In this document: piece by piece, positions 1-53,305 of the stretch
Numbering within the stretch: the stretch's first letter is position 1
Layout: the number at the start of each line of letters is the position of its first letter
IMG/VR virus record: IMGVR_UViG_3300001199_000286
Span: 1 to 53,305 of that record
DNA: 53,305 nucleotides
From: a virus
Lineage: Duplodnaviria > Caudoviricetes
Direction: 5' to 3' (one strand)
The notes under the pieces: generated by a model
The model's input: the letters and a program-made list of their open reading frames with translations, nothing else
What the model was told of the DNA's origin: nothing
The model's database searches: none
Made by a program: the position numbers and the translations under genes

Positions 1-356
1 TTTTCAATATTGCTTGCATTTACAACAAGCATGTACACTTTATTTTCTTCAATACAATAAACCAGCAGGTCGTCAACAATACCCCCATCTTCATTAGGCA
101 AACAGCTGTATTGTGCTTTACCTGCAGTTAATTTGGATGCATCGTTGCTGGTAACTCTTTGTATAAGATCCAATGCATTTTCGCCTTTCAAAATAAACTC
201 ACCCATATGGCTTACATCAAATACGCCGGCATTATTGCGTACTGCAGCATGTTCATCATTTATACCGGAATAGCTAATGGGCATATTGTATCCTGCAAAT
301 TCTGCCATCTTAGCCCCCAGGTCAATATGTTTTTGTGTGAAGGGTGTATTTTTCAT
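1..356 (-). CDS. gcvT: Glycine cleavage system aminomethyltransferase T, 5' part (runs off window start)
   Basis: Not in ORF track. Manual minus-strand translation from ATG at 356: [54 protein letters not shown], the GcvT N-terminus with FDVSHMG motif. Confidence 0.95.
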
Positions 357-451
357 TAATGCAATTTTGTTGTAAATGATTTTTAAGATGCAAATGTAAA
401 TTAAAAAGCTGTTATTAGGGGTCTGACGGTTTGAAGCCGTGCTGACCGCTA

Positions 452-481
452 CAAAAAAAGTCCCCCGAAAAAGCGGGGGAC
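452..481 (-). terminator. Intrinsic terminator
   Basis: GTCCCCCG/CGGGGGAC 8-bp stem (460-467/474-481) followed on minus strand by a T-run; downstream of 521..922. Confidence 0.85.
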
Positions 482-520
482 GTTGTTGGTTTCAACTTCA
501 ACTCAACTATTGAAACGATC

Positions 521-922
521 TTAATTATCATCCAGTATTTCCTTCAGGTCTTCGCAAACAACTCTTATCTTTTCATATGACGCTTCCGGGTTTTGGGTTT
601 TATCAATTTTAATATGCAGGCGCCCCGGGTAAGCACTTAAACTGAATTTGGTTTCATCATCCAAAATAATCTCCTCATCATCTGAATTTGTAAACGCAAC
701 ACTCCTGTTTAATAGATGATCATTTAGATAAACCTTTACTGCATGTGTTTTTCTTTTATTGTATGAAGCATCCATTTCATACTCATCCTCGTCATCTGAT
801 ATGGTTATACAAACATCATTTCCATGATGAAAGCAGGAGGACAGGCAGGCGGTTAACAGGAAACCCAATACCAGCAGGATAAAAAGTTTTCTCATTTTTA
901 TTTGTTTGATGATCCTAGTCAA
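521..922 (-). CDS. Putative lipoprotein (bacterial segment)
   Basis: MRKLFILLVLGFLLTAC lipobox-like signal; true start probably the MRK Met. Confidence 0.65.
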   Translation of the reverse strand: MTRIIKQIKMRKLFILLVLGFLLTACLSSCFHHGNDVCITISDDEDEYEMDASYNKRKTHAVKVYLNDHLLNRSVAFTNSDDEEIILDDETKFSLSAYPGRLHIKIDKTQNPEASYEKIRVVCEDLKEILDDN

Positions 923-1375
923 TGTTTACTACGGGGTTGTGTGCCGGTAATTGTGAACTTAATGGCGCTTCCTCTGTATTATTGCTTATCTTCTGCAGCT
1001 GCTGTTCAATCTTCTGCTTTGCTTTTTCCAATGAATCCTTAACTCTTTGCTTTTCCTTCTCTACTTTCATTTGCATAGAATCAATTTTGTTCATAGGCTC
1101 ATCCTTGTTATACCTGTAGTTGTCATTGCTATTGTTATCATTTGTTATTATCTCTTCGCCATTACTGTTTATATCTATCCTTGTTGAACGTGACCGGCTT
1201 GCAGGGTTGCCTTTAAGATCATATAATTTTCCATCTTCTTTCATAATGTATTCAACACCTGTTCTCCAGTCTTGTCCTTCTTCTTCTGAATCATAAGACC
1301 AGTGATCATAATCATCCCTGCCAAAATGAATATTATTGAACCAGCCCATGCTCTTATCTACTTTTATTCTTTTTA
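915..1375 (-). CDS. C-terminal part of a Bacteroidota protein (probably PspC-domain family), cut at the junction
   Basis: KRIKVDKSMGWFNNIHFG...VEYIMKEDG...YRY plus coiled-coil tail resembles Chitinophagaceae PspC-domain protein C-termini (from memory); the first ~63 aa of ORF 915..1562 do not fit. Confidence 0.5.
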
Positions 1376-1562
1376 CAATATGCTTTTCTTTTCCAAAATA
1401 GACAATATCGCCAATTTTAAATACAGAACAAAATAGGCCAACCAATTTTGCATGAACAGTTGTTTTACAGGCAATTTGGACTTCTGCCTCAATTAGCTCA
1501 CCTGAGGCTATTGATGGATAGTCATCTAATCCTAAAACAAGGGTTCCGAATATATTTGCCAT
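1376..1562 (-). CDS. N-terminus of a phage hypothetical protein fused in frame across the junction
   Basis: MANIFGTLVLG...KEKHIV is divergent from the fibre gene with a ~35-bp AT-rich spacer, like other phage divergent pairs here. Confidence 0.4.
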
Positions 1563-1596
1563 GTTATATTTATGGGCAATAATGCTAAATATAATT

Positions 1597-4500
1597 ATGA
1601 ATAATACTTTGTCTTATTTGACTGCCAGAGCAGCACAAGTACCAGAAAATGAAGATGCCAGAATAACCAGACTTGCCGCTACAGGTGGAGATAGATTTGG
1701 CGTTATTTTTAATGACAATGAATCCCAAGAACTAATTTGGACCATCCCTCAAATCCCAACAGCCTATCAAGGAACTGGCACATTATATTTAGACATCCAT
1801 TGTGCAATGGACGAAGCCACTTCTGGGACTGTAGGACTTAATGCTTATTTAGAAGCTGGTGATGTTAATATATCTTCAACTTCTTTTGATTCGGTCAACA
1901 CCAATGGGGATACGGTTGCGGGAACTGCTGGGGATATGTTTGTCATCACAATTACGTTAACGAACAAAGATTTCATGGCGGCAGGAGATACCGTTCGTAT
2001 TAAATTAAATCGAAATTTAACGTCTTATACAGCTACTGGTGATTTATATGTTTTGGGTGGTTTATTATATGAAACCGTCACTTCTGTTACTTTAGGTGGA
2101 GCTTTGGTAGTCACTAGCCTTACATCTAGTGTAAGTACGGGAACAGCCCCTTTCACGGTAAGCTCAACCACTGTTGTCTCTAATTTAAATGTCGATAAAC
2201 TTGATGGTTATGATGCAACTGATTTCGTTCTATCTGGTGATGAAGATACAAATGCTGTTATTTTGGTTCCAACTTCTAGTTCAAGAAACATTATTCAACC
2301 AAGTGCTGCTGGATATATTCCCTTAACAATTAAGGGATATACTTCACAAACAGCAAATTTAACTGAATGGCAAGACAGTAGTGGAACAGCTTTATCCTCT
2401 GTCTCAGCAGCAGGACTTATTAGTGGATTATCTTTTACTAGCACACAAACTACAGGAACCGCTCCTTTGGTTGTAGCATCTACAACCGTGGTAACAAATT
2501 TAAATGCTGATACTGTTGATGGATTAGATGCTACTGCATTTCCTATATTACTTCCAACTTCTAGTTCAAGAAACGTTATTCAACCAAGTGCTGCTGGATA
2601 TATTCCCTTAACAATTAAGGGATATACGTCCCAAACAGCAAATTTAACTGAGTGGCAAGACAGCAATGCCTATAAGCAACTTGCCATTTCAAGTGCTGGT
2701 TTCTTGAGTTTCTACGAAAATTCAGGAACCAACAGAATTGGTCAATTTGTTCCAAATAGTAGCGATGGACAACTAGCTTATGTAATTGAAAATGCTAGCT
2801 ATCCAGGTTTTGCAATTAAAGGAACAACAAGCCAAACTGGAAATCTTCAAGAATGGCAAGATAGCAGTGAAACGGTATTATCATCAGTTTCATCTAGTGG
2901 CATTATTTCAGCCCCCAGATTTATATCAACAACAAGCACAGGAACAGCCCCATTTACTATAAGTTCAACTACTGTTGTAACCAATTTAAATGCAGACACT
3001 GTTGATGGGTTAGAGGCTACTGCCTTTCCTATTTTAGCTCCTGCTTCTAGTGTTAGAAACGTAATTCAACCAACGGCAGCAACTTATATTCCTTTAACAA
3101 TTAAGGGGTATACTTCACAATCAGCAAACTTAACTGAGTGGCAAAACTCTAGTGGAACTGTTGTAACAAGCGTAAATTCTGCTGGTAGTTTACATATACT
3201 TCCAGCAGCTTCAACCAGTGTAGGAACACCTGCGTTCAAAATTGCCGAAACAGGCGTAAGTTCTTTAATCAGATATTATGGCGGTTTATTTGAATTTAAT
3301 GGAGCAACTGCTTATTTTGCTGATGCTGGCGGGCTTAATAGAATACAAATTAGCTCTTCTATAAGCGGAATGAAACTAGACGTAAATCACAAAATTTTCT
3401 TTGGGAACACTTATCTTTCGGAAGACTTCAATATTGCTCTAACAAAAGGCAATCATGGACTTTTTTCTATTACCGATTATGCTTCAAAAAAAGGTGCTAT
3501 TGTTTGTGGATCATTTGGCGGAAGCACACCCGCTCAAACAATTGTCGGAGCAGCGAATACAAATAAATTAATCACTAACGTAGCACTTACATCAAATGTC
3601 GCAACAATTACAACATCGGGTCCACATACGTTCCAAACAGGCCAAAAGGTTGTTATCAGCAGCCTTACAAATAGTGGATTAAATGGCACTTATATAATTA
3701 CCAATATTCCATCCACAACTACTTTTAAATATGATAAAGTAGCAAGCAATATTACTTCTGTTGCCGATAGTGGATATGCAACTCAAACCCAAACTGCTGA
3801 TTTAACACAGTGGAAGAGTGGTGGAAGTGGGGCAAAATTTGTGGCCGCAAGTTCTCAATCGCTCTCTTATGACACGACTTCACTTAATGCTGATGCAGAT
3901 ATGACAATCAGCATGTGGATCAATCCAATAGCAGCCACTACAGGCGACTTATTCTTTGTTGGAACAACAAACGTATTTGATGGATTTAGAGTTTACTATG
4001 ATTCTACTAATAATAGAATTAATGTCAATCGAACTACCACCACAAACTATGCCGTTTCAGCAACATCAAGCATCCCATCTGGATGTTGGACTCACGTTGT
4101 TGTTACCTACATTGCGTCTTCTGGTCTTACTCAAGTCTACATCAATGGAGTTGCTTCTGGAACCTCTGGAAGTAATGTTGTCAGTGTAGGAACCAAAGGA
4201 TACAAACTAGGATATTCGGGTTCTGCTTATTATAGCGGAGGCATGGATGCTGTTGGAATTTGGAATAAAGCCCTAACAACTTCCGATATTACTTCATTAT
4301 TTTCTTTGTGTAAAAGCTATGCGGATTTAAATTCATCTGAAACCACTTCGTTGCACGCATGGTATGACTTTGCAACAAGCGGAACTATTCTGACCGATTC
4401 GAGCGGGAACAACAGAACATTGACCAACACTGGGGTCGTTACTGCTGACGAAGGCATTCCAATCACAACAACTAAAATAAGTTCATCAGGTAGATTAGTT

Positions 4501-6714
4501 ATAGGGGCCGCAACTAACGGAGCGACTATTGATGTGACAGGAACAGATGGAACAAGATTCTTAAACATTGCCGATGGATATGGAACGGTTTACATTCAAT
4601 ATGGTCAAGTTGTAGCAAACAGCTTTTATGGCGGAGGAACAAGCCTTTTTGGTTCTGCATCCATTGGGGCCAATGCAGACATTACTTTAACTCGTTCTTC
4701 TGCAGGTGTATTACAGATTAAAGATGCTTCTACAGGCAATGGCTCTTTAATTTGTGGAGCTTATAGTGCATCTACGGTTGGACTTACGGTTAAAGGATAT
4801 ACAAGCCAAACTGCCAAAATTCAAGAATGGCAAGATAGTTCTTCCACAGTCAAAGCAGCCGTTACAAAAGATGGGTTTATTAATATAGGAGGAACAATAG
4901 TTGGGACACACGTTCTTCTAAAATGTACAACAGGGGCACAATTTGAAGTGCGTCATGCCGATGATTCAAATCCTTGCAATGTGTTTTTAGGTGGTGGGAT
5001 ATTTATTAACACCACAAGTACAGGCTTGCAATTAGGCTCAACATGGCAATTGCATTTTTGTTCAGGAGCAAACCCAACATCAACAGGACAAGATTCTGGA
5101 ATTGGGAGAAGTGCTGCTGGTATTCTAAAAATCACAAATGGATCTAGCGGGTATGGAAGCCTAATTGTAGGAGCTTACTCTGCAGCAACGGTGGGTTTGA
5201 CGGTTGCAGGATACACAAGTCAATCTGCAAACCTACAAAATTGGACAGATAGCTCATCTACTGTATTAGCTAAAGTTACTTCTGGCGGTGCTGTTGCTAT
5301 TCATGGGACTAGCTCGTTGGATTACACCACTACAACGGCTGGTTTATATCTTGGCTATCAAGGCTCTGTAGCTCCAACAATTTTATTCGCAAACGGAACA
5401 GCTTCACAAAATATTCGTGTTGACATGGTGTCTGGTGCATTAAGAGGCACTATTGCTGGAACAGCATTGTTCAACATGGATGCTAACACTTGCTTGTTTA
5501 CAACAAGTTATCTGAAATCGACAAACAACGTGCAGGCACTTGGAAACTTGTCTGCTCAGAAAATAGCATCATCAACTTACAACGCATTGCAATCAACCGC
5601 TCAATTATATTTAGATGGGTTTAACGGAACTGGTTACGGCGGAACTGCTACTGCTGATGGTTATGGTATTTGGGATGCGGTCAGAATGACCGATAATGGA
5701 GGTACAGTTAGAACGGCACACTCCAATGAATATTATGTTGCAACTGCTGCTGCTGCATCTTGGAAAGCTAAAGTTGTTAAAAAGGTAGGAGATGTATCTA
5801 GCCAAAGAGAATATCTAAGAGCAGAAAGTGATGGCACCTATGGCTTAACATCCATCGGTGGTGCTTCTATTATTACATCATCAACATTGTCTGTTATTTC
5901 TCCTACTGCAACTTATGTTGGGTTGACGGTTAAAGGTGCATCGTCTCAATCTGCTAACTTACAAGAATGGCAAAATAGTTCAGGAACCATTTTGACAAAA
6001 ATAAATTCTGCTGGTGATATTATTTGGGGAAATAGAACGGGTTTTATAGGTGGTGCAACTTGGGGATTAACTTTTAGTTATAGCAGTGGTTATTTACAGG
6101 GTTATTTTAATTTTGGAAAATACAAATTTTCCAATATTTTCACTGTTTCTCAAGCAATGAATTGGTCTAGTGATGCTTTTAATGTAGCTGCTGATGTTGG
6201 AGTTGAAAGAAGTGCTGCAGGTATTTTAAAGTTTACCGATGCTTCTACAGGCAATGGCTCTTTAATTTGTGGTGCATATAGTGCGGCAACCGTTGGACTA
6301 ACAGTAAAGGGAGCAACTTCTCAATCTGCCAATCTAACTGAATGGCAAAATAGTTCTGCTACTGTTTTGGCAAAAGTAAATAAAAATGGCGTAATTACAG
6401 GAGCAACAAGACAAACATTTACTTCAAGTTCAAATGCTTGCACTTATAATTATGACGTAAGCAGAAGCCAAAGCATTGTATTAACAGAATCTACAACTTT
6501 AACAATCAGTAATCCAGTTGACGGAATTCCTGGGGTTTTGTTTATAGAACAAGGAGGAAGTGGAAGCTATACAGTTACATGGCCTGCAAATGTTTTGTGG
6601 TCTGGTGGAACATCCCCCACATTAACTACCACAGTTGGAAAAATAGACATGATTACATTTGTTTACCATACTACAAACGATAAATATTACGCAACAGCAG
6701 CTTTGAATTTTTAA
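1597..6714 (+). CDS. Large virion fibre/spike-like protein with internal repeats and a LamG/ConA-like lectin domain
   Basis: Ser/Thr/Gly-rich; 8 intact copies of LT(I/V)KGxTSQ(T/S)ANLxEWQ(D/N)SS-type motif; NLNADxxDG motifs; LamG signature (TISMWINP...WTHVVVTY...YINGV...GGMDAVGIWNKALT); C-terminal EQGGSGSYTVTWPANVLWSGG...GKIDMITF typical of fibre tips. Start moved to ATG 1597. Confidence 0.8.
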   Translation: MNNTLSYLTARAAQVPENEDARITRLAATGGDRFGVIFNDNESQELIWTIPQIPTAYQGTGTLYLDIHCAMDEATSGTVGLNAYLEAGDVNISSTSFDSVNTNGDTVAGTAGDMFVITITLTNKDFMAAGDTVRIKLNRNLTSYTATGDLYVLGGLLYETVTSVTLGGALVVTSLTSSVSTGTAPFTVSSTTVVSNLNVDKLDGYDATDFVLSGDEDTNAVILVPTSSSRNIIQPSAAGYIPLTIKGYTSQTANLTEWQDSSGTALSSVSAAGLISGLSFTSTQTTGTAPLVVASTTVVTNLNADTVDGLDATAFPILLPTSSSRNVIQPSAAGYIPLTIKGYTSQTANLTEWQDSNAYKQLAISSAGFLSFYENSGTNRIGQFVPNSSDGQLAYVIENASYPGFAIKGTTSQTGNLQEWQDSSETVLSSVSSSGIISAPRFISTTSTGTAPFTISSTTVVTNLNADTVDGLEATAFPILAPASSVRNVIQPTAATYIPLTIKGYTSQSANLTEWQNSSGTVVTSVNSAGSLHILPAASTSVGTPAFKIAETGVSSLIRYYGGLFEFNGATAYFADAGGLNRIQISSSISGMKLDVNHKIFFGNTYLSEDFNIALTKGNHGLFSITDYASKKGAIVCGSFGGSTPAQTIVGAANTNKLITNVALTSNVATITTSGPHTFQTGQKVVISSLTNSGLNGTYIITNIPSTTTFKYDKVASNITSVADSGYATQTQTADLTQWKSGGSGAKFVAASSQSLSYDTTSLNADADMTISMWINPIAATTGDLFFVGTTNVFDGFRVYYDSTNNRINVNRTTTTNYAVSATSSIPSGCWTHVVVTYIASSGLTQVYINGVASGTSGSNVVSVGTKGYKLGYSGSAYYSGGMDAVGIWNKALTTSDITSLFSLCKSYADLNSSETTSLHAWYDFATSGTILTDSSGNNRTLTNTGVVTADEGIPITTTKISSSGRLVIGAATNGATIDVTGTDGTRFLNIADGYGTVYIQYGQVVANSFYGGGTSLFGSASIGANADITLTRSSAGVLQIKDASTGNGSLICGAYSASTVGLTVKGYTSQTAKIQEWQDSSSTVKAAVTKDGFINIGGTIVGTHVLLKCTTGAQFEVRHADDSNPCNVFLGGGIFINTTSTGLQLGSTWQLHFCSGANPTSTGQDSGIGRSAAGILKITNGSSGYGSLIVGAYSAATVGLTVAGYTSQSANLQNWTDSSSTVLAKVTSGGAVAIHGTSSLDYTTTTAGLYLGYQGSVAPTILFANGTASQNIRVDMVSGALRGTIAGTALFNMDANTCLFTTSYLKSTNNVQALGNLSAQKIASSTYNALQSTAQLYLDGFNGTGYGGTATADGYGIWDAVRMTDNGGTVRTAHSNEYYVATAAAASWKAKVVKKVGDVSSQREYLRAESDGTYGLTSIGGASIITSSTLSVISPTATYVGLTVKGASSQSANLQEWQNSSGTILTKINSAGDIIWGNRTGFIGGATWGLTFSYSSGYLQGYFNFGKYKFSNIFTVSQAMNWSSDAFNVAADVGVERSAAGILKFTDASTGNGSLICGAYSAATVGLTVKGATSQSANLTEWQNSSATVLAKVNKNGVITGATRQTFTSSSNACTYNYDVSRSQSIVLTESTTLTISNPVDGIPGVLFIEQGGSGSYTVTWPANVLWSGGTSPTLTTTVGKIDMITFVYHTTNDKYYATAALNF
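2267..2663 (+). repeat. 112-bp near-identical direct repeat inside the fibre gene (2267-2378 / 2552-2663)
   Basis: 4 mismatches in 112 bp, in-frame offset 285 bp. A second exact 35-bp repeat lies at 4723-4757 / 6238-6272. Confidence 0.9.
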
Positions 6715-6729
6715 AATAAGGAATATAAT

Positions 6730-6994
6730 ATGGCAGCAGGTGACACAAAAATTGCATACGGATCTTCTAGTAATTTAACAATTACGTTAGATTCTTTAGC
6801 TTCAGATACTAATTTCTTGGCTGGTAGAGAATCTACAGAAATTGACAACGAATATGTTGATTATCTTTTATCTGGCAAAGTTACTACAGGAACTAGCCCA
6901 ACAACCCATGCTCAATATTCAAAATTCTTTTGATGCATATGTTGCAGAAGAAAATGGGTTTATGGCTGGTATGTTATCAGCAGTTAGCTATTAA
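6730..6994 (+). pseudogene. Truncated or deletion-scarred structural-region gene
   Basis: 67-aa ORF stops at 6933 shortly after GTSPT; a +1 frame (6908-6994, MLNIQNSFDAYVAEENGFMAGMLSAVSY) fills the remaining space. Confidence 0.4.
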
Positions 6995-7038
6995 TTTATG
7001 TTAAACAACTATATAAATTATAACAAAAGGAATAAAAT

Positions 7039-7314
7039 ATGGCAAGAATAATATTTGAAATGGAAGATCATGTTAGAGATGAATTGGTTACAGCTATTTG
7101 TGCTATTCGCGGATATCAAACCAAGGTTATTGTTGATGGAGAAGAAGTTGACAACCCAGTAACCCCTGGAGAATTTGCCAAACAAGAATTTATAAATCAT
7201 GGCAAAAATTTAATGGCTCAAAAAAAATATGAAGATTCTAGAAAAGCTGCCGAGTTAGCGACTAAAACAGCCATAGAATCTCAAGTTATTGATGTGACTG
7301 TAACTGTTGAGTAA
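7039..7314 (+). CDS. Hypothetical protein (fibre-associated position)
   Basis: AAGGA RBS; ACTATATA motif at 7008-7015. Confidence 0.7.
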   Translation: MARIIFEMEDHVRDELVTAICAIRGYQTKVIVDGEEVDNPVTPGEFAKQEFINHGKNLMAQKKYEDSRKAAELATKTAIESQVIDVTVTVE

Positions 7315-8695
7315 TCTTATCAGTAGTTGATTTACCATCATACAATTTACAAGACATTGTTGGCACTATCCCATAGCCAACAATGTCTTCTCTTTTGTAC
7401 TCGCCGCCTTTAACAACCAAATTCGGAGCAATGCTTTGAATTAACTCTAAAGGCGTCTGTTCATCAAAACTAACCACAAAATCTACACTCTCTAATCCAG
7501 CCACAACCTTCATTCTTTCCTCTAAAGACATTACTGGCCTATCTTCACCTTTAAGTTTTCTTACAGATTCATCACTATTGATAGCAACCACCAATTTGTC
7601 TCCCAAAGACTTAGCTTCCTGTAAAAACTCCACATGTGCCGAAGTTAATCCAAAATCAAAACAACCGTTAGTCATAACCAATTTATAATCTCTTTCTTTA
7701 GGTGGCATCATAAATTTAGACTTAATTGGGTCTTTTAGTCTCAACAACTCTTCTTCTGTAATGGGTGTATTATATTTCTTGGAAACATAAATAGACCCAG
7801 CATAAAAAGCTATTTTTACAGAATCCAACAAAGAAAAATTATGCACCAAAGCTAATCCTAAGATGCTGGTAAAGGCGTCCCCTGCACCAATTACACTCAC
7901 TACATTGTTTTTAACATCGGCCTTAAATTCAAAATATTCAATTTGGTCATCTATTAAATAGCTTCCTACAACCCCTTCACCCTCTCTGGTTATCACCACA
8001 GACTGACAATTTATTGTGTTGTGGAAATATTTACATTGACTTTTCCAATCTTTTTTGCCACTTAATTTATTGGCTTCTTCTTGATTTGGTTTGAATACCG
8101 TACAACCCTTCCATTTTAATATATTTTCGCCTTTAGGATCAACAATGGTTGGAATCAAGTTTTGTTGAGTAAGTAGATTAAAATTATCACAATTAAATAA
8201 ACCTTTATCATAATCGGACAAGATTAATAAATCACAATTGGGTATTAAAGATCCTGGCAAACAACATTTTTCAATTAATGTGTTGATGTTTGATTGTGTA
8301 TATTTTTCAACATTTTCAACATCCCATCTAAATACAGGAAAACCACCATCGTAAAATCTTTTTTTAATCGGAATACAAGAATCAACCTTGATGCTTCTAC
8401 TTAGATCAACTCCATCACTCCAAAATATAGCCTCTGCAGGTTCATCATAAAAACAAGATAAATAGACGGCAACATTGAAATTTTTCAATTGAAATGCTGT
8501 ATTTGCAGCACCACCAGGAAAAACTGCAGATGGAAGTGTATCTTTAGATAAAAAACAAACAATTGGAAATTCTGACGAGATCTTATTGACTTCAATAGAA
8601 AAATACTGGTCAATCATGGCATCACCCATAACACCAATGGTCTTTCTTGTGGCCCTTACCTTCTCTATAAACCTAGAAATTAAATCAGCTTGCAT
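7286..8695 (-). CDS. hldE: Bifunctional heptose-7-phosphate kinase / heptose-1-phosphate adenylyltransferase (HldE/RfaE-like)
   Basis: GDAMIDQY, GGAAN, LSDYDKG, VDPKG, KPN, GAGD (PfkB kinase) followed by TNGCFD, NSDESVRKLKGEDRP, KGGEY, STT (cytidylyltransferase-like). Confidence 0.92.
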   Translation of the reverse strand: MQADLISRFIEKVRATRKTIGVMGDAMIDQYFSIEVNKISSEFPIVCFLSKDTLPSAVFPGGAANTAFQLKNFNVAVYLSCFYDEPAEAIFWSDGVDLSRSIKVDSCIPIKKRFYDGGFPVFRWDVENVEKYTQSNINTLIEKCCLPGSLIPNCDLLILSDYDKGLFNCDNFNLLTQQNLIPTIVDPKGENILKWKGCTVFKPNQEEANKLSGKKDWKSQCKYFHNTINCQSVVITREGEGVVGSYLIDDQIEYFEFKADVKNNVVSVIGAGDAFTSILGLALVHNFSLLDSVKIAFYAGSIYVSKKYNTPITEEELLRLKDPIKSKFMMPPKERDYKLVMTNGCFDFGLTSAHVEFLQEAKSLGDKLVVAINSDESVRKLKGEDRPVMSLEERMKVVAGLESVDFVVSFDEQTPLELIQSIAPNLVVKGGEYKREDIVGYGIVPTMSCKLYDGKSTTDKITQQLQSHQ

Positions 8696-9608
8696 TTTTA
8701 ATCATGTTTTCAAAATATAACGAATCTTTAGGCTCTGGTAGACTAAAGTCAACCACTTCTGGCTCTTCTAATTTATCCCAAAACTCCACCAATTCTCTGT
8801 CAGACATTCCTATTTCTTTGTGATGTTTGCTTTCGCTATAATGTTGCTTAACCATTTTAGCATCAAAATCATAGTCGCTGCTTCCATAACGGTACATAAG
8901 ATATTGCAAAAACTTCTTATCTAAACGAGTCCAATTAGAAGCATAAAAAGAATAATCTTCCCAAGCTTCAAAAGCCAATGGACAACATTGTTTAACAATC
9001 CCAGCTAAAGTGTTGGCATATTGTCGAATTTCATATTGAGCATGGGAATCACAACGCAATCGTAAAAAATGCAATAAATTATGTAAATCAATCTTCCAAT
9101 AAAAATAAGTATAAGTATTTAAAGGAAGATGCATTCTAGCTATCTCACGAGCAACACCAGCTTTAATCATCTCGTCATAAAGCTCAAAAGCCTCTTTTTC
9201 ATTATCATTAATTCTTTTTTTAAAATCTTCTGAAGAATCTAATACAGAATCATTTCTGCCTTGCTTGTTATTTTTGGACTGCAAATTAAGACTATATTCA
9301 TCATAATATATTTCTGGAACAACACTATACCTAGCCGAATACTCGTTAGTTGTGGCCATTCGATGACGAATAAATTGTCTGTGGCAGTGCGTGGGCATTG
9401 CTATATGAAACTTAAATACCATCATTTCTATGGGGGTCGTGTGTTTTTGACGTAACAAATAACGAATCAAACCACGATCATCTGAAACAGTTTTTGTCCC
9501 TGCTCCGTAGGAAACTCTGGCAGCTTGTACAATAGAACTGTCGTCTCCCATTTTATCCACTAGGGAAACAAAACCATTGTCTAAAACAGGATAATACTGA
9601 TTCAGCAT
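8685..9608 (-). CDS. thyX: Flavin-dependent thymidylate synthase
   Basis: AARVSY, HTTPIE, RHR-x7-SARY ThyX motif, REIAR, HAQYEIR. Confidence 0.97.
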   Translation of the reverse strand: MLNQYYPVLDNGFVSLVDKMGDDSSIVQAARVSYGAGTKTVSDDRGLIRYLLRQKHTTPIEMMVFKFHIAMPTHCHRQFIRHRMATTNEYSARYSVVPEIYYDEYSLNLQSKNNKQGRNDSVLDSSEDFKKRINDNEKEAFELYDEMIKAGVAREIARMHLPLNTYTYFYWKIDLHNLLHFLRLRCDSHAQYEIRQYANTLAGIVKQCCPLAFEAWEDYSFYASNWTRLDKKFLQYLMYRYGSSDYDFDAKMVKQHYSESKHHKEIGMSDRELVEFWDKLEEPEVVDFSLPEPKDSLYFENMIKNAS

Positions 9609-9680
9609 CTTTAATCTTTCTAAGTGTGTATCAACATCTTGGAATTAAAATTCCATTAGCCTATATTATAACAATTAAAA

Positions 9681-9812
9681 TTAGCTGTTTTTATGCTTTT
9701 TTTTCTTTTTTGGAAATTTTCTGACAATTGGACCAGAAAAAACCATCATTGGTACATTTGCCACACAATTAGTGCTAGTTGCGGTTTCTTTTAAGAACTG
9801 TTTGAATGTCAT
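9681..9812 (-). CDS. Small basic protein with capsid-targeting-like N-terminus
   Basis: MTFKQFLKETATST...; ATG at 9812 overlaps stop of 9809..10240 (ATGA). Confidence 0.6.
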   Translation of the reverse strand: MTFKQFLKETATSTNCVANVPMMVFSGPIVRKFPKKKKKHKNS

Positions 9813-10240
9813 TGTAAACCTCCTGGTGAGCCCCCAGAAGCGTCTGGAGGTGGCGAGGGCATTCCAGCATCCATTCCGCCTGCTGCCCCTTGTTGGGCCG
9901 CTAATGCGGGCGTCCAACCTACTGTTAAAAGCTGAATTACTTCCTTTCTACTTAAACGATATTCTTTATCATCTGGTGAACCCATATAACGAGTTTTACC
10001 CATATAAGCTTTTTGTCCTGGCATATTCTTTAATTTAATGATAGCACTACCATCAGGAAACGTCTGTTTAATCTCCCAAGCAGCGGTTTTATAATTAACG
10101 CCACCTAAATTAAAATGGGAATTAACCCAAGGTTCTTTTTTAAGGACTTTATTCCTGTTTTTAGCGTCAATGCCCAATTCATCATAAAGACCATTAAAAT
10201 AGTCCGCTTCTTCGATAAATTGTTTGAAAGTGTAACTCAT
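9809..10240 (-). CDS. Hypothetical protein, candidate internal virion protein
   Basis: MSYTFKQFIEE N-terminus; low-complexity Gly/Pro tail. Confidence 0.7.
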   Translation of the reverse strand: MSYTFKQFIEEADYFNGLYDELGIDAKNRNKVLKKEPWVNSHFNLGGVNYKTAAWEIKQTFPDGSAIIKLKNMPGQKAYMGKTRYMGSPDDKEYRLSRKEVIQLLTVGWTPALAAQQGAAGGMDAGMPSPPPDASGGSPGGLQ

Positions 10241-10257
10241 TAAAATATATATTAATC

Positions 10258-10929
10258 ATGCTACCATTCGCCAATAAAGATAAACAAAAATTTCAATGTT
10301 TTGTTTGTGGTAAAGAGTTCGTCAGTTTTGACACCTACAAGGAACATATCACAGAAAACCATGAATTAGGCAGAGAATACGTCGTTTGCCCTGTAGATTA
10401 CTGTCAAGCCCCTGTTCGGGATTTAAAATTACATGTCAAGGTGAAACACCCAAATATTAAAGAATTACCACCAGGGCTACAATATAGGGCTGTTATTTGG
10501 AAGGACCAATCCAAAAGAAAAGATGGAAAACTCAAGACTCAAAAGGTTAAATTTAGAAGTGGCAGTATTTTCTCTAATAAAAATCAAAAAGAAGTCAAAT
10601 ATCGCAGTGGATTAGAATGCCACGTTTATGAATGTTTAGAAGAAATCAAAGAAGTTCTTGCTTATGATGCCGAACCATTTCCAGTAGAATATTTTTATGA
10701 AGGAGTAAAACACAATTATCTCCCAGACTTAAGCCTTTTGCTCTCTGGAGGAAGGGTTCAAATCTGGGAGATAAAACCATCAGACCAAACTTCATTACCT
10801 GTTAATTTGGCTAAATGGGCGGCTTGTGATGCATTTTGTCAATCAAGAGGATGGAAATTTCAAGTCATTACCGAAAAAGGTCTAGAGAAACTTAGAATAT
10901 GCAGAAAAACTCAAACATTAGATTTTTGA
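10258..10929 (+). CDS. C2H2 zinc-finger + TnsA_N/T4 gp4-like PD-(D/E)xK endonuclease
   Basis: CFVC...H...H and CPVDYC...H...H; RSGLE, EPFPVEY, YLPDL, EIKP, K-W-A-A...GWKFQVITE. Confidence 0.75.
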   Translation: MLPFANKDKQKFQCFVCGKEFVSFDTYKEHITENHELGREYVVCPVDYCQAPVRDLKLHVKVKHPNIKELPPGLQYRAVIWKDQSKRKDGKLKTQKVKFRSGSIFSNKNQKEVKYRSGLECHVYECLEEIKEVLAYDAEPFPVEYFYEGVKHNYLPDLSLLLSGGRVQIWEIKPSDQTSLPVNLAKWAACDAFCQSRGWKFQVITEKGLEKLRICRKTQTLDF

Positions 10930-11074
10930 TATAGTTTTTCTAATTTATGGTAGCCTGAAACAGTACATAATTTTAATAAATACCATCTTTTGTCAAAGTA
11001 ATCACCCATCTTTCTTTGTTATTTTCCAACCTTTTCAGAATTCTTGACCGAGCAACAAATAATTAAATAATACA

Positions 11075-11716
11075 TCATTTATTTGCATATTTATTCTCAA
11101 CAAATGGTAACAATAGATTTTCTACTTTATCATACAATTGTTTAATCGTTCCATTATTAACAAGATAATAATCAAAAAATTCTAAATGTCTTGGAATATC
11201 TGTTCTATCTGGATCGTATTTAATTGGGCCGTCAGTCTTAATGTTTTTAAGACACCAATCTAACAAAGGACGAACTTGAGCCTCAGATTGATTAGGATCA
11301 TCATTTAAATATCCTGGTCTATATAAAAGCACATTAATGCCGCCAAGAAAATCAACAGCCTTAGCCTCATTGGAAGTATACCTTCCGTCACTGATAATTA
11401 ATTGCTTATCTTTTTCTTTTAACGCGATTTCAATCCAAATATTTGATTTAATCTCTCGAAATCCATCTCCAATAAATTGAAGACCTTTACGTACACTCAT
11501 TGACATGCCAGGAGGGGAATCATTTGTTCGCTTCCATTTTTCAATAAATACTCTGTCTACCCCAAAAGCATTTTGATAAACCTCCTTAACTGGATTTGCA
11601 AACGCCGCCCTATCCCAATATCCGCTTTTTTGCCTCTTATTTAACACTTCTGCCAAATAATCACACACCGTATCTTTACCCATTCCTAATTGCGAAAACG
11701 CACAAACAATTTTCAT
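11075..11716 (-). CDS. Deoxynucleoside monophosphate kinase (T4 gp1-like)
   Basis: GMGKDT P-loop, AFANPVK, RKGLQFIGD, ISDGRY..NE, NNGT. Confidence 0.85.
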   Translation of the reverse strand: MKIVCAFSQLGMGKDTVCDYLAEVLNKRQKSGYWDRAAFANPVKEVYQNAFGVDRVFIEKWKRTNDSPPGMSMSVRKGLQFIGDGFREIKSNIWIEIALKEKDKQLIISDGRYTSNEAKAVDFLGGINVLLYRPGYLNDDPNQSEAQVRPLLDWCLKNIKTDGPIKYDPDRTDIPRHLEFFDYYLVNNGTIKQLYDKVENLLLPFVENKYANK

Positions 11717-11798
11717 ATAATTCCTCTTTGATTGATTTTTATTAAATTATCCTTTTAAATGAGCCAAATCAATAACTAAATTAAAAGAAAGGCTTAAT

Positions 11799-12035
11799 AT
11801 GAATCAAGAAAAAAAATGCAAAAGCTGCCTACTATATGACAAAAAAAAAGAGCAATGCAAAGTTGCAGTTTTAATTGGAGGCCAAGAAACTCATCTACCT
11901 GTATTTCCAGAAGATAATTGCCATTTTATTGAATTGGGCATCTCTGCTGAACAAGTACGTTGGTTTGAAGATGATTCCAATGGCAAAAAAGTAATTAAAA
12001 TGGAATATCCAAACAATTTCTTTGGTGACATCTAA
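11799..12035 (+). CDS. Small Cys-containing hypothetical protein
   Basis: CxxC...C...C; AAGG RBS; TAATG coupling to next gene. Confidence 0.65.
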   Translation: MNQEKKCKSCLLYDKKKEQCKVAVLIGGQETHLPVFPEDNCHFIELGISAEQVRWFEDDSNGKKVIKMEYPNNFFGDI

Positions 12036-12892
12036 TGAGTTCTTTTGAAGTAAATATCGTAATTGATGATGTTGTTTTGGGTTGCTGCAAATGTTGTTGT
12101 TGTTGTCCAATTGGAGAATGCAATTGGCTAGATTTAGGGGGATACAGCATAGATCCTCCCATCGCTTCGGCAAACATTACCCACCCAAGCTCCTATAGTG
12201 TTAGATTTGATTTTGATAATGCACACAACAATCCATTCCCATTAAATCCAAACCCAATTTACACTTCTTACGCCTATAGCTGTGAAGGCTGGCAAAATCT
12301 TCGACAAATGGCATCTTCTTCAAGAGGTTTTAAGAAAACTGGTTCTGGGACTATCTCTGTTAAATATGAAGCAAATATTGAAAAACACGAGCCAGGGTTT
12401 GATTGTGGCAGCTTTGCTGTATATAGATGCCTTGGAGCAACAGATAATATTGTTGGGATGGGCGGAGAAATAATTATATCAGGTGGCGGGTGTTCTCAAG
12501 GCTGTCCCCCAACATATGACCATCCAGCAACTTCGGAATGTTATTGTGAAATGTTGCCTGTTCCAGAGACAACCGTAAATTATACAGAAAATTGTTCCAA
12601 CACATCCCACTATAGATTTGAAGCCTCTGTAGATAGTGTAGACGGAAGTTGGCACCATGATGCTTATTGGAAATTCACAATTTCAGGAGTCACCGTAGAG
12701 GATTGTGCAACTCCAGCCTTAATAACATTAAACAAAAGAAAAATAAGAGCTAATTTATTAGATAGAATGAAAAAATTATCTCTCACGGGTATTAAAGCAT
12801 TGAAAAACAAAAAATGGTTTAAGGAAATTGAAATCCGCTCTGACAGATCTAAAGTTTTGATACAAGGAAAAAAATGGAAGAGAATTTTATAA
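12035..12892 (+). CDS. Cys-rich hypothetical protein
   Basis: GCCKCCCCCP N-terminal run; basic C-terminal tail. Confidence 0.7.
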   Translation: MSSFEVNIVIDDVVLGCCKCCCCCPIGECNWLDLGGYSIDPPIASANITHPSSYSVRFDFDNAHNNPFPLNPNPIYTSYAYSCEGWQNLRQMASSSRGFKKTGSGTISVKYEANIEKHEPGFDCGSFAVYRCLGATDNIVGMGGEIIISGGGCSQGCPPTYDHPATSECYCEMLPVPETTVNYTENCSNTSHYRFEASVDSVDGSWHHDAYWKFTISGVTVEDCATPALITLNKRKIRANLLDRMKKLSLTGIKALKNKKWFKEIEIRSDRSKVLIQGKKWKRIL

Positions 12893-13563
12893 TTATGGGT
12901 ATGGCCCGTACAGGATCAACCTATTTGTGGTCTTTATTGAATAGCCATCCCTCAATCACATGTTTTAATGATGATTTATATGAAGAATTCAAAAAACAAA
13001 CTCTACCATTAAGGGCTTTTTTAAACACAGAACTAATTACTGTTTCAAAAACATTAGGAAGTAAAATACTTCCAAAACTTTATAACGAATTCACACAAGA
13101 TGATTTTATTTGGTTAAGAGATAACAAAAACTTCAAAAAAGTAATTTACATATATCGAGAAAATGTTTTAGACCAATATGTTTCTATTCAATTAGCAAAC
13201 TTGAATGAATCTTTCACTTCTTATAAAGAAAAAAACGAATTAATTGGTTCTTATAAAAATCAATCAATTGAAACCAATAAAGAAAAACTACTTCATTGGC
13301 ATGAATTTTATAAAAAAACAAATAATTCAATGCTAGAAACCATCAAAAATATATTCAAAAACTACGTATGTATAGAATACAACGAAATAAAAAACCAAAA
13401 AAAAATAAAAACAATCTATAATTATTTAAATATACCTTTTGTTTACACAGAAACAAAACAACTAAAACAAAAGACAAAACATAATTCGGAAATTATACAA
13501 AACTATAGAGAGTTAAAAAACGACTTAACTGGTACAGAATTAGAGGTTTATTTTAATGATTAG
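12874..13563 (+). CDS. Sulfotransferase (Stf0-like)
   Basis: MARTGSTYL..LLNSHP PAPS loop; YRENVLDQYVS; IQNYREL. Confidence 0.8.
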   Translation: MEENFIIMGMARTGSTYLWSLLNSHPSITCFNDDLYEEFKKQTLPLRAFLNTELITVSKTLGSKILPKLYNEFTQDDFIWLRDNKNFKKVIYIYRENVLDQYVSIQLANLNESFTSYKEKNELIGSYKNQSIETNKEKLLHWHEFYKKTNNSMLETIKNIFKNYVCIEYNEIKNQKKIKTIYNYLNIPFVYTETKQLKQKTKHNSEIIQNYRELKNDLTGTELEVYFND

Positions 13564-16036
13564 AATTGGTTTTTTAGTATATTCTTACGCATATGGCGGT
13601 TCAGAAACCGAATTGAATTTGTTAATAGAAAACATTGATAAAGAAAACTTTTCCATCTCTGGTATTGCTCCATTAAAAATCAAAGATAAACTTATGGATC
13701 ATTATCCAGACATCCCAATTTATTGTACAGAAAACGAATTTAAAGACCATAGAAGTATTTTTTATGTTGAATTTAAAGATGCTGTTGAAGCTCTTTGTAA
13801 AAAGAGCGACATTATTATTAGTTGGGGATTGTATGACATGTATAAATACATTCCAGAATCCTTCAAAGGACAACTTGTTTTAAACTCAAAAGATAGCGGA
13901 GAATGGATTGAAAAAATATTACGTCAAAACGTATTATTGACAAAACATTATACCGCCAATTCTTCATTGTCTAAAACTGCATTTCCCAAAGTATATCAAG
14001 ATAAGGTTGAAATTATCCACAACGGATTTCAACCAAAATCTCCCACTCTATCTAAACAAGAACAAAAAACCATCTGGGGTCTACAAAACAAAAAAATAAT
14101 AGGGTTCATGGGAAGACTGGTGTTTAACAAAGGTATTAAAAAAGTGGCAGACATTCTTTCACTTATGCCTGATGATTGGAATGTTGTATTTGCTGGAATT
14201 AGCAAGGGCGACGATAGCGAATATTTCAAACAATATTGCGAACAAAAAATACCAGGAAGATATTTAATATTGCCTTGGCAAAAAAATCCAGAAAACACAT
14301 TAAATGCCTATGACATATTAATTCAACCTTCTGAACATGAAGGTTTTAGCAACACTTTAGGAGAAGCCTGGATGCTGGGAATTCCTACTGCATACAACAA
14401 AACAACAAATATACCAGAAGAACTTTCAGGACTTGGAATAGAGTTAAATCAAAAAGATACACCAGAAGATATAAAACAAGCAATATTAATTCAAAATAAA
14501 TTGTTAATTTCAAAAGCTAAAAAAACTATAGAAAATTTTACTGTTGAAAAAAACATCAAAAAATGGGAATCATATTTAACCAAAATACATTCTTATAACA
14601 AAACCCGAGTTATGGTTATTTTGTCAAATATAATGGAAACTGGAGTTCAGATTTGGCTTAAAACTCTTATGGAAGAATGCCAATCAATAGATTGGTGTTG
14701 TTTAGTTTATAACCGAAACAGTTTCACAAATGATGAAATGTTAAAGTCTTTGGCTAAACACAGTCCAGTATATGATTTGGGATATAAAAATTTCATTAAA
14801 AAATGGATTGTTGACGGAAAATCAATTAATTTATCCGTATTGCATGAAAATGAAGATACTATTGATTTTAAAACATCCGAAGGCAAAGAAATAACAATCG
14901 AAAAATCAAGAGTTACAATTCAAAAAGAAGATATTCATGTATATGATGTAGCCAAAGAAAAATTAAAATCAGCAATAGAATATTCAAAACCAGAAGTAAT
15001 TGTTGCTTTTGGAATTGAGAGTTTAGGATATATTTTACCTAAAACATCAGCAAAAATCATCTCAGTTTCTCACCTTGCTGCAGAAAACAGCTTCAAAGAA
15101 TCAACAAATCTTTTGATGAAATATATATCAAAAAAATCAACATATAATATTGGCGTTTCTAATATCTCAATGAATTCTCATCCACAAGAAACAAAAAACC
15201 GAACAATTTACAATGGTGTAAAATTTGAAAAACAAAACAAAAACCATTGCAGAAAACAATTAGGACTAAACCCAGAAGATGTAATTATTGGATTTATTGG
15301 AAGACTAGAAAAAACAAAAAACCCGCTGCCATTAGCTGGTGCCATTAATTTACTACCAATAAATTACAAGGCTATTTTTGTTGGAAAAGAAGCAGATGTT
15401 TTATCACAATCTCTCAAAGAAATAAGTAAAAAAACTATTTATTTTCCACACCAAATCAATGTTAATCCTTTTTGGAACGCATTAGATGCATTAGTTGTCA
15501 CATCTAATGCAGAAGCCTTTGGATTAAATATAGTTGAAGCATGGGCTGCAGGAATCCCTGTTGTATCCACAGAAGTTGGAATAATAAAAGAAATCAAAAC
15601 TCTATATAACAAAGATTTAGCAATTGTATTGCCTCCCGATCCCAGCGAATATACCGTCAAAAAAGCAATAGAAAAAGCATTGTCAGATCCAATCTATAAA
15701 CAAACAATTAAAATATGTCAAGAATTATATAAACAATATTTTAATGCCAAAAGAATGACAAACGAATGGGAGTTTTTATTCTCTTCTTGTAAAAATAACA
15801 TTCCATTTGAACAGAACTTAATACCACAACCTATAATTGATTTGATTTTATCTGCTCCTGATTTGGAACGACTTCCTCAATCAAAAGAAACCTCTAAAAT
15901 AAAACAATTTATTCAATATGAAAAACAAATTGAATCTCAGGGTTGCGGCGTATGTGGATCAAAAAGACAATCTTCCAATAAGATTGAACAATTTCGTGAT
16001 GCTATCAAAAAAATAAAGAAAAAAAAATTATTGTGA
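13556..16036 (+). CDS. Tandem two-domain GT4 glycosyltransferase
   Basis: Two GT-B units: GRLVFNKG...EGFSNTLGEA and GRLEKTKN...EAFGLNIVEAWAAGIPVV (Ex7E). Confidence 0.88.
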   Translation: MIRIGFLVYSYAYGGSETELNLLIENIDKENFSISGIAPLKIKDKLMDHYPDIPIYCTENEFKDHRSIFYVEFKDAVEALCKKSDIIISWGLYDMYKYIPESFKGQLVLNSKDSGEWIEKILRQNVLLTKHYTANSSLSKTAFPKVYQDKVEIIHNGFQPKSPTLSKQEQKTIWGLQNKKIIGFMGRLVFNKGIKKVADILSLMPDDWNVVFAGISKGDDSEYFKQYCEQKIPGRYLILPWQKNPENTLNAYDILIQPSEHEGFSNTLGEAWMLGIPTAYNKTTNIPEELSGLGIELNQKDTPEDIKQAILIQNKLLISKAKKTIENFTVEKNIKKWESYLTKIHSYNKTRVMVILSNIMETGVQIWLKTLMEECQSIDWCCLVYNRNSFTNDEMLKSLAKHSPVYDLGYKNFIKKWIVDGKSINLSVLHENEDTIDFKTSEGKEITIEKSRVTIQKEDIHVYDVAKEKLKSAIEYSKPEVIVAFGIESLGYILPKTSAKIISVSHLAAENSFKESTNLLMKYISKKSTYNIGVSNISMNSHPQETKNRTIYNGVKFEKQNKNHCRKQLGLNPEDVIIGFIGRLEKTKNPLPLAGAINLLPINYKAIFVGKEADVLSQSLKEISKKTIYFPHQINVNPFWNALDALVVTSNAEAFGLNIVEAWAAGIPVVSTEVGIIKEIKTLYNKDLAIVLPPDPSEYTVKKAIEKALSDPIYKQTIKICQELYKQYFNAKRMTNEWEFLFSSCKNNIPFEQNLIPQPIIDLILSAPDLERLPQSKETSKIKQFIQYEKQIESQGCGVCGSKRQSSNKIEQFRDAIKKIKKKKLL

Positions 16037-16049
16037 TTTAGCCTTCAAC

Positions 16050-16307
16050 TCAATCTTTGGATAATCGCGTAATCTCTTCCTGTAATTTGGAAACGTTTCG
16101 CTGATCTATCTCTTTGGATAATTTTCTCATTTCTTCATGTCTTTCTTGATGTGCCTTTAAATCGGCAATAGCCAATCTAATGTGATCTCGACATCTACCA
16201 TAATCTACGATAGAGGCCCAAGAGGCTATTAACTCTAACTTACCAATCTGTTCATTCAAAGTATCGTCCCAACTCATTTTAAGCTCCAGATAATTTGGCA
16301 CTATCAA
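16050..16307 (-). CDS. Hypothetical protein
   Basis: Follows helicase; probable start at MSWDD. Confidence 0.55.
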   Translation of the reverse strand: MIVPNYLELKMSWDDTLNEQIGKLELIASWASIVDYGRCRDHIRLAIADLKAHQERHEEMRKLSKEIDQRNVSKLQEEITRLSKD

Positions 16308-18294
16308 TCATTTTCTGAACACTGTCAGGTTTCATTCCCAACACAATACTTAGCTTTTTGGAATCGCCAGAAGCAATATCACAAGCATTTTTATAGCCAG
16401 CACTGAACAGTTTTTGAGCCCTTACACGACCAACGTTGTCAATGCCACAAAGATCAAGCAGTTCTGGCTTAACACCATATTGAATTCTACGAGCTATGGT
16501 TTCAAACCATCCTGTTTTCTCCCATTTGCCGCCCATCGTATCCAATGTTTTAAGCACTTGATTAAGTCTAGGGTAATCTTGCTCCATGCCACGCATCATC
16601 GAAATGAAAGTATAAGTGTTTACGCCATTGAGTAAACAATAATAGCCATACCCAGCTTTAAGAGCTTGATCTTTGAACATTCCAAGCTTTTTAGCCTTGG
16701 CTGCAAATGATTCCATTTCTTCCTTTTCAGCCTTAGAAATAATGCCAGATTTAAATGTGTCTGTATTCCCCAATGCCATAGCAACTTGATAATCATCATT
16801 TTGTTGATTATTTTCAAATAGCCGTTTGAAATTTTTTCTTAAATCAGACACATCATAGGGAGAATAATAGAACATACTAGCAATCATCCCAACAGATGTT
16901 GCTTTGTAAATATCATCCTCTAAACGAATGGCTCCAATTTCCTTCAAAGAGTCAACAACAGAATCAATAATCGTGTCATCCAAATCCCTAGCCTGAAAAT
17001 TAGCCAATGTACGTTCGTACCAAGCCTGAATGTCTTCTTTTGTTTGAACTAAGCCATGATGAATTTCACTAATTAAATGAAAAGCAAGTCCCTTATATTT
17101 GAAATCTTGTTGTTCCAATAATTGGGAAATAATCTTCTGAGGGTTTTGGAGTTTAGTTTTATATTTAACCTTATCCGTCTCTGGGATCAGAATATAAGCA
17201 TCTCCAATTGGATCATAAGCTGGCCTACCACTACGTCCAACCATTTGCCAAATATCATAGGTTGGAACCTCATCTAAACCACGTTCCATACCCAATATAA
17301 TAACTCTACGAGCAGGAACATTGCAACCCCATGCCAGCGTGCTTGTAGCCACTAAAACTCTAAAACTAGGGTCTGTTTTGAATCTTCTCTCTAAATCAAC
17401 ACGCTTATCTTTTTCAACGCTTGCACTATGAAATTCAGATTGAATCTTTCTTGATGCCAAACATTTCTTCATTAGTTCGCCCGTCTTCTTAGTGTGAGCA
17501 AATATAAGAAATTTATCGTCTGGATAATCTTCTACAATATCTAAAGCTGCGTCTACTTTCTGCATTTCCTTTTCATCATAACGACCCGAATCCTGATAAA
17601 TTTCATAATGAACATTTAATGGACAAGGACGATATTCTGATGTTAAAACAAATGTCTCTTGTTTTGTTAAAACATACGACATCCACTCACCAATTTCATT
17701 GACATTTGGCATAGTAGCTGACAAAAGTATGATTCTGGCCTTGGGACAGATTTGAGAGAATTTACAAAGACCTACCTCTAGATGTGCCCCACGACCAGGA
17801 ACGGTTAATAAATGGCCTTCATCCACAACACAAGTTCCAATATTCAAAAGGAATTCATTGTGTTCTGATTTGAAGTTTCTGATACGTGCATTCAACATTT
17901 CCGTAGTCATAATAATCAAATCAGCTTCTTCCAATTCTTGCTTGCGTTCTTTTGTAAGACGATAATCCCCCGTACAAATAGCAACTTTAAGATCACCAAA
18001 ATGATAATCGGGGTTTGTCCAATCATCAATTTTTTCTTGTGCTAAAGCTCGCATAGGAGCAAGATATAAACCCTTGCCGCCACGTTTGCGAACCTCATGA
18101 GCCAAAAACATTTCGGCACACACCGTTTTTCCTGATGAAGTTTTAGTGGCGACTACTCCACTCATTTCTTTATCATAATAAGGAAATAAAGCACTTTGAA
18201 TTGGGTTGAACTTTTCAAAAACCCATTTTGCGTAAGGATATTTTGAAGTTTCAACCAAATTGTTTTCTTCGGTAATCTTAATAATCGGCGGCAT
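16279..18294 (-). CDS. Ski2-like (Hel308-type) SF2 helicase
   Basis: FNPIQ, TSSGKT, APMRALAQE, DEGH, LSAT, RPCPL, ATSTLAWGCNVPA, QMVGRSGRP; C-terminal HhH (NVGRVRAQKLFSAG). Confidence 0.92.
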   Translation of the reverse strand: MPPIIKITEENNLVETSKYPYAKWVFEKFNPIQSALFPYYDKEMSGVVATKTSSGKTVCAEMFLAHEVRKRGGKGLYLAPMRALAQEKIDDWTNPDYHFGDLKVAICTGDYRLTKERKQELEEADLIIMTTEMLNARIRNFKSEHNEFLLNIGTCVVDEGHLLTVPGRGAHLEVGLCKFSQICPKARIILLSATMPNVNEIGEWMSYVLTKQETFVLTSEYRPCPLNVHYEIYQDSGRYDEKEMQKVDAALDIVEDYPDDKFLIFAHTKKTGELMKKCLASRKIQSEFHSASVEKDKRVDLERRFKTDPSFRVLVATSTLAWGCNVPARRVIILGMERGLDEVPTYDIWQMVGRSGRPAYDPIGDAYILIPETDKVKYKTKLQNPQKIISQLLEQQDFKYKGLAFHLISEIHHGLVQTKEDIQAWYERTLANFQARDLDDTIIDSVVDSLKEIGAIRLEDDIYKATSVGMIASMFYYSPYDVSDLRKNFKRLFENNQQNDDYQVAMALGNTDTFKSGIISKAEKEEMESFAAKAKKLGMFKDQALKAGYGYYCLLNGVNTYTFISMMRGMEQDYPRLNQVLKTLDTMGGKWEKTGWFETIARRIQYGVKPELLDLCGIDNVGRVRAQKLFSAGYKNACDIASGDSKKLSIVLGMKPDSVQKMIDSAKLSGA

Positions 18295-18551
18295 TAATAT
18301 ATCTCAGCTAAATTGAACTTTCGATTACAATCTTTATCAACGTACTTAAATAAAACTTCGAGAGTTTCATGGAATTCATCGGAGTTTTTTACAAACGCAA
18401 AATGACGATCTAAATCACTTTTACCAATAAAATCTAGAACTTCTGCTAGATCACCAGATAATTGGAAGTATAATCTAGAATATAGAAACTTTAAATTTTC
18501 ATCATTTAGTTTTGAAACAAACTCTTTTATAGCGTTTTCTGATTTCTTCAT
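18294..18551 (-). CDS. Hypothetical protein
   Basis: TAATG coupling to helicase. Confidence 0.65.
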   Translation of the reverse strand: MKKSENAIKEFVSKLNDENLKFLYSRLYFQLSGDLAEVLDFIGKSDLDRHFAFVKNSDEFHETLEVLFKYVDKDCNRKFNLAEIY

Positions 18552-18560
18552 ATTGAACCT

Positions 18561-18878
18561 ATGTTAAATAAACAACAAATAGAGCATTTCCTGGTCTTAA
18601 ATTGGAACAAACTCTTTCCAATTCAGGACTTGAAATCTTACATAGCTAAGACGATTTCAGAACAAGAAGATAAAATTATAGAATCTTCGGAGCCAATTCA
18701 AGAAAAAAACTTGATTAGCATTTCTCGTTTTGAAATCTTATACAACAAATTCTTAATTTGGGTAGAATTTAATATGCCCTACAAAAATAGTATGGTTTTA
18801 GGAACCATTGAGGTTGCATTCAATCATGAGGGCGATATAATTGAATGCAACCTTGTCGGAACTAAAACAAGTTTATAG
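18561..18878 (+). CDS. Hypothetical protein
   Basis: Fills gap; divergent from 18294..18551 with 9-bp spacer. Confidence 0.6.
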   Translation: MLNKQQIEHFLVLNWNKLFPIQDLKSYIAKTISEQEDKIIESSEPIQEKNLISISRFEILYNKFLIWVEFNMPYKNSMVLGTIEVAFNHEGDIIECNLVGTKTSL

Positions 18879-18906
18879 GGATTAAATAGCTGATACAATA
18901 CTTTAT

Positions 18907-19206
18907 TTAAAGTATTTCTAATTTACGAATATTATCGCCTTTATAATCAGTGAAACTGTCTTCAAAGACAATAGACGTATTATCATCAATAAAACTAACA
19001 CCTGCATTAAACGCATCAATACTTGCAGAACGGCCATCTCTACTGGCAATTACCCAACAATAATCATCATTTTTAATCAAATTTCCATGTTGATCTTCGG
19101 AAACTGTGCCAATTTCCAACACAACGCCGTCTGGGAGTAGAATCTCTAACTTTCCGTACTGTTTGAGATAGAGATTGACAAGGGATTGAATCTTATTTTT
19201 ATTCAT
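18907..19206 (-). CDS. Hypothetical protein
   Basis: Start reassigned to MNKNK (GAGGA RBS upstream). Confidence 0.65.
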   Translation of the reverse strand: MNKNKIQSLVNLYLKQYGKLEILLPDGVVLEIGTVSEDQHGNLIKNDDYCWVIASRDGRSASIDAFNAGVSFIDDNTSIVFEDSFTDYKGDNIRKLEIL

Positions 19207-19273
19207 TGTAGTATCCTCTAAAAATAGGTAATTGCATTCTAACATAATATATAGATTAGAAAGAAAACGAACC

Positions 19274-20578
19274 ATGACAACATTTACAGAATTTTTAGAA
19301 AATCACGAACCATTCGATTCTATGCATGCAGATATTCCTCTACCAAAAGAGGTTTATTTGTTAAGCAAAATTTTTGCTAAACACAACAAAACTTTGTTTG
19401 CTGTTGGTGGAGCTATTCGTGATTTTCTCTACCACAAATATCACGATCCAAAAGGGAAATATAATCCCAAAGATGTGGATCTAGCCACCGATGCTCAACC
19501 ACAAGACATCAATAAAATTCTTACTTCCCAAGAGGCTCAACTAAACGGAATCAAAGTCTTTCCTAAAGGGGAAGCCTTTGGTGTTATTTCAGCCATCGTT
19601 AATGGACAAGAATATGAAATTGCTACTTTTAGAGAAGAATGGTATGACCCAGAAAAGGGAGATGGAAGAAGACCAGACCAAGTTACCTTCTCTACTCCTG
19701 GTAAAGATGCTCAACGTAGAGATTTAACCATGAATGCTCTTTTTTATGATGTAGATAAAAAAGAGATCAGAGACTACAACGTTGACGAAGCGGGACGAGG
19801 CTTAGGCTTACAAGACATTAGAAGCCTTGTAGCTAGACCTGTAGGCAATGCCAAAGAACGTTTTAGAGAAGATAAACTAAGAATCCCCAGATTAATTAGA
19901 TTCTTTTCTAAATACAATCCAGGGGAAATTCTAGACCATTTAGATCAACAAACTATTGCAGCTATTAGGGAATTCAAAGACCTTGCTGGAGTTTCTCCAG
20001 AAAGAATTGCTGCTGAATTTCTGGCAGGGTTGGCCAAATGCCACAATACGATAAACTATCTGAAAAATTATACCGTTTTAGACCTTTATCCTGCAGTGTT
20101 CCCTGGAATGCGAGTAGACACCCAAGATATCGACCGAATTGGAAATATTAAAAATCCCAAGGCTATTTTAGCTTGGATTTTGAAAAGCAATGGGGACTCT
20201 CGTCAAATTAAAAGTCATTTAAATGGCTTGAAATACCCTAGCGATATTTTCGACAGGGTTGAATTTCTTGTCAGATTGTTCAAGTTTGAACCACAAAAAA
20301 TTGCTCTTTATCTCAAACAAAGAGATGTTCCTAAACAATTAAAAGACCCAGCTATGCAATCAATTGCTATGAGTGGGCTACAACAAGATGTTAAGGACTT
20401 TGCCCAAATTGCTGGGATTAGTGACCGTATGAACCATTTCATGGGATACCAATCCAATGTCAATTCTCAAGATTATATGCACTTAAAAGGCAAAGAAATC
20501 TCAGATGCTATTGGCAATGCAGAACATGATGCCTACCAAAAATCTTGGGACCAATTTAATCGTTCCAAGGGACAATAG
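19274..20578 (+). CDS. cca: Class II tRNA nucleotidyltransferase (CCA-adding enzyme)
   Basis: VGGAIRD, DVDLAT, EIATFREE, flexible loop DGRRPD, RRDLTMNAL, EDKLR templating motif, SPERI. Start reassigned to MTTFTEFLE. Confidence 0.9.
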   Translation: MTTFTEFLENHEPFDSMHADIPLPKEVYLLSKIFAKHNKTLFAVGGAIRDFLYHKYHDPKGKYNPKDVDLATDAQPQDINKILTSQEAQLNGIKVFPKGEAFGVISAIVNGQEYEIATFREEWYDPEKGDGRRPDQVTFSTPGKDAQRRDLTMNALFYDVDKKEIRDYNVDEAGRGLGLQDIRSLVARPVGNAKERFREDKLRIPRLIRFFSKYNPGEILDHLDQQTIAAIREFKDLAGVSPERIAAEFLAGLAKCHNTINYLKNYTVLDLYPAVFPGMRVDTQDIDRIGNIKNPKAILAWILKSNGDSRQIKSHLNGLKYPSDIFDRVEFLVRLFKFEPQKIALYLKQRDVPKQLKDPAMQSIAMSGLQQDVKDFAQIAGISDRMNHFMGYQSNVNSQDYMHLKGKEISDAIGNAEHDAYQKSWDQFNRSKGQ

Positions 20579-21239
20579 TAGCCCAAACCTTTTCATTTAA
20601 TTCACGAGCTTTGGCCTTATCGGCATCGGTTGCTAGCTCTATTTGAGAATTAACAATTTGAGCCATTAATTCATTACGAGTAATATGGTCTTTGGGGCAA
20701 CACATAGCCTTATCCCCCCAAAATTCCACAGACTTACGTAAAAGGGCTACAAACTCAGAGTCAGTCATTCCAGTAGATGTACCACCACTTAATTGTAAAT
20801 GGTTGGCAATTAATGCTCCCATTGGAATTGGAGATTCTTCCTCAGTTGGATTAGCATTAACCGAGATTACTTCCCATTCAGCATCACAACTTTGTTCATT
20901 ATTCTCTGCTAGAACGTCGTGACGATACAATACAACGTCTACGCTTTTAGCTGGCATCTTTTGCCTAGTTGCAGCATAAACGCTTTTACGGGGCTTCTCG
21001 CCCGCTTTACGGGCTCTATAACAGCCCTCTAAAGCATCGCCTTCTTTTAATTGAACAATACTCGTGAAAAATCGTTCAGGAGGAATAGGAATCAATACAA
21101 CTCCGTCCTTATATCCTGCTTTTTTGTTGTCAAAATTCTGGTTCAATAAAACCAAAAATTCTTCGTCAGAATGTTCCCAATAAGAAAACTCCGAATCTTT
21201 AGTTTGACGACGTACAAAATTACTAATAGCAATCTTCAT
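20556..21239 (-). CDS. DUF3228-like protein
   Basis: FVRRQ, GYKDGVVLIP, R..GE.P, VDVVLY, WEVISVN, E.P.PM...AN...GG pattern recalled for DUF3228. Confidence 0.65.
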   Translation of the reverse strand: MKIAISNFVRRQTKDSEFSYWEHSDEEFLVLLNQNFDNKKAGYKDGVVLIPIPPERFFTSIVQLKEGDALEGCYRARKAGEKPRKSVYAATRQKMPAKSVDVVLYRHDVLAENNEQSCDAEWEVISVNANPTEEESPIPMGALIANHLQLSGGTSTGMTDSEFVALLRKSVEFWGDKAMCCPKDHITRNELMAQIVNSQIELATDADKAKARELNEKVWATIVPWND

Positions 21240-21412
21240 TTTTTACCTGTTTGTGTTGTTTTTTTAGGTTTTTGACTAATTATGTGTTGTAATTTCTTTT
21301 TAATCTCTTCAACCATATCTTCTTCCTGAAAATTACGAGAAATAGAAACTGGTTGGTTATCAATAGCCCCAAGAAGGTATTTGGCTTCAGTTATTGTTAA
21401 GGTTTTTTTCAT
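21236..21412 (-). CDS. Hypothetical protein
   Basis: Probable start MKKTLT, ATGA overlaps on both sides. Confidence 0.55.
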   Translation of the reverse strand: MKKTLTITEAKYLLGAIDNQPVSISRNFQEEDMVEEIKKKLQHIISQKPKKTTQTGKK

Positions 21413-21762
21413 CGAAGAAAAATAAGACCAAAAATAGCTATAAGATAAGCCACGCCAAATGTAATCATTAATGTGATGTGAATAACTTGACAAGAACACT
21501 TATTAGGCCGCTCCGTGCCACAAGAACTACATTCCACCCTAATTGACGGTATACTTGGAAAAGGTGGAAGCTCTCTAAGAGCATTAACCATCTTTTCTAG
21601 AGTTTTGTCGATTTTACGATCAACATCTTCATGTTTATCTAAATAATCCAAAAATTCAGGTGAAGCTTTACCTGTTCTTAAATAAGTTAAAACTTCATTA
21701 CGCCTCTTTTTAGATAGATTTCCCCAAATATTGGGCTTTTTGGGTAACTGATCTTCCAACAT
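21409..21762 (-). CDS. Hypothetical membrane-anchored protein
   Basis: CxxC...CxC and C-terminal hydrophobic helix. Confidence 0.6.
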   Translation of the reverse strand: MLEDQLPKKPNIWGNLSKKRRNEVLTYLRTGKASPEFLDYLDKHEDVDRKIDKTLEKMVNALRELPPFPSIPSIRVECSSCGTERPNKCSCQVIHITLMITFGVAYLIAIFGLIFLR

Positions 21763-22070
21763 TAGTTTTTTCCTACTAAACCACGACCCAAGTCACCTTC
21801 ACAGACCCACTCAGGATTTTCTTTTTCGCGAAGATAAAAAACCGTATAGATTTCTTTTTTGCCAAAATCAAAAGGATTGCAACACCAAAATTCCAGTAAA
21901 ACATAGTTATCAGGTTGTAATTCTTTAACTACAACCCAACTCACCATTTCTTTTTCACGCATCAATTTTTGTGCTTTAGCCATAATAGGCTTAGGAAGAC
22001 TTCTGACACGAAGCCAAATTCCTACACGGTAACGCCGTTTTTCTTGATCTTTATATGGAAACCAACTCAT
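21762..22070 (-). CDS. Hypothetical protein
   Basis: Translationally coupled array. Confidence 0.6.
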   Translation of the reverse strand: MSWFPYKDQEKRRYRVGIWLRVRSLPKPIMAKAQKLMREKEMVSWVVVKELQPDNYVLLEFWCCNPFDFGKKEIYTVFYLREKENPEWVCEGDLGRGLVGKN

Positions 22071-22276
22071 TTACATTCTTTATCGTGAATTTCAATATAA
22101 GCCGTTGGATAAGTGGTGCTGTGATGCAGAACGGCACTGCATTTCTTGCATTTTACATGGAATTTTTCACGCATGGAGTAAAAACCTTCTTCTCCACTGG
22201 ATTGGATATCGTATTTACCTTGGAATTGTTCGGGAAGTTCTTCCAAAGTCCAACTTTTAAAAACATCACTCATCAT
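22067..22276 (-). CDS. Small zinc-finger-like protein
   Basis: CKKC...H...C. Confidence 0.6.
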   Translation of the reverse strand: MMSDVFKSWTLEELPEQFQGKYDIQSSGEEGFYSMREKFHVKCKKCSAVLHHSTTYPTAYIEIHDKECK

Positions 22277-22431
22277 AAATTACTCTGAATTGTTTACGAA
22301 ATGCAGTTTTTTTGCCTTCTTTTCTAGAAAAGGAAAACCCCTTCACAAAATTATAGCAAAAAACTCCAAAAAAAAGAACAAGCAGCACAAGAAGAAAAAA
22401 GTATATGATTTGCATATTTCACCTTATTCTT

Positions 22432-22459
22432 ATTGTACTGCTTGTTCTTTGAAAGTCAA
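22432..22459 (-). promoter_or_regulatory. Sigma70-like promoter overlapping one arm of an inverted repeat
   Basis: TTGACT-N16-TACAAT; second extended -10 TGCTATAAT at 22350-22358. Confidence 0.55.
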
Positions 22460-22465
22460 TTAGAT

Positions 22466-23086
22466 TTAGACGGCTTGTCCAGATTGGCCCATTCCAGGTT
22501 GTGGTTGTCCCATACCAGCACCGATTTGGTGTCCTTTTTGTTGATTAGATTGGAAATCTTGGCTTACTTGTTGATAAAGTGGTTGTAGCGTTTGAGCTAA
22601 GAAATTATCAGGATAACCCATAGTCTTCAATTGCTTTTGCAAAGCTTGAATAGCATTAGAAGCTTGCTTGAGAGTTTCTGTATTAGCTCCTTGCTTGTAA
22701 CGGGCACCAATGTCATTGCCCACCGCTTGAACACCTTGTTTTACAGAGTTAGCAGCATTTCCAACGGCTGTTTTAGCAGCATTGAATTTATTTCCTAGCC
22801 AATTACCAGCAGTGTTTGCGGCATTGCCTACAGCATTTCCAGCATCTCTACCAAGGCTTCCAGCAACGTTACCAACGCCAGCAGCACCACGAGCTAGGTT
22901 GCTAATGCCGCCTAACATGTTTCTAAAACCAAGCTCATTCAATAAAGCTTCGTCGGTAAGGCTGTTTTGTTCAGCTAAACCAACAGTAACTTCACAAAAA
23001 TATTCAATATCTACTTCGGCAGCAAGTAGCAATTGTGCGTAAGATTCACATTTTTTATAATCCAAAAACTCATTAAAATTATTCAT
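22466..23086 (-). CDS. Gly/Ala/Asn-rich candidate internal virion protein
   Basis: MNNFNEFLD N-terminus, acidic leader ending LLNE, AGNA repeats; ACTATATA at 23112-23119. Confidence 0.7.
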   Translation of the reverse strand: MNNFNEFLDYKKCESYAQLLLAAEVDIEYFCEVTVGLAEQNSLTDEALLNELGFRNMLGGISNLARGAAGVGNVAGSLGRDAGNAVGNAANTAGNWLGNKFNAAKTAVGNAANSVKQGVQAVGNDIGARYKQGANTETLKQASNAIQALQKQLKTMGYPDNFLAQTLQPLYQQVSQDFQSNQQKGHQIGAGMGQPQPGMGQSGQAV

Positions 23087-23123
23087 ATTGTCTCCAATTG
23101 TTGGTTAATTTTATATAGTTTTC

Positions 23124-23603
23124 TCAATGAAAATTTATTCCTGGGTTGGTAATATAACTATATTTTAAACCATTAAATTCACATTCGGTAATTGTAGCCC
23201 CAGCAGCAGAGGGGCAATCTATGGCAGATCCATCTCTTTTTGAGGCTTTTAACCAACAATATATCTTTCTACCATCGCTAAATAACTCGACTAAAAAAAT
23301 ATTCTCTGCTCCTAAAAACTTTGTGGCAACATTTGCTACAAGCTCAAAAGGAATAAAAGGGTGTGTTCTAGAGAATATCTGTAAAGTCTCTAAAAAATAG
23401 TCGTCATAATCAGATTTTGTATAATTTAATATCAAAAAATGCCCATCTATGGTAATTTCTTTAGTTTTTAATACATTAATATACTCTTCATAACTAAAAG
23501 GCATTTTTGGGTAATTATAGGGCAATAATAAATTCCCCATATTTTTCATTTCTTGAACGATTTTATTTATGGGTTTTTGTTTATAAATCATTGTGCTGGC
23601 CAA
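23124..23603 (-). CDS. Hypothetical protein
   Basis: ORF fills gap. Confidence 0.6.
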   Translation of the reverse strand: MASTMIYKQKPINKIVQEMKNMGNLLLPYNYPKMPFSYEEYINVLKTKEITIDGHFLILNYTKSDYDDYFLETLQIFSRTHPFIPFELVANVATKFLGAENIFLVELFSDGRKIYCWLKASKRDGSAIDCPSAAGATITECEFNGLKYSYITNPGINFH

Positions 23604-23639
23604 CTTTATCTAATATATTTCTATTAAAGGGAAAATTAT

Positions 23640-23864
23640 ATGCAATGTTTAATGATAACCACTTCCGATGATAGAAATTTTTTCACATCGAAAGACAATT
23701 TGTCTGTATTATCAGAGTTTAGCAATCTATTTAACACTCAATTAAAAATAGTAGACATAGAAGAAAAATCTTTATTGTCTTTAGAAGAACTGTCCAAAGC
23801 TTTATGTGATTTTAAATTTAATCAAAATAAAGAACAATATGAGAAAATCAAGAAAAAATGCTAA
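23640..23864 (+). CDS. Hypothetical protein
   Basis: Overlaps next gene start. Confidence 0.55.
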   Translation: MQCLMITTSDDRNFFTSKDNLSVLSEFSNLFNTQLKIVDIEEKSLLSLEELSKALCDFKFNQNKEQYEKIKKKC

Positions 23865-24484
23865 AAATCGCTTTTTTAAGTGCTTATGACCATAATCAAC
23901 AATGTCTAGCTGATTATGCGATACCCAACAAACAAGAGTATTGTAAACGGCATGGATATGATTTTATATCCTTTAATGCCTGGACAGATAAAAGTCGTAC
24001 GGCTCATTGGGCCAAAATCCTTTATACTGCCAATGCTCTAAAAAATTACCATTGGATTTTTTATTCTGATGTTGATTCTCTCATTATGAATCACAACAAA
24101 AAACTAGAAGACTTTTTAGACCACAACTATGATTTTATCACCAGTTATGACCGATATGGAATTAATTCTGGACAATGGTTTATTAGACGATGTAATTGGT
24201 CTGCTGGTTTCTTAACCTCAATTTATTCTCAAACGCAGTGTATTAATCAACCTTGTCCAGAACAAATGGCTATGATTACAACTTTGTTGAGTCTTGGAGA
24301 AAACATAAAAAGAACTAAACTAGTTATTCAAAAACAATTCAATTCATATTTATATGAAAAATATGATTGGGTTTGGCCTGATGGGCAATACACCCCTGGG
24401 GATTTTTTATTACATCTTCCAGGCATGTCTAATGAAGAAAGAGTTCCTATTCTCAAGGAATACTCTGAAAAAGTAATTAAATAA
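23858..24484 (+). CDS. GT34 (GMA12/MNN10-like) glycosyltransferase
   Basis: NKQEYCKRHGY, WAKI, WIFYSDVD (DxD), GINSG, EQ, GDFLLHLPG. Confidence 0.85.
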   Translation: MLKIAFLSAYDHNQQCLADYAIPNKQEYCKRHGYDFISFNAWTDKSRTAHWAKILYTANALKNYHWIFYSDVDSLIMNHNKKLEDFLDHNYDFITSYDRYGINSGQWFIRRCNWSAGFLTSIYSQTQCINQPCPEQMAMITTLLSLGENIKRTKLVIQKQFNSYLYEKYDWVWPDGQYTPGDFLLHLPGMSNEERVPILKEYSEKVIK

Positions 24485-25238
24485 TTTTTTCTTCAATTAC
24501 ATCAATCCGTAATTCCATCCTACCATCTAGATGCTCAAGTAACACACTACACGATTCCACCCAATCGCCACAATTGTAATACTCAATATCATCTAATTGT
24601 TTGACCGCTGGTACATGGATGTGTCCGCAAATAACGCCTTGACAATTATTTTCTTTTGTGTGTTTAACAATAAATCTCTCAAAATTGTTAATGAAGCTTA
24701 CAGCTTGTTTGACATTTTGTTTCAACAACATACTAAATGAATAATATTTGAACCCTAAAGTGCGGCGAACAATATTAATTTTTTCATTAATCCACATGGC
24801 AACAGAATAAGCTGTGTCACCCAAATGATATAACCAAGAAAATCTGATGGTTAATTGATCAAATATATCACCATGAATTATAAGTAGCTTTTTGCCATCT
24901 ACTGTTTCATGGATAAACTCATCTACTAATTCCACATGGCCAAAAGCATTTGGTAAAAAACCACGTAAAAATTCATCGTGATTGCCAGCAACATATACTA
25001 CTTTGGTTCCATCTTTAATCATACCAATGATACGGCGAACGATAAAACTATATGTATCCGTCCAATAAACACCCTTTTGCATTTTCCAGCCATCAACAAT
25101 GTCGCCCACTAAATACAAGGTTTCAGTGTCGGTATTTCTCAAAAAAGCCAATAATGCTTCGGCTTTACAGTATTTACAACCTAAATGAACATCTGAAATA
25201 AAAATGGATCTAACTTTTTCACGATTTTTAGTAGACAT
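24477..25238 (-). CDS. Metallophosphoesterase, UDP-2,3-diacylglucosamine diphosphatase-like (LpxH family)
   Basis: SDVHLG, GDIVDGW, GNHD, HGD, CGHIH, NCGDWVES. Confidence 0.88.
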   Translation of the reverse strand: MSTKNREKVRSIFISDVHLGCKYCKAEALLAFLRNTDTETLYLVGDIVDGWKMQKGVYWTDTYSFIVRRIIGMIKDGTKVVYVAGNHDEFLRGFLPNAFGHVELVDEFIHETVDGKKLLIIHGDIFDQLTIRFSWLYHLGDTAYSVAMWINEKINIVRRTLGFKYYSFSMLLKQNVKQAVSFINNFERFIVKHTKENNCQGVICGHIHVPAVKQLDDIEYYNCGDWVESCSVLLEHLDGRMELRIDVIEEKII

Positions 25239-25260
25239 TGAATTCCTATTGTTATATTAA

Positions 25261-26298
25261 TTATATATAGGAATTTTCAATAACCTCTATTGCTAAATCA
25301 ACTCCATTAACACCATGTTTGTCATTGTGCGTAAAATTGCGTAAAAAAGCATCAATTTTTTCTGAACTTAATTCATCAACATCGCATGAAACCCCTAAAT
25401 TCATTTTATTGATATAATACCCATTGATGGTCTGTTCTGGCTGGTTTGGTTCAGGAATAACAAACATGGGTTTTTGATAATAGGTTCCCTCTCCCAACAA
25501 TTGATTGCCAGCAGAAGCAAATAAGGCCCGACAAGAGGACAAATCTCTAACAAATTCCTCATTTTTCAAATCATGATATTCAAAAGGAAAAATTTGTTTT
25601 TCTTTTGGACAATTATAAACTTTAATTTTTTCCTGTCTGTGGGCTAATGATTTAAGTAGTTTGTCTCCACAAGACACCTTATAATAAACCAACAAATGCC
25701 CATCATTAGTTTTTGGGTAATTGTTGAAATTCTCTCGAATAAAACAATTTGTTAGAATTGTATTTTCATCAATTTTATTGGTTGCTTGATAATAAAAAGT
25801 TGAAACAACAACCTTGGCTGGGTTGGGGACTAAATACTCGGTATATTTCCCCATAGCCCAAGCTTGCAATCGTAATTCCAATGGCAGATCATCAAGTCTA
25901 CAACGACTAAACTTGTGTTGATTGTCAATGCTAATGCATGGCTTATTTAGAACTTTAGCGACTCTAGGAATTACCCCTTCAAAATCAGATATGAACAATC
26001 CAGGCTTATGAATGTCTGCCTGTTTCACAACATAATTATAGGATTGACGATAGCCCTTAATGAACTTGCCAAAATTAATTATGGTTTTGGTAGAAGAAAT
26101 GCGGCCCTTTTTATTTCTTCCAAAGTGCAAACTGACTATTTCATGTAAATGAGGATAGTTTTGTTCTTTATAGAACTTATAAGCTTCTCCCCATGTAAAA
26201 ACATGAACAGTGGTATCTTTCAACCGTTCAATGACTGCATAGGAACGCAAAGCATGGCCTAAGCCTTCGCCTGGAAGTGAATAAAATATAGTTTTCAT
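25261..26298 (-). CDS. GT-B glycosyltransferase, MJ1255/VC2487-like
   Basis: GEGLGHALRS, ISDFE, SIDNQH, AGNQLLGE, P...QPEQ..N. Confidence 0.82.
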   Translation of the reverse strand: MKTIFYSLPGEGLGHALRSYAVIERLKDTTVHVFTWGEAYKFYKEQNYPHLHEIVSLHFGRNKKGRISSTKTIINFGKFIKGYRQSYNYVVKQADIHKPGLFISDFEGVIPRVAKVLNKPCISIDNQHKFSRCRLDDLPLELRLQAWAMGKYTEYLVPNPAKVVVSTFYYQATNKIDENTILTNCFIRENFNNYPKTNDGHLLVYYKVSCGDKLLKSLAHRQEKIKVYNCPKEKQIFPFEYHDLKNEEFVRDLSSCRALFASAGNQLLGEGTYYQKPMFVIPEPNQPEQTINGYYINKMNLGVSCDVDELSSEKIDAFLRNFTHNDKHGVNGVDLAIEVIENSYI

Positions 26299-26356
26299 AT
26301 TAATCAATGGGGTTGGTAGGATTTGAACCTACAATCGCCGTGTACTCAGTTTAACC

Positions 26357-27674
26357 GTTCAACAAAATCTAGGGAAATCTAGGTCTTGTCATTTAAGCTA
26401 TCAACCATCTAACCTTCACCGTTAGACTTTCAAAGGATTGATAACTACTGGCATTGCGGCAATGCTCCTATCCCCTATTCCTGCGAACTCAGGGATTACT
26501 TTTCGTCCAATGTTCAAACTACCATTCACATCAGCATTCATGGCAAAGCCGTTGCTGACATACAAACCACGATACTTACGCTTACCACTAAACTCAGGTT
26601 CAGTGTCACCGTAAACAGGCAATGGATCACGGTCATAAAAACTCGCCTTGCTGGTGTAGGACTCTTCCGTGAAGATTACCTCAATGCCAGCAATGTTTGC
26701 TTTGTACTTGATCTTTTCCAACAACAAATATGTCGGAATTGAACAAAATGCCTGATTAGTTTTCTTGCCCAAATTGATATTCTGCTTCCATCCGTCGTTC
26801 TTGCCGATGATGATTTTGCCAATGTTATTCTTCAAACATAAATCAACGATCAACTTGCTCGTATGATGGAAATAGTTTTCAATTCTCCAATAACGCTTAC
26901 GCAATCGTGTCTTACAAGGACGCTTGTTGTACCATTGGTTTATGCTCTTGAGGATGCGACCATTGACCAATATAGGACGGTTTTGGTCGTAAGTTATCGC
27001 AGCTAAAGTATTCAAACCAATGTCTATTGTGCAAACTTTGTCCTTGTCAAACTTTACTTTCTTCTTCTCTTCTTTCGTTTCATACTGGACTTCAATTACA
27101 AAGCCAAAGGTCTTGGGAGTGATGACCACTTGTTTATAGTCAGCCCTGAACCTCACCGAGAAACAATTATTCGTAGCGGTCAGATTAGGCAAGGTTTCGT
27201 GGTATTGCCCACCTTTGATTGTCTCGTTGTAGAAAATGACTTGTGCTAGTTTTTCCTTGTAGTTTGGTGCTTTGGGGCAACGCACAAACTTGCTATGGTC
27301 TTTGCCATAGGCGGTCAGTGCCTTGCGGTAATTACTCCAATCGGTTAGGCACTTGCGGATCGTTTGTTTTGCGGTTTTGGTGTTGTGGAGTTGCTTGAAG
27401 CAGTCAAGGTTTTTGGTTTCGTTGGTAAGGAGAGTAATGTCAGGAAGTCGTTGTTTGGTGAACCACGCTTTACGCATGAGGAAATTGCAGCGATTGTATA
27501 ATTCTCTGCTTGTGGAGCAGAGTCTTACAAGTTCTGGGTTTCCTCTTGTGTAGTGTCGTTCAACCAATAGCATACCTTATATAAGGGTATGCCCTTTCAT
27601 TTTTGAAATAAATCTTTGAATTTTGTCAAAATAATTATCTAGGTTCTCCTAGATTTACTTAGATTTTATGACAA
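26357..27674 (-). mobile_element. Non-autonomous IS607-like element carrying tnpB only
   Basis: Subterminal inverted motifs AAAATCTAAGTAAATCTAGG (27648-27667) and AAAATCTAGGGAAATCTAGG (26364-26383), 18/20, each 7 nt from an RG dinucleotide; 10-nt-spaced CTAG-type repeats; no tnpA. Confidence 0.7.
26422..27573 (-). CDS. tnpB: RNA-guided endonuclease TnpB
   Basis: LYN, RuvC-I IDIGLN, IIIGKN, EESYTSK, RuvC-III NADVNGSLNI. Confidence 0.93.
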   Translation of the reverse strand: MLLVERHYTRGNPELVRLCSTSRELYNRCNFLMRKAWFTKQRLPDITLLTNETKNLDCFKQLHNTKTAKQTIRKCLTDWSNYRKALTAYGKDHSKFVRCPKAPNYKEKLAQVIFYNETIKGGQYHETLPNLTATNNCFSVRFRADYKQVVITPKTFGFVIEVQYETKEEKKKVKFDKDKVCTIDIGLNTLAAITYDQNRPILVNGRILKSINQWYNKRPCKTRLRKRYWRIENYFHHTSKLIVDLCLKNNIGKIIIGKNDGWKQNINLGKKTNQAFCSIPTYLLLEKIKYKANIAGIEVIFTEESYTSKASFYDRDPLPVYGDTEPEFSGKRKYRGLYVSNGFAMNADVNGSLNIGRKVIPEFAGIGDRSIAAMPVVINPLKV

Positions 27675-27728
27675 CTGTTGTGAACCCTTTGTCCGGTCGC
27701 CATGCCAGTTAGCGTACAACCCTACAAC

Positions 27729-27980
27729 TTATTCTTTATTCAGAAAATTATAAACAGTATCTGATACTGATTCTCTAATAAAAGTATCAAAATCATCCAA
27801 CATATCTTTAGCTTGTTTTAATCGCTTATTTTTAACATAAGTATAAAACCTAATTAGATCGCTAAAATCAGACAACATAAAAGATGAATTAACCTTTTTT
27901 CCCAGTCTAATTCTATCTAATTGAGAGTTATACAATTTAAGCTTATTTTTAGCAATCGTTTGAATTTTTTCTGTTCTCAT
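27729..27980 (-). CDS. Hypothetical protein (paralog of next gene)
   Basis: AKNKLKL...FSDLIRFYT...KQAK..L..F. Confidence 0.65.
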   Translation of the reverse strand: MRTEKIQTIAKNKLKLYNSQLDRIRLGKKVNSSFMLSDFSDLIRFYTYVKNKRLKQAKDMLDDFDTFIRESVSDTVYNFLNKE

Positions 27981-28264
27981 ATTTGAACCTCTGTCATCCC
28001 TTCAAAACAAGCCAAAATATCTTTATTCAAATCAACAATAATGTCTTTATTGTCTCTTGAATAAAAACCATTAAGCACGCTTTTTGCTTTTTTAGTTTGG
28101 CCAGTAGCAACCAATGTGTAAAACCTAACTAAGTCCGAAAGATTATAGGCGAATATATCTGACTTGGCTTTTACTAATATGGATTTCCCTTTTTTGGCCT
28201 GATTAATGCCAGTGTTGATTAATTTAAGCTCTTTTTTAGCTTCGGAAATTGCTTTTTTATTCAT
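27977..28264 (-). CDS. Hypothetical protein (paralog of previous gene)
   Basis: AKKELKL...LSDLVRFYT...KKAK..L..F. Confidence 0.65.
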   Translation of the reverse strand: MNKKAISEAKKELKLINTGINQAKKGKSILVKAKSDIFAYNLSDLVRFYTLVATGQTKKAKSVLNGFYSRDNKDIIVDLNKDILACFEGMTEVQI

Positions 28265-28602
28265 GGAGCATTCACTTCATCTAAAACTTCCATAGGCTCT
28301 TCCCCAGTGATTTCAACAGTATTTTGGTCGGCAGGAATCCAACCTTCTTCTGTCAACACAGCATGAACGCCTGTTAAAAGAAAATAATCACGAAACCAAT
28401 CTTCATCAGGAGCATGTTCAAATAAACCAAACTCCATCAAAACATCAATTAGTCCCATACAACGATCAAATTTCAATTGATCAATTGTTCTGTTTTCTTG
28501 ATAAAATGGACTATCTTTCATCTCATCGGCAAAATTACTTAATATGTTTTTCGACCGATAAATTAAATCAATCGCCAAATCAGCTTTTTCTTGATCATTC
28601 AT
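28261..28602 (-). CDS. Hypothetical acidic protein
   Basis: AAGGA RBS, coupled to next gene. Confidence 0.65.
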   Translation of the reverse strand: MNDQEKADLAIDLIYRSKNILSNFADEMKDSPFYQENRTIDQLKFDRCMGLIDVLMEFGLFEHAPDEDWFRDYFLLTGVHAVLTEEGWIPADQNTVEITGEEPMEVLDEVNAP

Positions 28603-28612
28603 ATCAAATTCC

Positions 28613-29872
28613 TTATTCTACAACTTCTTCTTCGGCTTCATCTTCTTCCATAGACTCTAACATTTCATCAATCTCATCAGCAACAGAATCTTCTTCATCG
28701 TCACCAACACTAGTTTCTGTAATGCTATCATCGTTCTCAAGCTTCAATGCCGCTTGAAATGGTTCAAGATAATCAATGATTTCTTGAGATGAAGTTGCAT
28801 CCAACAAAGCTGGGCATTTTAAGAAAACATCCAATGGCATATTGTTTTCGTCCAAATTAGCTCTGAATTTAACCTCTTCTCCATTGGAATAAGCTGGATC
28901 GACTGTAAATGAACCCTTACCAGAAATCTTGACTCTCTTGCAGTCCAACATTAAACTCAAAAGTCCAGAAAGTGGATTAATCCCATGTTCAAACAAAAGT
29001 TTAATACCATCTGTTTCAACAAATGGGCGATAACTTCTATTCTTCTTGTTTTGAATTCTAACATTGACACCAAGAATTCTCTTCTTCTTGGCTGTGATTT
29101 TTTGTTCAATCTTCTTGAGAGTTTGTGTTCTCAAAATCAAAGAAGCATAGAAAGTAAGTGATTGACCACCACCACCCTTGACTTCTGGGTTGCCATACAT
29201 AACCCCAATTTGACTTCTGGTTTGGTTCATAAATACCACTGTACAGTTTGTATTTACCTTCTCCATCAAACCATTGAGCTTACGAAGTTCTTTAGAACAA
29301 ACCTTGGCTCTTTCTCCTGGTTGTTCCTTGCCGCCCACAATAGCCTTAAATTGAGCCTTATTCCAACCTTCTGGCAATTCAACTTCTCTTAATTCACGCT
29401 CTGTAGGAGATACGGAAAGAGAATCATAGACAATAAGAACGGGAATGTTCGGCTTTTTGGTGCGAACAAATTGAATAATAGAAAATATCTTAGCAAAACA
29501 TGCTTCCAAAGAAACCGTTTTATAACGGTTGATTTTCTTTGGATCAGCATGGCTTGCACGAACAATAAACTCTTTGTTGGCCGCATTCTCGGTGTCGATT
29601 AATATCGAAATACCACCCATGCGTTGAATACCAAACAAAAGATTGCTTCCAAGTAAAGATTTACTGGATGCAGACGGCCCATAAAGCTCAGTAATTCTAG
29701 CTCCTGGGATTCCACCACCAATAAACTTACCGCTGCAAATGTAATTAATCGACAATGAGCCAGTATCAATAAAATATTTTACTGTTTCCTGGTCATCTAA
29801 AACTTCACCACCAGTTTCCTTGGCGAGTTCACGCATAAAAGCTTCGTCATTGTCTATTTTCTTTTTAGCCAT
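28613..29872 (-). CDS. uvsX: RecA/UvsX-like recombinase
   Basis: IDTGS, GGIPGARITELYGPSASSKS, IDTE, VYDS, NQTR, YGNPE..GGG..L.FYAS. Confidence 0.92.
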   Translation of the reverse strand: MAKKKIDNDEAFMRELAKETGGEVLDDQETVKYFIDTGSLSINYICSGKFIGGGIPGARITELYGPSASSKSLLGSNLLFGIQRMGGISILIDTENAANKEFIVRASHADPKKINRYKTVSLEACFAKIFSIIQFVRTKKPNIPVLIVYDSLSVSPTERELREVELPEGWNKAQFKAIVGGKEQPGERAKVCSKELRKLNGLMEKVNTNCTVVFMNQTRSQIGVMYGNPEVKGGGGQSLTFYASLILRTQTLKKIEQKITAKKKRILGVNVRIQNKKNRSYRPFVETDGIKLLFEHGINPLSGLLSLMLDCKRVKISGKGSFTVDPAYSNGEEVKFRANLDENNMPLDVFLKCPALLDATSSQEIIDYLEPFQAALKLENDDSITETSVGDDEEDSVADEIDEMLESMEEDEAEEEVVE

Positions 29873-29926
29873 ATTTTTTCCTATTTTTAAATATATTGTC
29901 TCTATCGCGTATCATTTGTATTTTAT

Positions 29927-29962
29927 AAAAAAGCCAAGAGGGCGATTAAACCCTCTTGGCTT
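29927..29962 (-). terminator. Intrinsic terminator after SSB
   Basis: 12-bp stem AAGCCAAGAGGG/CCCTCTTGGCTT with T-run on minus strand. Confidence 0.85.
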
Positions 29963-29970
29963 GTAGAGAT

Positions 29971-30939
29971 TTAGGATTCTAAATCTTTCATGAAATCTTC
30001 ATCAACTTCAATTTCATCATCATCGGCTGCAGGAGTCGATTGAGAAGAAACTGTTGGAGTTGTTGGACGAACCAACTCTTCACGAACAGTTGACCCACCG
30101 CTTACAACATCTGGTGTTTCATAGTCAGCAAAATTAAAATTGCTACCATTGTTCGTTTCTTCTTTGATAATACCCAAGTGAATTTTCAATTGACGGTCGA
30201 GGAAATCGCCATCTTTGATAACTCGCAAGGATTGCAAATCATGAAGACCATCCAACCATGCCTTAATTTGAGTTTCATCTCCCAAATCTGTTGGTTGTTC
30301 AAAAGTCGATTGGTCATAGTTTGGATATTCCTTGTTTCCAGAACGAACATTTTTAACAGTCAACAAGAAATCGCGACCTTCGGTTGGATGCCAAACTTTA
30401 CCCAAAGACTTCAAACGAATCTTAGGATCTCCCGTCATAGCCTTGAGAATTTTTTCATGCACAGTTTTACCACAAGCATAAATCAGTGGACCAGCATTAA
30501 TTTGGTCTTTATTCTCAGAGTGTTGACGTACAATTACGTTGTAGTAATAACGTTCAACTGGCTTAATTTGGCGAGCCTTTTCTTGCAAAGCCTCTCTTTG
30601 TTTGTCCGACAAAGATTTATCTTCCGAACGCTTCCAAAGACTGGAGTAGTATTGGCAAATTACACAATCACCTTGCCAAGAATTTTGTCCACGAGCATTA
30701 ACAGCCAATTCTCTTGGACAGTGGAAAGATTTGCCATTCAAACGATGTGTTCTAGTAACACAAAACAAACTGTTGCCTTTTTTAGGCGGCAAAATACGCA
30801 TTAAAACAAAGCCATCTTTCTTAGGCATTTGCACGTATTTATTGGCAACGAAATCAAGAGCATTCTTGGGTTCAGTTCCAATGCGATTTACTTCATTGTT
30901 AATCGCTGTCATATCGACATCTTCAAAATCATAACTCAT
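29971..30939 (-). CDS. gp32-like single-stranded DNA-binding protein
   Basis: RILPP, H...C...CxxC zinc site, RYYYNV, GRDF, YPNYDQS.F, acidic C-tail. Confidence 0.88.
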   Translation of the reverse strand: MSYDFEDVDMTAINNEVNRIGTEPKNALDFVANKYVQMPKKDGFVLMRILPPKKGNSLFCVTRTHRLNGKSFHCPRELAVNARGQNSWQGDCVICQYYSSLWKRSEDKSLSDKQREALQEKARQIKPVERYYYNVIVRQHSENKDQINAGPLIYACGKTVHEKILKAMTGDPKIRLKSLGKVWHPTEGRDFLLTVKNVRSGNKEYPNYDQSTFEQPTDLGDETQIKAWLDGLHDLQSLRVIKDGDFLDRQLKIHLGIIKEETNNGSNFNFADYETPDVVSGGSTVREELVRPTTPTVSSQSTPAADDDEIEVDEDFMKDLES

Positions 30940-31025
30940 ATAAAAAAGTCCTCACGTAAAATAAAAGTGATAAAATAGTGTGCAGTTGATTTCATTTATC
31001 ATGTGTCAGCGACTGCAACTAACAC

Positions 31026-31054
31026 ACTATAGGATACATCGGAAGCTGACTCAA
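31026..31054 (-). promoter_or_regulatory. Sigma70-like promoter of SSB
   Basis: TTGAGT-N17-TATAGT. Confidence 0.65.
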
Positions 31055-31072
31055 TATTTGATAAAAAAATTT

Positions 31073-31525
31073 TTACTTTTCTTGATTTTCTTCTGCATCA
31101 CTGATTTTTTGGGCCTCTTTAAGCTCGCTAATCATTTTTTGCATTTCTTTGGCCTGCTCACCGATAGACTTCATTTTCTCTTGCATTGTGAGATTGCCTT
31201 CATCTTCCAATTGATTATTTAAGGCCAAACGAGCCTCTTGCTCAGATTCAAATTGCTTTTGAAGCCCTTCTAAAATAACCATATTTGCCTCTAACTTTTC
31301 AATCGTCTTTTGACGCTTTACTTTACGATTATAAGCTCTTTTTTCAGGATCTTTAATGAAAGGCTGAAGCTTACCACTTCGATCTTCTTCCAACAACTTC
31401 ATAATGGCATTGGCTCGTTTAGCCTCTTTTTCACTCTTAGTCATCGCTGCTCTTTTTTTAAGAAGCTTAACCTTTTTCTCTTCTTTCTTCTTCTGTAATT
31501 TACGTTCTTTTAATTTTTTTCCCAT
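31073..31525 (-). CDS. Basic coiled-coil hypothetical protein
   Basis: Lys/Glu-rich. Confidence 0.7.
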   Translation of the reverse strand: MGKKLKERKLQKKKEEKKVKLLKKRAAMTKSEKEAKRANAIMKLLEEDRSGKLQPFIKDPEKRAYNRKVKRQKTIEKLEANMVILEGLQKQFESEQEARLALNNQLEDEGNLTMQEKMKSIGEQAKEMQKMISELKEAQKISDAEENQEK

Positions 31526-31527
31526 AA

Positions 31528-32256
31528 TTAACCCCTTAAATTCATCGTACCAGATTCTGGGACTACGCCATCCCAGGATAAACCATCATTGTTTCTTCCG
31601 CCATTTCCTTTGCCAAAAATCTCTTGAGCAAAATAAGTCACACTGCTTGGGATGAAATATATTTCCGAAGCTTCTCGTATATTTCCTGTGTCATCTTTCG
31701 TCACATATTTGTTTCTAATGCCTTTTTCGTTATATAATTCTTTATAAACAGCATAGGTTTTTTCAGGAGTAAATCTTCCCTCTCTTGCTGCAGCACCAAT
31801 ATCCTTCCCTGGATTAAACTCAACATAAAACAACGGATCGCCAACAACATACTTTGGGGGACGAACAATTGCGTTGTGTGGGTGTTGAACAGGTTGTTGT
31901 GGAGCATGTGGATTGGCAAGTAATGGTTGTGTTTGTGGTGGAGTTTCTGATGAAATTTCTTCTGATTCCACACTTATCCCAATTTCGTCCAAAATGAATT
32001 TTCTGCCTTTAATGACAATTCCACCCTTAGTTTCCTTAAATGAAATTTGTTTCTTAACAATTTCAAAAATTTCAACATCAACCACCCAAACATCTCTTCG
32101 TGCTAGTTGTTTAAAAACGGCCTGTGCAGCCTTTTCTAAAGACAAATCGTCGTAGGGATCACCAATCTTTTTTGACATGCTTTTTTTATCTTGCATATTA
32201 AATTGATTATCTTCCCCACCCCTTTCATAATAGTAAAATTTCATTTCGTAACCCAT
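31528..32256 (-). CDS. Hypothetical protein
   Basis: 242 aa with RBS. Confidence 0.7.
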   Translation of the reverse strand: MGYEMKFYYYERGGEDNQFNMQDKKSMSKKIGDPYDDLSLEKAAQAVFKQLARRDVWVVDVEIFEIVKKQISFKETKGGIVIKGRKFILDEIGISVESEEISSETPPQTQPLLANPHAPQQPVQHPHNAIVRPPKYVVGDPLFYVEFNPGKDIGAAAREGRFTPEKTYAVYKELYNEKGIRNKYVTKDDTGNIREASEIYFIPSSVTYFAQEIFGKGNGGRNNDGLSWDGVVPESGTMNLRG

Positions 32257-32267
32257 GATTAGCCTTC

Positions 32268-32879
32268 CTATTTTTCTAAAATTCCTGTCCCATACCGAGT
32301 TTGAAATATATGAAAATCTCTATTTTTACCATGTGCAAAAGCAGTAAATGCCTTTTGAGAAGGCTTGTTTTGAATTAAATAATCCACAACCAACAAACCA
32401 CCCAAATTAATCTTTTCCCACACATAATCTAAATAAAACAATTGATTATCATAATTTTTCTCTATATTAATTATGACTAAATCCCAACGATTTGGTGAAA
32501 ATTTCTCCAAAAACGGATCTTCAAAAACATTACCAACGTGAATATCAAAATCACCTTTATAGTTATTTTTTATATTATCTCTGCCTAATTTAGCAGAATA
32601 TTTCTCATCTTCTTCTTGAAATCCTAAAAAATATTGGGTTTCTTTACATGCCATAAAATAACAACTACTAAATAAACCCAAATTAAATCCAATCTCTAAA
32701 ACCTTATTAGCCTTGTAGTGTTTACCTAAATAATAATAAAAAGGAGCATATCGTGGATCACTATAAGGAGATGTTTTTCTGGATGATTCTTCGATGAATT
32801 TAAGTTTCCCTAATAAAATTTTGCCACTGATATATTCCCTATTTAAATCAAACTCAATTTTTTTAACAATTTCTTGCAT
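32268..32879 (-). CDS. Class I SAM-methyltransferase-like protein
   Basis: VLEIGFNLGLFS, WDLVII, GGLLVVD. Confidence 0.7.
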   Translation of the reverse strand: MQEIVKKIEFDLNREYISGKILLGKLKFIEESSRKTSPYSDPRYAPFYYYLGKHYKANKVLEIGFNLGLFSSCYFMACKETQYFLGFQEEDEKYSAKLGRDNIKNNYKGDFDIHVGNVFEDPFLEKFSPNRWDLVIINIEKNYDNQLFYLDYVWEKINLGGLLVVDYLIQNKPSQKAFTAFAHGKNRDFHIFQTRYGTGILEK

Positions 32880-32890
32880 ATATTAAAACA

Positions 32891-33907
32891 GTGTTTGACA
32901 TTCATTTTATTTTACCCATTACCGAAAAAGTACCATATAATCAAAGAATTTCTCATTTAAAAAATTATGCCTTTTTGAATCCACAAGACAAAAAAGTATT
33001 AATTACCTTTTTAGGGGATTCTAATGACAAATATCCTCTCCTTCAAGACAATTGGCCAGAAGGAATTACTGTTGAATTTGTTAAATATGCCAATGCTTCT
33101 AATAGTTATAAAGTCAACAAATATCTTTCTGAGTTGGTTGTTCCTTTGGCCAAATGGACTGGTAAAATTGACGATGACACCACTAATGATATTTTCGGAT
33201 TATGCTCTATTTTTGATGAATTTTATGACTGGCAAAAGGAATATTATTTGGGCGGTGAAATAAACACAGTTTTGGAAAGAGATGAAAAAGAAACACTTGA
33301 AATTTTAAATTTGAACCATCACATCAAAGGCTCCAACACTTTAATGCACGAGTTTGAAGGATGTTTTGTATCTTGGGCCGCAATGAATACTATTTTAACC
33401 AACGAAACAGCCAAACGGTTTTTAAAAGAAAGAACAAAATTTTCTGGAGGGTTTACAGATCAGGCTTTTGGAATGGCCGCTCAATTAGCTAAAATATATC
33501 CAATAGAATGTAGATTCCTCTCAACAAAACCAACCAAAATGTATAACTTTACATTATTTGGCGGTAAAATAGGGCATATACATTTTTATGTAAATTGTTC
33601 AACAACAGCCTATAATTACTGGCTTCTTATGTTAAGTGAAACAACTGGACCAGCTTATATTACGTCCAAAAATTTTAATGTCTATTACGAACAAATAAAA
33701 CAACCACATAAATTTACTTTTACAAAAAATGGTATTATAAAAATAGATGGAAAAATCGACGAATGGCGATGTTATTGGAAAATTGAAAATAATCTCATGA
33801 TTTTTTTGGATTCTGACCTAAACCTAAACGCCAAGTTTGAGATTTCAGGTTGTGATTTATTTGAAACAACAAACAATCCAAAGACAAAATCAATTAAAAT
33901 AATTTAA
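32891..33907 (+). CDS. Putative GT-A glycosyltransferase-like protein
   Basis: WTGKIDDD, YYLG, DQAFG resemble GT31/fringe-like motifs. Confidence 0.45.
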   Translation: MFDIHFILPITEKVPYNQRISHLKNYAFLNPQDKKVLITFLGDSNDKYPLLQDNWPEGITVEFVKYANASNSYKVNKYLSELVVPLAKWTGKIDDDTTNDIFGLCSIFDEFYDWQKEYYLGGEINTVLERDEKETLEILNLNHHIKGSNTLMHEFEGCFVSWAAMNTILTNETAKRFLKERTKFSGGFTDQAFGMAAQLAKIYPIECRFLSTKPTKMYNFTLFGGKIGHIHFYVNCSTTAYNYWLLMLSETTGPAYITSKNFNVYYEQIKQPHKFTFTKNGIIKIDGKIDEWRCYWKIENNLMIFLDSDLNLNAKFEISGCDLFETTNNPKTKSIKII

Positions 33908-34786
33908 ATACATCATTGAAAGTTGGAATTCTGGCCAACTACCCTCAACATTAGTGTCCTTCCAATTGTTCATAATTCTTTTCTTAACTAAAGCATTTTG
34001 AGAATAAAAAGCATCAATAGATTCTTTATCTATATTGTTCTTCAAAAAAGAAAAAGCGTCTTTAAACCAAGCATTATACGTGGCAATAGGAAACAAAACC
34101 TTCTTAATATATTCAACAGTTAATCCCAACTCTTGTAGTTCTTCTGGTGTAAAAACAAGATGAATATAACCTTTATTTAATTTGGTGTATAAATGGGAAG
34201 CAAATCGACCACACCAAGGATGCAATCTAAAAAAATATTTGGTGTTCTCGTGGCTCAAAGATTTAATCTTATTAAGGACATCTACATGATCTTCTGTATG
34301 ATCTAAAACATCATACATGAGGATGCTGTCAAAGGGACCATATGTTTTCAACATTTCAAAATTAGTTGTCAACAATTGACCATCTTTATCTTGTTCCCAA
34401 ATTAAAGAATCTGATTTAGTAATATCGTATCCAATTGATAGGGTAGCTCCCGCTTCTTTGGCTTTCTGAACGGTATACCCTTCCCCACAACCAAAATCAA
34501 GAAATTTAATCTCATGTAATGGCAAAGAAGATATTTCTAAAATACCTTCTGCTCTATCTAATTTTTCTTGTTCATTGGTCAAATCACAAATTTGAGCAGG
34601 GTCTGCAGCTAAGGGCCATGCATCACTTTCAAGCAATTTCTTCAATATTTCAAACTCATTTGGTCCTTGGGAAGGTATTTGAGATTTTAATTCTTGAATT
34701 TGTGTTTTAATTTTCCCCAACTGAGCCGTTATCTCTTTTTCAAAAGTAATTACAACAGCAGATAAATCATCTATTTTTTCTTGCAT
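33890..34786 (-). CDS. Class I SAM-dependent methyltransferase
   Basis: FLDFGCGEG, IGYD, FDSILMYDVLDH. Confidence 0.85.
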   Translation of the reverse strand: MQEKIDDLSAVVITFEKEITAQLGKIKTQIQELKSQIPSQGPNEFEILKKLLESDAWPLAADPAQICDLTNEQEKLDRAEGILEISSLPLHEIKFLDFGCGEGYTVQKAKEAGATLSIGYDITKSDSLIWEQDKDGQLLTTNFEMLKTYGPFDSILMYDVLDHTEDHVDVLNKIKSLSHENTKYFFRLHPWCGRFASHLYTKLNKGYIHLVFTPEELQELGLTVEYIKKVLFPIATYNAWFKDAFSFLKNNIDKESIDAFYSQNALVKKRIMNNWKDTNVEGSWPEFQLSMMYLNYFN

Positions 34787-34809
34787 TTTATCCTCTTATG
34801 TACGTACAT

Positions 34810-34978
34810 AAAAAAAGGGAATACATAACACGATTATGATTCCCTTTAGTATCTTGGCGTGCCCTTAATAGACACTAAAACAATTATCCCGTGAAGAGGC
34901 CGAAGCCCTATCATTCAAAATCCGCATTCTTGTTTTTTTGTATTTTCTATCAATTTTTGGTTAAAAATACGGTTTATC
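34810..34978 (-). ncRNA. Candidate ~170-nt structured sRNA or attenuator leader
   Basis: Promoter TTGATT-N18-TAGACT (34982-35011); two 10-bp stems with G-U pairs on minus strand; C(UUCG)G hairpin; terminator ending in T7. Confidence 0.55.
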
Positions 34979-35024
34979 CAAAGTCTATTGAAAAATACAG
35001 ACCGAAATCAAGACCTTATAGTTA

Positions 35025-35777
35025 TTATTTAATTGAGAAATTCACAACTCTCTTTTTTGCCAAATCACAAAATTTCTCGCTTTTTTCCATTCCAACAAAT
35101 TGACGATTAGCTTTTAATGCTGCAATAACACTCGTACCAGAGCCTAAACAGTTATCTAAAATCACCTGATTTTCATTGGTATAAGTTCTAATTAAATACT
35201 CAAAAAGTAATACTGGTTTTTGAGCAGAATGAATCTTTTCTGAAGAATCATTGTTAACCACTGGAAAATCTAAAATTGACCTGGGGTATCTGTCTGTCTG
35301 TCCACCGCCACTTACACCAAGCTTAGTGTTCCCGTAAGTTGTTCCATCAGTATGTTTCGTATATTTATTAACTGGTTTATGTCCTGTTGTCTTTTGAGGA
35401 TTATAAATAGGTGTCTTTTTATAAAAGATTAGGATTGATTCGTGGATTCTCAAGGGCATTTTCTTGGCATTCAAAAACCCCGTGCATTTATTCTTCTTCC
35501 AAATTAAATCATACTTAAACATCTTGGGATTACTACAAATCAACTGAGAAGCAAAAGGTTGTGTAGCTGTTAAAGCTATTACACCCTTATCTTTAATGAT
35601 TCTGTTGTATGCAAGCCAAAGTTTATCAAAAGGGAGTTGTTTATCCCAATCAGTTCTAGATGTGACTCCATAAGGTAAATCACATAGAATCATATCAATA
35701 GACTTATCTGGCAATTCTTGCATAAGATCCAGACAATCACCACAAACAATCTTATTTAAAAACTTATCTGAAATCAT
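35025..35777 (-). CDS. DNA N4-C/N6-A methyltransferase (beta class)
   Basis: CDLPYG, HSAQKP, LDNCLGSGTS. Confidence 0.92.
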   Translation of the reverse strand: MISDKFLNKIVCGDCLDLMQELPDKSIDMILCDLPYGVTSRTDWDKQLPFDKLWLAYNRIIKDKGVIALTATQPFASQLICSNPKMFKYDLIWKKNKCTGFLNAKKMPLRIHESILIFYKKTPIYNPQKTTGHKPVNKYTKHTDGTTYGNTKLGVSGGGQTDRYPRSILDFPVVNNDSSEKIHSAQKPVLLFEYLIRTYTNENQVILDNCLGSGTSVIAALKANRQFVGMEKSEKFCDLAKKRVVNFSIK

Positions 35778-36604
35778 GGATTAAAAATAGCGATTAATTC
35801 CTTAACCGGCTTTCTTTCTTTGATATTGCTGCTAATTGTTCTGGCAGAGTCTACAGTCTTAATTTTAGCAAAAAACACATCTTCATACATTTGTCTGGAA
35901 TACCAATTACAATGATTTGAGATAATCACTGTAGCTCCCTTTCTAGATGCCTCTACAGCACATTTAGCCAAATCAATCTGGTCTACTAAAGAAAAATCAC
36001 CCTGAGCATATTTAGAGAAACTCGCGGTGTCTGACATAGGGAAAAAAGGAGGATCACAATAAACCAAATCTCCTTTTTCTACTAAATCAAAAATAGCCCT
36101 AAAATCGGCATTTAGTATTTTAAAATTCTGAATTCTGATTTTACATTCTTCCATCTCTTTTTGAGGAAAGAAAACATCTTTTCTTTTATCTGCAGCATCT
36201 CCACAAGGAACATTATAAATACCTTGGGAATTATATCGACAAAGCCCATTATAGCCATGACGATTCAAATAAAGAAAAAGAGCAGCTTTTACATACAAAT
36301 CTGTAGTTATATTGAATTCATTCCTTAAAGCATCGTAAACGTCTCTTTCTCTATTTTCTGGGGCGAAGAGTTTTTTACAATCTTCAATGAAGAATTCTTT
36401 TTGTTGTAGATGAGTCCAAGTAGAAATTAAGTCTGGATTAACGTCATTGACTATAATATTATCACATTCAACATTTAATCCTACAGTGCCACCACCAAAA
36501 AAGGGTTCAATAAACCTGTCAAATTTTTTTGGGAAGTGTTTAAATAAAAATGGTAAAAGCTTGGATTTCCCACCAGCCCATTTCAAAAATGAATCTATTT
36601 TCAT
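35774..36604 (-). CDS. dam: Dam-family DNA adenine methyltransferase
   Basis: LKWAGGK, EPFFGGG, LNRHGYNGLCRYN, YCDPPF. Confidence 0.9.
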   Translation of the reverse strand: MKIDSFLKWAGGKSKLLPFLFKHFPKKFDRFIEPFFGGGTVGLNVECDNIIVNDVNPDLISTWTHLQQKEFFIEDCKKLFAPENRERDVYDALRNEFNITTDLYVKAALFLYLNRHGYNGLCRYNSQGIYNVPCGDAADKRKDVFFPQKEMEECKIRIQNFKILNADFRAIFDLVEKGDLVYCDPPFFPMSDTASFSKYAQGDFSLVDQIDLAKCAVEASRKGATVIISNHCNWYSRQMYEDVFFAKIKTVDSARTISSNIKERKPVKELIAIFNP

Positions 36605-37263
36605 GCATTTAAATCGGTGTCTATGTTCAAATCAACTTCATCATTCAAATAATATTCAGGCGAATTTACAAATATTTCGACTTTGGCCTTCTCGAATAAC
36701 CAACGAGAACCAACACTATAATCAGCCCCCCAATCAATAAAATAACACTTTTTAATGCCAGAATTAATTATCAACTTAGTGCATTCTTGACAAGCAACAC
36801 CACACCAAGCCAACATAGTGCAACCATAAAGGTCTTCTGTTGCGTTTGTAATGGCGTTCGCTTCGGAATGGGCACAAGAACACAATTCTAACCGAGCCCC
36901 TGAGGGGGCGTTTACAAGCTTTCTAGGACATGTCTTACAACCATCATATTTGTTGGCAAAAAATTCCTTCAAATCCTTTTCGGTAACGCCATCAGGATAG
37001 ATTGGCTCAATTTCATTGCTTAATTGTTCATAGATGTATTGTTTTTCATCTTTGGTTATTTGGTTCCAAAAATTATTCAATAAATAGTCTTTAGAATCAC
37101 AATGAGGGGTATCTCTTGGGGGAGAGTTATACCCCATAGAAACAACTTTTCGATCATGTTGATCCACAATAACAGTGCCAATTTTGCGAGAATGGCAATT
37201 ATTTTGGTCTTCTCCAAAATGTTTGGCCTGTCTCATATATTTCTTAACATGATGTTCTTTCAC
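36601..37263 (-). CDS. dCMP deaminase
   Basis: RKIG, GYN, CPR, HSEANA, CQEC, INSGI. Confidence 0.88.
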   Translation of the reverse strand: MKEHHVKKYMRQAKHFGEDQNNCHSRKIGTVIVDQHDRKVVSMGYNSPPRDTPHCDSKDYLLNNFWNQITKDEKQYIYEQLSNEIEPIYPDGVTEKDLKEFFANKYDGCKTCPRKLVNAPSGARLELCSCAHSEANAITNATEDLYGCTMLAWCGVACQECTKLIINSGIKKCYFIDWGADYSVGSRWLFEKAKVEIFVNSPEYYLNDEVDLNIDTDLNA

Positions 37264-37580
37264 TTAACAATCCCCAAATGAATCTTTTTAACTTTAATTA
37301 AATCAACGCGATCCCAATCATCACTTACAAACATATCAAAAAACCAATGGTCATTGCCACCTTGATAAGAAATAATTTTTTGATTAGCCTCAACTACTTT
37401 GGGCAATAAAACCTCAGAGCCAATCAAAACATCTTCATATGAGGCTCGCAACATTTGAATTTGTTCTATTTGACAAGAATGTGTCATTCTATCAATAACA
37501 AGAATGAAACCAAAAAACCCAATTGCAACAACAATAATAATCCCAAACACAACCCCTACTGCTTCGATAAAATCTCTCAT
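37260..37580 (-). CDS. Hypothetical membrane protein
   Basis: N-terminal TM helix. Confidence 0.6.
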   Translation of the reverse strand: MRDFIEAVGVVFGIIIVVAIGFFGFILVIDRMTHSCQIEQIQMLRASYEDVLIGSEVLLPKVVEANQKIISYQGGNDHWFFDMFVSDDWDRVDLIKVKKIHLGIVK

Positions 37581-37834
37581 TTATTTACCTTTGCCTTATA
37601 TTGTTTATTTGTTTTTAAAAATTTAATAATAGCCCGCTTCTTTTTTAACGAGTAACAAAAATAATCCCATTCCATGCTTCCATATAAGCCACAACCATAA
37701 TTATATGGAGATATATTGTATTTTTGTTTAATGATGTTTGAAATAGCGTGAAATATGTCTCTATACATTCTTATTGTAAAATAATATCTTTTTTTAACTT
37801 TTCTTTGCATATTTAGTCCAAATCTGTAAATCAA
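37577..37834 (-). CDS. Hypothetical protein
   Basis: Coupled array; probable start MQRK. Confidence 0.55.
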   Translation of the reverse strand: MIYRFGLNMQRKVKKRYYFTIRMYRDIFHAISNIIKQKYNISPYNYGCGLYGSMEWDYFCYSLKKKRAIIKFLKTNKQYKAKVNK

Positions 37835-38360
37835 ACTCTGATAATGTCAAACCAGACTTATCAGCTAATTGAAGAAATATAGATTCGATTTGATCGTATT
37901 TTTTACCACTTGGAGTTGATTTTGGGACATCATGCCCCAAACTTCTTAAATACTTCAAAACGTGTGTATCTATTCCAGCACATCTTTGATTTTTACGGCT
38001 ATGGATGACAAAACATCTGGATGTTTTCTTTCCAATGCCTTTAATTTTCTCTAAATCGGCCAATGTACATTTTTTCAAATCTAAGTCACTATCAGCTAAT
38101 TGGCTTAATGTTACAGCCTTATTATTATAGCAACCAACTCCAAATCGCTTTAATTCACTAGGCAATTTCTCGCCTATATGTTTTATAACTGCGAATGGAT
38201 TATATTTACCTGATTTTTGTCGCCAAAACAACAAAAAATTCTCAAGACTTTTAGAGACAGTTGTTGCTTTCTTCCCTGCGGCTAACACCCAAAAAATAAG
38301 ATACTCTTCTAGCTCTTCATTTTTTAAGTCATATCTTGTAATGTCGAATGGATCAACCAT
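37794..38360 (-). CDS. HhH-GPD DNA glycosylase-like protein
   Basis: LEKIKGIGKKTS HhH, IDTHV, Y..IE, D...W. Confidence 0.8.
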   Translation of the reverse strand: MVDPFDITRYDLKNEELEEYLIFWVLAAGKKATTVSKSLENFLLFWRQKSGKYNPFAVIKHIGEKLPSELKRFGVGCYNNKAVTLSQLADSDLDLKKCTLADLEKIKGIGKKTSRCFVIHSRKNQRCAGIDTHVLKYLRSLGHDVPKSTPSGKKYDQIESIFLQLADKSGLTLSEFDLQIWTKYAKKS

Positions 38361-38542
38361 TAGATATTTTCTAATTGCTTAATCACTTCATCCGTAAAAC
38401 CATATTTCAATGCTTCAATACCCTTATCAGTGATTTTGAAACAAAATTCACCAAACTCATCTATTGAACACATATCCACAAGTCCAGCAGTCTCCATCGT
38501 ATACAAAATGTCGCCAATTTCTTTTTCTTTATTTTTCTTCAT
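38360..38542 (-). CDS. Small winged-helix-like protein
   Basis: L..ME..GLV...FKITDKG. Confidence 0.5.
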   Translation of the reverse strand: MKKNKEKEIGDILYTMETAGLVDMCSIDEFGEFCFKITDKGIEALKYGFTDEVIKQLENI

Positions 38543-38550
38543 AAATTCCC

Positions 38551-39045
38551 TTAGTTAGCTTCACCAATAATACGATCCATATGATCATCTAAATCTGTCT
38601 TTTCATGGAAAATGTCATTTCCTAATTTGTCCATGGATTTTCTTAAAAAATGTCCCAAAGATTGAACATTTTCATGGTTCTTATCCCAAGCCTTCAAATG
38701 TTGAACCAACATTTTAACATCGCATTTAGCAGCATTAATTGCTTTTTTAGCAGCAATCACAGTTGCATCTGATTTAGTCTTTGCTTCGGCTTGCTTCTCT
38801 GTACAACCCCCATTCGATTTGTAATTGTCATAAACTTGACCATAAACAAGATCATAGTCAGCCTCTAAATCAAATAGTTTCTTTTCAAACTCGGCAAGTT
38901 TCCGTCCAAAATAATCAACCCAAGAATATTCTTTTTGAAGATAATCGCTTAGGTTGTTTTCATTAAACTTAAAATTGACAGGATCAATTACAATTTGCTC
39001 CCCATCAAGATTCAACGTCTTCTTAAAAATTGGTGCTATTTCCAT
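38551..39045 (-). CDS. UvsY-like recombination mediator
   Basis: Helical 164 aa with TEKQAEA motif, directly downstream of replicative helicase. Confidence 0.55.
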   Translation of the reverse strand: MEIAPIFKKTLNLDGEQIVIDPVNFKFNENNLSDYLQKEYSWVDYFGRKLAEFEKKLFDLEADYDLVYGQVYDNYKSNGGCTEKQAEAKTKSDATVIAAKKAINAAKCDVKMLVQHLKAWDKNHENVQSLGHFLRKSMDKLGNDIFHEKTDLDDHMDRIIGEAN

Positions 39046-40565
39046 TATTGTCCACCATTTCCTTCTTCTTCTTTATTATAACCTAATTTATCAAGCGGTT
39101 TTTTCTTCTTCTCAAAATCTTTTTCAACATTTTGAGTCTTCTTCTCAGCAATTGCATTCATTCGAGAATAATATATCTTCTCCGCAACTTCTGTCATGTT
39201 AAGTGTCCCGCCACTATAATCAAACTCAACATGAAAAGGAAACTTACTGATTCCTTTTCTGTGTTTTATCACAAACACTCTACCTAACTCAACAGACTTC
39301 TCTACAGGAAGTTGATTAATCGACCAAAAAGCATCCAATGGCTTGTATTGATCAAAACTAGTTCCAATGTTCGATTCATCTATGTATTGAGTAATATCTA
39401 ATTCAGAAGCTGTTCTATTGGGTTGAATACAAGTGAAAGTGCCATGCTTCTCACGAATACCAAAACCACGTAAATCTCTCAAAATTCTAAATCTGGATTC
39501 GTGAAGTTCTAAACGTGGATCATCCTTCATTTCGCCCACGTAATCCACTATCATTAAATCAGGCTTCCACCCAATTCTTGTCACTAATTGACTATGAAAA
39601 GCTCTCACTCCATTAACATCGAGTTCACCACCAGGAAATTGTTTAACAATCAATCTATTTTTGTCTTCTGAATCATCGGTGAATGTTTTCAATAAATCAA
39701 TAATACTCTCTTTCTCTCTAACCAGATTATTGATACTGAAACCAGTGAACATGCTGGTGAAACGCTCAGCAATACCTACTTCATCCATTTCCATGGTCAG
39801 ATACAATACTTTATGACCACGTTTAACGTTCTCTACAGCCCCTTTAACTAACGCCAAACTCTTACCTGTTCCAGGTAGACCAATCCATGAAGCAAGCTCT
39901 CCACGCTTAATTCCCTTGCTTGAAAGGGCATTGTCAATTGCCATGAAACCAGAAGTGAAAATGTCTTCTGGTTTCGTTTCATCTTCCATTCTTTCAAACA
40001 ATGCGTTTGGATTGATAAAATACTCCAAACCATTGTCATAATTTTTGTCAATGCTGACAGCTTTCATTGTCTCATCAATGATAAAATTCCAGACATCTTC
40101 ACTGTCTGGATCTTTTTTAAGCTTCTCCAAAGACTTATAAAAAGCTATTTTTACCGCTTGTGTCTTGGCAAAACTGATGATTTTATCAACTAATGCGTCT
40201 CGGCTCTCTAAACCTGGAACATAATAATCATAACATTGTTCCAATTCTGACAAATAATGAAGTCTGATATTCGCATCAGCTTCTTTTAACCCATCATGAA
40301 CTTCTTGCTCTAAAAAGAATTTTTTAGGGATAGAATTGTATTTATCGTAATACTTAAAAAGTTTACCAACAAAGAAAATGTGAGATTCGTTGGAAAAATA
40401 CTCAGGTTTTATCTTATCTCTAGCTTGGGTTAAAAAATACTGGTCACTGAGAAGCATCCCAGTAAGATTTTTTTGAAATGTCTCAGACCAATTAAACTTA
40501 ACTGTGGGTTCATTTTTACCAGAAAGGTTATCTACAATACTCAAATGCTCGTTCGTTATATCCAT
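39045..40565 (-). CDS. Replicative helicase (DnaB / T4 gp41-like)
   Basis: GLPGTGKS, YLTMEM, IVKQFP, IVDY, QPNR, KHR.G. Confidence 0.92.
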   Translation of the reverse strand: MDITNEHLSIVDNLSGKNEPTVKFNWSETFQKNLTGMLLSDQYFLTQARDKIKPEYFSNESHIFFVGKLFKYYDKYNSIPKKFFLEQEVHDGLKEADANIRLHYLSELEQCYDYYVPGLESRDALVDKIISFAKTQAVKIAFYKSLEKLKKDPDSEDVWNFIIDETMKAVSIDKNYDNGLEYFINPNALFERMEDETKPEDIFTSGFMAIDNALSSKGIKRGELASWIGLPGTGKSLALVKGAVENVKRGHKVLYLTMEMDEVGIAERFTSMFTGFSINNLVREKESIIDLLKTFTDDSEDKNRLIVKQFPGGELDVNGVRAFHSQLVTRIGWKPDLMIVDYVGEMKDDPRLELHESRFRILRDLRGFGIREKHGTFTCIQPNRTASELDITQYIDESNIGTSFDQYKPLDAFWSINQLPVEKSVELGRVFVIKHRKGISKFPFHVEFDYSGGTLNMTEVAEKIYYSRMNAIAEKKTQNVEKDFEKKKKPLDKLGYNKEEEGNGGQ

Positions 40566-40597
40566 TCACGCCTCATATTAAAATTTATCTATAAAAC

Positions 40598-40626
40598 ATC
40601 ATAGAAAAATTTATTAACAAAATCAA
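40598..40626 (-). promoter_or_regulatory. Sigma70-like promoter of helicase operon
   Basis: TTGATT-N17-TATGAT. Confidence 0.65.
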
Positions 40627-40628
40627 CG

Positions 40629-41099
40629 TTAAGACAAAACTAAACTAGTCTCAAACGACTTAACATCTAGAGCCACACCACTTTCGGTATATTTCATTTC
40701 CCAACCAATATTTTTTGCAGCCATCAATGGAACAATAATTTTTAAGTTAGAAATTAACTTAGGATCATTTTGTGCTTTATCCCAAGACAACCAAAAACAT
40801 TCTTCTGTTTCATTTTCTGGCTTTTTAAGCTCTGTAAAATCACAATCAATCCGAATACAGTGAACAATACCACCTTCAAAAAAGATTTTACCACAATAAA
40901 GAGAGTTGAAACCTACAACCCCAGACTCTTCTTCAAGCTCACGAAAAGCAGCCTGTTCAGGAGTTTCTCCAGGTTCTATTTTTCCGCCGGGAAGATTATA
41001 TTTGCCCGCCTGCCAAAATGGCCTATCTTTTTTGATAAACATACACATCATAGGGCTACGAATTTGGACAGGATTCGCATAAATCAAAACATATTCCAT
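40629..41099 (-). CDS. NUDIX hydrolase
   Basis: GGKIEPGETPEQAAFRELEEESG Nudix box. Confidence 0.93.
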   Translation of the reverse strand: MEYVLIYANPVQIRSPMMCMFIKKDRPFWQAGKYNLPGGKIEPGETPEQAAFRELEEESGVVGFNSLYCGKIFFEGGIVHCIRIDCDFTELKKPENETEECFWLSWDKAQNDPKLISNLKIIVPLMAAKNIGWEMKYTESGVALDVKSFETSLVLS

Positions 41100-41114
41100 C
41101 TAAATCTCCTAAAG

Positions 41115-41525
41115 TGTAAAATATTGAGGCTGGTTCAGATTAAGCTAGAAGGCTTCGGAACTATACCTACGCAGCCATATTTAGTGGCGTTTTGTCGCAT
41201 TAACGATATAGATTACGTCTAGAAATAAGTCTGCTAGTTTGTTATTTTTGGTTCCAGCCTCACTACATTATTATGGGCCTACTTTACTTCAGTCCGGCCA
41301 ACACTTGGTGCTGGTAACACCAACTTGACGTGCCCGATGGGAGTTACACCCATACTCCTTCGCAAGACTTCATTTTATACCGTTCGTGCGGCTCCACGGC
41401 TCTCAATAAGACTCGAAATAAATAAGGGGAGACGAATGATTTTTAGATTCGTCTCCCCTTTCAATATAATATATTCCTGGTAGTTGTTGACCAACATACA
41501 ATACAGGAGTTAAACAACGGACATT
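41115..41525 (-). ncRNA. Structured non-coding region with tRNA-like T-arm and tmRNA-like tag frame
   Basis: ATGGG-TGTAACT-CCCAT-CGGGCAC (41330-41353); 9-bp long-range stem 41125-41133/41254-41262; frame DKTPLNMAA* (41167-41196). Strand not certain. Confidence 0.45.
41416..41460 (-). terminator. Strong hairpin, probable terminator
   Basis: 14-bp stem 41424-41437/41447-41460 followed by ATTTATTT on minus strand. Confidence 0.65.
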
Positions 41526-41532
41526 AATATAA

Positions 41533-42042
41533 TTATCGTAACCAAACAGTGAAATAATTCACTCTCTCACCAGCCACAAAACTATCAATCCGAATCAAAG
41601 TGTCATCTTTGAATGCATGCCAAAAACCACTTTGTTTATTATCTACATATAAACCTTCTGATACTTTCTTACCAAAAGTATCAAATAACACACTATAACC
41701 ATCTAAAACATCGCCACGATAAGTAAGTGTTTGGTAAACATGACCATTGTCATAATAAGTCCAAACACCTTCTTTTTTATTATCAACCAAGAAACCATTG
41801 GCAGTCTTGCCATTACCAAAATCTACAGTTTCAAGATGAAAATCAGGGGTGTAAGCAGCCTTCTTTGGTTCCTCTGTTGCCTCCAATTGGATTTCTTTCA
41901 ATTCAGGTTGAATAAAAGTAACTTGACCTTCATCCTTTGAAATAATGGGCTTTTCATCTTTTCCATATTTAGTTGTTAATACCAAAACAAATAATGTGGA
42001 AATTGCTGCGGTGACTAAAACTATACCGAAATTACTTTTCAT
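41533..42042 (-). CDS. Membrane-anchored MORN-like repeat protein
   Basis: N-terminal TM; G.W.YYDNG...Y....LDG...G...SEG.Y repeats. Confidence 0.7.
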   Translation of the reverse strand: MKSNFGIVLVTAAISTLFVLVLTTKYGKDEKPIISKDEGQVTFIQPELKEIQLEATEEPKKAAYTPDFHLETVDFGNGKTANGFLVDNKKEGVWTYYDNGHVYQTLTYRGDVLDGYSVLFDTFGKKVSEGLYVDNKQSGFWHAFKDDTLIRIDSFVAGERVNYFTVWLR

Positions 42043-42059
42043 ATTAATCCTCTCTTTTT

Positions 42060-42248
42060 TTAACCGTTTTTAATTTCTTCAACAATAAGTTTTTGTCCAC
42101 TATGGACACACTTTTCAGTTTCTTCTCCGCCTTTTAATCTAATGGGTGGATTCCATTCAGTCGGTTCGCCACCTGGAGATTGCGTCAAAACAGCAACAAT
42201 TGCGTTTTCTCGACTGTCGGTGTTCTTGATTTTAATACTAATGGTCAT
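42060..42248 (-). CDS. Hypothetical protein
   Basis: GAGGA RBS; same AGAGGATTAATATG context as 41533..42042. Confidence 0.65.
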   Translation of the reverse strand: MTISIKIKNTDSRENAIVAVLTQSPGGEPTEWNPPIRLKGGEETEKCVHSGQKLIVEEIKNG

Positions 42249-42264
42249 ATTAATCCTCTTTATG

Positions 42265-42846
42265 TTAATTGGTCATGGCTAAATAATCAAACTCTGAAAT
42301 AGATACCTGTCCATTTCTAATAGACTTTTCTTTTGTTATTTTTTTACCAAGTGTTTTTTGTTTATTCCAAATAATAGATTTACAATAAGTTGTAAACTTA
42401 GCATCAATAATAAGTGGAGCAAAAGGACAAGGTTGTTTTTTCTCTGGGGCCAATTTTATTAAAGTTTTCAACATCTTTTCTTGATATTGACCAAACTTTT
42501 GACGATTGGCTCCATGACGTTTTCTATTGTCCCACAAATGACGTAGCTCTTTCAAGACCAATATTAAAAAATTATCTTTTAAGTATTTTTCACAAACCAC
42601 AAAACAACGCTCAATGTAAACTTGTCTTTTGTGATAGCTACCAGCGTGAATCAAACAAAATTGAAGATCCTGGTTAATGTCTTCTACTTCTTCTACACAA
42701 TTGTTCTTTGAATTTTTCTTTTTTAGTTGGTGGGCCGCGTAATAGCACAATTTACCAAACTGCTCAAATAAAACATTATACTCTTCTGTAGATACTTTAT
42801 ATTCTAGAAATATGTCGTTTAACAAATCATTTTTGGGACGAGGCAT
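42265..42846 (-). CDS. Possible minimal sigma-factor-like protein (region 2 only)
   Basis: EDINQDLQFCLIHA and AKFTTYCKSIIWN resemble sigma70 regions 2.2 and 2.3-2.4. Confidence 0.4.
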   Translation of the reverse strand: MPRPKNDLLNDIFLEYKVSTEEYNVLFEQFGKLCYYAAHQLKKKNSKNNCVEEVEDINQDLQFCLIHAGSYHKRQVYIERCFVVCEKYLKDNFLILVLKELRHLWDNRKRHGANRQKFGQYQEKMLKTLIKLAPEKKQPCPFAPLIIDAKFTTYCKSIIWNKQKTLGKKITKEKSIRNGQVSISEFDYLAMTN

Positions 42847-44155
42847 TCTTTCTCCTTATCAATTTTAAATTATTTAAGTTCCTGCCTCCTTTACAAACAA
42901 CCCTTAATTTTAAGCCCTTACAAAGTTCGCTTTCCGAGGACAAAATAGCATCAGCCTGTTTATAAACTTCTTGCCACTTGTCTTTATGTACAGCCAGATA
43001 ATATCCATCATGCACATAAAGGGGAATTCTAATATCTTGTTTTAGCTGATTATATAGTAAAATTAATTTTTCCAAACAAATTATTGCAGCAGGACTTTGA
43101 ACAACGAAATTTCTAACAGCCCATTCTTCATCGCTCTTAAAATTTCGTCTTCGGCCAAAATAATCCAAACAAAAGGAGTTTTTGCGGAAAAAAGTAAGTT
43201 GATCATGCACCCAATTTAATGCGGTTTCAAACTTGGAATAGATGCGATCTGATACTTCATTCGCGGTTAAGGTCGTATCTGAATTTTTTAATTTTTCAGA
43301 CAGAGTAAACGAGGTCTGTCCATATATAATCGGCAAAAATATATTTTTTACTAGATTTCTTTCGTTTAATTCACATTTTCGCTCAAATATCTTCTCAAAA
43401 ATCAAAGAATATAAATCTCCGCCGTCGTTAATCACGCTCTTCAAAGCTAAATCTTGACTTAACCATTGTAGCACAAATACCTCAAAACCATTGAAGTCAA
43501 AATACAAAAAAATCTCATCATAATTTGCGGAATAATGCTCTTTAGCTGCTGAATCCAAATTCAAAGGGCTAAAACCCCTAGTAAAAGCTTTGTATGACTT
43601 TAACCTGCTAGTTTTCTCTGTAATATCATAATAGGCATGTTGGGTAATTTTCTCGTTATTATTAACCAAACCCGTGGTTTCAATATGCGGAAGAACATTT
43701 TTAATCAATGGAGAATAGACGTTTTGATAGATTTTTAGGACTTGAGGTAGATCTGTGGTGTCAGCTTTAATCCTATTGAGTCGTTTAAGGGCCTCAGCGT
43801 ACGTTTTGGGAGGGTTTAGGTACTTAGCCTCATAGTATTCCAAGATTCTTAGGTCACGTAGATTACAAGCGATTTCTAAAGGGGTTTTGACGAAGTAGTT
43901 GAAGTAAGATAGCAGATTTTTAAAATTCCAACCCAACAAGAATATTTCTTTATTGTTAAATAAGCATATTTTTAAATCTGACCTAAGTTTAACCACACTG
44001 GCTTTATCAAAAACAATCTGCAGAATTTTCTCTTTAGAAGAGATATTGAGGGTGTAAACATCATTTTTTGTGAAATCAATAATCTCTTGTTCACAGTAAA
44101 TATAAAATATCTTGGATTCACTTTTAAGAACTAGGTCGAAAAGCTCTGTATTCAT
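42827..44155 (-). CDS. Short divergent family-A DNA polymerase
   Basis: Motif A YFDFNGFE, motif B RNLVKNIFLPIIYG, GRRR, NFVVQSPAA, motif C VHDG. Confidence 0.85.
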   Translation of the reverse strand: MNTELFDLVLKSESKIFYIYCEQEIIDFTKNDVYTLNISSKEKILQIVFDKASVVKLRSDLKICLFNNKEIFLLGWNFKNLLSYFNYFVKTPLEIACNLRDLRILEYYEAKYLNPPKTYAEALKRLNRIKADTTDLPQVLKIYQNVYSPLIKNVLPHIETTGLVNNNEKITQHAYYDITEKTSRLKSYKAFTRGFSPLNLDSAAKEHYSANYDEIFLYFDFNGFEVFVLQWLSQDLALKSVINDGGDLYSLIFEKIFERKCELNERNLVKNIFLPIIYGQTSFTLSEKLKNSDTTLTANEVSDRIYSKFETALNWVHDQLTFFRKNSFCLDYFGRRRNFKSDEEWAVRNFVVQSPAAIICLEKLILLYNQLKQDIRIPLYVHDGYYLAVHKDKWQEVYKQADAILSSESELCKGLKLRVVCKGGRNLNNLKLIRRKNASSQK

Positions 44156-44162
44156 GGAATTG

Positions 44163-44190
44163 AGTATAAAGCAAAGAACATCGAAAACAA
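44163..44190 (-). promoter_or_regulatory. Promoter giving a probable leaderless polymerase mRNA
   Basis: TTGTTT-N16-TATACT, 7 nt before ATG 44155. Confidence 0.5.
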
Positions 44191-44229
44191 AGAGTAATTT
44201 ATTAAGTTAATTTTAAAGTTTTTGTTTAA

Positions 44230-44718
44230 AATCCGAGGGGCGATACTAGAAGATGTAGTTGTTATTAACTTATTATATACTTCTAATTATATTGGGAATA
44301 TAACAAGACATATCTTTTAATTAAGATATGATATAGTGTTAAAATCATGTGGTGATTAAACCACCAATTACACTTTATAATAACAAACAACTACAGATTC
44401 AGCATTGCACGAATTTAGGTGCCAATTTATCTTTCATCAAGATGTATGTGCAGGTTTCTAAAATATACTTATTGTTCTTATGCTCGGTACAACCTATAGT
44501 TGCTTAACACATAAGAAATCGCCATTTTTGGCAATAAGTGAAACGTATCCTGCTGCTATAACAGTGTTAGGGCCTCGTTTACCCTCACCTACTCGTCAAT
44601 TATGCAGACGTAGCTAGTTTTAGGCGATATTTCTGTTTTTAGGGGCATACCATATTACAGAGATAAAGAAGGGATCGTGCCCTTACACAGTGAATTTATA
44701 GTGTTTTATAACCGAATA
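44230..44718 (-). ncRNA. Candidate large structured ncRNA (or replication origin)
   Basis: No ORF in track across 618-bp gap; many nested 8-10 bp stems; upstream TTGTGT-N17-TATTAT (44725-44753). Confidence 0.55.
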
Positions 44719-44773
44719 ATCCTTATAATAGTGTATTCGTTTAACTAACACAATAGGATTTTTTCTATTTTTA

Positions 44774-45481
44774 TTAGAAACTTGGAGCAAAGGGATCTAC
44801 CTCACCAAATTTTTTAGCATCAGTAGACGATTTAGCCCCAATATGTTGTACTATAGATCGTGCCGTAACAAATACAGGTATTTTAAGTTGTTCTGCAATA
44901 CAACCCAAAATGAGATCCCCAGGTGTGTCCCATACCCTTCCCGTCAACCCATTATAAGCTTGTGCTTTTTCAATAATACTCATGTGCCATAAATAGTTTT
45001 TTAATGTCTGAACTACTAATTGTGGAAAATAAATACACTGCTGGCCAACAATCGGACCAGCTTGTTGGTAAACATCTCTATCAAATACAAATTGTTTTCT
45101 AGTATTGAATACACTTAGTATGTATTTATCAATTCCATCTTCTTTTATCATCCTAGCCAGACGTATAATTTTTAAAATTGCGTCGTCGTGAAATATAACA
45201 TCATCTTCCATAATAATGTTGTCATATTTTGGAGAGATAGTCCTACACCAATTATAATTTATTCTTCTTTCTGGACTCCAATTTTTAATATTTTCCCATT
45301 GATTTTGTGGCATAGGATGTATTATAATATTTTTGTTTTGTTTATAGTGTTTTAAATAAGACCAATCAGGACTACCAGGGAAAATATTTACTGGTCCTGT
45401 ATACCCACTGGCAAACAAACTGCTCAAAGTAGTGTGGATGTAAGGTCTATTCCAACTGATAAAAGATAAACAAAGATTCAT
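44774..45481 (-). CDS. GT-A glycosyltransferase-like protein
   Basis: RPYIHTTL.SL, IIMEDD, SIVQHIG..S. Confidence 0.7.
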   Translation of the reverse strand: MNLCLSFISWNRPYIHTTLSSLFASGYTGPVNIFPGSPDWSYLKHYKQNKNIIIHPMPQNQWENIKNWSPERRINYNWCRTISPKYDNIIMEDDVIFHDDAILKIIRLARMIKEDGIDKYILSVFNTRKQFVFDRDVYQQAGPIVGQQCIYFPQLVVQTLKNYLWHMSIIEKAQAYNGLTGRVWDTPGDLILGCIAEQLKIPVFVTARSIVQHIGAKSSTDAKKFGEVDPFAPSF

Positions 45482-45497
45482 AAGGATATTATAGTAA

Positions 45498-46187
45498 GTG
45501 AATTATCGTCTTGACTCTGCTGTTATTTATGGAATGAACCAACTCGAAACTAAAGCATATTATTTATGTCTAGTTTGGTTGGATTTGTCCCGACATTATT
45601 TTCCTAAATACAATCATTTTAAAGTTAAAAAAGGAGATCCTAGAAAGTCCACATTATTCAAGTATTGTCATACTTTAATCAGAAAAACTTGGGGCAAACT
45701 GCCTGAATCGGATTATCATCTTTATGTTAAAGCCCAGTTAGTTATATTAAAAGCTGTGGGAGAAAAAGAAAATGTTTATGTTAGGGTTGAGCCAAATTGT
45801 CTATTAGGAGAAAAAGCTTGGAAGCGTTGGAAAGTATTCAAAAAGAAATATGATGCAAAATTGAAATTTATAGATGATATCAAAGTAGAAACACCAGAAG
45901 GTGTAGTTAAGGAATCTTTACTTAGAAGTCATAAATTTTTAAAAAAACACCTGCCAGAATTTACAATCGAAAAATTCCAAGAATTAAATAAAACACAAAT
46001 TGTTTTGAAATGGATAATTTTAGGGCAAATTAGTCAATATTATGCTTTGATTTGCCCATTTATTAAGCATTCTATTTCTGAAGAAGAATTGGCTAAAAAA
46101 TTGAACTATGATTTGAGTGTATATAAAAGCTCAATTAATTTGAATATCATAGAGTGGTTTGATAAAGAAATATGGTTGAAACCTTAA
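45498..46187 (+). CDS. Hypothetical protein
   Basis: 229-aa ORF, no recognisable motif. Confidence 0.65.
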   Translation: MNYRLDSAVIYGMNQLETKAYYLCLVWLDLSRHYFPKYNHFKVKKGDPRKSTLFKYCHTLIRKTWGKLPESDYHLYVKAQLVILKAVGEKENVYVRVEPNCLLGEKAWKRWKVFKKKYDAKLKFIDDIKVETPEGVVKESLLRSHKFLKKHLPEFTIEKFQELNKTQIVLKWIILGQISQYYALICPFIKHSISEEELAKKLNYDLSVYKSSINLNIIEWFDKEIWLKP

Positions 46188-46873
46188 TTGGTCCAGATAA
46201 CCTCTTCATATTTTTTATTGCTAGCGTTAGATACGCTTTGAAAAGTGGCAAATTCTAACCATTTAGCACCACTTTGTTCACAAACAATTGTTTGTCCTTG
46301 TCTTTCTTTGCACCATGTCCCAAGATGGTTGTAATTTATAGCATTATTTTTATATCGTTTTCCTGCTTGAACATATGGAGGGTCAATGAACCAAGTACAT
46401 TTTAATTTCAAATCTATTTCTTCATAAGATTTTTTTTCTATTTTCCAATGTCTAATTGAATCAACTTGTTTGGCAAGTAAAGCTCTTTTACGTTCAGTCC
46501 AATTTCCGCCTCGTGATTTAGACAATGGATAACGAGAAGCAGAAGTTTGAGATTCTGTTAGCCAGAATCCAATTAAAATTTTTGCTTCTTCGGCTATTTT
46601 ACAGTCAGAAATAGGGAATTCTTTGCAAAATTCCTGTCCATTGTTATTGAGGGGTAGAGTAAGTATTTCCTCTTTTTTTGCTTTGATCAAGTAATTCCAT
46701 AACGCAACTACTGGTTCATAATTGTCATATAGAATTACTTGTTTATCTGGATATAATAAAGAATACCCAGCAGCCCCTGCAAATGGTTCAATTATAATGT
46801 CATAAGATGGTTTTGGATAATATTTTGCCATCCTATACTTTGAGCCAAAGTATGAAAAAAATGGATGTAGCAT
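46184..46873 (-). CDS. Short DNA adenine methyltransferase (Dam/D12-like)
   Basis: FSYFGSK, EPFAGAAGYS, FIDPPY, EVIW. Confidence 0.88.
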   Translation of the reverse strand: MLHPFFSYFGSKYRMAKYYPKPSYDIIIEPFAGAAGYSLLYPDKQVILYDNYEPVVALWNYLIKAKKEEILTLPLNNNGQEFCKEFPISDCKIAEEAKILIGFWLTESQTSASRYPLSKSRGGNWTERKRALLAKQVDSIRHWKIEKKSYEEIDLKLKCTWFIDPPYVQAGKRYKNNAINYNHLGTWCKERQGQTIVCEQSGAKWLEFATFQSVSNASNKKYEEVIWTN

Positions 46874-46879
46874 ATTCCT

Positions 46880-47347
46880 TTAAATTTCTTTAAACCACTC
46901 TAATGGTACTGTCTTCACAGATTGGTAGTTGCAACTATTTGTACTTTTCACCATATTTCTAGGTTGTTTTAATAATGTGTCAATCATAGTTGAATCAATA
47001 GTAGCGGCTCTAGTTTTAGACCCTTTGAAGCCGTTGATTTCAACTGCGTATTCAAACCCTTTATCTGTGTAGTTTCTAATAGTTCTTTCATTGATGTATA
47101 TCCCGCTTCTCAAACAGCTAGAGTCCCATCCTTCTTTAAACTTATCCGAAGTCCATCCTGAGTGATTTGGAAACCCTTTGCGTCGGGCTTCTACACATAT
47201 TTCTTTCCCATTTCTTTCAATAATGCCATCTGTATCACCATTATCTTGGTCTTTTTGAAGCTTGATAACTTTCGCATTGGTTTTGGAGGCATAATTTTCA
47301 ATTAATCCCCGCTCAGCTATTTTTTCTTCAATTGGTTGGAACAACAT
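46880..47347 (-). CDS. Putative PD-(D/E)xK nuclease
   Basis: E...DTDGII......CVEARRK; 6 bp upstream of the methyltransferase. Confidence 0.45.
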   Translation of the reverse strand: MLFQPIEEKIAERGLIENYASKTNAKVIKLQKDQDNGDTDGIIERNGKEICVEARRKGFPNHSGWTSDKFKEGWDSSCLRSGIYINERTIRNYTDKGFEYAVEINGFKGSKTRAATIDSTMIDTLLKQPRNMVKSTNSCNYQSVKTVPLEWFKEI

Positions 47348-47391
47348 AAATGCCCTTTCAAATAGGTCTAATCAACCCAATTAATTTATAT

Positions 47392-47428
47392 AAAAAAAGA
47401 CCCTATATCAATATTGATATAGGGTCTT
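47392..47428 (-). terminator. Perfect 32-bp palindrome / terminator
   Basis: AAGACCCTATATCAAT|ATTGATATAGGGTCTT (47397-47428) followed by T-run on minus strand. Confidence 0.8.
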
Positions 47429-47442
47429 GAAGAAATAAATGT

Positions 47443-48231
47443 TTAATACGTTCTAAATGCACTTATAATAGCTTCTGTAATTTCTTTCATGCTTTGTGTG
47501 GGAGCAAAATATTCATCCCACTCTGAAGGTTGAACTTCCCATTTATGTGTTTTCATAGGAGAAGTAATGTCATGACCCCAACAACGAATTAATCCAGTAT
47601 TTTTGTTAAATTGAAGTCTAATATTGAATTGTTCTACTCTGGCATGTCCTGGGGCTTCTACACCTGCTCCATTCAATTCAAAATAAATAAGGGCATAATT
47701 TTCATCTAATTCTTTGGTTCCCTTATAAATCATAATTTTGGGGGCTAAACGGCACGCTGCCGTGGCTAAATAAACTACTAATTTCTTAAATTCTGGATAA
47801 GTTGGTTTAGCAGTATCTAACATAACTCCATCAATGATTTCTAAAATTGAGTACATTTTATGGGCAATAGGAACTTCATTTGAATTTTTTGTGTCATGCT
47901 CATTGAGAGAAAGCACATGTTTACAAATACCTACCATTTCTCCTTCTAGGGTTCTTATTTTTTTTCTGGCAATAATTTTATAGGAACCCAAGGGGCTAAT
48001 ATCAATTTCCATGGCTCCTGGTTGTGTTTTTTCTCCATATTCCAGGCAAGTATGCCAAGCATGTTTTGGTGATTTTGTTCCTACTTTACCCAAGGAAAGT
48101 AATTCTTTAATAATCATCTCAGAATTAATTGGATCATAAGGAAGATTATCATCTTGAGTTTCTTCTTCTGGGGATTGACGGTCAAAACCATAATCTGCCC
48201 ATTCCAACCAATTTTTAAACGACTTTTTCAT
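47443..48231 (-). CDS. Hypothetical protein, candidate internal virion protein
   Basis: MKKSFKNWLE N-terminus; TATATA 5 nt upstream. Confidence 0.7.
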   Translation of the reverse strand: MKKSFKNWLEWADYGFDRQSPEEETQDDNLPYDPINSEMIIKELLSLGKVGTKSPKHAWHTCLEYGEKTQPGAMEIDISPLGSYKIIARKKIRTLEGEMVGICKHVLSLNEHDTKNSNEVPIAHKMYSILEIIDGVMLDTAKPTYPEFKKLVVYLATAACRLAPKIMIYKGTKELDENYALIYFELNGAGVEAPGHARVEQFNIRLQFNKNTGLIRCWGHDITSPMKTHKWEVQPSEWDEYFAPTQSMKEITEAIISAFRTY

Positions 48232-48282
48232 AAAATTATATATGGGTTTCTAATCTAAGATAGATAAAAATAAGGAAAAAAT

Positions 48283-49263
48283 ATGATACGTAGAGATTTC
48301 TTAAAAGGTATGTCTTTTATACCATTTGCTGGATTTTTTGGTTATAAAGCTGTTGAATCTATAACAAAACCAGATTTGCCTGTCATTGAATTTGCTAAAA
48401 AAGTGATGATCCCGTGGAAATCAAAGGGGATTGTTGTTCCTTTTCCTGTGGATACATTTCATGAAAAAATAGCTCAATCTTATGAAGAAAATATTGTTTG
48501 TTTGGTGTTAAAACATAGGCAAGGTGGTTTTTCTACTTTTAATTTAATTCAAGGATTTTATGATGCCATTCATAAACCCGATCATAAATCAGTATATTTT
48601 AGCGACACTTTGTCAATGTCGGATGGAATGTCAAATTTAGCATATAATATTGCTGTTAATAACTTGGAATTGATTTGGAATCATATTAAGTCGATAAGTG
48701 ATTGGGGTATTAAATTCAAGAATGGCAGTGATATATTATTTGCATCTCATAGTGGCTTGCCTAGATGTTATGTGGATAGAGTTTATTTTGATGATATTAT
48801 TTATAAAGCTTGTGCCCATATCTCTTGGTCTAAAGTATTTGAAAGTCATCCTTATGAACATACAGAAGCAAGTAACCAATTAGAGTTAGCTCGTATGTTG
48901 CCTGCTCTTTATACGCTGAACAAGAAATTTGATAGTTTGAATTCCGAAGTAGAAGCTTACGCTGTTTATAAAGCTGATGAAGTTGTAGAAATACGCTCTG
49001 GCTATGCTTTATTCCGAACAGAAGAAACTGCCAACATGTTGGCCAAGGCTTACAATGAACATGAAGATATTAAAGACACAAGTCAGAAATGTATTGTTAA
49101 AAAAGTAAAAGTAAGTCTTAAAAACGGTATTCAACTTGCCCCTGTAATTGATGAAGAAAAAGAGCGTCAAATTTGCGAAATGATTGAAAAAGTTTTGGGC
49201 CATGATGCCCCACAAAATGATATTGACCCAAAAACTGGTTTTAGTGCAACACATGATAGATGA
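48283..49263 (+). CDS. Tat-signal-like N-terminus fused to degenerate terminase-type ATPase
   Basis: MIRRDFLKG; LVLKHRQGGFST; IKFKNGSDI; YFDD. Confidence 0.5.
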   Translation: MIRRDFLKGMSFIPFAGFFGYKAVESITKPDLPVIEFAKKVMIPWKSKGIVVPFPVDTFHEKIAQSYEENIVCLVLKHRQGGFSTFNLIQGFYDAIHKPDHKSVYFSDTLSMSDGMSNLAYNIAVNNLELIWNHIKSISDWGIKFKNGSDILFASHSGLPRCYVDRVYFDDIIYKACAHISWSKVFESHPYEHTEASNQLELARMLPALYTLNKKFDSLNSEVEAYAVYKADEVVEIRSGYALFRTEETANMLAKAYNEHEDIKDTSQKCIVKKVKVSLKNGIQLAPVIDEEKERQICEMIEKVLGHDAPQNDIDPKTGFSATHDR

Positions 49264-49834
49264 TCCAAAATTCGTATGGATGCAAAGTCCAGATAACCCT
49301 AAAATCATGAAAATCATGAGAGGCGTTCCTGCGTCTGGGAAATCCTATCGGGCTAAAGAAATAGCTCGTGAACATGATGAAAATGAAGATATCATTTTCT
49401 CTGCAGATTTATTTTTTGGAAAAACTACCGAAGAATATGTTAAAAATTGGGCAAAAGAACGTCTTTTTAAAGCTCATGAGTGGTGCCAAAATTCTGCTCG
49501 TGGGGCATTGCAAAAACAAGTTCCTTTAGTGATTGTGGATAATACAAACACTAGAGTAGCGGAGATGATGCCTTATTTCGCTATGGCATATCGGTACGAT
49601 TACAAGGTTGAAGTTGAAGAACCAACATCTCCTTGGTGGGCTGAAATTGTACCTTGTTTAAGAAATAAGGTTTTGTTTAAAAAGAACATTGAGTTTTTTG
49701 CCTCACTCTTAACAGAAAAAAACAAAGAAAGTCACTGTGTTCCTTATGATGCAATTTTAAAAATGCTTATGAGATTTCAGCCAGATGTTGATTTTAAGAC
49801 TTTGGCCGAAAAGTTTAAGCCAAGAGTTTTTTAA
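49253..49834 (+). CDS. P-loop kinase (AAA_33 / polynucleotide kinase-like)
   Basis: MRGVPASGKS, SAD.FF, AHEWC, VIVDNTN, HCVP. Start reassigned to MIDD. Confidence 0.82.
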   Translation: MIDDPKFVWMQSPDNPKIMKIMRGVPASGKSYRAKEIAREHDENEDIIFSADLFFGKTTEEYVKNWAKERLFKAHEWCQNSARGALQKQVPLVIVDNTNTRVAEMMPYFAMAYRYDYKVEVEEPTSPWWAEIVPCLRNKVLFKKNIEFFASLLTEKNKESHCVPYDAILKMLMRFQPDVDFKTLAEKFKPRVF

Positions 49835-49950
49835 ATGACTCTACGGAGTTGGGTATTGTCCAACCAAGCCTGAAAGTTTGGTATTGGGTCATTTGTTGAG
49901 ATAAAATGATGTAATCATACATAAATATATTACATTAAATTGCTATTTTT

Positions 49951-50217
49951 TTAACTGTTTGGTGTTTTGGCCAAAAGTAGGCCAAAAATACCCTCAATTT
50001 GTTCAATAATATGATCTCTTACGGCAAGTAATTCTGTTTTGCTGTAAGATGTTTTTTCTATTCCTGATAAAGATAAATAATCTGGCAAATCAGATAATGT
50101 AATTTTGCATTTTGATTCGGTTTTTCTAAGGTCTGTATTATCATCGTCTACAATTCCTTCCCATTTCAATGTTGGTGGTATTGATTCTGATTGGTTTTCT
50201 GGTTGGCAATCTGACAT
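49951..50217 (-). CDS. Hypothetical protein
   Basis: AAGGA RBS. Confidence 0.6.
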   Translation of the reverse strand: MSDCQPENQSESIPPTLKWEGIVDDDNTDLRKTESKCKITLSDLPDYLSLSGIEKTSYSKTELLAVRDHIIEQIEGIFGLLLAKTPNS

Positions 50218-50227
50218 AATTTGTTCC

Positions 50228-51634
50228 TTAAAAATCTAATTGTTCTCTAATTTCTACTTCGTGGCCTTCTTTTTTAAGAATTTTGATTCTTTTTTTGCTG
50301 TGTTCTAAAAGGTAATCATTAATGTTGAACACAAAATCATAATAGTTTAATTCTAACTTATCTTTTGTTGTTCTGAGTCCTCGTCCCATTCTTTGAATAA
50401 TTTGATGTTCAGCTTGACCAGAAGCAGCATTAATCAAATTATGAACAAACACATTGATACCGGTGTTGAAGATTTGTTGTGTGGCTAAAATTACTACATC
50501 TTTTTTAGATGTTTGCAGTTGTTTAACGGCTTCTTGTCTGGTTTCACTAGTATCTTTTCCTTGAACCCAAAGGCTATTGGGAATCATTAAAAATAGAGCG
50601 TCACCATGAGCAATTCGATCTACTAAAATTAAGGTTCGTCCTTTTTGTTTTTTGGCTAATCTAGTCACCATTTCATGAAAATGATGGTTATTGGCTATTC
50701 CATTGGTTACAGCATCAATGTAAACATCATAAGGTAGTTTTGGTTCATTTACTGGATAAAATATACATTTTGATTTAGCTAAAATCTTTCTATCCTGTAG
50801 TTCTTTAGTAGTTAATCTACCGCTTTCTGTGGTTTTTGTTTTAAGAACAGCCCCAAAAAAACCTTTTACATAAAATTTTTGAACATCATCTGTCTCACCA
50901 AACTTAAATGGTGTAGCACTCAAAGCAATCCTTGTAGTACATCCTGTAAGCCTTCTGTAGACCGCTTTAGGCACTTTAGACATCATGTCATGGATTTCAT
51001 CCACGATAACACACTTCACTTTAGGAAGTATTTTGGCTATTTTATGAATGGATTGAACGGTCGCGACAGTAATTAAATTTGGTTTTTGATTACCTGTTCC
51101 ACCCCATAATTTGCCTACATTTTTGAATCCCCATTTACATAATTCTTCATAGTTTTGCTCTGCCAAAGGTTTTCTATTTTGAAGAATTAGTGTGGGAGTT
51201 CCTTCTTTAATTGCTTTTAAAATTCCAACCATCATGAGTGTTTTACCACTACTGGTTGGGCTAAAAATGATTCCTCTTTGTTTTTTTATAGCTTGATTAA
51301 TATAATCAACTTGATAGTCATGAAGAACTACACCAGCAAGGAATTTTTCATCAACAACATCTATATTAAATTCTGTTTTTTGTCTTAAATCATTGATTTC
51401 AGGTGCGACATTTTGAACTTTAAGGGCCGCTTTTACTTCTGGGAGCAATCCAGTAAGGAATTTACCAGTTTCTCGATTAAAAAAATCTGTATAACCATCC
51501 CAAAGATGACGTTTATATCGACTATTGTGAAAATAGTTTTTTTCCCGAAAACGAAGTTTATCCCAGAGGAATTGCTTGGTTTTTACGTCTGTGGTTTCTA
51601 AATAAGAATAATCATTGTTTATTTTTAAAATCAT
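50228..51634 (-). CDS. uvsW: UvsW-like SF2 helicase
   Basis: DYQ, SPTSSGKT, DEIH, LSATP, TGIN, QRMGRGLR, YYDF. Confidence 0.88.
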   Translation of the reverse strand: MILKINNDYSYLETTDVKTKQFLWDKLRFREKNYFHNSRYKRHLWDGYTDFFNRETGKFLTGLLPEVKAALKVQNVAPEINDLRQKTEFNIDVVDEKFLAGVVLHDYQVDYINQAIKKQRGIIFSPTSSGKTLMMVGILKAIKEGTPTLILQNRKPLAEQNYEELCKWGFKNVGKLWGGTGNQKPNLITVATVQSIHKIAKILPKVKCVIVDEIHDMMSKVPKAVYRRLTGCTTRIALSATPFKFGETDDVQKFYVKGFFGAVLKTKTTESGRLTTKELQDRKILAKSKCIFYPVNEPKLPYDVYIDAVTNGIANNHHFHEMVTRLAKKQKGRTLILVDRIAHGDALFLMIPNSLWVQGKDTSETRQEAVKQLQTSKKDVVILATQQIFNTGINVFVHNLINAASGQAEHQIIQRMGRGLRTTKDKLELNYYDFVFNINDYLLEHSKKRIKILKKEGHEVEIREQLDF

Positions 51635-51640
51635 TCAATT

Positions 51641-51669
51641 ATTATAAATTAAAAAATTAGCTGGGTCAA
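51641..51669 (-). promoter_or_regulatory. Near-consensus sigma70 promoter, probable leaderless transcript
   Basis: TTGACC-N17-TATAAT, 6 nt before ATG 51634. Confidence 0.75.
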
Positions 51670-52389
51670 ATGTCTTTATCTTATATAGTTTCAGGAACAG
51701 GTCGATGTGGTACTGTATTTATGGCCAAATATCTTAGCCATTTAGGAATACCATGTGGTCATGAGTCAATTTTTGATTATTCGGGACTAGATGTTGCATT
51801 AAAAAGATTGACCAATCCAAAAGAACGGGTAATTAGCTATTGTTCTGTTAATCGTGTTGTTAAACCTTCTGTATGGGAAGGACTAGCAAACTTTGTTGTT
51901 CCTAAAAATACCGTTGCCGAATCTAGTTATATGGCAACTCCATATTTGCATTATTTGCCAAATGTGCCATTAATCCACATTTATAGAAATGGATTAAAAG
52001 TTATAAGTTCTTTTATTGGAGATTTAGATTATTTTAAATATAAAAATTGGCAAAATAATGATGAAAATTCTATTCATTGGCAAAAACAAATTTATAACAC
52101 CTTACCAGAACTTAAAAATATAAAAACCCAAATAGAAAGAGCTTGTTATTATTACGTTAAATGGAATGAATTGTTAAAAAACGAAAAAAATAAACGACCT
52201 TACATTCGTTTAAGAATTGATAATATTGAAAATAATCATCGACTATTAAATTTTCTAAAAAAAAAGCCAATAAAATTTAATTGTGATAATTATAATTCAT
52301 TCAAAAAGAGAACAAAAGATTTAACCTTATCGGATATTCCAGAAGGATCAATTAAAAAAGAATTTTTGAAAACACTTACAAAGATATGA
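51670..52389 (+). CDS. Sulfotransferase-like protein
   Basis: GTGRCGT, CGHE, IHIYRN...VI.S, Y..WN. Confidence 0.7.
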   Translation: MSLSYIVSGTGRCGTVFMAKYLSHLGIPCGHESIFDYSGLDVALKRLTNPKERVISYCSVNRVVKPSVWEGLANFVVPKNTVAESSYMATPYLHYLPNVPLIHIYRNGLKVISSFIGDLDYFKYKNWQNNDENSIHWQKQIYNTLPELKNIKTQIERACYYYVKWNELLKNEKNKRPYIRLRIDNIENNHRLLNFLKKKPIKFNCDNYNSFKKRTKDLTLSDIPEGSIKKEFLKTLTKI

Positions 52390-53305
52390 AAAAAATATTA
52401 GTGACTGGCGGAAATGGATTAGTTGGTAATGCTATTAGTCAAATAGCAAATAATTACCCAGAGTATGAATTTATATTCTGTGTAAGTGAAAATTACAATT
52501 TAACCAAAGAAAAAGAAGTAAAAGAATTATTTGATAGATATAAACCAAATTATGTTATACACACTGCTGCTAAAGTTGGTGGTCTTGGTGGTCATGTTAA
52601 ATATCAATATGATTATTTTTATGATAATATTTTAATTAATTCTTATGTAATTAATTATGCTATTAAAAATAAAGTAGAAAAATTTATTGGTTTGTCTTCT
52701 GTTTGTGGATTCTCAGAAAAATTATCTACCCTTAATGAAGAATTGTTTCATTATGGCGAGCCTTTTTTAGATAATTATTCGTATGGCTATACCAAAAGAA
52801 TTATGGATGTGCAAATTTCTTCTTGTAATAAACAATTTGGTATTGTCAATTTTTGTTCATTGATTTCTGGAAATATTTTTGGAGAAAATGACCTATATAA
52901 TACAGAATATGGGCATGTTGTTCCATCATTAATTCATAAAATTTATTCTGCCAAAAAAAATCAATCGTCTTTGTTTGTATGGGGAGATGGTTCTTGTACG
53001 AGAGAGTTGTTATATTCTAAAGATTTAGCTTTAATAATAATGAACATATTAAACATGGAATTTATTCCCCAAAGATTTTTGGTTGCTGGCAACTCTTTAT
53101 CTATTAAAAATTTGATTATTCTATTGTGTGAAGTATCTAATTTTACTGGGGATATAGTGTGGGATACCGATAAACCAACAGGTAATTCAAATAGAAATTC
53201 AGATATAAGTTTTTTGAAATCTAAAATCAAAGTTAACCTAACTGATTTTAAAGATTCATTGAAAAACTCCTATGATTGGTTTTGTGATAATTATCCAAAG
53301 GTGAG
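52386..53305 (+). CDS. fcl: GDP-L-fucose synthase (runs off window end)
   Basis: Not in ORF track. Manual translation MKKILVTGGNGLVG...HTAAKVGG...YGYTKR...NIFGENDLY...GHVVPSLIHK...VWGDGS..RE. Confidence 0.92.
   Translation, partial: MKKILVTGGNGLVGNAISQIANNYPEYEFIFCVSENYNLTKEKEVKELFDRYKPNYVIHTAAKVGGLGGHVKYQYDYFYDNILINSYVINYAIKNKVEKFIGLSSVCGFSEKLSTLNEELFHYGEPFLDNYSYGYTKRIMDVQISSCNKQFGIVNFCSLISGNIFGENDLYNTEYGHVVPSLIHKIYSAKKNQSSLFVWGDGSCTRELLYSKDLALIIMNILNMEFIPQRFLVAGNSLSIKNLIILLCEVSNFTGDIVWDTDKPTGNSNRNSDISFLKSKIKVNLTDFKDSLKNSYDWFCDNYPKV

Follow-up and report, generated by a model that had tools for sequence, protein, structure and literature searches.

The window, by which we mean the whole stretch of DNA analysed (53,305 nt, the full length of its virus record), carries on its plus strand a gene for a predicted tRNA nucleotidyltransferase. 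The encoded protein starts with a short leader, and leaders of the same pattern head three further open reading frames (ORFs). The features are:

19274..20578, plus strand: predicted tRNA nucleotidyltransferase gene, class II (CCA-adding type), 434 aa, assigned by PF01743, phrog_2244 and fold
19274..19300, plus strand: leader MTTFTEFLE, residues 1-9 of the enzyme, a candidate capsid-targeting tag by conservation and T4 likeness
19246..19253, plus strand: octamer AATATATA, T4-late-promoter-like by position and T4 likeness, 20 nt before the enzyme ATG
9809..10240, minus strand: ORF of 143 aa with the leader motif, start MSYTFKQFIEE, body unrelated to the enzyme
10246-10253, minus strand: octamer AATATATA at -13..-6 from the ATG of ORF 9809-10240
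22466..23086, minus strand: Gly/Asn/Ala-rich ORF of 206 aa with the leader motif, start MNNFNEFLDY
23110-23117, minus strand: octamer TATATAAA upstream of ORF 22466-23086
47443..48231, minus strand: ORF of 262 aa with the leader motif, start MKKSFKNWLEW
48237-48244, minus strand: octamer CATATATA at -13..-6 from the ATG of ORF 47443-48231

The sequence-only reading of this locus had described an intact class II nucleotidyltransferase, and the gene is indeed an uninterrupted ORF from the ATG at 19274 to the stop at 20576-20578. The PolyA_pol head domain PF01743 matched residues 42-168 (E = 3.3e-23, 82.8 bits against a cut-off of 23) and the family phrog_2244, 'tRNA nucleotidyltransferase', matched with E = 6.8e-38, while the RNA-binding region PF12627 scored 17.6 bits, below its cut-off of 22. 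The closest solved enzyme in the phmmer search was the human mitochondrial CCA-adding enzyme (4x4w_A, E = 6.5e-24). The AlphaFold model of the enzyme (pLDDT 94.2, pTM 0.88) had CCA-adding enzymes as its ten best-ranked Foldseek matches (TM 0.6-0.7), and its alignment to 4x4w_A (E = 1.1e-16, TM 0.61/0.66) displayed the head-neck-body-tail fold. The head domain, the motifs and the fold are thus common to the window enzyme and the solved class II CCA-adding enzymes (human TRNT1 4X4W/8CBM, Geobacillus 1MIV, Planococcus 6QY6), although identity to these was 20-24% in the Foldseek alignments and the window enzyme adds the N-terminal tag. Unlike them it has no C-terminal HD domain, and simple patterns for the HD-domain signature found none in the six frames of the window. 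Residues G45, G46, R49, D50, D67, D69, R148, R149, D150, E199, D200 and R203 were invariant among 46 aligned homologs; they fall in what we take to be the catalytic motifs GGxxRD...DxD and RRD and the templating motif EDxxR. The gene encodes a complete tRNA nucleotidyltransferase of class II (CCA-adding type) that is probably active and is predicted to be specific for CCA.

Near-identical DNA to the window was absent from the 'phages' collection. A scan for close relatives of the single protein gave nothing, and the viral relatives described here were obtained with an alignment-based scan of viral contigs. Among cellular genome contigs the best match to the enzyme was 49%, on one 39.7-kb contig of a metagenome-assembled genome (MAG), and the remaining matches were 36% or lower. 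On sequence grounds, the enzyme clade is virus-specific and is found in uncultured T4-type phages with a CheckV-scaled genome size of about 0.45-0.5 Mb. Related records share with the window the order of genes around the enzyme, so the window belongs to this group of phages. In a tree of 30 enzyme rows, built to see whether the leader had been lost once or repeatedly, 8 of the 22 inner branches were open, and a truncated row of 127 aa (L102) had a very long branch.

The leader MTTFTEFLE had been called an extra element in the earlier reading, in agreement with the phmmer alignments to solved CCA-adding enzymes, which start at query residue 29 or later. Distant viral relatives (33-40% identity) mostly align from about residue 20 onward. 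In the AlphaFold model the leader is a short helix (residues 4-10) with a mean pLDDT of 66 over residues 1-10, against 93 over residues 11-20. Conservation of the leader among homologs, proposed earlier as a check, was found for the most part. The 120 best homologs comprised 71 with the strict motif, 16 with a relaxed one and 33 with neither, so that about three quarters carry it, and about six of the 33 motif-less sequences were leader-like by eye or had a truncated start call. Close viral orthologs had the leader in 18 of 24 cases and lacked it in the other 6, which points to a modular tag; the phages of those six keep the leader on other proteins. Identical leader residues are written with different codons across loci of 33-58% G+C, which indicates that selection acts on the peptide. 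The enzyme N-termini of three named records, out of 166 matching ones, were read: the cultured phages ME3 and Kikimora have the enzyme without a leader, and in the uncultured LR756502 (642 kb) the enzyme starts with the leader-like MIITKYAKFLES. Finally, nine fused proteins of 690-761 aa have an HD-like N-terminal domain, and seven of these carry the motif internally at the joint, an arrangement equally compatible with a relic, a structural helix or a cleavable joint.

The leader is a portable N-terminal tag that heads unrelated proteins. Scored as [FY][KRNTQES]x[FWY][LIMV][ED] within the first 16 residues, a motif defined after inspection of the data, it was present on 4 of the 70 ORFs in the window, where its internal frequency (1 in 15,129 positions) predicts about 0.05. 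ORF 9809-10240, which had no Pfam or PHROG match, belongs to a syntenic family composed of the leader, a variable acidic linker and a DYFxALGDE domain. ORF 22466-23086 gave weak PHROG matches to a tail protein (E = 4.7e-4) and a virion structural protein (E = 7.6e-4), and ORF 47443-48231 had no family match. The 24 close viral loci contained the motif on 36 of 921 ORFs against 1.2 expected, of which 12 were the enzyme itself and several contigs were near-duplicates; two control sets gave 5 of 1307 ORFs (2.0 expected) and 3 of 2969 (2.1 expected). The related record G001 displayed the strict motif on 12 of 189 ORFs against 0.33 expected. Seventeen leader proteins were recognised there by eye, without mutual similarity past residue 14 (blastp, E<=1e-3), and 13 of their genes lie in a single array that includes the enzyme gene. 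Neither the three non-enzyme leader ORFs of the window nor the leader-bearing proteins of G001 had a Pfam or PHROG match above the curated cut-off.

The TATATA noted earlier 20 nt upstream of the enzyme was located at 19248-19253, inside the octamer AATATATA. The octamer class HATATAWA occurred 29 times in the window, against 36.5 +/- 7.5 in shuffled sequences, so TATATA alone is at chance level. Its placement is non-random, since an octamer within 45 nt upstream was found for all four leader-bearing genes and for 4 of the 63 other genes in the window, the octamer motif, like that of the leader, having been set post hoc. A sigma-70-like site was absent from the 66-nt gap upstream of the enzyme, and the regional count of such sites was 6 against 5.9 by chance. 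Seventeen genes of G001, most of which (nearly all) bear the leader, have the hexamer TAAATA beginning at -10 or -11 from the ATG. The late consensus of T4, TATAAATA, sits at -13..-6 from the transcription start (PMC1524935). In T4 alt it lies 28 nt before the ATG, a spacing similar to that of the window octamer, and Alt is an injected enzyme, as is proposed for the window protein. The 70 nt upstream of each of T4 ipI-III contain no TATAAATA, and the ipI-III products are still packaged (PMC9026906); early expression, which had been listed as a refuting observation, would therefore be compatible with packaging. A single-sequence query with the T4 late sigma factor gp55 matched in 0 of 5 partial related records, a query of low power run with no positive control.

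In T4, the aromatic residues 4 and 7 of the capsid-targeting sequence (CTS) tether cargo to the prohead's scaffolding core; the cargo becomes enclosed and exits with the DNA at infection. According to the T4 record, IPII and IPIII start with MKTYQEFIAE and IPI with MKTFKEF. The window leader shares with IPI, IPII, IPIII and Alt the aromatics at positions 4 and 7 and the aliphatic residue at position 8, followed by Glu. In both systems one leader is found on unrelated proteins, and a gp21-family protease is encoded, here in related phages. For T4, residues 4 and 7 are needed for targeting, ten residues are enough, and foreign proteins up to the size of beta-galactosidase are packaged and delivered (PMC9026906). 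There are also differences. The T4 leader ends in [LI]-x-E, whereas Glu stands at position 9 of the window enzyme directly after F-L. The cargo here would be a 50-kDa tRNA nucleotidyltransferase, and the phages carrying such an enzyme have genomes of roughly 0.5 Mb. The putative cargo set is far larger than that of T4, with 17 leader proteins of G001 in a fragment that is 31% complete by CheckV. Giant phages of the phiKZ/SPN3US type also package and inject many head proteins, enzymes included, and a gp21-related protease removes their propeptides (PMC5694885); these propeptides are mostly longer than 100 residues and share no common short motif, whereas the window tag has the length of the T4 peptide.

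The window, being the whole 53.3-kb record, contains no head module, so the relatives provide the view of the head genes. Of 10 related records, five had a match above cut-off to Peptidase_S77, the T4 gp21-type prohead protease. G001 encodes a portal and a Glu-rich scaffold-like protein that contains 16 [LI]xE sites. The G001 capsid protein matches T4 gp23 at 30% identity (E = 2e-39), and two leader-type proteins are located within the head module of this record. Residues 1-30 of the window enzyme contain no [LI]xE cleavage site, the leader ending in F-L-E-N, and among the four window leaders I-E-E is found in ORF 9809-10240 only. The G001 capsid protein has L-L-E-N close to the position of L-T-E-A in T4 gp23, and judged from these residues the protease specificity in G001 may differ from that of T4 gp21.

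Several other explanations have to be weighed. One is that the protein serves as an ordinary phage CCA-adding enzyme in the cytoplasm, its N-terminus and octamer forming a cassette for late transcription and efficient, perhaps leaderless, translation, with no targeting; we judge this somewhat unlikely. The gene lies within a conserved block of replication and nucleotide-metabolism genes, not in a head or hypervariable locus, and the 6 of 24 close orthologs without a leader work without it. None of the three tRNA genes detected in related loci encodes its own CCA, which points to an ordinary cytoplasmic job for the enzyme. The CCA-adding enzymes of jumbo phages are already viewed as RNA-repair genes, with the rebuilding of tRNA 3' ends as their suggested role (Iyer et al. 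2021, PMC7824862), the portion of that paper considered here making no mention of a targeting leader or of virion delivery; the papers on Atu_ph07 and XacN1, in the portions considered, class the enzyme merely as a tRNA-processing gene. The joint travel of the promoter-like TAAATA and the leader in G001 suits an expression cassette as well. Against such a cassette, the peptide is kept by different codons and the octamer is not kept in G+C-rich relatives. Translation would moreover have no need of the order aromatic-x-x-aromatic-aliphatic-Glu, and the residues of this motif are those important for capsid targeting in T4 (PMC9026906).

The leader might also be a true portable address that leads to some other site or partner than the capsid (a common hub protein, a patch of membrane or a chaperone, for example), which appears improbable to us. 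Portability and conservation at the protein level are silent on the destination, the canonical gp21 cleavage site is absent from the enzyme leader and the motif is retained at the internal joints of the fused proteins; yet among tags of this length and pattern the T4 CTS alone has been characterised experimentally, and the relatives encode the T4-type protease, scaffold-like and capsid genes, with leader genes inside the head module of G001. A last alternative concerns the activity: the enzyme might be a poly(A) polymerase, or a relative that adds A or CC and works on other RNAs, and this we hold to be quite improbable. Class II CCA-adding enzymes cannot be reliably separated from poly(A) polymerases by sequence, structures of the E. 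coli poly(A) polymerase matched the window enzyme (phmmer E = 1.6e-12, Foldseek ranks 11-12) and several sources label homologs 'poly(A) polymerase'. All the top sequence and fold matches are nevertheless CCA-adding enzymes, the templating motifs E-D-x-x-R and R-R-D are invariant among the 46 homologs, and in the relative L100 tRNA genes directly adjoin the enzyme gene.

We judge the chances slightly better than even that a capsid-targeting tag places the enzyme among packaged and injected cargo. The course of events may be depicted as follows: The enzyme would be made late in infection, and part of the pool would be loaded into proheads through the N-terminal tag, which might be trimmed after the conserved Glu-9. 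It would then be delivered with the DNA into the next host, where it would rebuild damaged or missing 3'-CCA ends of tRNAs ahead of any phage gene expression. Capsid targeting, cleavage and injection we infer by analogy with T4, and the counter-defence role is pure inference. The earlier reading had supported it with two tRNA-like elements in the window, said to lack a canonical CCA end. This argument fails because no such elements were found: ARAGORN detected 0 tRNA or tmRNA genes, and the four sub-threshold Rfam hits at E<=1 included none that was tRNA-like. A known parallel is offered by T4 PseT (polynucleotide kinase) and RNA ligase 1, with which the phage repairs tRNA against the host anticodon nuclease PrrC; the T4 record annotates rnlA with 'repair of tRNA in restrictive prr hosts'. 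T4 produces these enzymes once infection has begun and uses them on the anticodon loop, whereas the window enzyme would mend the 3' end and would arrive pre-made. No packaged CCA-adding enzyme, nor a CTS on one, was found described in the literature covered, supplementary virion-proteome tables lying outside that coverage.

The wider picture is possible but, in our estimate, doubtful: in a widespread clade of T4-type phages of about 0.5 Mb, a T4-like tag on a mobile cassette of promoter plus leader would recruit dozens of unrelated genes to an injected arsenal, including, as a recurrent cargo, a pre-made CCA-adding kit for repair of tRNA 3' ends (joined in some lineages to an HD-like phosphohydrolase, with the tag at the joint) that neutralises tRNA-end-directed immunity at DNA entry. 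If the tag is not directed to the capsid, the enzyme is an ordinary phage CCA-adding enzyme. The N-terminal rule M-x-x-[FY]-x-x-[FW]-[LI]-E, combined with the presence of a gp21-type protease, would list candidate injected proteins in uncultured giant phages, and for most of these proteins the function is not known. Injected proteins take part in host takeover, examples being T4 Alt and, in some phages, virion RNA polymerases, and in counter-defence against DNA-targeting immunity, as does T4 IPI* against GmrSD. A pre-packaged RNA-repair enzyme would, if true, extend injected counter-defence to tRNA-targeting immunity, which hits the translation machinery, indispensable to the phage from the first minute.

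The reading frame at 19274-20578 (+) runs uninterrupted from ATG to TAG and encodes an enzyme of 434 aa with the N-terminus MTTFTEFLE, so that the intact gene described in the sequence-only reading was borne out. The product matched the Pfam PolyA_pol head domain (PF01743, E 3.3e-23) and, over almost its full length, the PHROG family 'tRNA nucleotidyltransferase' (E 6.8e-38). The closest solved relative was human mitochondrial TRNT1 (E 6.5e-24), followed by the CCA-adding enzymes of Geobacillus and Planococcus, and the match to E. coli poly(A) polymerase was weaker (~1e-12). An AlphaFold model built with 46 homologs was confident (pLDDT 94.2, pTM 0.88), and Foldseek placed CCA-adding enzymes at the top at full length (TM 0.6-0.7). 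GGxxRD, DxD, RRD and EDxxR, taken as the class II motifs for catalysis and templating, were all invariant in the 46-sequence alignment. The enzyme is thus predicted to be class II and CCA-adding-like, a class in which CCA, partial CCA and poly(A) addition are inseparable by sequence. The family itself is already known.

Relatives of the enzyme number thousands in large protein collections. The contigs carrying homologs at 45-69% identity were viral or unbinned and reached 673 kb, and among 185,579 species genomes the best cellular match (49%) was on one 39.7-kb MAG contig, with the rest at ≤36%. The collection of cultured or deposited phages gave 166 matching records, all below 60% identity and only two reaching a query coverage of 80%. 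The enzyme belongs to a virus-specific clade.

The viral contig of 53,305 bases (34% G+C), which makes up the entire record, carries in one block the replication and nucleotide-metabolism genes of a large T4-type phage, together with a tail-fibre-like gene:

ThyX, dNMP kinase and dCMP deaminase
Ski2/Hjm-like helicase, UvsX-like recombinase and gp32-like single-strand-binding protein
DnaB-like helicase, DNA polymerase fragment and several DNA methyltransferases
1717-aa tail-fibre-like protein

The order ThyX, small acidic protein, HNH protein, dNMP kinase, helicase, three small ORFs, enzyme, UvsX, gp32 is found in the close viral loci as well as in the window, which places the window in the same phage group. 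Complete genomes of the related records were estimated by CheckV at ~0.45-0.5 Mb, a record of 136.7 kb being 31% complete and one of 323 kb 64%. A DUF3228 gene (PF11539, E 1.7e-8) at 20556-21239 (-) is convergent with the enzyme gene and overlaps its 3′ end by 23 nt, and a 383-aa ORF within the replication block (26422-27573 (-)) matches the PHROG transposase family phrog_506 (E 6.4e-25).

The first nine residues of the enzyme behave as an addition to the fold. Alignments to solved enzymes begin at residue 29, and the model has a short helix at residues 4-10 (mean pLDDT 66 for residues 1-10 vs 93 for 11-20) and a strand at residues 15-18 that is part of the fold. The leader was described by the motif [FY][KRNTQES]x[FWY][LIMV][ED], defined after inspection of the data. 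Among the 120 best homologs this strict motif preceded the conserved ADIPLP box in 71, usually by 16 residues, and a looser form was present in 16; neither form was found in 33, about six of which were leader-like by eye or had truncated start calls. When the DNA upstream of the match was read, 18 of 24 close viral loci had the leader and six (L089, L090, L091, L095, L096, L102) started just ahead of the ADIPLP box. Leader conservation thus holds for most, but not all, orthologs. Most relatives at 33-40% identity can be aligned only from around residue 20 onwards, and these together with the leaderless orthologs argue that the fold is independent of the leader. An in-frame Met-17 (19322), with no evident Shine-Dalgarno sequence ahead of it, would yield the start MHADIPLP, resembling the leaderless orthologs; it is conceivable that one gene provides tagged and untagged isoforms.

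The leader is not confined to the enzyme. Three further window ORFs begin with it:

9809-10240, minus strand: leader ORF, N-terminus MSYTFKQFIEE, with motif
22466-23086, minus strand: leader ORF, N-terminus MNNFNEFLDY, with motif
47443-48231, minus strand: leader ORF, N-terminus MKKSFKNWLEW, with motif

With the enzyme this makes 4 of 70 window ORFs, against 0.05 expected from the internal motif frequency. The N-terminal motif was present in 36 of the 921 ORFs of the 24 close viral loci (1.2 expected); 12 of the 36 were the enzyme itself and several came from near-duplicate contigs. Both control sets were at chance level, with 5 of 1307 ORFs in more distant viral loci (2.0 expected) and 3 of 2969 in cellular loci (2.1 expected). 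Because the motif was chosen once the data had been inspected, the enrichment ratios are generous, but a large difference from the control sets remains. The leader peptide is retained with differing codons across loci of 33% to 58% G+C, so that selection acts on the protein and not on a DNA cassette. The ORF at 9809-10240 (-) is a member of a syntenic family, present in at least 12 related loci, in which a variable acidic linker, missing from the window copy, joins the leader GF[KR]xF[LIV]E to a conserved DYFxALGDE domain.

In the related 136.7-kb phage record G001, 12 of 189 ORFs had the strict motif (0.33 expected) and five further leaders were obvious by eye. These 17 proteins had no pairwise similarity past residue 14. 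Thirteen of their genes, the enzyme gene included, lie in a single array at 85.5-98.3 kb (L171 5489-18278), back-to-back, with starts mostly of the form MI[ST]FK.F[LI]EN, unrelated bodies and no Pfam family; the array resembles an expanded T4 internal-protein locus. In L176 1380-4179, a locus of an uncultured 642-kb phage (LR756502), the enzyme homolog begins MIITKYAKFLES; a different N-terminus, MKHLKRFNEEL, is common to the two genes upstream of it and may represent a second type of leader.

The likeness to T4 extends to the capsid targeting sequence (CTS). The N-termini read from the T4 record are MKTYQEFIAE for IPII and IPIII, MKTFKEF for IPI and MELITELFDE for Alt; in the enzyme leader, positions 4 and 7 are Phe, position 8 is Leu and position 9 is Glu. 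According to PMC9026906, the ten N-terminal residues of IPIII are enough for head loading, residues 4 and 7 chiefly govern targeting and 8 and 10 processing, and Asp at 10 blocks processing while targeting is kept; PMC5694885 and PMC3012670 describe the same CTS role. The enzyme leader differs in ending F-L-E-N, whereas the T4 type is [LI]-x-E, and this counts against packaging. The G001 capsid protein (30% identity to T4 gp23, E 2e-39) has L-L-E-N roughly at the gp23 cleavage point L-T-E-A, which only hints at a shifted protease specificity.

No head genes were found in the 53.3 kb of the window. Among ten related records searched, Peptidase_S77 (the T4 gp21 family) exceeded the curated cut-off in five, namely five of the six of at least 136 kb (absent from G005, 168 kb); the four 48-101 kb fragments had no such match. 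The head module of G001 has the T4-like order portal, protease, 299-aa protein (16% Glu, 16 [LI]xE sites), capsid protein, and two leader-type proteins lie inside it (2357-3229 (-) and 10342-10704 (+)).

TATATA is present at 19248-19253, 20 nt ahead of the enzyme ATG, as had been reported. The octamer [ACT]ATATA[TA]A occurs within 45 nt upstream of all four window leader genes vs 4 of 63 others, and is not enriched window-wide (29 seen vs 36.5 expected). It lies at exactly -13..-6 from the ATG in two of them (10246-10253 (-) and 48237-48244 (-)) and at -28..-21 in the enzyme gene. In PMC1524935 the T4 late promoter consensus, TATAAATA, is placed at -13..-6 relative to the transcription start; it precedes the ATG of T4 alt by 28 nt and is absent from the 70 nt upstream of ipI-III. 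Seventeen ATGs of G001, nearly all of leader-bearing genes, have the hexamer TAAATA starting at -10 or -11, and the head genes have Shine-Dalgarno sequences in its place. T4 spacing would put the transcription start at or beside the start codon, giving leaderless mRNAs, and the placement may reflect either late mRNAs that are almost leaderless or initiation at an AU-rich element. A T4 gp55 query, a search of little power, had no match in five partial records.

Several observations stand against packaging. The enzyme gene is located among replication genes, and the tag is missing in 6 of the 24 orthologs from close viral loci and in roughly one in four of the 120 homologs. Related loci contain three tRNA genes, tRNA-Lys(UUU) twice and tRNA-Arg(UCU) (L100 11781-12286; L172 16771-16844), two of which immediately follow the enzyme gene of L100; none has an encoded CCA, and this gives the enzyme an ordinary task in the cytoplasm. 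In nine putative fused proteins of 690-761 aa (P0127, P0129, P0136, P0139, P0143, P0154, P0162, P0181, P0196) an HD-like domain (PQxPxHHPEG; Pfam HD at 21.1 bits, just below cut-off, in one of two scanned) is N-terminal to the nucleotidyltransferase. Their N-termini are again leader-like and seven keep the motif at the joint, which fits a cleavable joint, a gene-fusion relic or a structural helix and was counted against packaging.

The tRNA-like elements of the sequence-only reading, alone among its observations, were not recovered: ARAGORN found no tRNA gene in the window, and Rfam at E≤1 gave only four sub-threshold matches, none tRNA-like. One of these, a hairpin-like mir-15 match at 22373-22450 (-), immediately past the 3′ end of the leader gene at 22466-23086, reached 29.2 bits where the gathering score is 57.3 (E 0.0034) and is almost certainly due to chance or to a terminator-type hairpin.

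The principle of tagging is already known from T4; a tagged CCA-type enzyme and a tagged set of this scale in giant phages appear to be undescribed in the literature searched. The comparisons show a genuine tag that is conserved, portable and similar to the T4 CTS. These properties lend partial support to the packaging proposed earlier, and the F-L-E-N ending and the leaderless orthologs are among the points that weaken it; the capsid is the best-supported destination of the tag, with a probability slightly above even. A counter-defence role for an enzyme so delivered, in which it would repair tRNA ends, is conjecture.

Follow-up and report, generated by a model that had tools for sequence, protein, structure and literature searches.

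In the present study, a viral DNA record of 53,305 bp (IMG/VR virus IMGVR_UViG_3300001199_000286; the whole stretch is hereafter called the window) was analysed, and we found on its minus strand a 1330-nt element with a single tnpB gene, which lies between the two pieces of a degenerate tRNA-like gene. The element is likely to be a TnpB/omegaRNA element of IS200/IS605 type which lacks TnpA and is non-autonomous, from a family carried mostly on large-phage contigs, and to have been inserted immediately 3' of an AGGGT motif in the degenerate tRNA-like gene of a jumbo-phage fragment. The original prediction, that a tnpB-only element splits a tRNA-derived gene, is supported by our results, and the length of the element, its TAM and its place within the gene are revised here.

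The phage fragment and the element

By its genes the window is phage DNA, apparently a fragment of a jumbo phage (CheckV completeness, 11%). Searches with Pfam and PHROG identified a DnaB-like helicase, a DNA polymerase, SSB, a RecA-like protein and helicases, and furthermore a tail-fibre-like protein, glycosyltransferases and a CCA-adding enzyme (tRNA nucleotidyltransferase). The genes for the RecA/UvsX-like protein, SSB and a branch-migration helicase lie near the element on the same phage, and the tnpB element is single-copy within the 53-kb record. No blastn match was obtained when positions 25300-28700 were compared with GenBank phages. Among viral contigs, the neighbouring glycosyltransferase had 0 relatives and the neighbouring RecA-like protein had one (L060, 55%), which shows no synteny and has no tRNA. 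A promoter scan was uninformative, with 4 matches against 5.2 expected. The parts of the element and its borders are as follows:

27683-26354, minus strand: whole element, 1330 nt, with ends taken from comparison with 79 other insertion sites of the family
27684..27688, minus strand: predicted TAM AGGGT, with which the left flank ends
27574..27683, minus strand: left end and 5' untranslated region of the element, conserved across relatives
26422..27573, minus strand: tnpB, intact frame of 383 aa (Pfam, PHROG, family alignment)
26354..26500, minus strand: putative omegaRNA scaffold with an approximate 5' limit; it runs over the 3' end of tnpB and closes with GAACGGT (26360-26354)
26334..26353, minus strand: predicted guide-encoding flank, starting at the first base after the family-wide right end, in the variable central part of the tRNA-like gene

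As had been predicted, a D-arm half and a T-arm half flank the element, and tnpB is the sole gene between these two pieces. Its protein matched Cas12f1-like_TNB (37.7 bits, cut-off 26.3) and OrfB_IS605 (32.6 bits, cut-off 30.5) in Pfam, as well as the transposase PHROG 506 (E 6e-25), and its relatives in viral contigs have 62-74% identity. The window protein was aligned with 15 relatives by MAFFT, and three acidic residues were kept in all full-length members, namely D in IDIGLN, E in EESYTS and D in NADVNG; we take these to be the RuvC catalytic D, E, D triad. The ORF of one relative (L007) is truncated and stops before the NADVNG block. The family has no CxxC...CxxC zinc ribbon, and no cysteines occur at residues ~300-360 in any of the 16 aligned members. 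Among solved structures, a PDB sequence search matched Cas12f weakly (E ~6e-4). Given the missing zinc ribbon and this weak match, nuclease activity of the predicted TnpB is not assured.

The 5' untranslated region of the element contains a conserved AACAGTTG palindrome together with AAATCTA-type repeats, a hairpin with a T run (27654-27637) and, immediately upstream of the tnpB ATG, a TATATAAGGT box. At the other end, the last ~180 nt were aligned in 64 copies, and RNAalifold gave 18 consensus pairs, 9 of them with compensatory changes; an extra covarying stem just upstream of GAACGGT was seen by eye in the alignment. From these pairs it is evident that the 3' end of tnpB is covered by a structured, covarying RNA, which would fit an omegaRNA scaffold, and the compensatory changes point to purifying selection on the putative omegaRNA.

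Family, insertion borders and predicted TAM

The family was retrieved with an omegaRNA hairpin pattern, taken from the 3' regions of relatives, where this hairpin shows compensatory changes. It matched 18 stretches in viral contigs, 96 in metagenomes and 1 in the 185,579 species genomes searched. The pattern is carried, for instance, by a contig of an Omnitrophota MAG (L157). In total, 120 loci were collected, with 79 distinct right flanks, 37 two-ended sites and 34 full copies with distinct left flanks. The closest copy (L149) is also 1330 nt long and is 90.5% identical to the window element over 1326 of 1330 nt (bases 5-1330), in flanks that are unrelated, and the element of L125 is 85% identical. 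Related elements were found in addition in two public runs (X3 and X4), where the likeness to the window ends at 26353.

The borders are sharply defined by this comparison. At the right end, 78 of the 79 distinct right flanks follow GAACGGT and 1 follows GAACGAT, after which the flanks are unrelated; the first base after the end varies (T 33, A 29, G 10, C 7). At the left end, GGGT stands at the same place in all 34 distinct left flanks that have a plausible geometry. The preceding base is A (23), G (9) or T (2), and the sequence further upstream looks random. The regex used for the left flanks required GGG plus T or A, and divergent left ends are outside this count. By these borders, the element of 1318 bp that had been predicted is lengthened to 1330 nt. 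The TAM proposed earlier, CACAAC(AG), corresponds to 27682-27675 and falls inside the conserved left end, and the motif at the border is instead RGGGT (AGGGT in the window).

Since GGT closes the TAM as well as the element and so stands at both borders, the position of the cut is defined to within 3 nt. The GGGT was assigned to the flank side because of three tRNA cases among the relatives. In L085, joining the left flank, up to and including GGGT, to the sequence after GAACGGT gave a tRNA-Ile(TAT) at ARAGORN default settings, 77 nt long, with a 7/7 acceptor stem and an encoded ACCA. The insertion lies between tRNA positions 31 and 32, the tRNA is restored only with GGGT kept as flank, and the junction has no target duplication beyond the common GGT. 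In L115, tRNA positions 1-4 are taken up by the element-terminal CGGT, and GGGT would be expected there from the 3' acceptor strand. In L140, the acceptor stem of a tRNA-like RNA begins with the element-terminal GGT, which is paired there, and the 3' strand again predicts GGGT. From flank conservation and these three tRNA reconstructions, we infer that the family TAM is RGGGT and that the uninterrupted site would read ...RGGGT and then directly the right flank.

The earlier proposal that the guide would come from the sequence just past the right end is supported, with the flanks diverging after the family-wide GAACGGT. Its start had been placed at 26356, which is the right place within the 3-nt GGT ambiguity, although the comparative start is 26353; either version would match the uninterrupted allele. 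Guides of known TnpBs are ~16-20 nt long, and this length was assumed here. When up to 3 mismatches were allowed, the predicted guide flank had no second match in the window.

Of the 37 two-ended sites, 1 (L085) restores a tRNA that ARAGORN calls at default, and because of this, tRNA targeting is not a family rule. The tRNA angle is a minor one: among the 79 distinct right flanks, 4 touch a tRNA or tRNA-like gene (those of the window, L085, L115 and L140). The family is nevertheless often met in tRNA arrays, with tRNA genes nearby in 18 of the 120 loci, nearly all on the tnpB strand. Two other loci (L003 and L004) are 5'-truncated copies between direct repeats of 10 nt and 7 nt, respectively, and these repeats are left unaccounted for by our best explanation. 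L004 lies in a primase-like reading frame, which continues in frame once the element is taken out together with one copy of the repeat.

All 34 full copies are ~1.3 kb long, and therefore none carries tnpA. In addition, a search for Y1 TnpA (PF01797) gave nothing in the window or in 4 of the 5 records of relatives, among which is a complete genome of 478,840 bp; in the controls for this search, matches were obtained in 6 of 14 genomes. The single PF01797 match among the relatives' records was set aside as belonging to an unrelated IS.

Search for the uninterrupted allele

It had been suggested that empty alleles be looked for in related phages. Neither IMG/VR nor the JGI metagenome contigs nor the contigs of four public DNA runs yielded an empty allele; these four were the runs listed as containing the stretch, and no RNA run was among them. 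Patterns made from the 22-nt D arm and from the gapped guide plus T loop gave 0 matches in viral contigs, a 22-nt right-flank pattern gave 0 in metagenome contigs, and the contigs of the four public runs contained no joint skipping the element. A 23-nt pattern of T arm and acceptor strand gave a single match in viral contigs, in another phage (L041), to an uninterrupted but divergent tRNA-like RNA. The predicted target, that is, the uninterrupted tRNA-like allele of the window, is a reconstruction.

These results bear on the reading that the element is a stranded relic, in which TnpB no longer cuts DNA or is kept for another phage function and the locus has passed down vertically without homing. 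We regard this as unlikely. It would agree with the absence of TnpA from the window and most relatives, with the missing zinc ribbon, with an empty allele found nowhere in the searched data and with one copy in a 53-kb fragment. However, the 383-aa frame is intact, its D-E-D motifs are kept across the family and the putative omegaRNA carries compensatory changes. Moreover, a same-length copy of 90.5% identity at an unrelated site, together with 79 distinct sites with exact borders, argues for recent mobility.

The split tRNA-like gene

The interrupted gene and its neighbours are arranged as follows:

27980-27729, minus strand: upstream ORF; its stop codon is followed by 5 nt to the tRNA-like 5' part
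27684..27723, minus strand: 5' part of the tRNA-like gene, with acceptor strand, T8 and A9, D arm, A26 and then 13 nt ending in the predicted TAM (read from the sequence and from RNAfold of the joined flanks)
27723-27717, minus strand: 5' acceptor strand, 7 nt
27714-27698, minus strand: D arm with a 4-bp stem and a 9-nt loop with GG
26308..26332, minus strand: 3' part of the tRNA-like gene, with T arm, acceptor strand and discriminator; a partial Rfam tRNA match covers it
26332-26316, minus strand: T arm with a perfect 5-bp stem and the loop TTCAAAT
26315-26309, minus strand: 3' acceptor strand, 7 nt
26308, minus strand: discriminator A
26307-25261, minus strand: glycosyltransferase ORF with a TTG start, 1 nt past the end of the tRNA-like 3' part

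The acceptor strands of the two pieces still pair, as had been predicted, at 6 of 7 positions, the mismatch being A1/C72. Relative to the element, the acceptor partner is 40 nt ahead of the left end and the T stem begins 21 nt past the right end (16 nt in L085). This T-arm-like site is the single one in the window when both strands are scanned, and no CCA is encoded at the end of the 3' part. When the flanks were joined at the comparative junction, the product was 86 nt, which is tRNA-sized, and RNAfold formed the acceptor, D and T arms. It drew the centre as a 30-nt irregular hairpin with a 7-nt loop lacking U33, and no 5-bp anticodon stem with a 7-nt loop and U33 was formed. Thus, the claim that the element sits in the anticodon arm could not be upheld, as the joined flanks have no recognisable anticodon arm by RNAfold or ARAGORN.

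ARAGORN at default called 0 tRNAs over the window, and on the joined flanks it called none at default and none at -ps95. Rfam likewise gave no tRNA over the window at the gathering score, and lax thresholds gave a partial match of 15.9 bits against the gathering score of 29 (RF00005). Furthermore, a scan of 1,800 artificial junctions gave an ARAGORN default tRNA in 64, and the comparative right border was used in 0 of those 64. We call this a tRNA-like gene and not a tRNA because the real junction is not called even at -ps95 and there is no anticodon arm. The split gene is a degenerate tRNA-like gene, and it was probably already a non-canonical tRNA-like RNA, and not a working tRNA, before the insertion.

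It may then be asked whether the flanks are a gene at all, or whether the D-arm-like and T-arm-like pieces are there by chance or are decayed and mutually unrelated. The failure of ARAGORN and Rfam to call a tRNA would fit the latter, and so would the shuffling results: a loose split-tRNA arrangement (T arm, at least 6 of 7 acceptor pairs, T8 and D arm within 3 kb) occurred somewhere in 67 of 200 shuffled windows. What is above chance is that both pieces abut element ends which were set independently from relatives, and rough arithmetic from the shuffle rates of this loose test puts the joint chance at ~1e-6. These abutting pieces also sum to 86 nt with the three arms in RNAfold, the gene fills the gap between two same-strand ORFs exactly, and the phage encodes a CCA-adding enzyme. 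In addition, the uninterrupted tRNA-like RNA of L041 lies inside a 30-tRNA array and has the same 23-nt T arm and acceptor strand as the window; at its 5' start, 8 of 9 bases match the window, and those positions are outside the search pattern. This likeness adds support to the split gene being a real, if odd, RNA gene, and that the flanks are no gene is very unlikely. A region upstream in L041 that resembles the left end of the element was also considered and was not significant (E 0.36).

That the element is instead an intron-like insert, IStron-like or spliced by the tRNA machinery, which rebuilds a working tRNA in RNA can hardly be credited: ARAGORN in intron mode at -ps90 does draw a cloverleaf with a 1327-nt 'intron', and the primase-like frame of L004 stays in frame without the element and one repeat copy, but the calls of this mode carry no weight because, at the same threshold, the window received 8 and each of 10 shuffled windows received 2-8. 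Moreover, Rfam detected neither a group I nor a group II intron, in the window or in the region, at the gathering score or at E up to 10. One version of this reading, in which the last 12 nt of the element serve as the 3' strand of an anticodon stem and as its loop (GTT), takes as an anticodon arm a conserved element end that is also present in L125 and L149 at non-tRNA sites, and its stem of 4 pairs plus a G/A mismatch is followed by a 21-nt unstructured 'variable' stretch. This ARAGORN reading as 'tRNA-Asn' was rejected, as it borrows the conserved element end.

Proposed mechanism

The preferred explanation, a TnpA-less TnpB/omegaRNA element inserted 3' of AGGGT, would work by the TnpB mechanism reportedly described by Karvelis in 2021, Altae-Tran in 2021 and Meers in 2023, on which the following steps are based. 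Transcription would read through the right end and give an omegaRNA with ~16-20 nt of flank, from 26353 downward, as the guide. The TnpB-omegaRNA complex would then cut DNA in which AGGGT is followed by a match to the guide, which is the uninterrupted tRNA-like allele. Recombinational repair off the occupied copy would copy the element in, possibly in a co-infecting relative. The first arrival at a new site would need a Y1 transposase in trans, because the window encodes none. Homing against co-infecting relatives, as the original prediction had it, may be the outcome of these steps. The same prediction had tRNA processing set the 3' end of the transcript, and tRNA processing or the T arm may indeed set the 3' end of the guide or the omegaRNA; the spacings of 21 nt in the window and 16 nt in L085 are hints of this.

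A broader reading is possible, though we find it rather doubtful. According to this, the phage-restricted TnpB family, which lacks both TnpA and the zinc ribbon, would act as an RNA-guided homing nuclease between co-infecting jumbo phages. The right end ACGGT would mimic the TAM RGGGT, so that insertion at the 5' GGGT of tRNA genes would leave a usable downstream tRNA (L115 and L140), and the T-arm hairpin, 16-21 nt past the scaffold in tRNA insertions, could define the 3' end of the guide.

Comparison with known systems

We take the closest known elements to be the TnpB-only members of IS200/IS605 (IS1341-type), for which ISDra2 TnpB/omegaRNA is the studied model. The element described here is like them in that it has a single tnpB, a structured RNA over the 3' end of this gene and the right end, and a guide that would be read from the right flank. 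The short motif at the left border also resembles the last bases of the element (here RGGGT and ACGGT), and there is no target duplication (the L085 junction), with L003 and L004 as exceptions. In contrast to them, the present family has no Cys zinc ribbon in the TNB region, its inferred TAM is G-rich (RGGGT), it is found almost only on phage and metagenome contigs, and no TnpA partner is present in the 34 full copies. The comparison with ISDra2 draws on the general literature and on a part of PMC8612924.

IStrons, in which a group I intron is combined with an IS605 or IS607 element with tnpB, are likewise tnpB-bearing inserts able to sit inside genes. They differ from the present case, in which no intron ribozyme was detected by Rfam and the same ends are also found at intergenic sites.

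From phage biology, T4 SegB is described in PMC13565253 as a free-standing protein homing endonuclease that targets the tRNA gene region of related phages. Both are selfish nuclease genes among phage tRNA genes, and the expected effect in co-infection is the same, namely that the own locus is inherited preferentially (PMC13565253). Whereas SegB is a protein-guided GIY-YIG enzyme by that account (PMC13565253), in the present case an RNA guide and a TAM are predicted and the gene lies inside its target gene. The same 2026 review calls the homing of transposons into co-infecting phages theoretically possible (PMC13565253).

In the literature, covered mainly by listings and abstracts, no report of a TnpB element inside a phage tRNA gene was found. 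Overall, the element is of a known kind and a neat but rather ordinary example of it, and its place is unusual but not unique.

Conclusion

In the present study, a concrete candidate pair of TnpB and omegaRNA was obtained, with a scaffold end at 26354, a predicted TAM RGGGT and a guide of 16-20 nt, and it comes from a family that has been inserted at 79 or more sites on large-phage contigs and is without its own transposase. If the nuclease is active, it would be a compact enzyme with an unusual, G-rich TAM and no zinc ribbon. It would then also provide a natural case of the 'non-restorative homing' of transposons in phages, an idea that is still theoretical according to the 2026 review (PMC13565253).

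Results

Removal of the element from L085, a metagenome contig, restored a 77-nt tRNA-Ile(TAT), a second split gene of this kind besides the tRNA-like gene of the window. The split tRNA sits within a phage tRNA array, and 16 nt lie between the right end of the element and the start of the T stem.
L085, about 2028-3338, tnpB orientation: element

In two further contigs of the family, the element end itself serves in the tRNA or tRNA-like sequence. The 5' GGGT of a tRNA-Lys called by ARAGORN in the right flank of L115, and that of a D-arm-less, Tyr-like tRNA-like RNA in the right flank of L140, were replaced by the last bases of the element, (C)GGT, and a nearly intact gene therefore lies downstream of the element. 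On the left side both contigs stop at the element, so neither left flank is present.

An uninterrupted tRNA-like RNA carrying the T arm and acceptor of the window gene was found in L041, where it is flanked by two tRNA-Met genes within a 30-tRNA array. This RNA received no call by ARAGORN, and its Rfam tmRNA match was weak (18.5 bits versus 47). Further tRNA-related features lie in the window.
L041, 4054-4133, minus strand: tRNA-like RNA, 80 nt, with encoded ACCA
Window 19232-20578, plus strand: phage tRNA nucleotidyltransferase-like ORF (PHROG 2244, E 7e-38)
Window 47321-47397, minus strand: intron-less tRNA-Gln(TTG)-like sequence (ARAGORN at -ps90), a call under the default threshold and with a high background in shuffles

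Within the left end of the window element, a terminator-like structure was placed between the tRNA-like 5' part and tnpB.
Window 27654-27637, minus strand: terminator-like hairpin and T run

The copies in two viral contigs, L003 and L004, were 5'-truncated and without the normal left end. The former is bordered by 10-nt direct repeats that extend across a ribosome site as well as a stop codon; the latter has 7-nt direct repeats and is located in a primase/Toprim-like frame, which is open after removal of the element and one repeat.

Discussion

The truncated copies and their direct repeats are left unexplained by the TAM model. The terminator-like hairpin could insulate tnpB from upstream transcription. 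The nucleotidyltransferase-like ORF is consistent with a phage bearing tRNAs without encoded CCA.

Among 185,579 species genomes, the omegaRNA pattern matched only L157, a 3,486-bp contig from a Candidatus Omnitrophota MAG, which may be a hint of the host or else a phage contig binned into that MAG.

In L149, a 90.5%-identical copy lies inside a tRNA array, and the 3' end of an apparent HNH-endonuclease ORF, read by eye, adjoins the element in the left flank. If this reading is true, the two would be a pair of adjacent selfish nucleases.

What the first reader, a model, noticed from the sequence alone, without database searches (positions are those of the whole stretch)
42827..44760. Large structured non-coding RNA candidate paired with a short atypical PolA
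Seen: a 618-bp ORF-free gap in a genome with otherwise tiny spacers. It holds nested stems (44254-63/44386-95; 44309-16/44323-30; 44350-54/44362-66; 44467-74/44532-39 enclosing 44475-82/44510-17; 44628-36/44657-65) and has its own promoter-like site pointing toward the polymerase. The 442-aa PolA keeps both catalytic Asp but has DFNGFEVF for the usual DxSQxExR and VHDG for VHDE, with no clear exonuclease motifs. No RNase P, group I or group II intron signatures seen. Inference: an undescribed polymerase-ncRNA system (RNA as primer, template or scaffold) or a structured replication origin.
Basis: partly seen in the sequence, partly recalled or inferred. Interest (0 to 1): 0.85.

Follow-up and report, generated by a model that had tools for sequence, protein, structure and literature searches.

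The report
Large structured RNA upstream of phage PolA
The gene-free stretch in front of a small, unusual DNA polymerase gene in this huge-phage fragment most likely encodes a large folded RNA, and related phages carry a conserved, previously undescribed folded RNA at the same spot, which could bear on how these giant phages start copying their DNA.

Summary
Window 44156-44773 is a 618-bp ORF-poor gap, and all six reported stems exist. The 442-aa protein is a compact Klenow-like family-A polymerase with family-wide FDFxxMEV and HDG motifs.

The main result is comparative. In 25 of 52 distinct related viral loci, the space directly upstream of the homologous PolA, on the same strand, holds a conserved ~550-650-nt ORF-free element. 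Its support:
- Core junction: 98.8% of cells paired, and 14 of 19 pairs changed on both sides.
- Two long-range pairings that covary.
- G·U pairs on the PolA-sense strand.
- One copy per record in the four records tested.
- In one locus, a 12/12 sigma-70 consensus promoter.

It has no Rfam match and no tRNA, and three full-text searches turned up no description.

For the window's own gap the evidence is weaker:
- A ~87-90% relative conserves the gap as well as the coding DNA. It shows one compensatory pair change, one mismatch turned into a pair, and three changes that keep pairing only on the minus strand.
- The 5' domain model hits the right place and strand only marginally (E 0.028 in the gap, rank 3 window-wide).
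- The core model does not hit.

Function is not shown. In 3 of 3 sequences examined the RNA sits where GC skew turns, so I favour a replication-start transcript. A PolA leader is the close rival.

The parts
42827..44155 (-). 442-aa compact family-A DNA polymerase. It has an N-terminal exo-like fold and a polymerase domain. Motif A is DFNGFEVF, motif B is R266/K270/Y278/G279, and motif C is VHDG.
   Evidence: Pfam PF00476, E 1.3e-24. Invariant residues in 29 homologs. AlphaFold pLDDT 93, pTM 0.91. Foldseek to Klenow 1kfs, E 1.6e-19, TM by query 0.77. Profile alignment to Taq.
44209..44720 (-). Candidate structured RNA, read on the PolA-sense strand. It runs from the start of the 5' domain match to the last A/U-rich hairpin after the 3' block.
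   Evidence: ORF-poor. Folds at z -3. 88-93% conserved in the X2 relative against 87% for PolA coding DNA. Pair-preserving changes. Same position and strand as the RNA family of the homolog loci. The ends are inferred, not mapped.
44604..44720 (-). Match to the 5' domain models. It covers ACUGUGU, a 5-bp hairpin with a 6-nt loop, a GGUAUGCCCC loop and UAAAACUAG.
   Evidence: R2: 9.0 bits, E 0.028 within 44100-44830, full-length model alignment. Rank 3 of 15 window-wide, E 2.1. R3: 10.0 bits, rank 3 of 19.
44628..44665 (-). Hairpin UAUCUCUGU / ACAGAAAUA enclosing the GGUAUGCCCC loop.
   Evidence: In relative X2, 44633/44660 changes G-C to A-U, 44631/44662 changes A·C to U-A, and 44630 gives G·U on the minus strand.
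44570..44584 (-). Hairpin GGG-UAAACGAGG-CCC. Its 9-nt loop resembles the family's P4 loop (NNNACGRGA), and CGAGG is complementary to CCUCG in the 3' block.
   Evidence: Located. Compared by eye. Not statistically tested.
44224..44241 (-). 3' block GCCCCUCGG followed by GAUUUUAAAC, the 5' arm of a terminal A/U hairpin. It lies 69-86 nt upstream of the PolA ATG and resembles the L032/L007 3' block.
   Evidence: nhmmer aligns it to the family's 3' block with E 0.11 in a gap-only search.
44249..44400 (-). Long stem 44249-44263 / 44386-44400 with inner hairpins 44309-16/44323-30 and 44350-54/44362-66.
   Evidence: Part of it (44336-44438) is replaced by 64 other letters in the X2 relative, so this sub-domain is variable.
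42265..42846 (-). 193-aa protein overlapping the PolA stop. It is conserved directly downstream of PolA.
   Evidence: tblastn finds it in 80 loci; the 12 best listed are 53-58% identical. No Pfam or PHROG hit. Weak sigma-70-like leads only.
44774..45481 (-). 235-aa ORF that bounds the gap upstream. No family assigned.
   Evidence: No tblastn match in the 80 loci at E 1e-4.
45498..46187 (+). 229-aa protein transcribed away from PolA. In most related loci its homolog is the gene on the far side of the RNA.
   Evidence: tblastn match in 68 loci, upstream of PolA and on the opposite strand in the 12 hits listed.
39045..40565 (-). DnaB-like replicative helicase of the same replication module.
   Evidence: Pfam DnaB_C/KaiC. 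PHROG 19, E 1.9e-48. Match in 70 loci downstream of PolA.

Best explanation
The 618-bp gap is not empty spacer. It is most likely the gene, or the long 5' leader, for a large structured RNA transcribed in the same direction as the PolA gene that follows it.

Shown for relatives. Many phages carrying this compact PolA have, in exactly this position and orientation, a conserved ~550-650-nt RNA. It contains a multi-helix junction, a loop-to-3'-block pseudoknot and a second long-range helix. It matches no Rfam family.

Shown for the window. The gap is conserved as well as the neighbouring genes, and substitutions in a relative preserve pairing on the minus strand.

Inferred. The window's RNA is a divergent member of, or a functional counterpart to, that family.

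Inferred function (about one chance in three). The RNA is the transcript that starts replication at an origin lying here. It would be made from its own promoter towards PolA and used as an R-loop or primer that the family-A polymerase extends, as with ColE1 RNA II and Pol I or the T7 origin transcripts.
For: RNA family in relatives:
- R1 core: 20 of 52 distinct loci hit, all upstream of PolA on its strand. 98.8% of cells are paired and 14 of 19 pairs changed on both sides. 0 of 500 shuffles reach this, and slid controls pair at <=43.8%.
- Stem P1b is complementary at every position (G-U allowed) in 17 of 20 rows, with 11 distinct sequence combinations among the 20 rows, including the imperfect ones.
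- The B2-B5 long-range helix is fully complementary in 10 of 15 rows and 5 of 6 in the other five, with 10 distinct sequence combinations across the 15 rows.
- P4 loop against 3' block: ACGGG pairs with CCCG in 7 loci and ACGAG with CUCG in 7, so 14 of 14 where both were found among 19 examined. On the tree these switches arose more than once.
- Sense-strand G·U pairs: 11 rows at one pair, with few unpaired cells.
- Stops occur in all six frames of the core.
- R2 finds the 5' domain in 18 of 52 loci, including 3 not used to build it. The union of R1 and R2 is 25 of 52.
- Reverse test: of 42 RNA-pattern matches in viral contigs, the 18 of 41 that R1 confirmed, plus L020 (known), were all upstream of a PolA homolog.
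- One copy per record in 4 of 4 positive records.
- A 12/12 TTGACA-17-TATAAT promoter with TG sits just upstream of the RNA in L030.

Window:
- Searches show the gap and stems.
- Relative X2 differs at 191 of 1453 positions in PolA, against 18/183, 8/121 and 28/284 in the gap.
- Of 11 listed gap differences, 2 form one compensatory pair, 2 turn a mismatch into a pair, 3 give G·U on the minus strand only, 3 are unpaired and 1 breaks a 2-bp stem.
- R2 and R3 hit 44604-44720 on the minus strand.

Origin idea: cumulative G-C turns at the RNA in G007 (minimum ~70 kb, RNA at 69.8-70.9 kb), in G006 (minimum 145-149 kb, RNA at 148.3-149.3 kb) and in the window (fall ends ~43-44 kb).
Against: Window membership:
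- R1 has no hit in the gap; the best window hit has E 1.2 and lies elsewhere.
- The R2 and R3 hits are only third best in the window, with E 2.1 and 1.9.
- The family HMM reaches only E 0.11 even in a gap-only search.
- blastn of the gap against 58 other distinct upstream regions gives nothing below E 0.12.
- The quick PolA tree puts the window, on a long branch with weak support, among 20 loci that R1 and R2 do not hit.
- My motif-by-motif mapping of the window was done by eye after seeing the family.
- The X2 difference list was truncated to 40 of 350, so partners of the 'one-sided' changes may also differ.

Function:
- The skew turning points coincide with a switch in gene orientation, which alone can produce them.
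- An elaborate conserved tertiary fold is more than known primer RNAs need.
- Some homologs have a large gene ending 5-30 nt before PolA and no R1 match anywhere in their records. The RNA is therefore not obligatory for this polymerase.
- No terminator-like site lies between RNA and PolA in L030 or L033, which suits a leader.
- No expression data exist.
Confidence: 0.6

Rival explanations
1. The RNA is a cis-acting 5' leader of the PolA (and downstream 193-aa gene) mRNA. It would be a very large regulatory element that senses a signal or binds the polymerase to set its expression.
For: - It is always directly upstream of PolA and on the same strand: 25 of 25 positive loci and every confirmed hit in the reverse search.
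- In L030 the only strong promoter lies upstream of the RNA, and no terminator-like site follows it before the ATG.
- An RBS-like AGGAG precedes the ATG.
Against: - At 550-650 nt with two pseudoknot-type contacts, it is far larger than known bacterial leaders (my knowledge).
- The last 92-177 nt before the ATG are not conserved and vary in length, so the start site is not built into the fold.
- Weak promoter-like sites lie between the RNA and PolA in L033. By eye, L020 has one too.
Confidence: 0.25
2. It is a trans-acting large 'ornate' RNA (a ribozyme, scaffold or RNP component) whose position next to PolA reflects only the strong synteny of this replication module.
For: - The whole neighbourhood is syntenic: the 193-aa protein matches in 80 loci, DnaB-like in 70, and the divergent 229-aa gene in 68.
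- The fold is complex.
- It has its own consensus promoter.
- It is present once per record.
Against: No case was found of the RNA away from PolA. No ribozyme or other Rfam family matches, even at E<=10.
Confidence: 0.1
3. The window's gap is a DNA-level feature (an origin with inverted repeats, divergent promoters, or decayed gene remnants) and its stems have no RNA function.
For: - Both strands fold equally well.
- The family models do not hit it convincingly.
- A 103-nt piece is swapped for 64 other letters in a close relative.
- The skew turns here.
Against: - Outside the swapped piece the gap is 88-93% conserved against 87% for PolA coding DNA.
- Three listed one-sided changes keep pairing only as G·U on the minus strand, and one pair is compensated.
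- No ORF of 36 aa or more lies on the sense strand.
Confidence: 0.05

Closest known systems
ColE1 RNA II / DNA polymerase I origin priming (also T7 origin transcripts extended by T7 DNA polymerase)
   Same: A several-hundred-nucleotide folded transcript with its own sigma-70-type promoter, made towards the point where synthesis would begin, in a system whose polymerase is family A. The location is a GC-skew turning point. The comparison itself rests on my knowledge of those systems.
   Different: No sequence or Rfam relation. The phage RNA has a conserved junction and pseudoknots not known for RNA II. R-loop formation, RNase H processing and extension are untested. The polymerase here is encoded immediately downstream.
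Large ornate bacterial and phage RNAs of unknown function (GOLLD, ROOL, OLE, raiA)
   Same: Size class (~500-650 nt), rich covariation, occurrence in phage genomes, and unknown biochemical role.
   Different: None of these Rfam families matches the window or 16 related loci at gathering score, nor L030 or L033 at E<=10. This RNA has a fixed partner gene (PolA), which is not typical of those classes (my knowledge; for the cryo-EM preprint 10.1101/2024.12.08.627333 I saw only the search listing and the start of the abstract).
Klenow-type family-A DNA polymerases (E. coli Pol I large fragment, Taq, Bst, apicoplast Pol)
   Same: Whole-chain fold match: 1kfs E 1.6e-19, TM by query 0.77. Motifs A, B and C align, including the catalytic Asp residues and the steric-gate Glu position.
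   Different: Only 442 aa. Motif C is HDG rather than HDE, and motif A lacks SQ and R, in all 29 aligned homologs. The N-terminal ~165 residues match no PDB chain by sequence. Exonuclease catalytic residues were not identified.
Self-splicing introns of phage DNA polymerase genes (group I)
   Same: A structured RNA of a few hundred nucleotides with long-range pairings, associated with a phage polymerase gene.
   Different: It lies upstream of a complete ORF whose start aligns with homologs. The flanking gene is often on the other strand. No Intron_gpI or group II hit appears even at E<=10.

Membership tests
PolA-upstream structured RNA family defined here (models R1, R2, R3; unnamed) | Lies directly upstream of a homolog of this compact PolA, on the same strand | tested here: met
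   The gap abuts the PolA ATG. The best 5' domain match is on the minus strand at 44604-44720.
PolA-upstream structured RNA family defined here (models R1, R2, R3; unnamed) | Core junction: AAACCUG, P1b, P2, GUCUUUGUAG, P3, P4, AGGU | tested here: not met
   R1 with filters off gives no hit in the gap; the best window hit has E 1.2 and lies elsewhere. By eye, a reduced P2+P4 core like that of L002/L004/L009 is possible.
PolA-upstream structured RNA family defined here (models R1, R2, R3; unnamed) | 5' domain: ACUGAGA, a 5-bp hairpin, a GUACC-type loop inside a hairpin, then AAAAACYUG | tested here: inconclusive
   R2: 9.0 bits, E 0.028 in the gap, E 2.1 and rank 3 in the window. R3: 10.0 bits, rank 3. 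E-values are rough, by about a factor of five.
PolA-upstream structured RNA family defined here (models R1, R2, R3; unnamed) | P4 loop complementary to a 3' block ~90-180 nt before the ATG, followed by a terminal A/U hairpin | tested here: inconclusive
   Candidates exist: loop UAAACGAGG at 44570-44584 and GCCCCUCGG at 44233-44241. nhmmer on the 3' block gives E 0.11. The match was made by eye after the fact.
Family-A DNA polymerase (Pfam PF00476) | Motifs A (Dx..E), B (RxxxKxxxxxxxYG) and C (HDx), with a palm/fingers/thumb fold | tested here: met
   The deviation is HDG for HDE, invariant in the family.
DEDD 3'-5' proofreading exonuclease domain | Exo I/II/III acidic residues (DxE, NxxxD, YxxxD) | tested here: inconclusive
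   The whole-chain Foldseek match to Klenow implies an exo-like N-terminal fold. Only D27 and D101 are invariant acidic residues in residues 1-165. No residue-level superposition was made.
Known Rfam RNAs (GOLLD, ROOL, OLE, RNase P, tmRNA, group I/II introns, riboswitches) | Covariance-model score at or above the gathering threshold | tested here: not met
   0 matches in the window and 0 in 16 related loci covering 138,408 bases. Only chance-level hits at E<=10. ARAGORN found 0 genes in the window and in 20 loci.
ColE1-type RNA-primed origin | Transcript forms a persistent hybrid at the origin, is processed, and is extended by a family-A polymerase | not testable with these tools
   Only indirect evidence: a promoter ahead of the RNA and skew turning points at the RNA, which are confounded by gene orientation.

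The most novel reading that the evidence does not exclude
Huge phages of this group carry a dedicated polymerase-RNA replication module. A ~600-nt ornately folded RNA, made from its own promoter at the origin, is specifically recognised by the compact HDG-type PolA. That polymerase may lack proofreading; this was not tested here. The RNA would serve as its primer or loading scaffold. This would be a new kind of DNA-polymerase ribonucleoprotein and a new way of starting replication of a double-stranded DNA virus.
Probability: 0.2. Interest if true: 0.95.

Novelty: categorically new. Interest (0 to 1): 0.8.

Why it matters
Large, elaborately folded RNAs are rare, and almost every well-understood one does something fundamental. 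This one has a fixed partner gene, a DNA polymerase with an altered active-site motif. It also sits where strand-composition skew turns in megabase-class phage genomes, whose replication origins and initiation mechanisms are unknown.

If the RNA primes or loads the polymerase, it would give a testable model for how huge phages start replication, and a new natural polymerase-RNA pair. If it is a leader, it would be by far the largest cis-regulator of a replication gene.

In either case the alignments and models made here define a new RNA family. It can be searched for, probed and solved.

Tried and rejected
Known RNA families. Rfam at gathering score on the window and on 16 loci, Rfam in E-value mode on the gap, L030 and L033, and ARAGORN all gave nothing.

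Coding. The conserved core has stops in all six frames. The gap's small plus-strand ORFs overlap a segment that a close relative replaces.

Intron. Rejected, because PolA's start aligns with homologs and the upstream genes are often on the opposite strand.

Closer relatives of the window:
- A viral-contig scan with the protein found none.
- A metagenome-contig scan with the protein found none.
- A metagenome-contig scan with a gap pattern found none.
- blastn against phage records found none.
- Only LR756511.1 covers at least 80% of PolA (32% identity). Its upstream region gave no R1 or R3 hit.

Sequencing runs. Two DNA holders were listed and no RNA holder, so nothing can be said on expression. 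Contigs of X2 were laid, but only 40 of 350 differences were printed.

Pattern scans. None of the 79 loci I checked with R1 was real.

3' domain. RNAalifold found no local consensus structure for the 3' domain alignment, so no structural model was built for it.

The R1/R2-negative group:
- R3 found nothing in the 27 R1/R2-negative loci.
- Sequence HMMs do not link those loci, or the window, to the family.
- By eye, L076/L068 and L061/L071 do have conserved upstream elements with compensatory changes and an AAAAACCU...AGGU frame.
- R1 is absent from six large records: G001-G005 and G010.

Tree. The careful tree search did not finish. The tree used is the quick one.

Literature. Three full-text searches listed no paper describing an RNA upstream of a phage PolA. 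I saw only listings and the starts of abstracts and read no paper. Supplements are closed and might hold such motifs.

Full report
**What the window is.** The window is a 53,305-bp virus record with a CheckV completeness estimate of 11%, so it is a fragment of a very large phage. The finding lies in a replication module on the minus strand. In order, this module contains:
- a DnaB-like helicase (39045-40565);
- a NUDIX-like ORF, my label from its sequence and not tested against a family library;
- a MORN-like ORF;
- a 193-aa ORF;
- PolA (42827-44155);
- the 618-bp gap;
- a 235-aa ORF.

**Checking the observation.**
- The gap is real, and so are all six stems.
- The median spacer between 66 greedily picked ORFs is 10 nt.
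- The gap folds about 3 SD better than shuffles on both strands.
- Rfam and ARAGORN find nothing.

**The polymerase.**
- Pfam DNA_pol_A matches residues 177-427.
- 120 homologs of about 435 aa exist in the protein collection. One is 90% identical and the rest are at most 41% identical. They occur on contigs up to 622 kb.
- In 29 aligned sequences, the following are invariant: D220 and E225 (motif A, FDFxxMEV), R266/K270/Y278/G279 (motif B) and H382-D383-G384-Y385 (motif C). HDG is therefore a family trait, not a local mutation.
- The profile alignment to Taq places HDG on HDE and FDFxxME on DYSQIE.
- The AlphaFold model is confident (pLDDT 93, pTM 0.91). It matches the Klenow fragment over the whole chain (TM by query 0.77). 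This implies a compact exo-like N-terminal domain.
- Only D27 and D101 are invariant acidic residues in that domain. Whether it proofreads is open.
- The Glu at the steric-gate position (E225) suggests a DNA polymerase rather than an RNA polymerase. This is an inference from knowledge of Klenow E710.

**Related loci.** An alignment-based scan of viral contigs found 133 stretches encoding relatives, and the best 80 were kept. I reduced them to 52 distinct loci. Many have 400-1000 nt without an ORF of at least 80 aa upstream of PolA. The window's gap has no blastn similarity to these regions (best E 0.12). However, the regions resemble each other in blocks.

**The core block.** The strongest block is a ~100-nt element with stops in every frame and obvious compensatory changes.
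- Model R1, built from it, hits 20 of 52 loci, always upstream of PolA on its strand.
- On the model-fitted alignment, 98.8% of cells pair and 14 of 19 pairs changed on both sides.
- No shuffle out of 500 reaches this, and slid controls pair at no more than 43.8%. The alignment is fitted to the model, which favours it.
- A further 5-bp stem (P1b) is complementary at every position (G-U allowed) in 17 of 20 rows, with 11 sequence combinations among the 20 rows.

**The full element.** The element is much longer than the core. Conserved blocks span about 550-650 nt.
- A loop motif (GUACY type) pairs with a distant AGUAC-type block. The pairing is perfect in 10 of 15 rows and 5 of 6 in the rest, in 10 distinct sequence combinations across the rows.
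- The P4 hairpin loop covaries with a 3' block. ACGGG goes with CCCG in 7 loci and ACGAG with CUCG in 7, so 14 of 14 where both were found out of 19 examined.
- By eye, further states occur: ACAAGA/CUCUUGG in L002 and L004, against CGAG/CUCGG in their close relative L009.
- On the PolA tree these switches occur in separate clades.
- G·U pairs are common on the sense strand, for example 11 rows at one pair, while unpaired cells are few. The functional strand is therefore the PolA-sense strand, as RNA or single-stranded nucleic acid.

**Extent of the family.** Model R2 (5' domain) hits 18 of 52 loci, including L002, L004 and L009, which were not used to build it. The union of R1 and R2 is 25 of 52.

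**Reverse test.** Searching viral contigs with an RNA-only pattern gave 42 stretches.
- R1 confirmed 18 of the 41 searched. L020 was already known.
- All of these lie upstream of a PolA homolog. This includes one contig not retrieved before.

**Copy number and absences.**
- The RNA is single-copy in four records.
- It is undetected in six other large records.
- It is undetected upstream of PolA in LR756511.1.

**Promoters.**
- In L030, a perfect TTGACA-17-TATAAT promoter with an upstream TG sits just before the RNA. No terminator-like site follows it.
- L033 has only weak sites, and these lie between the RNA and PolA.

**Known families and literature.**
- No Rfam family matches these loci.
- Three literature searches listed nothing relevant. 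I saw listings only.

**Is the window's gap a member? Evidence for.**
- It has the same position and strand.
- The best R2 and R3 matches in the gap are full-length, co-linear and on the right strand (44604-44720). E is 0.028 when only the gap is searched.
- By eye, there is an ordered series of family-like elements: a B1-type hairpin, a GGUAUGCCCC loop inside a hairpin, and a 9-nt-loop hairpin carrying AAACGAG.
- That loop's CGAGG matches CCUCG in a GCCCCUCGG block 69-86 nt before the ATG, followed by a terminal A/U hairpin.

**Is the window's gap a member? Evidence against.**
- R1 does not hit.
- The R2 and R3 hits rank only third window-wide.
- The HMM reaches only E 0.11.
- The quick tree places the window's long branch among R1/R2-negative loci.
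- That group itself seems, by eye, to carry divergent structured elements with compensatory changes. Sequence HMMs cannot link them.
- I rate membership as probable but unproven.

**Independent evidence that the window's gap is functional.**
- Contigs of run X2 hold a relative with 191 differences in 1453 nt of PolA (about 87% identity). It has 18/183, 8/121 and 28/284 differences across the gap (88-93%).
- 44336-44438 is replaced by 64 other letters.
- Of the 11 gap differences that were printed, two form a compensatory G-C to A-U change, and two turn an A·C mismatch into U-A.
- Three more turn Watson-Crick pairs into G·U on the minus strand. These would be mismatches on the plus strand.
- Three are unpaired, and one breaks a 2-bp stem.
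- The list was truncated, so this is suggestive rather than conclusive.

**Function: origin evidence.**
- The module is highly syntenic.
- In G007 the cumulative G-C curve is flat for 70 kb and then climbs for 300 kb. Its local minimum is at the RNA.
- In G006 a V-shaped minimum at 145-149 kb coincides with the RNA at 148.3-149.3 kb.
- In the window the fall ends at 43-44 kb, next to the gap.
- In all three, the skewed arm runs in the direction of RNA and PolA transcription.
- Gene orientation switches at the same places, so this fits an origin but does not prove one.

**Function: ranking.** Family-A polymerases classically extend transcript primers (ColE1, T7, mitochondria; my knowledge). I therefore rank a replication-start transcript first, a giant PolA leader second and a trans-acting ornate RNA third.
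- Against any obligatory cofactor role: some PolA homologs have a large gene ending 5-30 nt upstream, and no R1 match occurs anywhere in their records.

**Verdict.**
- A new, PolA-linked family of large structured RNAs is well supported in relatives.
- The window's copy is a probable divergent member, with some independent conservation evidence.
- The mechanism remains inference.

Noticed in passing
window 42265-42846 (-): The 193-aa protein overlapping the PolA stop matches in all 80 related loci. The 12 listed hits lie just downstream of PolA at 53-58% identity, higher than PolA itself. It has no Pfam or PHROG family. Atlas leads point weakly to sigma-70 region 2-like proteins (structure TM 0.46).
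   Followed up: partly
window 41100-41532: A second sizeable ORF-poor gap (433 nt) lies between the NUDIX-like and MORN-like genes in the same module. It was not examined for structure or conservation.
   Followed up: no
window 44336-44438: In the ~88-90% identical relative from run X2, this 103-nt piece of the gap is replaced by 64 unrelated letters while both flanks stay conserved. It may be a variable sub-domain or an insertion/deletion hotspot inside the RNA.
   Followed up: partly
L076/L068 and L061/L071, ~420-500 nt upstream of PolA: Loci that the RNA models do not hit still carry conserved upstream elements with compensatory changes and an AAAAACCU...AGGU frame. They may be divergent types of the same RNA. 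Sequence HMMs could not link them.
   Followed up: partly
L030 1827-1855 (+): A perfect TTGACA-17-TATAAT promoter with an extended -10 TG sits just upstream of the RNA. In this subgroup the 5' ACUGAGA domain is missing and the upstream gene ends right before the promoter.
   Followed up: partly
window 45498-46187 (+) and homologs: A 229-aa protein of unknown family has tblastn matches in 68 loci. In the 12 listed it lies upstream of PolA on the opposite strand. In the typical locus the RNA therefore sits in a divergent intergenic region. The window has an extra 235-aa gene inserted between them.
   Followed up: no
G002, G003, G010 (records behind L045, L070, L006): Three of the large records carrying this PolA are classed as 'provirus' by IMG/VR, which is unexpected for huge phages.
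   Followed up: no
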